Positions 1-20,000 are shown, counted from the first letter of the stretch. The stretch is 20,000 nt of DNA from an uncultured virus (IMG/VR IMGVR_UViG_3300043473_000258) (IMGVR_UViG_3300043473_000258); one strand, 5' to 3'. A program made the numbers and translations. Notes: generated by a model from the sequence alone, not told the origin.

Positions 1-1400
1 CAGGGGAAAAAGCCCTTGCCGCCGTTGCTCTGCACCAGGGTCTTGAAGGACGGGTTGGTCGAATCATATCCTATAAGGCGCTCGTCCACCTTCCACTCGT
101 CGCGCCAGTCCTTCATGAATTGGAGGATCTGATACTCGACCGCGTCGTTGCCCTCGCCTGCCTTAATCGGGATGGGGATTTCCTTGAGGAATTCGATGAC
201 GAAAGTGCCGTCAACGTGGAAGCCGAAGCGGCCGGGCACGAACATGGCCTTGTCGCCGCCCTCGCTAAACGACGGGTCACACCCGGCGAAGGGGACCGGC
301 GTCGTCGCCCACTCGGCCTCGAGCATGGGCCGGTCGGCGCCGTACATCGTGAGCTCGGCCGGGTCGTAGCAGCCCACGTCACCCGTCCCGACCGGTGGTT
401 TGAAGGCGCGAATCTGCTCCCACCAGCCGGGCGAATCGTCCTCGCCCCGGTCGATGAAGCCCTGCACATGCTTCCAGTCCTGCAGGAAGGGGTAGAGATT
501 CTCCTGCACCAGGGGAAAGCGCAGGTGATGCAGCCAGTTGGGCGACTGGAGCCCGTCGAGGTGCACGCAGGCTCCGCGGGCGGTGCGCCAAAACTGGTCG
601 TCCGGTGAGATGGTGGCCCAGCCTTCCTCCGGCTCAACCAGGTCGGCGAAGGCGTTGTTGTCCTTGTAATTCGCCAGCGCGATGAGCTGCGCCTTCGGAT
701 TGCTCATCATGTTCTCGTAGAAAGTCGTGTAGATACCCGCGGCGACATCCGTTCCCTCGTCGATGATGAGGATGATGGTGCCGGGGTGCAGCCCGCCAAT
801 CTTGTAGCCCTTGATTTTGCCCGCGGCCTCGCGCTCCTTGTTGGCATTGCCGCTCACCAGCTTGATGCCAGCGGAGGGGGAGAATTTGAAGAGCCGGTTC
901 GGGTCGTAGGGGGCCAGGGAGTGGCTCGCCTTGTTCAGGCGGAAGCTCATCCGGCCCTCGATGGCGAAGAAGAAGTCCTGAATCTGGGCGTAGATGCGGC
1001 CCTGGGCAGCGCCCTCCACGTCGGTCGAGACCACGATGCACATGACCTCCCGCGGCCGGGCGAAGACATTGATGAGCGCCCAGATGGCGGAGAGCGCGGT
1101 CTTCGAGCTGGAGCCGTGGCCGGTCACACCCAGCACACGCTCCTTGCAATACTTCTTGAGCAACCGCTTCGCCTGCGGCGTCCACACGAACGGCTTGAGC
1201 GTGGAGTCCTCCGGCCAGAGAATCTTGGCCGCGTTGATGAAGTGCGCGGCGTCCCCGAGCAGGCCCTCGGGAAACTCTATCCCATCCAGCCGGGACTCCC
1301 GGCAGAGGCTGTACGCCGCCAGCTCATAGTCGAGCTGGGTGAGCCGGACATTGGAGCGCAGCTCGATCCCGTAGGTATCGAGGACGCCCGTGACGCTCAT
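1..1400 (-). CDS. terL: Phage terminase large subunit (3' end beyond window; not in ORF track)
   Basis: Manual translation from ATG 1400 (MSVTGVLDTYG...) is open to the window edge. Walker A-like VTGHGSSSKT (1098-1127), Walker B ILIIDE, coupling-motif-like IALAN, RNase H-like nuclease start AGCDPSFSEGGD, later IGYDST. ATGA overlap with upstream gene. Confidence 0.88.
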   Translation of the reverse strand, partial: MSVTGVLDTYGIELRSNVRLTQLDYELAAYSLCRESRLDGIEFPEGLLGDAAHFINAAKILWPEDSTLKPFVWTPQAKRLLKKYCKERVLGVTGHGSSSKTALSAIWALINVFARPREVMCIVVSTDVEGAAQGRIYAQIQDFFFAIEGRMSFRLNKASHSLAPYDPNRLFKFSPSAGIKLVSGNANKEREAAGKIKGYKIGGLHPGTIILIIDEGTDVAAGIYTTFYENMMSNPKAQLIALANYKDNNAFADLVEPEEGWATISPDDQFWRTARGACVHLDGLQSPNWLHHLRFPLVQENLYPFLQDWKHVQGFIDRGEDDSPGWWEQIRAFKPPVGTGDVGCYDPAELTMYGADRPMLEAEWATTPVPFAGCDPSFSEGGDKAMFVPGRFGFHVDGTFVIEFLKEIPIPIKAGEGNDAVEYQILQFMKDWRDEWKVDERLIGYDSTNPSFKTLVQSNGGKGFFP

Positions 1401-1594
1401 CGCCGCACCTTAACAGGCTTGGTCTTGTACTTCGAGCGGACAATTCCGTTCTGGCACGTCCGGCAGTAGTAATAAATCCCGGCCGGGCTCCGCGTGTAAC
1501 GGTGATACTCGATCTTCAACTTCCATTTCCCGCAGTGGGGACACAGCCAGACCTCGTTCCCGTCGATGATCCGCGGCTCTCGTTTGATAGGCAC
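1397..1594 (-). CDS. Small basic C4 zinc-finger protein (65 aa, GTG start)
   Basis: CPHC...CRTC, K/R-rich; stop overlaps terminase ATG; resembles Zn-ribbons found N-terminal to phage HNH/endonuclease VII proteins but has no nuclease domain. Confidence 0.65.
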   Translation of the reverse strand: MPIKREPRIIDGNEVWLCPHCGKWKLKIEYHRYTRSPAGIYYYCRTCQNGIVRSKYKTKPVKVRR

Positions 1595-1619
1595 CCTCGA
1601 AGGCTATCTTCGAGGATGC
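1591..1619 (-). promoter_or_regulatory. 12-bp mRNA hairpin sequestering the GTG start of the Zn-finger gene
   Basis: mRNA GCAUCCUCGAAG-AUAGC-CUUCGAGGGUGC; perfect core 1595-1602/1608-1615, with one G.U pair possible only on the minus strand. Confidence 0.5.
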
Positions 1620-1631
1620 ACTCTGGCAAGA

Positions 1632-2948
1632 CTACTTATGTTTGATGTCCATGCTTCGCGAGATGTTGCGGAATTCCATGGTCTCGCGCCAGAAGATGAC
1701 GTCGGGCTCAATCTCCGGGCCGTTGCGGTTCTTGCCCACCTTGAAGCGCATGATCCAATCGTCGTAGTCGCGCAGCTTGGCCGGATCCTGCACGCTATCG
1801 AGCAGGATGAGCCCGTCCACGTCGCCGAGCATGTCGTCAAACTCCTTCACCTGATTGACGTTGGCCCCCTTGGCAGCCTCCCGATTGAGGTGGGCCAGGG
1901 TGACAAAGCTCACGCGCTCGCTGGTCGTGAACGCCCGGATGAGCTTGCTCGCCTCGCCGAAAGCGATGCGCGGCTCCTTGCCCTTGGGCACGGCGAGGGT
2001 CTGAATGTGGTCGAGCCAGAAACTTTTGCAGCCGAAGCGCCGGGCGTCACGCCGGGCGATGGCGACGAGCTGCTCGCCGGACAGGCGGGGCAGGGAATGC
2101 AGGCGCAGCTTGCTTTTGCGCAGGGCTTCGAGCGCCTCTTTGACCTCCTCGGTCTCCTGCTTGTCGACGTTGCCCTGGTCGAGCTTGAATTTGCTGACGC
2201 CAGCGATGCGGCAGGCCATTCGCATGAGCACCTGATTGGGCGCCATGTCCTGGCTGAAGATGCACACCGGCAGGTCATCGCGCAGGAGCTTCGTGGCCAC
2301 CTGCTCCATCATGGCGCTCTTGCCCTTGCCTGGCCGGGCGGCCAGCCCGATGTACATGCCGGGAACGATGCCGCCGAGCGTGTAATCCCAGCAGTCGAGG
2401 CCGGTCGGCACGCCGGGGCGCTTCACGCCGCTCTCGATCTGCTTGATGCGGAACATGGCCTCCTCGAAACTCTTCTCAAGCTGGTCCTCGACCACGGCCG
2501 AGGGGTCCAGCTCGGCGATGCGGGCGCTCATCGTGGTGATGAGCTCCTCCACCTCCGCGCCTTCCATCATGGCAACCTCGGCGTCCTGAATGAGCAGGCG
2601 CAGCTTCCGCTTGGCGTGGGCCCTTTTCAGGATGCCCATGAAATGGGACGGCGTGCCCGGCTCGTTGAATTGCAGGCCGCTGATAGCGGCGGGGCCGCCG
2701 ACGCCCGCGAGCTGGTCCTTGTCCTCCAGCAACTGGGTCAGCGCCCGGAATTCTACCTTCACGCCCTTGTCGAAAAGCGTCTTGCAGGCCCAGAAGATCG
2801 TGAGGTGCGGCGGCGTAAAGAACAGGTCGGCGCAAATCTCGGGGTCGGTCAGCGCCTCGCCCGCCGAGGATACTATAAGACAAAGGACGGCCTTCTCGGC
2901 CTCGGGCTCCGCCAGCCCCTTGTCGATGGCTCCGGCCATGCGCTTCAT
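1632..2948 (-). CDS. dnaB: DnaB-like replicative helicase (divergent), 438 aa
   Basis: N-terminal EAEKAVL...FFTPPHLTIF; H1 LAARPGKGKS, H1a IFSQDM, H2 LDHIQTL, H3 LAHLNR, C-terminal KNRNGP. Start set at ATG 2948 (ATGA overlap). Confidence 0.9.
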   Translation of the reverse strand: MKRMAGAIDKGLAEPEAEKAVLCLIVSSAGEALTDPEICADLFFTPPHLTIFWACKTLFDKGVKVEFRALTQLLEDKDQLAGVGGPAAISGLQFNEPGTPSHFMGILKRAHAKRKLRLLIQDAEVAMMEGAEVEELITTMSARIAELDPSAVVEDQLEKSFEEAMFRIKQIESGVKRPGVPTGLDCWDYTLGGIVPGMYIGLAARPGKGKSAMMEQVATKLLRDDLPVCIFSQDMAPNQVLMRMACRIAGVSKFKLDQGNVDKQETEEVKEALEALRKSKLRLHSLPRLSGEQLVAIARRDARRFGCKSFWLDHIQTLAVPKGKEPRIAFGEASKLIRAFTTSERVSFVTLAHLNREAAKGANVNQVKEFDDMLGDVDGLILLDSVQDPAKLRDYDDWIMRFKVGKNRNGPEIEPDVIFWRETMEFRNISRSMDIKHK

Positions 2949-3211
2949 TGCCACCCCTTCAGCTCGATTTCGTGGAGGATGTCGCACTGACGGCAGAAGT
3001 CCCTCCACCGGTCGAGATAGTGCTCCTCAAAGAAGGCGACGGCCGCACGGTAGTCGGCGGCGTTCTTTTTCTTCGGGTCCTTGCAGGTCTGGCGCTGGTT
3101 GCAGGTCTGCTCGAGGTCCACGTTGAAGCGGGTCGCCCGGTCGTGGGCCGCGGCCATGAGCTTTTCGCGGGCCTTCTTCAGGTTCTCGCGCTGCATGTCG
3201 AGGAGCGTCAT
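2945..3211 (-). CDS. Hypothetical protein, 88 aa
   Basis: ATGA-coupled on both sides. Confidence 0.75.
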   Translation of the reverse strand: MTLLDMQRENLKKAREKLMAAAHDRATRFNVDLEQTCNQRQTCKDPKKKNAADYRAAVAFFEEHYLDRWRDFCRQCDILHEIELKGWQ

Positions 3212-3636
3212 TCGGCCCTCCGTTTCTCTATCTTCGCCTCCGAGGTGAAAATGCGGGCGGTCGGCTGCCAGTTGATGCCGTAGAAGGCGAGCATCTTGAC
3301 CAGGGTGCCATCGGTGGCGACCGAGGAGCCACGCTCAATGCGCACCATGCTCACGCGATGGCGGCCGATGGCGGCGGAGAGCACCTCGATGGAGATGTTC
3401 CCAGCCAGGCGCCGGGCTTTGAGGTGCTGGACAATCTTGTGCCGCAGCTTGGTCCCGGTCTCCGCCTGAATCTGGGCCTGCAGCTCGGCCTTCTTCATCT
3501 GGTCGAGGAGCATGGCAAGCTCGCCCTCCGGCCGCTTGAGCGGCAGCGGCGGCTTGTAGCGAACGGCCTCACCGAGGCGGGCTTTGCCTGCGCGTTCGCG
3601 CTTCTTGGCGCGGCGTTGGGTCTTGATCTTTTGCAT
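3208..3636 (-). CDS. XRE/Cro-C1 family HTH protein with basic N-terminus
   Basis: LKARRLAGNISIEVLSAAIGRHRVSMVRIERGSSVATDGTLVKMLAFYGI matches the XRE HTH pattern. Confidence 0.8.
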   Translation of the reverse strand: MQKIKTQRRAKKRERAGKARLGEAVRYKPPLPLKRPEGELAMLLDQMKKAELQAQIQAETGTKLRHKIVQHLKARRLAGNISIEVLSAAIGRHRVSMVRIERGSSVATDGTLVKMLAFYGINWQPTARIFTSEAKIEKRRAE

Positions 3637-3838
3637 GGGATTTAATGTAGGTGATGGCTTTTCGAATGTGACGGCAGTGGGCGCCGACTCCCGGCGCTCG
3701 CGTCTCGCCGTGGCGGCACGAGCACCGGGGTTGCTTGAGGTTGGCGAGGTCCACCAGGTAGAAGCAGCCGGGCACCCGGCAGCTCTGCACTAGGAACGTC
3801 GCCGCCCCCTGCGGGATGACTTCAGCGTCGGTTTCCAT
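3569..3838 (-). CDS. SWIM-type zinc-finger protein, 89 aa
   Basis: From ATG 3838 (METDAEV...): YLVDL...CSC-x13-CRH; overlaps the helicase stop and the HTH gene start. Confidence 0.7.
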   Translation of the reverse strand: METDAEVIPQGAATFLVQSCRVPGCFYLVDLANLKQPRCSCRHGETRAPGVGAHCRHIRKAITYIKSHAKDQDPTPRQEARTRRQSPPR

Positions 3839-5405
3839 ACAGGTCGGAGAGCATCCGGCTGGCCTCGTCGATGCGAAGCTCATTCGGATCCACATGGTAG
3901 CCCGCCCGCTGGAGGGCCCGCACCTGCTTGAAGGTCGCCAGCTTCCGCTTGATGCGGTCGAAGCAATACTGAAGCACCTTGCTGGCGTGGCCCTTGTCGC
4001 GGATGAGGCGGACGTCGAAGCCAAACTTGAAGAGGGTATCAATCTGCACCTTGCTGGGCTTCGCCTCCTCCCACTGGAACGTGGGCTCGTAGTCGATGGC
4101 CTCCTCCCAGAGGTGGTTCTTTTCCAGACCCAGGGCGAGCAGCGCCCGGAAGTCCATGAGGTTTGCCTTCTTCGACTCATTGGCGCGGAGCGCGTCGGCC
4201 AGCTTCTTGTGCCGGTCGGCGACGACCATCGCGTGAACGTCGGCGAGGTCCAGCTCGTCGCCCGAGCGCAGGCGCTTGGACAACTCGGCCGCGTCTTCAT
4301 CCTTCGCGGCGAAGAGCATGGCCGGGGTCATGAGCTCCTCGATGTCCGGCGTCTGCCAGAGCGGGTCGAGGACCAGCAAGTCGTCGTGCGGCGAGCCTTC
4401 GGGTTTCAGCCGGGTGCCCCGGCCGAGGATTTGCGTAATCATGATGCGGCTCTTCGTCGGCCGGAGGTTCACGATGCCGGTGATGCTGGGCTCGTCGTAA
4501 CCGGTGGTGACCAAGAGCGAGTTGCACATGGCGGCGACCTTGCCGTCCTTGAACCGGCGCAGGATGTCGGCCCGGTCTTCGCTCTTGCCATCGACGTGCT
4601 CGGCGTGGATGCCGTGGGCGTTGAGGATGGAGGTGAATTTCTTCGAGGTGTGAATGAGCGGCAGGAAGCACAGCCAGCGGCGGCCGGGGTGCGCCTTCAT
4701 GGCCTCGGCGACGGCGACAAAGTAGGGCTCAATGGCGACCTCAATATCCTCGTCGATGAAGTCGCCCGCGGCGGAGCGAACGGCGGAGATGTCGATCTTA
4801 ATGGGCACCGTCTGCACCTTGATATTGCAGAGGTAACCGTCCTCGATGAGGGACGCGATGGTCTTCTCGTAGGCGATGGTCTCGTAGACTTTCGAGAGCG
4901 CCCGCTTGCCCTTGGTGTGGGGCGTGGCCGTGAAGCCCAGCAGCATTGCGCCCTCCGGCCCGCAGAAGTAATCGAGCACCTCGATAATCTTCGGGGTGGC
5001 GAAGAGGTGGGCTTCGTCCACGATGACGAGGCTCGGCCAGTCGGCCGGGTACTTGGCCAGCCGCTTTTGCAGCGTCTGAATCGTGGCGATGATGATGGGC
5101 GAGTCCAGGTCGGCGTGCTCATGGGCCCGCTCGATGCCCGAGAAGATGCCGGTGACGGCGAGAATCTTGTCGCGGGCCTGCTGCAGCAGCTCCTCCCGGT
5201 TGACGAGGATGAGGACCTTGCCCTGGGCCCGGCCGAAGGCGCCCCGGCGTTTGAGGCAGTCTTCGGAGAGCTTGGCGAATAGGATGGTCTTGCCGCTTCC
5301 CGTGGCCATGACGGTCAGGGCCCGGTTAAACTCGGCAAGGGTGGTGTGAATGGCTTCGGCCGCATCGGACTGATACGGGCGCATTTTGTACGGATGATTA
5401 TTCAT
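3822..5405 (-). CDS. Superfamily 2 DExH helicase (phage Irc3/ResIII-like), 527 aa
   Basis: RPYQ (Q motif), MATGSGKT, IVDEAH, TATP, TTGYDEP, QILGRGTR. Start ATG 5405 follows an AC-rich leader. Confidence 0.92.
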   Translation of the reverse strand: MNNHPYKMRPYQSDAAEAIHTTLAEFNRALTVMATGSGKTILFAKLSEDCLKRRGAFGRAQGKVLILVNREELLQQARDKILAVTGIFSGIERAHEHADLDSPIIIATIQTLQKRLAKYPADWPSLVIVDEAHLFATPKIIEVLDYFCGPEGAMLLGFTATPHTKGKRALSKVYETIAYEKTIASLIEDGYLCNIKVQTVPIKIDISAVRSAAGDFIDEDIEVAIEPYFVAVAEAMKAHPGRRWLCFLPLIHTSKKFTSILNAHGIHAEHVDGKSEDRADILRRFKDGKVAAMCNSLLVTTGYDEPSITGIVNLRPTKSRIMITQILGRGTRLKPEGSPHDDLLVLDPLWQTPDIEELMTPAMLFAAKDEDAAELSKRLRSGDELDLADVHAMVVADRHKKLADALRANESKKANLMDFRALLALGLEKNHLWEEAIDYEPTFQWEEAKPSKVQIDTLFKFGFDVRLIRDKGHASKVLQYCFDRIKRKLATFKQVRALQRAGYHVDPNELRIDEASRMLSDLYGNRR

Positions 5406-5463
5406 AGGACTGAGGTGGTTGCTTGGAGACTCCGAGGTCGGAGCGGTTGGTTGACTGAAAAGC

Positions 5464-5931
5464 TCAAGCTGGTTCGGCCGCGGGCGGCGGGACGTCCGGC
5501 AGGTTCTGCGGGAGGGCTTCATTGTTGGCGGTCATCTCTGCGTTGAAGGTCTTCAGCCAGAGCATGGGCGTGAGCATCTGCGATGCCTGGAGGGCGACGG
5601 GGTCGCGTCCGGCCGAGCAGATGGCGGGGTTGATTCCGCTGCCGGTCATCATGAAGTCGTCGGTTTTCGTCCCGTCCGGCAGCACGATGTCCTTGCGCCA
5701 CTCGACGCAGGGAATGATGAACTGGAGGAAGAAACCTTGGATGCCCATGACGGCGAGGACCTGCTTGACGCCGGAGATGACGGCCTCGGCGTGTTTGCTC
5801 GCGTCGGCCGGGGTGAACGCCGTGCCGGTGGGCGCGACGTTGGGGTCTTTTCTCGACTGAGGGACCCGGACGGCTTTGCTGTTGCTGCCGGGAATGTGGA
5901 TGCGCTTTCTGCGGTTGTGTTTGTTCGACAT
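5464..5931 (-). CDS. Hypothetical protein, 155 aa
   Basis: ATG 3 nt after the upstream stop; fills the gap in the operon. Confidence 0.75.
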   Translation of the reverse strand: MSNKHNRRKRIHIPGSNSKAVRVPQSRKDPNVAPTGTAFTPADASKHAEAVISGVKQVLAVMGIQGFFLQFIIPCVEWRKDIVLPDGTKTDDFMMTGSGINPAICSAGRDPVALQASQMLTPMLWLKTFNAEMTANNEALPQNLPDVPPPAAEPA

Positions 5932-5934
5932 AAA

Positions 5935-6828
5935 TCAGATGACGTCCTCCTCGGGCTCTTCGACTCCGTTGGATGGGCCCGCGGTGACGAGCTCGTTGGG
6001 CTGCGTCTCGCGCAGCAGGGTGATGTCCACGCGGATCGTGTCGTCGTAGAACATCCACTCCTGGGAGATGCCGACCATCATGGCGTAGTGCAGGAATTCC
6101 TTCATGCGGGCCTGGGGATCGCTCGGCCGCTTGGCCAAGTGATTGAGCGCCTCGCGAAGGGTGAAGTCGGTGCTCAAAAAGAACGGGGCCAAGCGGAGCT
6201 GCTGCTCGCAGGGGAATTCCGAAAAGCGAATCAGCTCGTCCTCCGGCTTCTTGATGGAGCCCTGGAGGATGCCCTCCTTGGCTCGGATGTTACACTCGCC
6301 GATGCGCTCGATGGCTTCGAGCAGCTCGGGGGAAAATTCCGGCTTCGTCTTCTTGTCCGCCTTGGCCTTCGCCTTCTCGATCTTCCGGTCGGAGATTGCG
6401 CGGTCGATGGTGCTCACGGAAACCCCCAGCATTTCCGCCAGCTCGGGCAGCTTGAAGTCGTCCCGCTTCGGGTGGTCGAGCGCCCGGTAGATGGCCGCCT
6501 TGCGCTCCTCGCGGGAAAGCGGGAGCCCGTGCCGGACGTTGGCGAAGAGCGCGAACCATTCGGCGTCCGCCTTGCTGCCCTCGTGCACGTTGCAGGGCAC
6601 GCGCTTGCGGCCGCTGACGTCGTAGGCTTGATGCCTGGTGAAGCCATCGGCGACGATGATCGTGCCCGTTTTCGGGTCGCGGAAGACGTCGAGCGGGGGA
6701 AACTCGAAGGCCGGATTCTCTTCGAGGAGGGAGACGAAATCGCCGACGCGCTCGGCGTCGATGACTTCACGCGGCTGAACGGTGGTGAACACCTTGATCT
6801 TACCAACAGGGATTGATTCGATATTCAT
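5935..6828 (-). CDS. ParB/Sulfiredoxin-like N-terminal domain plus HTH protein
   Basis: QPR...FPPLDV...IVADGFTRHQA...ANVRHGLPLSREERK, then HTH ELAEMLGVSVSTIDRA. Confidence 0.8.
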   Translation of the reverse strand: MNIESIPVGKIKVFTTVQPREVIDAERVGDFVSLLEENPAFEFPPLDVFRDPKTGTIIVADGFTRHQAYDVSGRKRVPCNVHEGSKADAEWFALFANVRHGLPLSREERKAAIYRALDHPKRDDFKLPELAEMLGVSVSTIDRAISDRKIEKAKAKADKKTKPEFSPELLEAIERIGECNIRAKEGILQGSIKKPEDELIRFSEFPCEQQLRLAPFFLSTDFTLREALNHLAKRPSDPQARMKEFLHYAMMVGISQEWMFYDDTIRVDITLLRETQPNELVTAGPSNGVEEPEEDVI

Positions 6829-6858
6829 AGGCTGGAGTGGGTTGACCGAAGGAAATTA

Positions 6859-6929
6859 GCCGTCTTCTGCATGGCCCCGGACGGCGCAGGGCGAAACGAG
6901 GTGAATGGACGAAAACCTCCCATGCAAAA
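6859..6929 (-). other. Candidate structured intergenic RNA (3-way junction with possible pseudoknot)
   Basis: Pairings 6865-6874/6920-6929, 6898-6902/6915-6919, 6875-6878/6888-6891 and 6859-6864/6880-6885. Confidence 0.4.
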
Positions 6930-7454
6930 CTACTTCAGGCGGACGTGCGACCCGAGGGTCACCGTGATTTCCTTGGGGATTTCAGTGCCAAGGGCCTGCG
7001 CGTCGATAACCGCCTGCCGGTTGAGCAGGTAATCGACTTTCGTGCGCGTCTCGAACCAGCCTTCCGGCAACTGTTCGATCGGCACGCTGCTCTCGATGGA
7101 GGGGGCGCTGTTCTGCTGAACGCGGATGTTGCCACCCGTGGGAAACTCCACCTTCTTGAGGCCGGAGAGCTGGAGGAGCGACAGAGCCGCCCCCTTGAGC
7201 ATCTCGACCGAGCGGTCGGTGGACTTCTTCATTGCATCGAGTCGGCCAATCTCCGCCTTGATGGCGTCTTGCTTGGCCTCCTCGTTGATGATGGCGTTGC
7301 GCAGCTCGAGGAAACGACCGGTCTGGTCGGTCTCCAGCTTGCCAATGCGGTCGACCAGCTCTGCGAGCTGAATCGGATTATCCGCATCGTCGATGCGGTC
7401 GAGCAGGGCCCCGAGGCCCTGGTGGATTTGATACAGTGCGAATGGTGCTTTCAC
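6930..7454 (-). CDS. Siphovirus Gp157-like protein
   Basis: Coiled-coil N-terminus, NIRVQQNSAPSI...LPEGWF...NRQAVIDA...GTEIP...VRLK C-terminus; GTGA overlap with bet, a usual neighbour. Confidence 0.8.
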   Translation of the reverse strand: MKAPFALYQIHQGLGALLDRIDDADNPIQLAELVDRIGKLETDQTGRFLELRNAIINEEAKQDAIKAEIGRLDAMKKSTDRSVEMLKGAALSLLQLSGLKKVEFPTGGNIRVQQNSAPSIESSVPIEQLPEGWFETRTKVDYLLNRQAVIDAQALGTEIPKEITVTLGSHVRLK

Positions 7455-8620
7455 AGTCCTGGGATGTTGTCGTTGGCTGGGTCGTTGAAGGCGACAAGCG
7501 CCTTGGCTCCGGCGAGGCAGCGGGCGGCAAGCTCACGCTTCCCCCGCTTTTCACCTTGCTCGATGTAACTCTGGCCGAGGTCGACCAGCTTCTGCAGTTG
7601 CTCCGGCTTCAGCTCCTTGAGCGTCTTGCCGCCGAGCGTGGGCAGGTCGCGCAGCTTGTCGGCCTCCCACTGGTCTTTCGGAATGGTGATGGGCTCCTCA
7701 GGGAACCCGGCGCCGTCGTTGTCGCTCTCCGCGGGTGGCGGGTTGTGACGCATCGGGTCATCCGGGGTCGGCGCAGGCGAGAGCTTGCCCGGCTTCTTGC
7801 GCAGGCGCCCACCGAGGGCGTTGCTGTTGGCCAGTCCGCCGCGTGGCGGGGTGACCGGCTCCTCGGGGTCGCCAGTGGCCCTGTCGCGCTCCTCACCCTC
7901 GTCGGCCGGGTCCGGGTAGACGTTGCCGTCATCCGCTCCCTTGACCTGCTGGCGGGGCGCGTGGGCGCTCTGCTCACCCTTGGCGGCGTCGGGTAGACGC
8001 TCGGGCTTGCGCTCGTCGGTCGGGTCGACCGGGGGCGGGGCCTGATCCATCTCCTCCGAGATGTAGAGGCTGCCCAGCTCCTGGGGAAATGCCTTGCGCA
8101 GGGCTTGAGCCTCCGCGCACTTGGCAATCATGAGCGCGAACATCTTCGGCCAGAGGCCGGAGAGATTCCCGTCGTCGTAGGTCGGCGCGAAGGCGTCGAA
8201 GTTGGCCACGCCGAAGGTGGGCTCGCGGAAGCCCGTGCGCCACGCGCCAACCTTGGCGGCGGCCGGGTAGGTCTTCGGCAGCCAGACGTCCTTCCAGACG
8301 CCATCCGCCCCGCACCAGTAGGGGCCCTGCTGGCCTCCATATTCGCCGGAGCGTTGGGCGACCAGCCGGAAGCCGTCGATCGAGGTGACGACCGTCAGCC
8401 GGAGGCCGCCGACCTTCTTGCCCTTCGAGTCCATCATGTTCTTGTCCCAGCGGAGCTGCCCGTAAATCTGGCGGCTGAGTGGGTCGAGCCCAGAGCGATT
8501 GCACTGGTGCACAAATAAGGCCACGTTCTGCTCGGACCAGCCGAGGCAGTGGGTCTGCTTCAGGAGGGTGATTTCCTCCTCTGTCATGTGTTCGCGCCGG
8601 AGCGCGGGGGTATCAGTCAT
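7451..8620 (-). CDS. bet: Phage ssDNA annealing protein Bet (Red-beta/RecT family)
   Basis: GLDPLSRQIY, TSIDGFRLVAQRSGEYGG, WPKM..LMIAKCAEAQALRKAFP, LYISEEM; long Pro/acidic linker. Confidence 0.93.
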   Translation of the reverse strand: MTDTPALRREHMTEEEITLLKQTHCLGWSEQNVALFVHQCNRSGLDPLSRQIYGQLRWDKNMMDSKGKKVGGLRLTVVTSIDGFRLVAQRSGEYGGQQGPYWCGADGVWKDVWLPKTYPAAAKVGAWRTGFREPTFGVANFDAFAPTYDDGNLSGLWPKMFALMIAKCAEAQALRKAFPQELGSLYISEEMDQAPPPVDPTDERKPERLPDAAKGEQSAHAPRQQVKGADDGNVYPDPADEGEERDRATGDPEEPVTPPRGGLANSNALGGRLRKKPGKLSPAPTPDDPMRHNPPPAESDNDGAGFPEEPITIPKDQWEADKLRDLPTLGGKTLKELKPEQLQKLVDLGQSYIEQGEKRGKRELAARCLAGAKALVAFNDPANDNIPGL

Positions 8621-8644
8621 GTTTTGTTTCTTCGGGATGGAACA

Positions 8645-8875
8645 TCAGGCGGCGGCTGCCTCCTCTTCGGGCTCCGCCTTCTCGACCTTGGGCGGGTCGA
8701 GCTCGTCGAGGTAGGCGCGGGCGTTGGCCCAGTTGCCATAGGCGACGGCCATGACGATTTTGAGCTTCAGGTCGCGCTCGTGGCTGATTTTGATTTCGAC
8801 GCGCATCATTTTAGTGACTTCCTCGAAGACTTCCGGGGTCATCGAGGTCGGGAATGGTCTAACGTATCTGGCCAT
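8645..8875 (-). CDS. Hypothetical protein, 76 aa
   Basis: ATG 8875 (MARYVRPF...) preceded by leader TCAGTCAACCAACAACAGAAAGCCCAGCCACT. Confidence 0.7.
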   Translation of the reverse strand: MARYVRPFPTSMTPEVFEEVTKMMRVEIKISHERDLKLKIVMAVAYGNWANARAYLDELDPPKVEKAEPEEEAAAA

Positions 8876-8909
8876 AGTGGCTGGGCTTTCTGTTGTTGGT
8901 TGACTGACT

Positions 8910-9119
8910 CTATTGGTGAATGTTGGCGCGGGGCACCTCGACGCCGCACTCGGCGGCCTCAAGGGGTGGCGGCCAGACCCACTCGAAGGCGCGGCCGGTG
9001 CCATTGCACCGCTCGCAGTCTTCGCGCACACAGTCCCCGTCGAGGAAATATCCCCAGACGAGGCCGGAGCCATCGCAACGCGAACAGGCTTGTTCGGCGT
9101 AGATTTTCAGGGCTGACAT
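8910..9119 (-). CDS. Small DnaJ-type (CxxCxGxG x2) zinc-finger protein, 69 aa
   Basis: CSRCDGSG...CERCNGTG; ATG 9119. Confidence 0.7.
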   Translation of the reverse strand: MSALKIYAEQACSRCDGSGLVWGYFLDGDCVREDCERCNGTGRAFEWVWPPPLEAAECGVEVPRANIHQ

Positions 9120-9127
9120 GGCTTGAT

Positions 9128-9200
9128 GTAATACAAAGCGAAACGGGGGAACCAAAATGAGCCGACCTTATAGGAAGGCAAGCCCAAATCGGTTCCCCCG
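9128..9200 (-). terminator. Long stem-loop with U-rich tail (terminator or processing site)
   Basis: Perfect 10-bp IR CGGGGGAACC 9144-9153/9191-9200 with inner pairing, followed on the mRNA by UUUCGCUUUGUAUU. Confidence 0.45.
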
Positions 9201-9206
9201 GTGGAA

Positions 9207-9473
9207 TTATTTGCGGCGGACCCGGCGCGGCTTCTTGCCGATGCGGGCCCGGACCTTTTCCATCTGGCGGCAGAGCACGGTCTGCCTGACCAGATAGCGA
9301 TAGAGGTCGTCGACCATGATGCGGTAAGGCTGGCGCCTGCGCTCCAGGCGCAGCTCGATGACGTCATCTCCGCCCAGGGGGGCGATGGTGACGACGATTT
9401 TCTTGGCGTCGGGGCCCCACCTCTGGAACGGCTGGCGGGTCCGGCGATGAATTGGCTTGAGGATTTCAGTCAT
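9207..9473 (-). CDS. Hypothetical basic protein, 88 aa
   Basis: ATG after hairpin and AACTCCCAAGCC leader. Confidence 0.75.
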   Translation of the reverse strand: MTEILKPIHRRTRQPFQRWGPDAKKIVVTIAPLGGDDVIELRLERRRQPYRIMVDDLYRYLVRQTVLCRQMEKVRARIGKKPRRVRRK

Positions 9474-9485
9474 GGCTTGGGAGTT

Positions 9486-9510
9486 GGCCCAAGGGATCGG
9501 ACCTTGGGCC
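9486..9510. repeat. Intergenic 9-bp GGCC-stem hairpin, 7-nt loop
   Basis: GGCCCAAGG-gatcgga-CCTTGGGCC. Confidence 0.8.
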
Positions 9511-9519
9511 GGGTTGTTG

Positions 9520-9735
9520 TTAGGCCACGCGGAAGAGGTGGCGTTTCTTCCCCAGGCGCGTCATGACGGCCTCGGGGCGGGGCCAGCGTGGGTCGAAGCA
9601 GTGCGCGAGGCTGCTGCATTCGGCGGACACGCGGAGTTGCCCATCCTTGCCCCGGCTAAGGGCAAAGTGGGAGTGACCGAGGGCGCCAGCGTAGCGGACG
9701 GCCTCGACTTGTTCGGGTGTGGGCTTGAGTTTCAC
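9520..9735 (-). CDS. Hypothetical protein, about 71 aa (GTG 9735; alternative ATG 9753)
   Basis: 3' part of track ORF 9520..10050 that fits the gap between neighbours. Confidence 0.55.
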   Translation of the reverse strand: MKLKPTPEQVEAVRYAGALGHSHFALSRGKDGQLRVSAECSSLAHCFDPRWPRPEAVMTRLGKKRHLFRVA

Positions 9736-9741
9736 AGCTAT

Positions 9742-9752
9742 AAGATACCACA
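9742..9752 (-). promoter_or_regulatory. Possible extended -10 promoter (TGTGGTATCTT), leaderless transcript
   Basis: TGn-TATCTT lies 6 nt upstream of GTG 9735 in an AT-rich patch; no clear -35. Confidence 0.35.
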
Positions 9753-9775
9753 TCGGTTTTTCGTAAATGCCCGAA

Positions 9776-9808
9776 TCCGGGCCTCTTGCCAGTGTGGAGA
9801 GGCCCGGA
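9776..9808. repeat. Intergenic 11-bp inverted repeat
   Basis: TCCGGGCCTCT 9776-9786 / AGAGGCCCGGA 9798-9808, just after the stop at 9822. Confidence 0.8.
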
Positions 9809-9821
9809 CTTGACAACGAAA

Positions 9822-10127
9822 TCACTCCGCGAACGGAAACGCCCGCATGACGTAAAAGCGGCCGTCGATTTCCTGATACTCGGGGCAAAAGCCCTCGTTG
9901 GACTGGAAGCACGCTTCCACCTCCTCCGAGAAGGCGTCGTACTTGGCGCGGACCCCTTCGCCGTCCACCTCTTCCACCTCGTAGGCTTCGACGTGGAGCA
10001 TGAAGGGGCCGATTCGGAGCGAGGAGGAGAGCCGGGCGTGGGCCGGGCACTCGCTGCCGTCGCTGTTCTGGATTTCCTTTCCGCTGGGCTCTAGGCCCAG
10101 CCGGTCAAGTGGCAGGCTGGCGCTCAT
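9822..10127 (-). CDS. Hypothetical acidic protein, 101 aa
   Basis: ATG 10127 in ATGA overlap (MSASLPLDRL...). Confidence 0.75.
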   Translation of the reverse strand: MSASLPLDRLGLEPSGKEIQNSDGSECPAHARLSSSLRIGPFMLHVEAYEVEEVDGEGVRAKYDAFSEEVEACFQSNEGFCPEYQEIDGRFYVMRAFPFAE

Positions 10128-10321
10128 TGGGTGCGGATGAATGACTGGTGACGTTGGAGCTCGACCTTGGCGTCGTGTGCATCGCACATGGCGCGGGCCA
10201 GGCTGGCGGTGAGATAGCCCACGGTGTAGGCGTCGGGAAACGCCATCTTCTGGCGCTGGGCTTCGGCGGTGGCGTGGTCGGCCTCCTTGCGGGCGGCCGT
10301 CATGGCTTCGGAGAAGGTCAT
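10124..10321 (-). CDS. Hypothetical protein, 65 aa
   Basis: ATGA-coupled on both sides. Confidence 0.7.
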   Translation of the reverse strand: MTFSEAMTAARKEADHATAEAQRQKMAFPDAYTVGYLTASLARAMCDAHDAKVELQRHQSFIRTQ

Positions 10322-10485
10322 GGCTGGGCCTCCTTCTTGCCTTCCAACTCCGCCACCCGGCGATCGAGGCGGCCGATTTCGTCAATCAGCTCGCAGATCA
10401 CATTGACCACCCGGATCTCGGTGGGCACGGCGACGTCGCATTTGACGCCGCAATTCAGGATGTCCTTACATTCGGATAGCAACAT
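10318..10485 (-). CDS. Hypothetical protein, 55 aa (below ORF-track cutoff)
   Basis: MLLSECKDILNCGVKCDVAVPTEIRVVNVICELIDEIGRLDRRVAELEGKKEAQP; starts 4 nt after the upstream stop and ends in an ATGA overlap. Confidence 0.7.
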   Translation of the reverse strand: MLLSECKDILNCGVKCDVAVPTEIRVVNVICELIDEIGRLDRRVAELEGKKEAQP

Positions 10486-10489
10486 GGGG

Positions 10490-10711
10490 TCAGAGGTTGA
10501 GGTTCTGGCAGTCGTGGGCGTAGGCGCGGCGGCGGGCGCTGCGCTTCTCGGTCATCAGGCGGGAGCGGCTCCCCTCGAAGAGGTCGGCCAGATAATCCCG
10601 CAATTCGTGCCCGTCCCATGCCTGAGGCATCCGGGCGGCGTTGCCGATCGCGGTCTTGGCGATCGATTTGGTCAGGTCGCGGATAAATTTCCGCTTTTCG
10701 GTAACTGTCAT
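10490..10711 (-). CDS. Phage hypothetical protein, 73 aa
   Basis: P..WDGHELR motif recalled from other phage early proteins; leader CAACCCCAAGCCAAGCCACAACAAA. Confidence 0.75.
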   Translation of the reverse strand: MTVTEKRKFIRDLTKSIAKTAIGNAARMPQAWDGHELRDYLADLFEGSRSRLMTEKRSARRRAYAHDCQNLNL

Positions 10712-10741
10712 TTTGTTGTGGCTTGGCTTGGGGTTGATGGA

Positions 10742-11050
10742 CTAGCGGGGCAGGGCGCCGGTGAGGATGGCGCCCAGCGTGCGGGCGAGGCCCACGGCGG
10801 TCTTGCTGCCCCATTCGGTGTGATACCTGGGCGCGTCCCACTCGGGGCTGTTGATCTGCTTGAGCTGCAGGATCGCGGCGATCGTGTGACCGCGTTCGCG
10901 CTCCTCGTCCTCGCTGGGCTCCGCTTGCGCGGCGATTGCTTCGCGTATCCAGTCGGATGCATCGGCGAGGATTTGCCGATCTGTTTCTTCGGTGCGTTCC
11001 GCAGTGGCAAGCTCGGCGAGAGCGGCCACCAGTTTTTCGGGGCTTGTCAT
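10742..11050 (-). CDS. Phage hypothetical protein, 102 aa
   Basis: C-terminal RYHTEWGSKTAVGLARTL; follows a junction repeat. Confidence 0.75.
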   Translation of the reverse strand: MTSPEKLVAALAELATAERTEETDRQILADASDWIREAIAAQAEPSEDEERERGHTIAAILQLKQINSPEWDAPRYHTEWGSKTAVGLARTLGAILTGALPR

Positions 11051-11072
11051 GTTGTCAGGGCTTGGGGGTTGG
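11048..11072. repeat. Gene-junction direct repeat, copy 1 (mRNA CCAACCCCCAAGCCC-TGA-CAAC-ATG)
   Basis: Identical to 11394-11417 apart from a 1-nt indel. Confidence 0.85.
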
Positions 11073-11396
11073 TTCGAGCGGGTAACCGAGAAGGCCCCGC
11101 ATCTGGTTGGCTAGGTCCGCCATCCGGGCGGCCATGTCGGGATCGTCCCCGTCCGCGTACTCGGTCGCGACGTCGGCGATTTCGGGGAGGGCATAGCAGA
11201 GCAACGCCTTGGCGGCGGCGAGCTGGCCGGAGAGGCTCTCCGGGGACTCGATTTCGTGAAAACTGCCGCCGTACATGTGGCCGCGGTTTTGAATGTAAAA
11301 ATAGGCTTCGCTCTTCGAGGAGAGGATCGCCTCTAGGGTGCCGTCTGCTTTGAAGGCGCCCCAGTTTAGACTGGGTTTTTCGGGTTGGTTTGGCAT
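11055..11396 (-). CDS. Hypothetical protein, 113 aa
   Basis: ATG 11396 and stop 11055 both lie inside the two repeat copies. Confidence 0.75.
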   Translation of the reverse strand: MPNQPEKPSLNWGAFKADGTLEAILSSKSEAYFYIQNRGHMYGGSFHEIESPESLSGQLAAAKALLCYALPEIADVATEYADGDDPDMAARMADLANQMRGLLGYPLEPTPKP

Positions 11397-11417
11397 GTTG
11401 TCAGGGCTGGGGGTTGG
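11394..11417. repeat. Gene-junction direct repeat, copy 2
   Basis: catgttgtcagggctgggggttgg. Confidence 0.85.
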
Positions 11418-11955
11418 GTGGCTGGTCTGCGGGGATGATTCGGAAATCGGATCGGTCGTACTCGCCCGACAGGCGCGAGGCTTCGCAATCGGCGATGTGA
11501 TCCGTGATGGCCGCTTCCGCTTCCTCGCGGGTGGCAAAGCGCCAAGGCGCGTCGTCAATCTGCCAGCAGTCCTCCCAATGGTTCACGCAGCGCGTGATGA
11601 CCTTGAAGGGGCCGGGGCGGTGCTTGGTGTCGCCGTAGCCGTCGCACAGCTCACACGCGGCCGGGGTGCCGTCTGGCCACTTGTGGCCGGTTGGGTCGTG
11701 GCCGGAGCCGTGGCAGGCGTTGCAGGTGTCGGGCTCTAGGAAATCCTCGATCCGGTGCTCCAGAAACTCCGCGGTGCACCTCGGGCACGGGCCCAGATCG
11801 TCTCCGGTCTCGGCGTCGATCATCTTGTCGCAGGTGCACACGACCGATCCGAGGAATTCAATGATCGATTCCTGGGCTTCGCTGAGAAGGTCGCGGGCCT
11901 CCTCGATCGGGGTTTGCTCGCGGGCGTTGTCGTCAGGGCGTGGGACTATTGGCAT
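11401..11955 (-). CDS. Multi-domain Cys-rich protein with DnaJ-type Zn finger
   Basis: CTC...CPRC, CNACHGSG...CELCDGYG, C-terminal WEDCW...FATREEAEAAI; ATG 11955 (or TTG 11961). Confidence 0.75.
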   Translation of the reverse strand: MPIVPRPDDNAREQTPIEEARDLLSEAQESIIEFLGSVVCTCDKMIDAETGDDLGPCPRCTAEFLEHRIEDFLEPDTCNACHGSGHDPTGHKWPDGTPAACELCDGYGDTKHRPGPFKVITRCVNHWEDCWQIDDAPWRFATREEAEAAITDHIADCEASRLSGEYDRSDFRIIPADQPPNPQP

Positions 11956-11957
11956 GG

Positions 11958-12236
11958 TCAAAGGGGGCGGATGGATTCGAGGGTTTCAGGGAACCACCAC
12001 GCGCCAAGGCGCCAGCCGTCCGGCCCTTGGTGCTCCAGATAGACGGCGCCCGGATAGGCTCCGCGGGCGGTGGGATCGGCGACAAAGCCCCGGACGCGGG
12101 CGATCCCGGTGGCTCCGTTGCTGTTGGTGTAGCGCACCACCTGACCGACGTGGAAGGCGCAGGGGGCGGGCGGGGTGTCCCGCATATCGGCGGGCACGTT
12201 CTGGGGCTTGGGGGCCCCGTGGATCGGTTTTGTCAT
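11958..12236 (-). CDS. Phage hypothetical protein, 92 aa (SH3-like beta pattern)
   Basis: FHVGQVVRYTN...WWFP; AC-rich leader and hairpin 12272-12297. Confidence 0.75.
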   Translation of the reverse strand: MTKPIHGAPKPQNVPADMRDTPPAPCAFHVGQVVRYTNSNGATGIARVRGFVADPTARGAYPGAVYLEHQGPDGWRLGAWWFPETLESIRPL

Positions 12237-12315
12237 TGGCTGGGCTTGTGGGGTTGGGGTTGGGAAAGGGTGGCCGGGTATCCCTACGCCCCCGGCCGGG
12301 GCGCCCTGTTGCCTC

Positions 12316-14151
12316 TTAGCCGTTCTTTTGAACCGTCAGCAAAACGGTATTTACTGAGGTTCCCGCGTCCTTGAAGGACTCCGGGGGCAGCGTCTCAATG
12401 TGGACGTCCGCGCCGGTCTGTTGAATCTCGCGGAGCAGCTCCACGAACGAGCGGCGGCCGGTGTTGCCTCCCATGATGGCCACAAGGCGCCCCTCCGGGC
12501 CCAGGTGCCGCCATGCGTGCGCGACGTGCTCAACGTCCGCCCCCATCGTGAAAGGGGGATTCATGACGATCCGATCGAAGGTGCCGATCGTGCCGTTAAG
12601 CGTGAGGAAATCCGCCTCGATGATTTCCGCGGGCCCCGGCAGCGCCCGGAGGAGCTGGCAGAGCTTGGGGTTAATCTCGACGGTGACAAGGTGAATATCG
12701 GCGGGCATCATCTCGACCAGCGCCCCGGTGCCCGCGGAGGGCTCCAGCACGCGATCGCAGTCGCGGATTTCGGCCCGCTCCACCACCTGACGCGCCAGCC
12801 ATTCCGGGGTGGGGAAGAGCTGGGGCGCGACGACGACGGCCACACCCGCGGCCGCGGTCTCCTTCAGCGCCTCGAAAGCGCGATCGTCGTCGCTCTTCGG
12901 GGCCGGGGTGTAGGCGGTGGCCGGTAGCAGCTTCGGCCCCCGTGGGGGCGGTGGCTGGCCGGGCTCGGGCTTCTTGTGGACCTTCGAGTCGGTCAGGAAG
13001 ACCGCGCAGATCGTCCGGTTGCGATCCTTGTCCCAAACAAAGGCCGTTCGGATGCGGTGGGAGTGCTCAACCTCCCGCGTCCCCTTGTAGTCAGTATGGA
13101 TCTTTGCGTACTCTGCCGCCGTCATTTCGACTTGTGGCGACGTGATAAACTCGCCGCGGCTCCAGGGGTTCGGATAGGTGATCGACGCTGCGCGATAGTT
13201 GCACAGGGGGAGCTGCACCGGCCGGGGCTTTTTCTCCAGCAGGGCGGACGCGCCTTGATCCTCCAACATCGCCTTTTCATAGGCGAGCCGGTTGTCTAGG
13301 TGCTCAATGCAGCGGGCCAGATAAACGACCTTCGACGGCAGCAGCTCACGGGCGGCCGCCACGATTTCCGCCACCGTGCGCGGGGCGTAGAGGCTGGGAT
13401 ATGAACCGCTCAACCCGCAATAGGGGCTCGGGCTCTGGCTCCAATCCTCGCGATCGCCTTCCTTGCGGGGCAAGTGGAAATCACCCCAGCCGGGCACGTA
13501 GCCGCCAGCGTAGCGAAGCGCGGCGGCGTCCTGTTCGGCGCCGGGCTCCATCGCGGCGATCGACTCCCAGGCATTGATCGCGCTGGTCACCTCGACCGCT
13601 TGGCGCTCGCGCTTGCGCTTGTCCGCCTCCAGTCCTTTGATGCGGCGGGCCCGGACTCCGGGCGCCTCCTTATATTTCGCGGCGGCGATCGCACCCTTGG
13701 CGCGGGCGATCCAATATTTGGAGGTTTGCCACATTTTCACGGCGCGATCCATTCCATTCTGGATGCGTTCGGCGTCCTTGCGGGCGTGGCGCTCGCTGTG
13801 ATGTCCAACAAGGATCGGCTGGCCTAAGGGGATGCCGTCCGCGATCGCGCTGACGCCATCGCGGGCCCGCTTGGCGTCCTCTGCGCGTGCTTCGCTGTAG
13901 TCTTCGAAGCGTTCGGCCCGCTCCTCTGCGCGGGAAACTAGGCTTTTGTCCTCATCGCCAATCTCCCCGCACAGCTCGATCAACAGATCGGCGCGGTCTG
14001 GCGTCCACATTGGCGCAACGAAAAGTTGCTGTTTGGGGGCCCAAATGAACCCGGCCGCCTTCACGCGGGCGAAGGTGTCGGAATCGAGACGGGCGGCGGG
14101 GTATAGTCTGAGCTTGTTGTCTTCTGGGCTGTAAGTGGCTTGATCTTGCAT
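12316..14151 (-). CDS. DUF3560 domain fused to an amino-(N6A/N4C) DNA methyltransferase, 611 aa
   Basis: ATYSPEDNKLRLY, GFIWAPKQQLFVAPMWTP, IPLGQPILVGHHSERHARKD (DUF3560); C-terminal FPTP, VLEPSAGTG (motif I), VEIN, ADFL, IVMNPPF (motif IV). Start ATG 14151. Confidence 0.9.
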   Translation of the reverse strand: MQDQATYSPEDNKLRLYPAARLDSDTFARVKAAGFIWAPKQQLFVAPMWTPDRADLLIELCGEIGDEDKSLVSRAEERAERFEDYSEARAEDAKRARDGVSAIADGIPLGQPILVGHHSERHARKDAERIQNGMDRAVKMWQTSKYWIARAKGAIAAAKYKEAPGVRARRIKGLEADKRKRERQAVEVTSAINAWESIAAMEPGAEQDAAALRYAGGYVPGWGDFHLPRKEGDREDWSQSPSPYCGLSGSYPSLYAPRTVAEIVAAARELLPSKVVYLARCIEHLDNRLAYEKAMLEDQGASALLEKKPRPVQLPLCNYRAASITYPNPWSRGEFITSPQVEMTAAEYAKIHTDYKGTREVEHSHRIRTAFVWDKDRNRTICAVFLTDSKVHKKPEPGQPPPPRGPKLLPATAYTPAPKSDDDRAFEALKETAAAGVAVVVAPQLFPTPEWLARQVVERAEIRDCDRVLEPSAGTGALVEMMPADIHLVTVEINPKLCQLLRALPGPAEIIEADFLTLNGTIGTFDRIVMNPPFTMGADVEHVAHAWRHLGPEGRLVAIMGGNTGRRSFVELLREIQQTGADVHIETLPPESFKDAGTSVNTVLLTVQKNG

Positions 14152-14208
14152 GGTTTTTTCTGGCTTGGTTGTTGTTGGCTGGCTTGGTTTAGACTGCAAA
14201 GAAAGGGT

Positions 14209-14238
14209 ACAACGTAGCGAGGGCCCGCTACGTTGCAA
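14209..14238 (-). promoter_or_regulatory. Sigma70-like promoter with overlapping palindromic operator
   Basis: Minus strand TTGCAA-16 nt-TACGTT; IR CAACGTAGCG-N6-CGCTACGTTG (14210-14235). Confidence 0.6.
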
Positions 14239-14241
14239 AGC

Positions 14242-14499
14242 TCAAAAGCGAGGGGCGATCCGGCCCGTCTCCAGATATTCGGCCGCTTTCTCTGTGGCCG
14301 TCTGGAATTGGTCGCTTTCAAACTCGAAGCGGGCAGCGATGCGGGCCAGCTCCGCGATCCTTGCCGCGCTGGCGGCGTTCGCGGCGGCGTCTTGGCGCCG
14401 TTGCCAGCGGGCTTGCGTCTCTTCTTGGTGATAACGGCAGAGCCAGCCACCTTGGCAAGCTGTGCACGTTCCGTCCGGGCGGGGAGTTGGCTTTGTCAT
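14242..14499 (-). CDS. Hypothetical protein with CxxC-x5-CxxH, 85 aa
   Basis: ATG 14499 in ATGA overlap; CTACQGGWLCRYH. Confidence 0.7.
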   Translation of the reverse strand: MTKPTPRPDGTCTACQGGWLCRYHQEETQARWQRRQDAAANAASAARIAELARIAARFEFESDQFQTATEKAAEYLETGRIAPRF

Positions 14500-14831
14500 T
14501 TCAGGGCGAAACGTGAGGCCATACGAAACGCTCCGGCGAGGGTGTCCGCCCGGAAGTGGAACCCGGACGGGTGCCAGGCACGCCAAGGCGCATCCGGGCC
14601 CGCGGTGCGCGAGATGATGAACCCGCGGCGGGTGTGGATCTTGAAGGTGCGATCGCTGGGGTAGCGGTGCATCGATTCAAACGGGCAGCGGCCGGACGGT
14701 GCCGGGGTAAGACTGGTCGGGATCGAATCATCCCAGCTCCGGCCGCAATGGCCGCAGGTGGCGATCGAGTGGCTTTCGGGAGTTAGGCGGGTGCGGTGCG
14801 TTGTAACGCTCCAAATGCGGATCAATTTCAT
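14496..14831 (-). CDS. Phage Cys/His hypothetical protein, 111 aa
   Basis: TCGHCGRSWDDS...TPAPSGRCPFE..H; ATG lies within the 38-bp repeat. Confidence 0.75.
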   Translation of the reverse strand: MKLIRIWSVTTHRTRLTPESHSIATCGHCGRSWDDSIPTSLTPAPSGRCPFESMHRYPSDRTFKIHTRRGFIISRTAGPDAPWRAWHPSGFHFRADTLAGAFRMASRFALK

Positions 14832-14865
14832 AGGGTGGGGCTGGCTGGCTTGGTTGTTGGTTAGG
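14828..14865. repeat. Perfect 38-bp direct repeat, copy 1 (leader plus ATG)
   Basis: tcatagggtggggctggctggcttggttgttggttagg, identical to 15154-15191. Confidence 0.97.
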
Positions 14866-14872
14866 CTGGGGT

Positions 14873-15157
14873 TTAGTAGGGAGAGAAACGGGCGGCGGTC
14901 AGATCGATCTGGAATTCAAACGGGGCGCAAAAATCCGCCCGGAGTGATTCGGAGTCGAAGCAATCGACAAATTCCGCCACGCTGGGCGGGGTGCATATCC
15001 AGAGCTTGTCCCCGATCATGCGAAAGGAGATTTGATCGGACGCGACCTGGGGATCGGTAAAACCCGCGCTGATAAGCGCGAGGGCGACGGGGCAGTGTGC
15101 GGCCGCGTCCGGGCGGCCGATTGCGATATGTTCGGGGGTGACTTTGATCGTTGTCAT
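14873..15157 (-). CDS. Phage hypothetical protein, 94 aa
   Basis: MTTIKVTPEHIAIG...CPVALAL...FVDCFD...PFEF; bracketed by the 38-bp repeats. Confidence 0.8.
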   Translation of the reverse strand: MTTIKVTPEHIAIGRPDAAAHCPVALALISAGFTDPQVASDQISFRMIGDKLWICTPPSVAEFVDCFDSESLRADFCAPFEFQIDLTAARFSPY

Positions 15158-15223
15158 AGGGTGGGGCTGGCTGGCTTGGTTGTTGGTTAGGACTGAAGAG
15201 CGGGCCCAGCGTACCGGGCCCGC
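15154..15223. repeat. 38-bp direct repeat copy 2 (15154-15191) plus GCGGGCCC hairpin (15200-15223)
   Basis: mRNA GCGGGCCCGG-UACG-CUGGGCCCGC-UCUUCAGU-CCUAACCAACAACCAAGCCAGCCAGCCCCACCCUAUG. Confidence 0.95.
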
Positions 15224-15227
15224 GGTT

Positions 15228-15737
15228 TCAATGCTCCCCGGACTGGTCCGCAAGAACGGCTTCGCGCTCCTCCTCCTCGCGCCGTTTCTCCTCCTCGCGT
15301 GCCTGATAGTCCCTCTCGTTTTCGGCCGTTTGCTCCGCGAGCTGGTCCGCGCAGCGGGCCGCCTCTTCCGCGGTGTCATAGGTGGCCAGCTCCCACTGGC
15401 TCGCCATGCTCTTTCCCATTGTCCACCCGGCAAGAAACCCGCGGCCGTTGGGCAGGAACGCCACGATTCCGCGGATCGTTGTGTCCTGGCAATCGTCCGC
15501 GAACCATCCGCGGTGCGGCAGGTGGATCACGTTGTCCGCGTAGCGCCAGCGAAGGCCGGGGAATTCCTCGAGATAGAACCCGAAAGCGCGATCGCCGCGG
15601 GTGGCTGGCTTGGGCTCCTCCTGATAGCTTGTCGAATTGCCGCGCCACGTTCCCGCCTTGAATGCGGCCAGACGGCGCTGCAATGGCCAGTAAAGGTGAA
15701 AGACTCGCCGCGGGTAGCTGAAGGATGCGAATTGCAT
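15228..15737 (-). CDS. Phage hypothetical protein, 169 aa
   Basis: HRGWFAD...RGIV..LPNGRGFLAG...AARCADQLAE..AENERDYQ, with a charged helical tail. Confidence 0.8.
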   Translation of the reverse strand: MQFASFSYPRRVFHLYWPLQRRLAAFKAGTWRGNSTSYQEEPKPATRGDRAFGFYLEEFPGLRWRYADNVIHLPHRGWFADDCQDTTIRGIVAFLPNGRGFLAGWTMGKSMASQWELATYDTAEEAARCADQLAEQTAENERDYQAREEEKRREEEEREAVLADQSGEH

Positions 15738-15766
15738 AGCTTTGGAGCTTTCTAAGGGTGGGGCGG

Positions 15767-16471
15767 TTAGGATTGGGCGGCGGGTTCCCTCACAAGGAAA
15801 ACATATTCGAGCACGTCACCGGCCAGCGGCGACTCTGGGAGGGCATCGTGCCAGGATGAAAACCAGCTTTCATCCGAACAGGAAACCGGCGATCCCATGT
15901 TCTGCCGGGCGATCCAACGATCGGCCGCCTCCTTTTCCGCGGGTTCGATCCCGCTGGCGTCCCCGTTGATCAAATAGGAGGCCCAGTAGGCCGGAGCCTG
16001 GGCGGTGTAAATTTCCAGTTTCGGCGAGACCAGCGGCACGGCACGCGCTGCCAGCTCTTCCGCGGTGAAATCTTCCCCCGCTTGCGTTGGGCTGGCTTCG
16101 AGATCGTCCGCGTGGAAGCAATCCGCGATCGAATCATAGACCAGCGTCCGGCCGCGGAGCCGTTCAACTTCCGCCTCCTCTAGCGGGAAAACTTCCGTCA
16201 GATGATACGCGCTCCCGAATTCGGTTTCCCCGTTGGGCCCCTCGCTTATCATGGCGCAGATCGTGAAATCCGCTTCGCCGTCGATCTGGGCGTTTTCAAG
16301 GGCCCAGCTCCGATCCTTGAATTCGGCGCCCACGGCGATCCGGGCGAGTCGCCACGGCTCCTCAGTTTTCACGATATAGGCGGGGAAAAGGTGGCTCACC
16401 CCGTCGTTTCCGTTCCCGTGCGACACGCCGAAAAAGCGGGGCGCTGGCTGGCTGGCTTGGTTGTTGTCCAT
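15767..16471 (-). CDS. Phage hypothetical protein, 234 aa, probably two fused domains
   Basis: C-terminal PAYWASYLINGDASG...GDVLEYVF module; N-terminal codons contain 21 nt of the leader repeat. Confidence 0.8.
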   Translation of the reverse strand: MDNNQASQPAPRFFGVSHGNGNDGVSHLFPAYIVKTEEPWRLARIAVGAEFKDRSWALENAQIDGEADFTICAMISEGPNGETEFGSAYHLTEVFPLEEAEVERLRGRTLVYDSIADCFHADDLEASPTQAGEDFTAEELAARAVPLVSPKLEIYTAQAPAYWASYLINGDASGIEPAEKEAADRWIARQNMGSPVSCSDESWFSSWHDALPESPLAGDVLEYVFLVREPAAQS

Positions 16472-16506
16472 TTGGCTTTTGTTCTATTGGGGCGCCTATT
16501 GGCGCG

Positions 16507-16561
16507 GGTTGTTGTTGGCTAACTGAAGAGCGGGCCCCGGCCGGGGGAAGCCTGGGCCCGC
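16507..16561. repeat. Second GCGGGCCC hairpin plus TCTTCAGT and AC-rich leader
   Basis: actgaagagcgggccc 16522-16537 identical to 15192-15207; arms 16530-16537/16554-16561. Confidence 0.9.
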
Positions 16562-16576
16562 AATCAATCGCCGGAC

Positions 16577-16975
16577 CTAGTAACATTCGGTCCAATGTTC
16601 GCCGGTCTCTTCCCCCCACTGCGAGCGGGGCGCGAGGAGCTGGCCGGAGCTGTTATAGTCGCGGCCGCAGTCGCAAGGGCACGTAAAGGCGTCAAGGGTC
16701 ACCTCGCGCCCACAGGTGCAGCGGCCGATCGCGGGGTGGCGCGTCTCCCATTCGCGCCGTTGAATTCCGCAATCGATGAGCCCGGCAAGGTCCGGGGGAA
16801 GCGGGTCCGCGGTGCAGCGTGCCCAGTTTTCGGCGCTGGCCGGGTTCTTATTCAGGGGGATCCCGTCTTCTGTGACGGGGAAGCAAAAGCCGGATCCTCT
16901 GTCCGGCCGGAGGAATTCGCGCACAAATTCGACTTCAACGGTGAAACTGACTTCGGAGATAATTTCGATCGGCAT
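16577..16975 (-). CDS. Phage Zn-ribbon protein, 132 aa
   Basis: ATG 16975; CTCG...CPCDCGRDYNSSGQLLAPRSQWGEETGE. Confidence 0.8.
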   Translation of the reverse strand: MPIEIISEVSFTVEVEFVREFLRPDRGSGFCFPVTEDGIPLNKNPASAENWARCTADPLPPDLAGLIDCGIQRREWETRHPAIGRCTCGREVTLDAFTCPCDCGRDYNSSGQLLAPRSQWGEETGEHWTECY

Positions 16976-16979
16976 GGTT

Positions 16980-17390
16980 TTAGGCGGTGGCGGGTTGGGG
17001 ATTCTTGCAGACGTGCAGACAGGCCACGCTGACCAGTTTCCCGCAAGGGAGTTGGAAAAGCGTGTCGGTCGTAAAGGCGCGGAAGCGGCGGCCGTCGACT
17101 GAGACGGATCCTTCCATCTGATAACCGGACTGCCGGGGATTGAGCAGCGAGCGATCGCCGTGCAGAGTGTAGGCGTCGATCTGGGGATAGGTCGGGCCCT
17201 CCTTCCATTCGGCGGACACGGCGAGGCCGCGGAGCTGGTCGCAGATATGCCAGGGCCCGCGGTGGCGGGTGGCGAAATGGCGCTTGCCAGCGTCGATCGC
17301 CTCTTGACCGAAAAAGGCGATCGCCGCTTCGAGCGTGATCGGGGTGCATCCGGCACCGGCCGGAAGTCTAAGGGGTGCGGGTTGTTTCAT
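16980..17390 (-). CDS. Hypothetical protein, 136 aa
   Basis: ATGA overlap upstream; 4-nt gap downstream. Confidence 0.75.
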   Translation of the reverse strand: MKQPAPLRLPAGAGCTPITLEAAIAFFGQEAIDAGKRHFATRHRGPWHICDQLRGLAVSAEWKEGPTYPQIDAYTLHGDRSLLNPRQSGYQMEGSVSVDGRRFRAFTTDTLFQLPCGKLVSVACLHVCKNPQPATA

Positions 17391-17542
17391 TGTTTGGGCT
17401 TGGTTTTGTTGTTGGGCTTGCGGGTGGGGAAGAGGTCGGCCAGCTCTTCCCAGATAACGGGAAGGACGGCGCGGAAGAGGAAAACGCCAAAGCCGCCGCC
17501 AATGACGGCGACGGCGATCGAATAGTCGGAGGTGAAATCCAT
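17387..17542 (-). CDS. Small single-pass membrane protein, 51 aa
   Basis: MDFTSDYSIAVAVIGGGFGVFLFRAVLPVIW... hydrophobic stretch, basic tail, ATGA overlap. Confidence 0.6.
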   Translation of the reverse strand: MDFTSDYSIAVAVIGGGFGVFLFRAVLPVIWEELADLFPTRKPNNKTKPKQ

Positions 17543-17569
17543 TTTGGGCGGGGAGATATTACGTGGGGA

Positions 17570-17594
17570 GGCCAGACGGATCGAACGTCTGGCC
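17570..17594. repeat. Intergenic 9-bp GGCC-stem hairpin, 7-nt loop
   Basis: GGCCAGACG-gatcgaa-CGTCTGGCC. Confidence 0.8.
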
Positions 17595-17604
17595 GGGGTG
17601 GCGG

Positions 17605-18339
17605 CTAGTCGTTGGAGCCTGGGAAAGCGGCCATCACGGGCCCGATCACGGCTTCGAGCGAGGTATGATAATCGGAAACGACTTCCGATCCGTCGTCCGC
17701 GTTGCCATAGACAAAGAAAACGCCCGATCGGCGCTTCTTCTTGTCGTCTGGCTTGCGAGCGCAAAGCGTTTCGCAGTCGACCGCAAACATGGCGGCCAGA
17801 ATGACGGCACGCGAGCGCGTCCAGTCTGCCAGCGCGAGGCCCTCATTCTCGCCGGTGCCCTCATCGTCCGCGTCGTTGTTCAGGTTCAACTCGAACCCGG
17901 CAGCCAGTAGCGCGTCGACAATGGCGGCCGCGTTCCGGCGCTCGCACCTCTGCCGGGCTTCAGAGCGTCCCCCGTACCCTTTACGGATACCGGCGAACAG
18001 TGCCGCCTCGTTGACCGCGGCCACAATGGCCACCGCCACCCGTTCGATCGTCTCCCGCATCGCTGGCCGGTTAAGAGACGGCAGGCGCGTCTCCAGCATT
18101 TCGAGCGCGTAATGCGCAGCGCCCAGATCCTCCCGAGAGAGTGTGACGGTCACAAGCTGGGCCCGTTCCGCGGGCGTCTGGCATTCCGGCGGCCGGGTGG
18201 AAGCCTGGGCCGGGGTGGAGCTGGTCGACGTCGACGGCGAGGCCAGCGGATCCGCGGCGGAAACGTCGTGAGCTGGGCCCGCGGTGCGCGATGCCTGGGG
18301 AAGACCGCCAGAAGCGGCGGGGTCATTGGTTGTTGTCAT
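17605..18339 (-). CDS. Phage hypothetical protein, 244 aa (first gene of the leftward unit)
   Basis: ATG 18339; S/T/P/A-rich N-terminus; C-terminal IVDALLAAG...GVFFVYGN...VVSDY module. Confidence 0.75.
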   Translation of the reverse strand: MTTTNDPAASGGLPQASRTAGPAHDVSAADPLASPSTSTSSTPAQASTRPPECQTPAERAQLVTVTLSREDLGAAHYALEMLETRLPSLNRPAMRETIERVAVAIVAAVNEAALFAGIRKGYGGRSEARQRCERRNAAAIVDALLAAGFELNLNNDADDEGTGENEGLALADWTRSRAVILAAMFAVDCETLCARKPDDKKKRRSGVFFVYGNADDGSEVVSDYHTSLEAVIGPVMAAFPGSND

Positions 18340-18459
18340 TGGTTGGAAGGCCAGCCACAAGGGCCCGCGACAGAGAAGGCCCAGCATTCCAGCCCACAGG
18401 GAGCGGGTGGAGCGGTGGGGAGTCGGTCTCTGGCATCGGGCAAAGGTGGAGCTGGTCTC

Positions 18460-18490
18460 ACAACGTAGCGTGCAGACGCTACACTCGCAA
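18460..18490 (-). promoter_or_regulatory. Sigma70-like leftward promoter with the same operator
   Basis: Minus strand TTGCGA-17 nt-TACGTT; GTAGCG-N6-CGCTAC at 18465-18482; acaacgtagcg identical to 14209-14219. Confidence 0.65.
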
Positions 18491-18761
18491 GCCCAGAACA
18501 GAGGCAAAGCGCGATTTCCCCAGGCTCCGACACCCTGACCGCGGCCGCCCAGGCTCCCGGAGTTGGACAGAGCCGGGCCCGGCCGTCTGCCCGCCCGGCC
18601 CCCAGAATTAAGCATTCTTTATTGCCGCCCCGGCGCCCTATGGGGCCTTGCGCCTCGCGCCCGCGCACGTAGCGCGTAATCGATTAACCCCTCCACAGGA
18701 AAGATAGCTTCATGGCAGAAATGATTTGACGATACGCTGGGAAAGGTCCATGGATACGGTA

Positions 18762-19019
18762 ATGCCAAAAGGACGCCCGATTCAGGACCCCAGGGGGAGG
18801 AAGAGAGTGAAGCTGCAACCCTGGGTGAGCCCGGACACCGCATTTGCGCTACGCTGGCAAGCTAGTCAGGCGAAGACGACGATTGGGCACATGCTCGACC
18901 AGTGGCTTAAAGACCGTGCTGGGCAGGTGAGCAAAGTTTCCGCTACGCTAACCAAGAGACTTAGCGATACGCCAATAACTGAGGAAGACCTCGATGACAA
19001 TGGAGACCCGATACTATGA
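18762..19019 (+). CDS. Ribbon-helix-helix-like DNA-binding protein, about 85 aa
   Basis: GRP...KRVKLQPWV-SPDTAFALRWQASQA-KTTIGHMLDQWLK strand-helix-helix pattern; start 18762 or 18750. Confidence 0.6.
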   Translation: MPKGRPIQDPRGRKRVKLQPWVSPDTAFALRWQASQAKTTIGHMLDQWLKDRAGQVSKVSATLTKRLSDTPITEEDLDDNGDPIL

Positions 19020-19489
19020 GCAACCTGATTGAATTGGTGCTTGGCGCCCGGATGGCTGGGGGCTGGGAGAACGAGATGGGGTGGATTCTTTCCGACCTGA
19101 AATTCGTGCCTACTGGGGCGGACCAGACGCCGAAGACGGGGGACGTGGTCCTCTTTGATGCCATGAGTAATAAGTGGGCCCTCAAACCGGTGGTGCCCGT
19201 TCCTTTCACGCCGCCCGTGGACGTGGCCGAGGCGGAGCCGCTCGAGCATGAGGCCACTGGGCAGGAGGTTGCTTACATTCCGGGGAAGGTGGCGCCGGAG
19301 CCTGTGCCGGATCCGCAACTGGTGGCGACCTTGCGGCTTTTGGACGCGGTCGAAAGGGGAAATGACCTGCTGGGGGAGGCGGTCAGTTTGCTGACAAAGA
19401 TCCAGACCGATTCGGACCTCATCCAGCAGCAGACCGAAACCCTGCCCGACACCCTCAAGGTCGTGCGCAACCATTTCGCACGCGAATGA
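19016..19489 (+). CDS. Hypothetical protein, 157 aa
   Basis: ATGA-coupled on both sides. Confidence 0.75.
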   Translation: MSNLIELVLGARMAGGWENEMGWILSDLKFVPTGADQTPKTGDVVLFDAMSNKWALKPVVPVPFTPPVDVAEAEPLEHEATGQEVAYIPGKVAPEPVPDPQLVATLRLLDAVERGNDLLGEAVSLLTKIQTDSDLIQQQTETLPDTLKVVRNHFARE

Positions 19490-19794
19490 AGCGCCCCACC
19501 AAAGCCCAGCGCAACCTCGAGAAGGCCGTGCACGAGGCCCAGGACCGCCGCGCCATTGCCACTCGGGAAGGCATCCCCACGGCCGACCTGAAAATGCCGG
19601 AGGCCCATGTCATCCAGATTCCCATTTACCGGCCCGTTATCGTGGGCGAGCGCCTCACGGCGGCCACCGACGTCAAGGCTGGCACCTGGGGCATTGAGGG
19701 CATCCCGCGGGACCTGGTGAACACCGTCTTCAACGGCCAGTACCTCTACTTCCGCCGCGTGACCACCGTCCCCCTCACCATCCACGTTCAATGA
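19486..19794 (+). CDS. Hypothetical protein, 102 aa
   Basis: ATGA-coupled on both sides. Confidence 0.75.
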   Translation: MKRPTKAQRNLEKAVHEAQDRRAIATREGIPTADLKMPEAHVIQIPIYRPVIVGERLTAATDVKAGTWGIEGIPRDLVNTVFNGQYLYFRRVTTVPLTIHVQ

Positions 19795-20000
19795 CCCGCT
19801 ACTCCGGCAACCAGATATTCAACGCCCTCGCCGAGGGGGATCATCCCACCATCACTGACACCGCCATCTTCGTGCCCGCCGAGGAGGTCGCACTCCTCCA
19901 AGACGCCATCACCCGCGCCTTCCAGACGCTCCTGGTGCCAGCCGCTGAGTACGTCCCGGCCATCGGCGATGCGCTCGACATCCTGAAAAAGGCCGGAGCC
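19791..20000 (+). CDS. Hypothetical protein (runs off window)
   Basis: ATG 19791 in ATGA overlap; MTRYSGNQIFNALAEGDHPTITDTAIFVPAEEV... open to the edge. Confidence 0.65.
   Translation, partial: MTRYSGNQIFNALAEGDHPTITDTAIFVPAEEVALLQDAITRAFQTLLVPAAEYVPAIGDALDILKKAGA

Follow-up and report, generated by a model that had tools for sequence, protein, structure and literature searches.

Integrons are defined by an integrase, IntI, and by attC sites that stand between their cassettes. A comparison of phage gene arrays with integrons has already been made for the PeSLs (promoter-early stem-loop cassettes) of T4-type phages (RB49/phi1, PST/T4 and nt-1/KVP40), which combine a sigma-70 consensus promoter with a Shine-Dalgarno sequence (SD), are conserved over ~100 bp and occur in ~50 copies per genome, and for which mini-circles have been shown (PMC2839356, PMC4122927; here and below, cited statements reflect the accessible portions of each source). 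The occurrence of repeated promoter/stem-loop units at variable genes in T4-like phages, on which the original prediction for the present locus drew, is thus documented. In Cluster K mycobacteriophages, the start-associated sequence (SAS) is a fixed 13-mer with the SD core AGGAG placed 3-7 bp before the start codon; a role in translation initiation has been proposed for SAS and ESAS, some of which have an upstream inverted repeat (PMC3203893). The leading regions of IncN plasmids contain conserved upstream repeats, named CUP, that stand before small co-oriented operons and recombine among themselves (PMC5371602). Two further findings are relevant: SD-free initiation from unstructured leaders in Bacteroidetes (PMC3155529, PMC6847099), and a pairing length of 23-27 bp for Red-beta (PMC3945230).

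Here we analysed a 20,000-nucleotide window of the 77,615-base genome of an uncultured soil phage, the record of which is rated 67% complete. We consider it probable that the locus is a variable small-gene array, in which SD-free A/C-rich leaders start translation, GC hairpins accompany the genes, and a few long leader copies are scars or sites of short-homology recombination.

An array of small genes upstream of bet

The array consists of 22 ORFs, picked from a six-frame listing, that tile the minus strand from 18339 to 8645 and are all co-oriented upstream of bet, which is the next gene after g22 (Table 1). About 22 co-oriented, unrelated genes had been predicted, and indeed no BLASTP pair was found among the 22 proteins at E 0.01. 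Profile searches gave no Pfam or PHROG family for most of them. Among 17 array proteins looked up in the protein collection, 15 have identical entries, the exceptions being g19 and g22. Array genes have homologues in phages and plasmids that are otherwise unrelated; cultured phages gave no match to g14 or g22. The sole PADLOC match is the methyltransferase of g10, and the Rfam search returned no family.

Table 1. Coordinates of the array, its genes, hairpins and repeats in the window
Feature	Position	Strand	Remark
Array of 22 small ORFs (g1 18339-17605 ... g22 8875-8645)	8645..18339	-	predicted early genes
Structured region before g1, 360 nt	18340..18700	-	divergent from plus-strand genes at 18750
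GGCC-stem hairpin, g1/g2 gap	17570..17594	-	
Hairpin GCGGGCCC/GGGCCCGC with TCTTCAGT, before g5	16522..16561	-	
Third exact 21-nt copy of g7/g8 leader core	16446..16466	-	within first g5 codons
g6	15228..15737	-	homologue of Burkholderia phage AH2 gp12
GCGGGCCC/GGGCCCGC stem with TCTTCAGT, before g7	15192..15223	-	16 nt exact with g5 copy
Exact 38-bp repeat, copy before g7	15154..15191	-	34-nt leader + ATGA
g7, 94 aa, bracketed by 38-bp repeat	14873..15157	-	PHROG 19191, E 7e-12
Exact 38-bp repeat, copy before g8	14828..14865	-	326 bp from g7 copy
13-pair hairpin with pyrimidine tail, before g10	14208..14237	-	terminator-like
g10, DUF3560 + methyltransferase	12316..14151	-	PF12083, E 1e-34
GC hairpin with A/C-rich leader, g10/g11 gap	12237..12315	-	
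Imperfect repeat, g13 copy (g12 stop, ATG, first g13 codons)	11375..11417	-	38/44 columns
g13, 113 aa, bracketed by imperfect repeat	11055..11396	-	
Imperfect repeat, g14 copy (g13 stop, ATG, first g14 codons)	11032..11072	-	346 bp from g13 copy
Long GC hairpin, g18/g19 gap	9754..9821	-	
GGCC-stem hairpin, g19/g20 gap	9484..9512	-	
Long hairpin without GGCC, g20/g21 gap	9144..9200	-	
g22 leader with TCAGT, AACCAACAAC, AAGCCCAGCC	8876..8909	-	5' part like bet leader of relative, by eye
g22, 76 aa	8645..8875	-	missing in one contig of related phage
Bet/RecT-family single-strand annealing protein	7451..8620	-	PF03837, E 2e-22; PHROG 2780, E 4e-58
Gp157 / Mu Gam-like protein	6930..7454	-	PF05565, E 7e-14; PHROG 253

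The array genes are predicted to be early because they sit upstream of bet, gp157 and helicases. The main promoter likely lies in the structured region before g1; the minus strand has no match to the sigma-70 consensus. Across positions 8000-20000 one sigma-70-like site was found, on the non-coding strand, compared to 1.7 expected, with a consensus that may not be that of the host; one extended -10 word precedes g19. No RNA dataset containing the phage was found.

The g7 protein is 35% identical to gp101 of phage Orchid, with an atlas value of 0.93, and its family occurs in Gordonia phages and other viruses. For g13 no homologue was found, only g13 itself being present among 8 candidates, and its best atlas value of 0.86 is a lead only. 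Plasmid proteins match g10 at 47% over the full length, and 4051 of the best 5000 records are conjugative; this gene type is common on conjugative plasmids. The Bet match to PF03837 reaches 80 bits against a cut-off of 24 and covers profile positions 3-193 of 198.

Leaders, hairpins and long leader copies

The array leaders differ from those of the 52 other genes, whose starts are first-ATG picks and possibly wrong in some cases, in composition and in folding. Their A+C content is 0.75 (n=22) vs 0.55 (n=52; p 1e-5), a difference found both for leaders that overlap the preceding gene (0.73, n=9, vs 0.58, n=30; p 0.009) and for those in open gaps (0.77, n=13, vs 0.50, n=22). The folding energy from -30 to +30 is -4.25 kcal/mol at array starts, compared to -10.0 at the other starts and -18.75 at internal ATGs (n=168), which makes the array starts the least structured in the genome. 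Only one of the 22 array leaders has an SD-like word, as do 7 of the 52 others, host SD use being judged from the phage alone. Apart from a weak preference for A at -5 and C at -2 (16/22 each), the 22 leaders have no constant motif at a set spacing from the ATG. These features agree with the predicted function of the connectors as expression signals, and the main role of the leaders is likely that of ribosome landing sites.

The leader motifs of the original prediction were recovered where it had placed them: all three genome copies of AACCAACAAC, all five of CAAGCCAGCC and three of the four copies of CCCCACCCT fall within the array, all on the transcribed strand. Junction motifs were further assessed by word counts, local alignments and Markov nulls. 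A 10-mer is common to 11 of 231 leader pairs. Dinucleotide shuffles gave a mean of 2.3 such pairs and never reached 11 in 1000 trials, whereas an order-3 Markov model fitted to these leaders did so in 993 of 4000. Most junction pairs have only short words in common. By contrast, the 34-base leader copy lies beyond the leader-trained models, in which the longest shared word was 20 in 4000 runs per order.

The GGCC-stem hairpins of the original prediction were also found. Every intergenic gap of at least 46 nt (8/8) folds at -17 kcal/mol or below, seven of them with GGCC, and the remaining 14 junctions are short gaps or overlaps. The TCAGT spacer is present as stated, but as a reused part it is limited: of 14 intergenic stretches surveyed, 3 contain TCAGT and 4 contain CAGT. 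Before g5, g7 and g10 the parts follow one order, namely hairpin, pyrimidine run, CAGT and leader. The g5/g7 stem pattern recurs in nine unrelated viral contigs, which have no array gene in common and in which T-rich runs mostly follow; T-rich runs after stems are a terminator feature. The GGCC density is 22.7 per kb in long gaps vs 11.3 genome-wide (22 sites), about twice, which is not read as a recognition site because each stem counts GGCC twice.

Two single genes had been described as bracketed by direct repeats that include the start codon. The repeat around g7 (14828-14865/15154-15191) is a perfect 38-bp match, and the genome contains no longer exact direct repeat. That around g13 (11048-11072/11394-11417 as predicted) is present and longer than claimed, but imperfect; it spans about -21 to +22 around the start codons and thus runs into coding DNA. 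The common start of g13 and g14 was not seen in the 8 g14 homologues read, of 18. In either repeat, a crossover would keep the upstream stop and a start codon. The g6 leader has both ends in common with the g7/g8 leader. Altogether, these copies support the view that a few leaders are true copies of one another, judging from their sequences; at least 23 exact bases are shared by 1 of 253 junction pairs. The 21-nt copy within g5 had been missed earlier. The 21-base core was also found in three bacterial genomes, matches that are put down to chance because all lie within one conserved coding frame on the opposite strand.

Gene turnover and the origin of the connectors

The DNA of a related array available for comparison is one 247-base contig (run X4, depth 2.4). 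In this contig g22 is missing, and a single leader, g22-like at its start and bet-like at its end, connects the g21 end to the bet start. Of the predicted gain and loss of single genes at connectors, the contig shows one loss with its join inside a leader, but g22 is not bracketed by repeats and no long repeat flanks the indel; single-gene turnover of this kind has thin support. Relatives at 90-97% identity exist for g10, g11 and g12, for g12 including its leader-coded tail. The related contigs behind these proteins (72,332, 62,106, 23,600 and 8,570 bases) were matched with one another in the protein tables by equal length alone, and the terminases of the first three are 81-90% identical. The gene g13 has none although its neighbours have homologues; 90% relatives are also absent for g14-g18, g20, g21, Bet and ParB, and the absence for g13 may belong to the replacement of a longer segment.

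No close relative whose surrounding DNA could be compared was found in viral contigs (by ParB, capsid, capsid alignment, g12 alignment and a 20-base leader), in cultured phages (by capsid) or in species genomes (by a related terminase), collections from which very near records may be absent. The 25 metagenome loci with g10 have only g10 in common, and none of 80 loci with Bet relatives at 39-63% identity has more than one array gene in common. Runs X2 and X3 gave low-depth pieces identical to the phage, with no gene-sized change in the covered parts. The run comparison was a single one, made at 88% likeness; four of its five joints had short sides (21-32 letters) and were attributed to other organisms. 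The depth of the g7 contig in run X1 (6.7 vs 7.9 and 9.7) was not accepted as evidence of a deletion, and a 326-bp form adds no new joint to contigs because the assembly merges the copies of the 38-bp repeat into a separate contig.

We propose that selection for unstructured leaders would produce a small common vocabulary, while the GC hairpins are predicted to punctuate or stabilise the mRNA. A crossover or slip within a leader would keep the stop, a working leader and the ATG, so that the recombinant survives, joins inside genes would be lost by selection, and each gain could duplicate or splice a leader. The long copies would then be scars left by ordinary short-homology recombination and, now and then, the places where it happens; Bet could plausibly drive it, as could host RecA and replication slippage. 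Intergenic joins are also expected from selection alone.

It is somewhat improbable that the connectors are translation signals only, with shared words that follow from composition, two long repeats that are isolated scars of duplication or conversion, and genes that turn over by illegitimate recombination under selection. The 10-mer sharing reproduced by the order-3 model, the 252 of 253 junction pairs with fewer than 23 exact bases and the g22 indel without a long flanking repeat all fit this explanation, but it leaves aside three separate long copies (38, 38/44 and 21) at or just after start codons, the bracketing of exactly one gene by each of the two longer repeats, and the want of a homologue for bracketed g13 while its upstream neighbour has one. 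Extending the role of the copies in the other direction, the promoter-less leader might itself be the cassette joint in an SD-free host: Bet would anneal 20-40-base copies that take in the upstream stop and the start codon, one-gene circles such as those of g7 and g13 (326 and 346 bp) would be excised and reinserted ready for translation, and the A/C vocabulary would be partly kept for this purpose. We regard this as unlikely. The literature searched, most subscription papers being outside the coverage, gave no description of SD-free leaders that join phage cassettes. It is quite doubtful that the connectors are protein or nuclease sites, SAS/ESAS-like or RNA-processing, for cutting of early transcripts or a boost of translation by a phage factor. 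The ordered parts before g5, g7 and g10, with 16 exact bases common to g5 and g7, speak for such sites, as does the start-linked position of SAS in non-structural genes, where their role is not settled (PMC3203893), but CAGT and TCAGT are in few of the intergenic stretches, position preferences are weak, and Rfam gave no match.

The integrase-free, integron-like system of the original prediction, with the adjacent Bet dedicated to the excision and insertion of single-gene cassettes at connectors, is not supported and appears very improbable. In its favour, bet directly follows g22, the 38-bp repeat is longer than the 23-27 bp given for Red-beta pairing (PMC3945230), a crossover in either repeat would preserve stop and start, and tyrosine integrase (PF00589) has no match in the genome, rated 67% complete, with controls positive in 14/14. 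Against it, only one junction pair has at least 23 exact bases. Start-linked repeats are not in excess upstream of other bet genes, being found upstream of 6/58 and downstream of 8/51, and leaders repeated at gene starts also occur in phages AH2 and Orchid, whose genomes gave no match to RecT or ERF. A partner 5'-3' exonuclease gene is expected near RecT/Red-beta annealing proteins, but no YqaJ or DUF3799 partner (PF09588 and PF12684, the families searched) was found in the record at its 67% completeness. Nor is a fixed recombination site or an order of accretion visible in the array. A Bet dedicated to the array leaders is thus unsupported, and its position is explained most simply by where early operons commonly carry their recombination genes. 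The preferred reading remains an array of SD-free translation leaders, some of which would at times also serve as crossover points.

Comparison with known systems

Similar to integrons, the locus is a one-orientation array of unrelated single genes, but it has no integrase match, and an Rfam search gave no attC-like site. It resembles the CUP systems, as described, in having repeats upstream of co-oriented genes and in g10, a type found on conjugative plasmids; CUPs carry promoters and ArdK-binding sites, neither of them seen in this array. As with SAS, short one-directional repeats stand just before the ATGs of non-structural genes, with AACCAACAAC and CAAGCCAGCC restricted to the array in one orientation, on the coding strand. 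Compared to the fixed 13-mer with an SD core, the present vocabulary is loose and A/C-rich, and the stems pair as RNA hairpins.

AH2 (Burkholderia) and Orchid (Gordonia), which hold homologues of g6 and g7, likewise have repeated start-linked leaders in small-gene arrays. In AH2, the 20-nt leader and ATG preceding gp12 recur at 95% identity, and in Orchid A/C-rich leaders are repeated, up to 41 nt at 78%. However, their leaders carry SD-like words, unlike those of this phage.

The PeSLs of T4-type phages share the most features with this locus: repeated intergenic expression elements with GC stem-loops, found here in every gap of at least 46 nt, before ORFans in a variable region, as also here, with single genes between two copies and recombination without an integrase. 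Compared to PeSLs, the array lacks a promoter consensus on the coding strand and is nearly free of SD-like words, its homology reaches at most 38-44 bp in few pairs, the phage is not T4-type, and the mini-circles are those shown for PeSLs. The principle is already published for T4-type PeSLs (PMC2839356). The 326-bp and 346-bp units offer compact test cases for Red-beta-type shuffling of single genes via translation leaders, and the locus, from a soil phage lineage not described before, would extend the PeSL idea of expression signals that also act as crossover points to a variant with neither promoter nor SD.

Genome setting and gene content of the array

The window is the final 20 kb of a 77,615-base virus record (G000 C1) that is rated linear and 67% complete, and whose best-matching sequencing run is a soil metagenome. 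The record might be near complete despite this rating, since it has the same 6 bases at both ends and related contigs measure 72-77 kb. Searches of viral contigs, cultured phages, species genomes and metagenomes revealed no close relative with DNA context; protein records gave homologues of the capsid candidate (47-96% identity, n=7) and the terminase (81-97% identity). The terminase large subunit gene left of the array is a likely assignment, by look and without a profile match. Elsewhere, a 22-base repeat and the word CCCTAGA form a possible late-gene signal, and no Rfam RNA matched anywhere in the genome.

As originally predicted, the array comprises 22 co-oriented ORFs (g1 to g22), no two of which are similar. 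The array genes are drawn from a wide pool: homologues occur in Gordonia phages for g7 and g8, in Burkholderia and Aeromonas phages for g6, and on conjugative plasmids for g10, whose matches in cultured phages are limited to the methyltransferase part.

Features of the window and of the whole record (G000 C1)
Feature	Position	Strand	Remark
Array, 22 ORFs	18339-8645	-	tiled
g10	12316-14151	-	DUF3560-methyltransferase gene, conjugative-plasmid type, within phage array
Copy of g7/g8 leader core	16446-16466	-	21 bases, exact; read as codons 2-9 of g5
CGCTACGT	18463-18470, 18667-18674		stems, region ahead of g1
CGCTACGT	14212-14233		hairpin before g10
Extended -10-like word	9742-9750	-	7 bases ahead of in-frame GTG at 9735
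DnaB; superfamily-2 helicase; ParB-like gene; Gp157; Bet/RecT	left of array		profile matches
22-base exact repeat	G000 C1 18718, 20324	+	ahead of two likely structural genes
CCCTAGA	G000 C1 37306-37329		also here, twice
TROVE-domain (Ro60-like) gene	G000 C1 15220-16836		PF05731, E 8e-14; directly after likely capsid gene
PEP-CTERM-tagged protein	G000 C1 10179-10877		
Polyvalent-type protein, 3728 aa	G000 C1 40330-51516		DUF6884, kinase-like domain
Two Erv1/Alr sulfhydryl oxidase genes, glycosyl-/methyltransferase gene block	G000 C1 51513-56397		

Leaders, starts and hairpins

In the array, A+C makes up 75% of the 30 bases before the ATG; in 52 other genes, whose starts were taken as the first ATG, it makes up 55% (p 1e-5). 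The contrast persists for leaders inside the upstream gene and for those in gaps. A Shine-Dalgarno (SD)-like word is present in 1/22 array leaders versus 7/52 other genes. Start regions of the array have a median folding energy of -4.25 kcal/mol, compared to -10.0 for other starts and -18.75 for internal ATGs. The second residue is Thr in 9 of 23 genes, and g1, g3, g9, g11, g13 and g14, like g5, have A/C-rich first codons. The extended -10-like word before g19 has no counterpart elsewhere on the minus strand of the array, whereas the whole genome has 23; from its position just before the GTG, g19 may be leaderless and have a promoter of its own. The protein collection lacks the ATG form of g19.

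A strong GC hairpin occupies each of the eight gaps of 46 nt or more, seven including GGCC, in agreement with the predicted GGCC-stem hairpins; the predicted TCAGT spacer is present in 3 of the 14 stretches. The stem that precedes g5 and g7 recurs in nine unrelated viral contigs, mostly ahead of T-rich runs, which points to a putative terminator-like or stabilising RNA hairpin. T-runs at the array hairpins are weak. CGCTACGT occurs nowhere else in the genome.

Long copies and gene turnover

A common 10-mer was found in 11 of 231 leader pairs, compared to 2.3 in dinucleotide shuffles, which never reached 11 in 1000. An order-3 Markov model trained on the leaders, which is over-fitted and hence a harsh null, reached 11 in 993 of 4000 runs; thus, most of the "reused parts" may be shared low-complexity vocabulary. 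Three matches exceed this vocabulary: the 38-bp exact repeat around g7 (326 bp apart), which is the longest in the genome, the 38/44 repeat around g13 (346 bp apart), which spans the upstream stop, ATG and first codons, and the 21-bp copy inside g5. The first two bear out the proposal of direct repeats bracketing single genes. Comparison of junctions from -80 to +33 gave 4 of 253 pairs scoring 20 or more (shuffle mean 0.01), and one pair reaching 23 exact bases. According to an excerpt of PMC3945230, Red-beta needs at least 23-27 bp of exact pairing and RecA 31-34, with spaced mismatches tolerated; the 38/44 match of g13 and g14 may therefore be usable as well.

Four sequencing runs were compared once with this phage, as contigs. 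Contigs of run X1, a possible source of the record, collapse the 38-bp repeat, making a 326-bp deletion invisible there, and 7109-13251 is one unbroken X1 contig that gives no hint of the anticipated 346-bp deletion as a common form (rare forms are dropped). A 247-base contig of run X4 (~90% alike, depth 2.4) runs from the g21 end through 34 other letters to the bet start; by eye, these start like the g22 leader and finish like the bet leader. Hence one relative lacks g22, with the junction inside a leader. Breakpoints at connectors were thus seen in this one join, but g22 has no long flanking repeat.

Proteins of an 8,570-base contig match g10 (95%), g11 (95%) and g12 (90%), the g12 match extending through the tail that the leader of g13 encodes. 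One protein of a 23,600-base contig matches g11 (97%), its last residues fitting an overlap with the g12 start; we infer the grouping of these g10-g12 relatives onto common contigs. g13 matched itself alone among 8 candidates (lengths 62-198 searched), which would fit a strain-specific gene; a larger replaced block would fit too, since searches gave no 90% relative for g14-g18, g20, g21, Bet or ParB either. Eight of the 18 distant g14 homologues were read; they have the C-terminal domain of g14 and lack the start common to g13 and g14, which was therefore likely acquired in this array.

Interpretation and known systems

The low structure and lack of SD in the leaders, the hairpins, the three long copies and the single gene loss with its junction inside a leader are best explained, with reasonable probability, by SD-free translation leaders with occasional recombination at long copies. 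Selection for strong translation without SD pairing, described for such leaders in Bacteroidetes (PMC3155529, PMC6847099, both in excerpt), would yield a common leader vocabulary. Recombination at leaders would leave stop, leader and start intact, so that its products survive, and gene gains would duplicate or splice leaders, which could account for the long copies and for the leader sequence left within g5. Some of the exchanges may be catalysed by Bet, beside RecA or slippage. That the leaders are translation signals only seems rather unlikely to us, and that the connectors are protein or nuclease sites is unlikely.

A dedicated integron-like system driven by the adjacent Bet, as first proposed, is highly improbable. 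From the best 80 of 96 bet loci fetched, we scored 66, each with at least 4.4 kb upstream; start-linked exact repeats of at least 16 bases lie upstream in 6 of 58 loci with 7 kb there (longest 21) versus downstream in 8 of 51, by a test that detects just the 38-mer in this phage's own array. Moreover, Burkholderia phage AH2 (g6 homologue) and Gordonia phage Orchid (g7 homologue) have small-gene arrays with repeated start-linked leaders and no RecT or ERF match. bet is usually located in early operons, and we found no sign that Bet is dedicated to the array; the virus record, rated 67% complete, has no match to tyrosine integrase, YqaJ or DUF3799. Separately, in another virus contig (L076) a start-spanning repeat of 18-29 bases occurs four times downstream of bet. 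Altogether, the original prediction is supported in part: for leaders as probable expression signals and occasional crossover points, not for a dedicated Bet.

The array resembles the promoter-early stem-loops (PeSLs) of T4-type phages in its way of working. Their authors, in the excerpts, demonstrated indels and mini-circles and drew the comparison with integrons (PMC2839356; also PMC4122927), leaving open whether a dedicated recombinase acts (PMC2839356). However, no promoter consensus was found on the array coding strand and SD is lacking, so the array is not a PeSL. Nor is it, going by an excerpt of PMC3203893, the start-associated sequence of Cluster K mycobacteriophages, and it appears not to be an integron. 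The literature searched yielded no paper describing SD-free leaders that serve as cassette joints in phages; the array is a promoter-less, SD-free counterpart of an already known kind of system.
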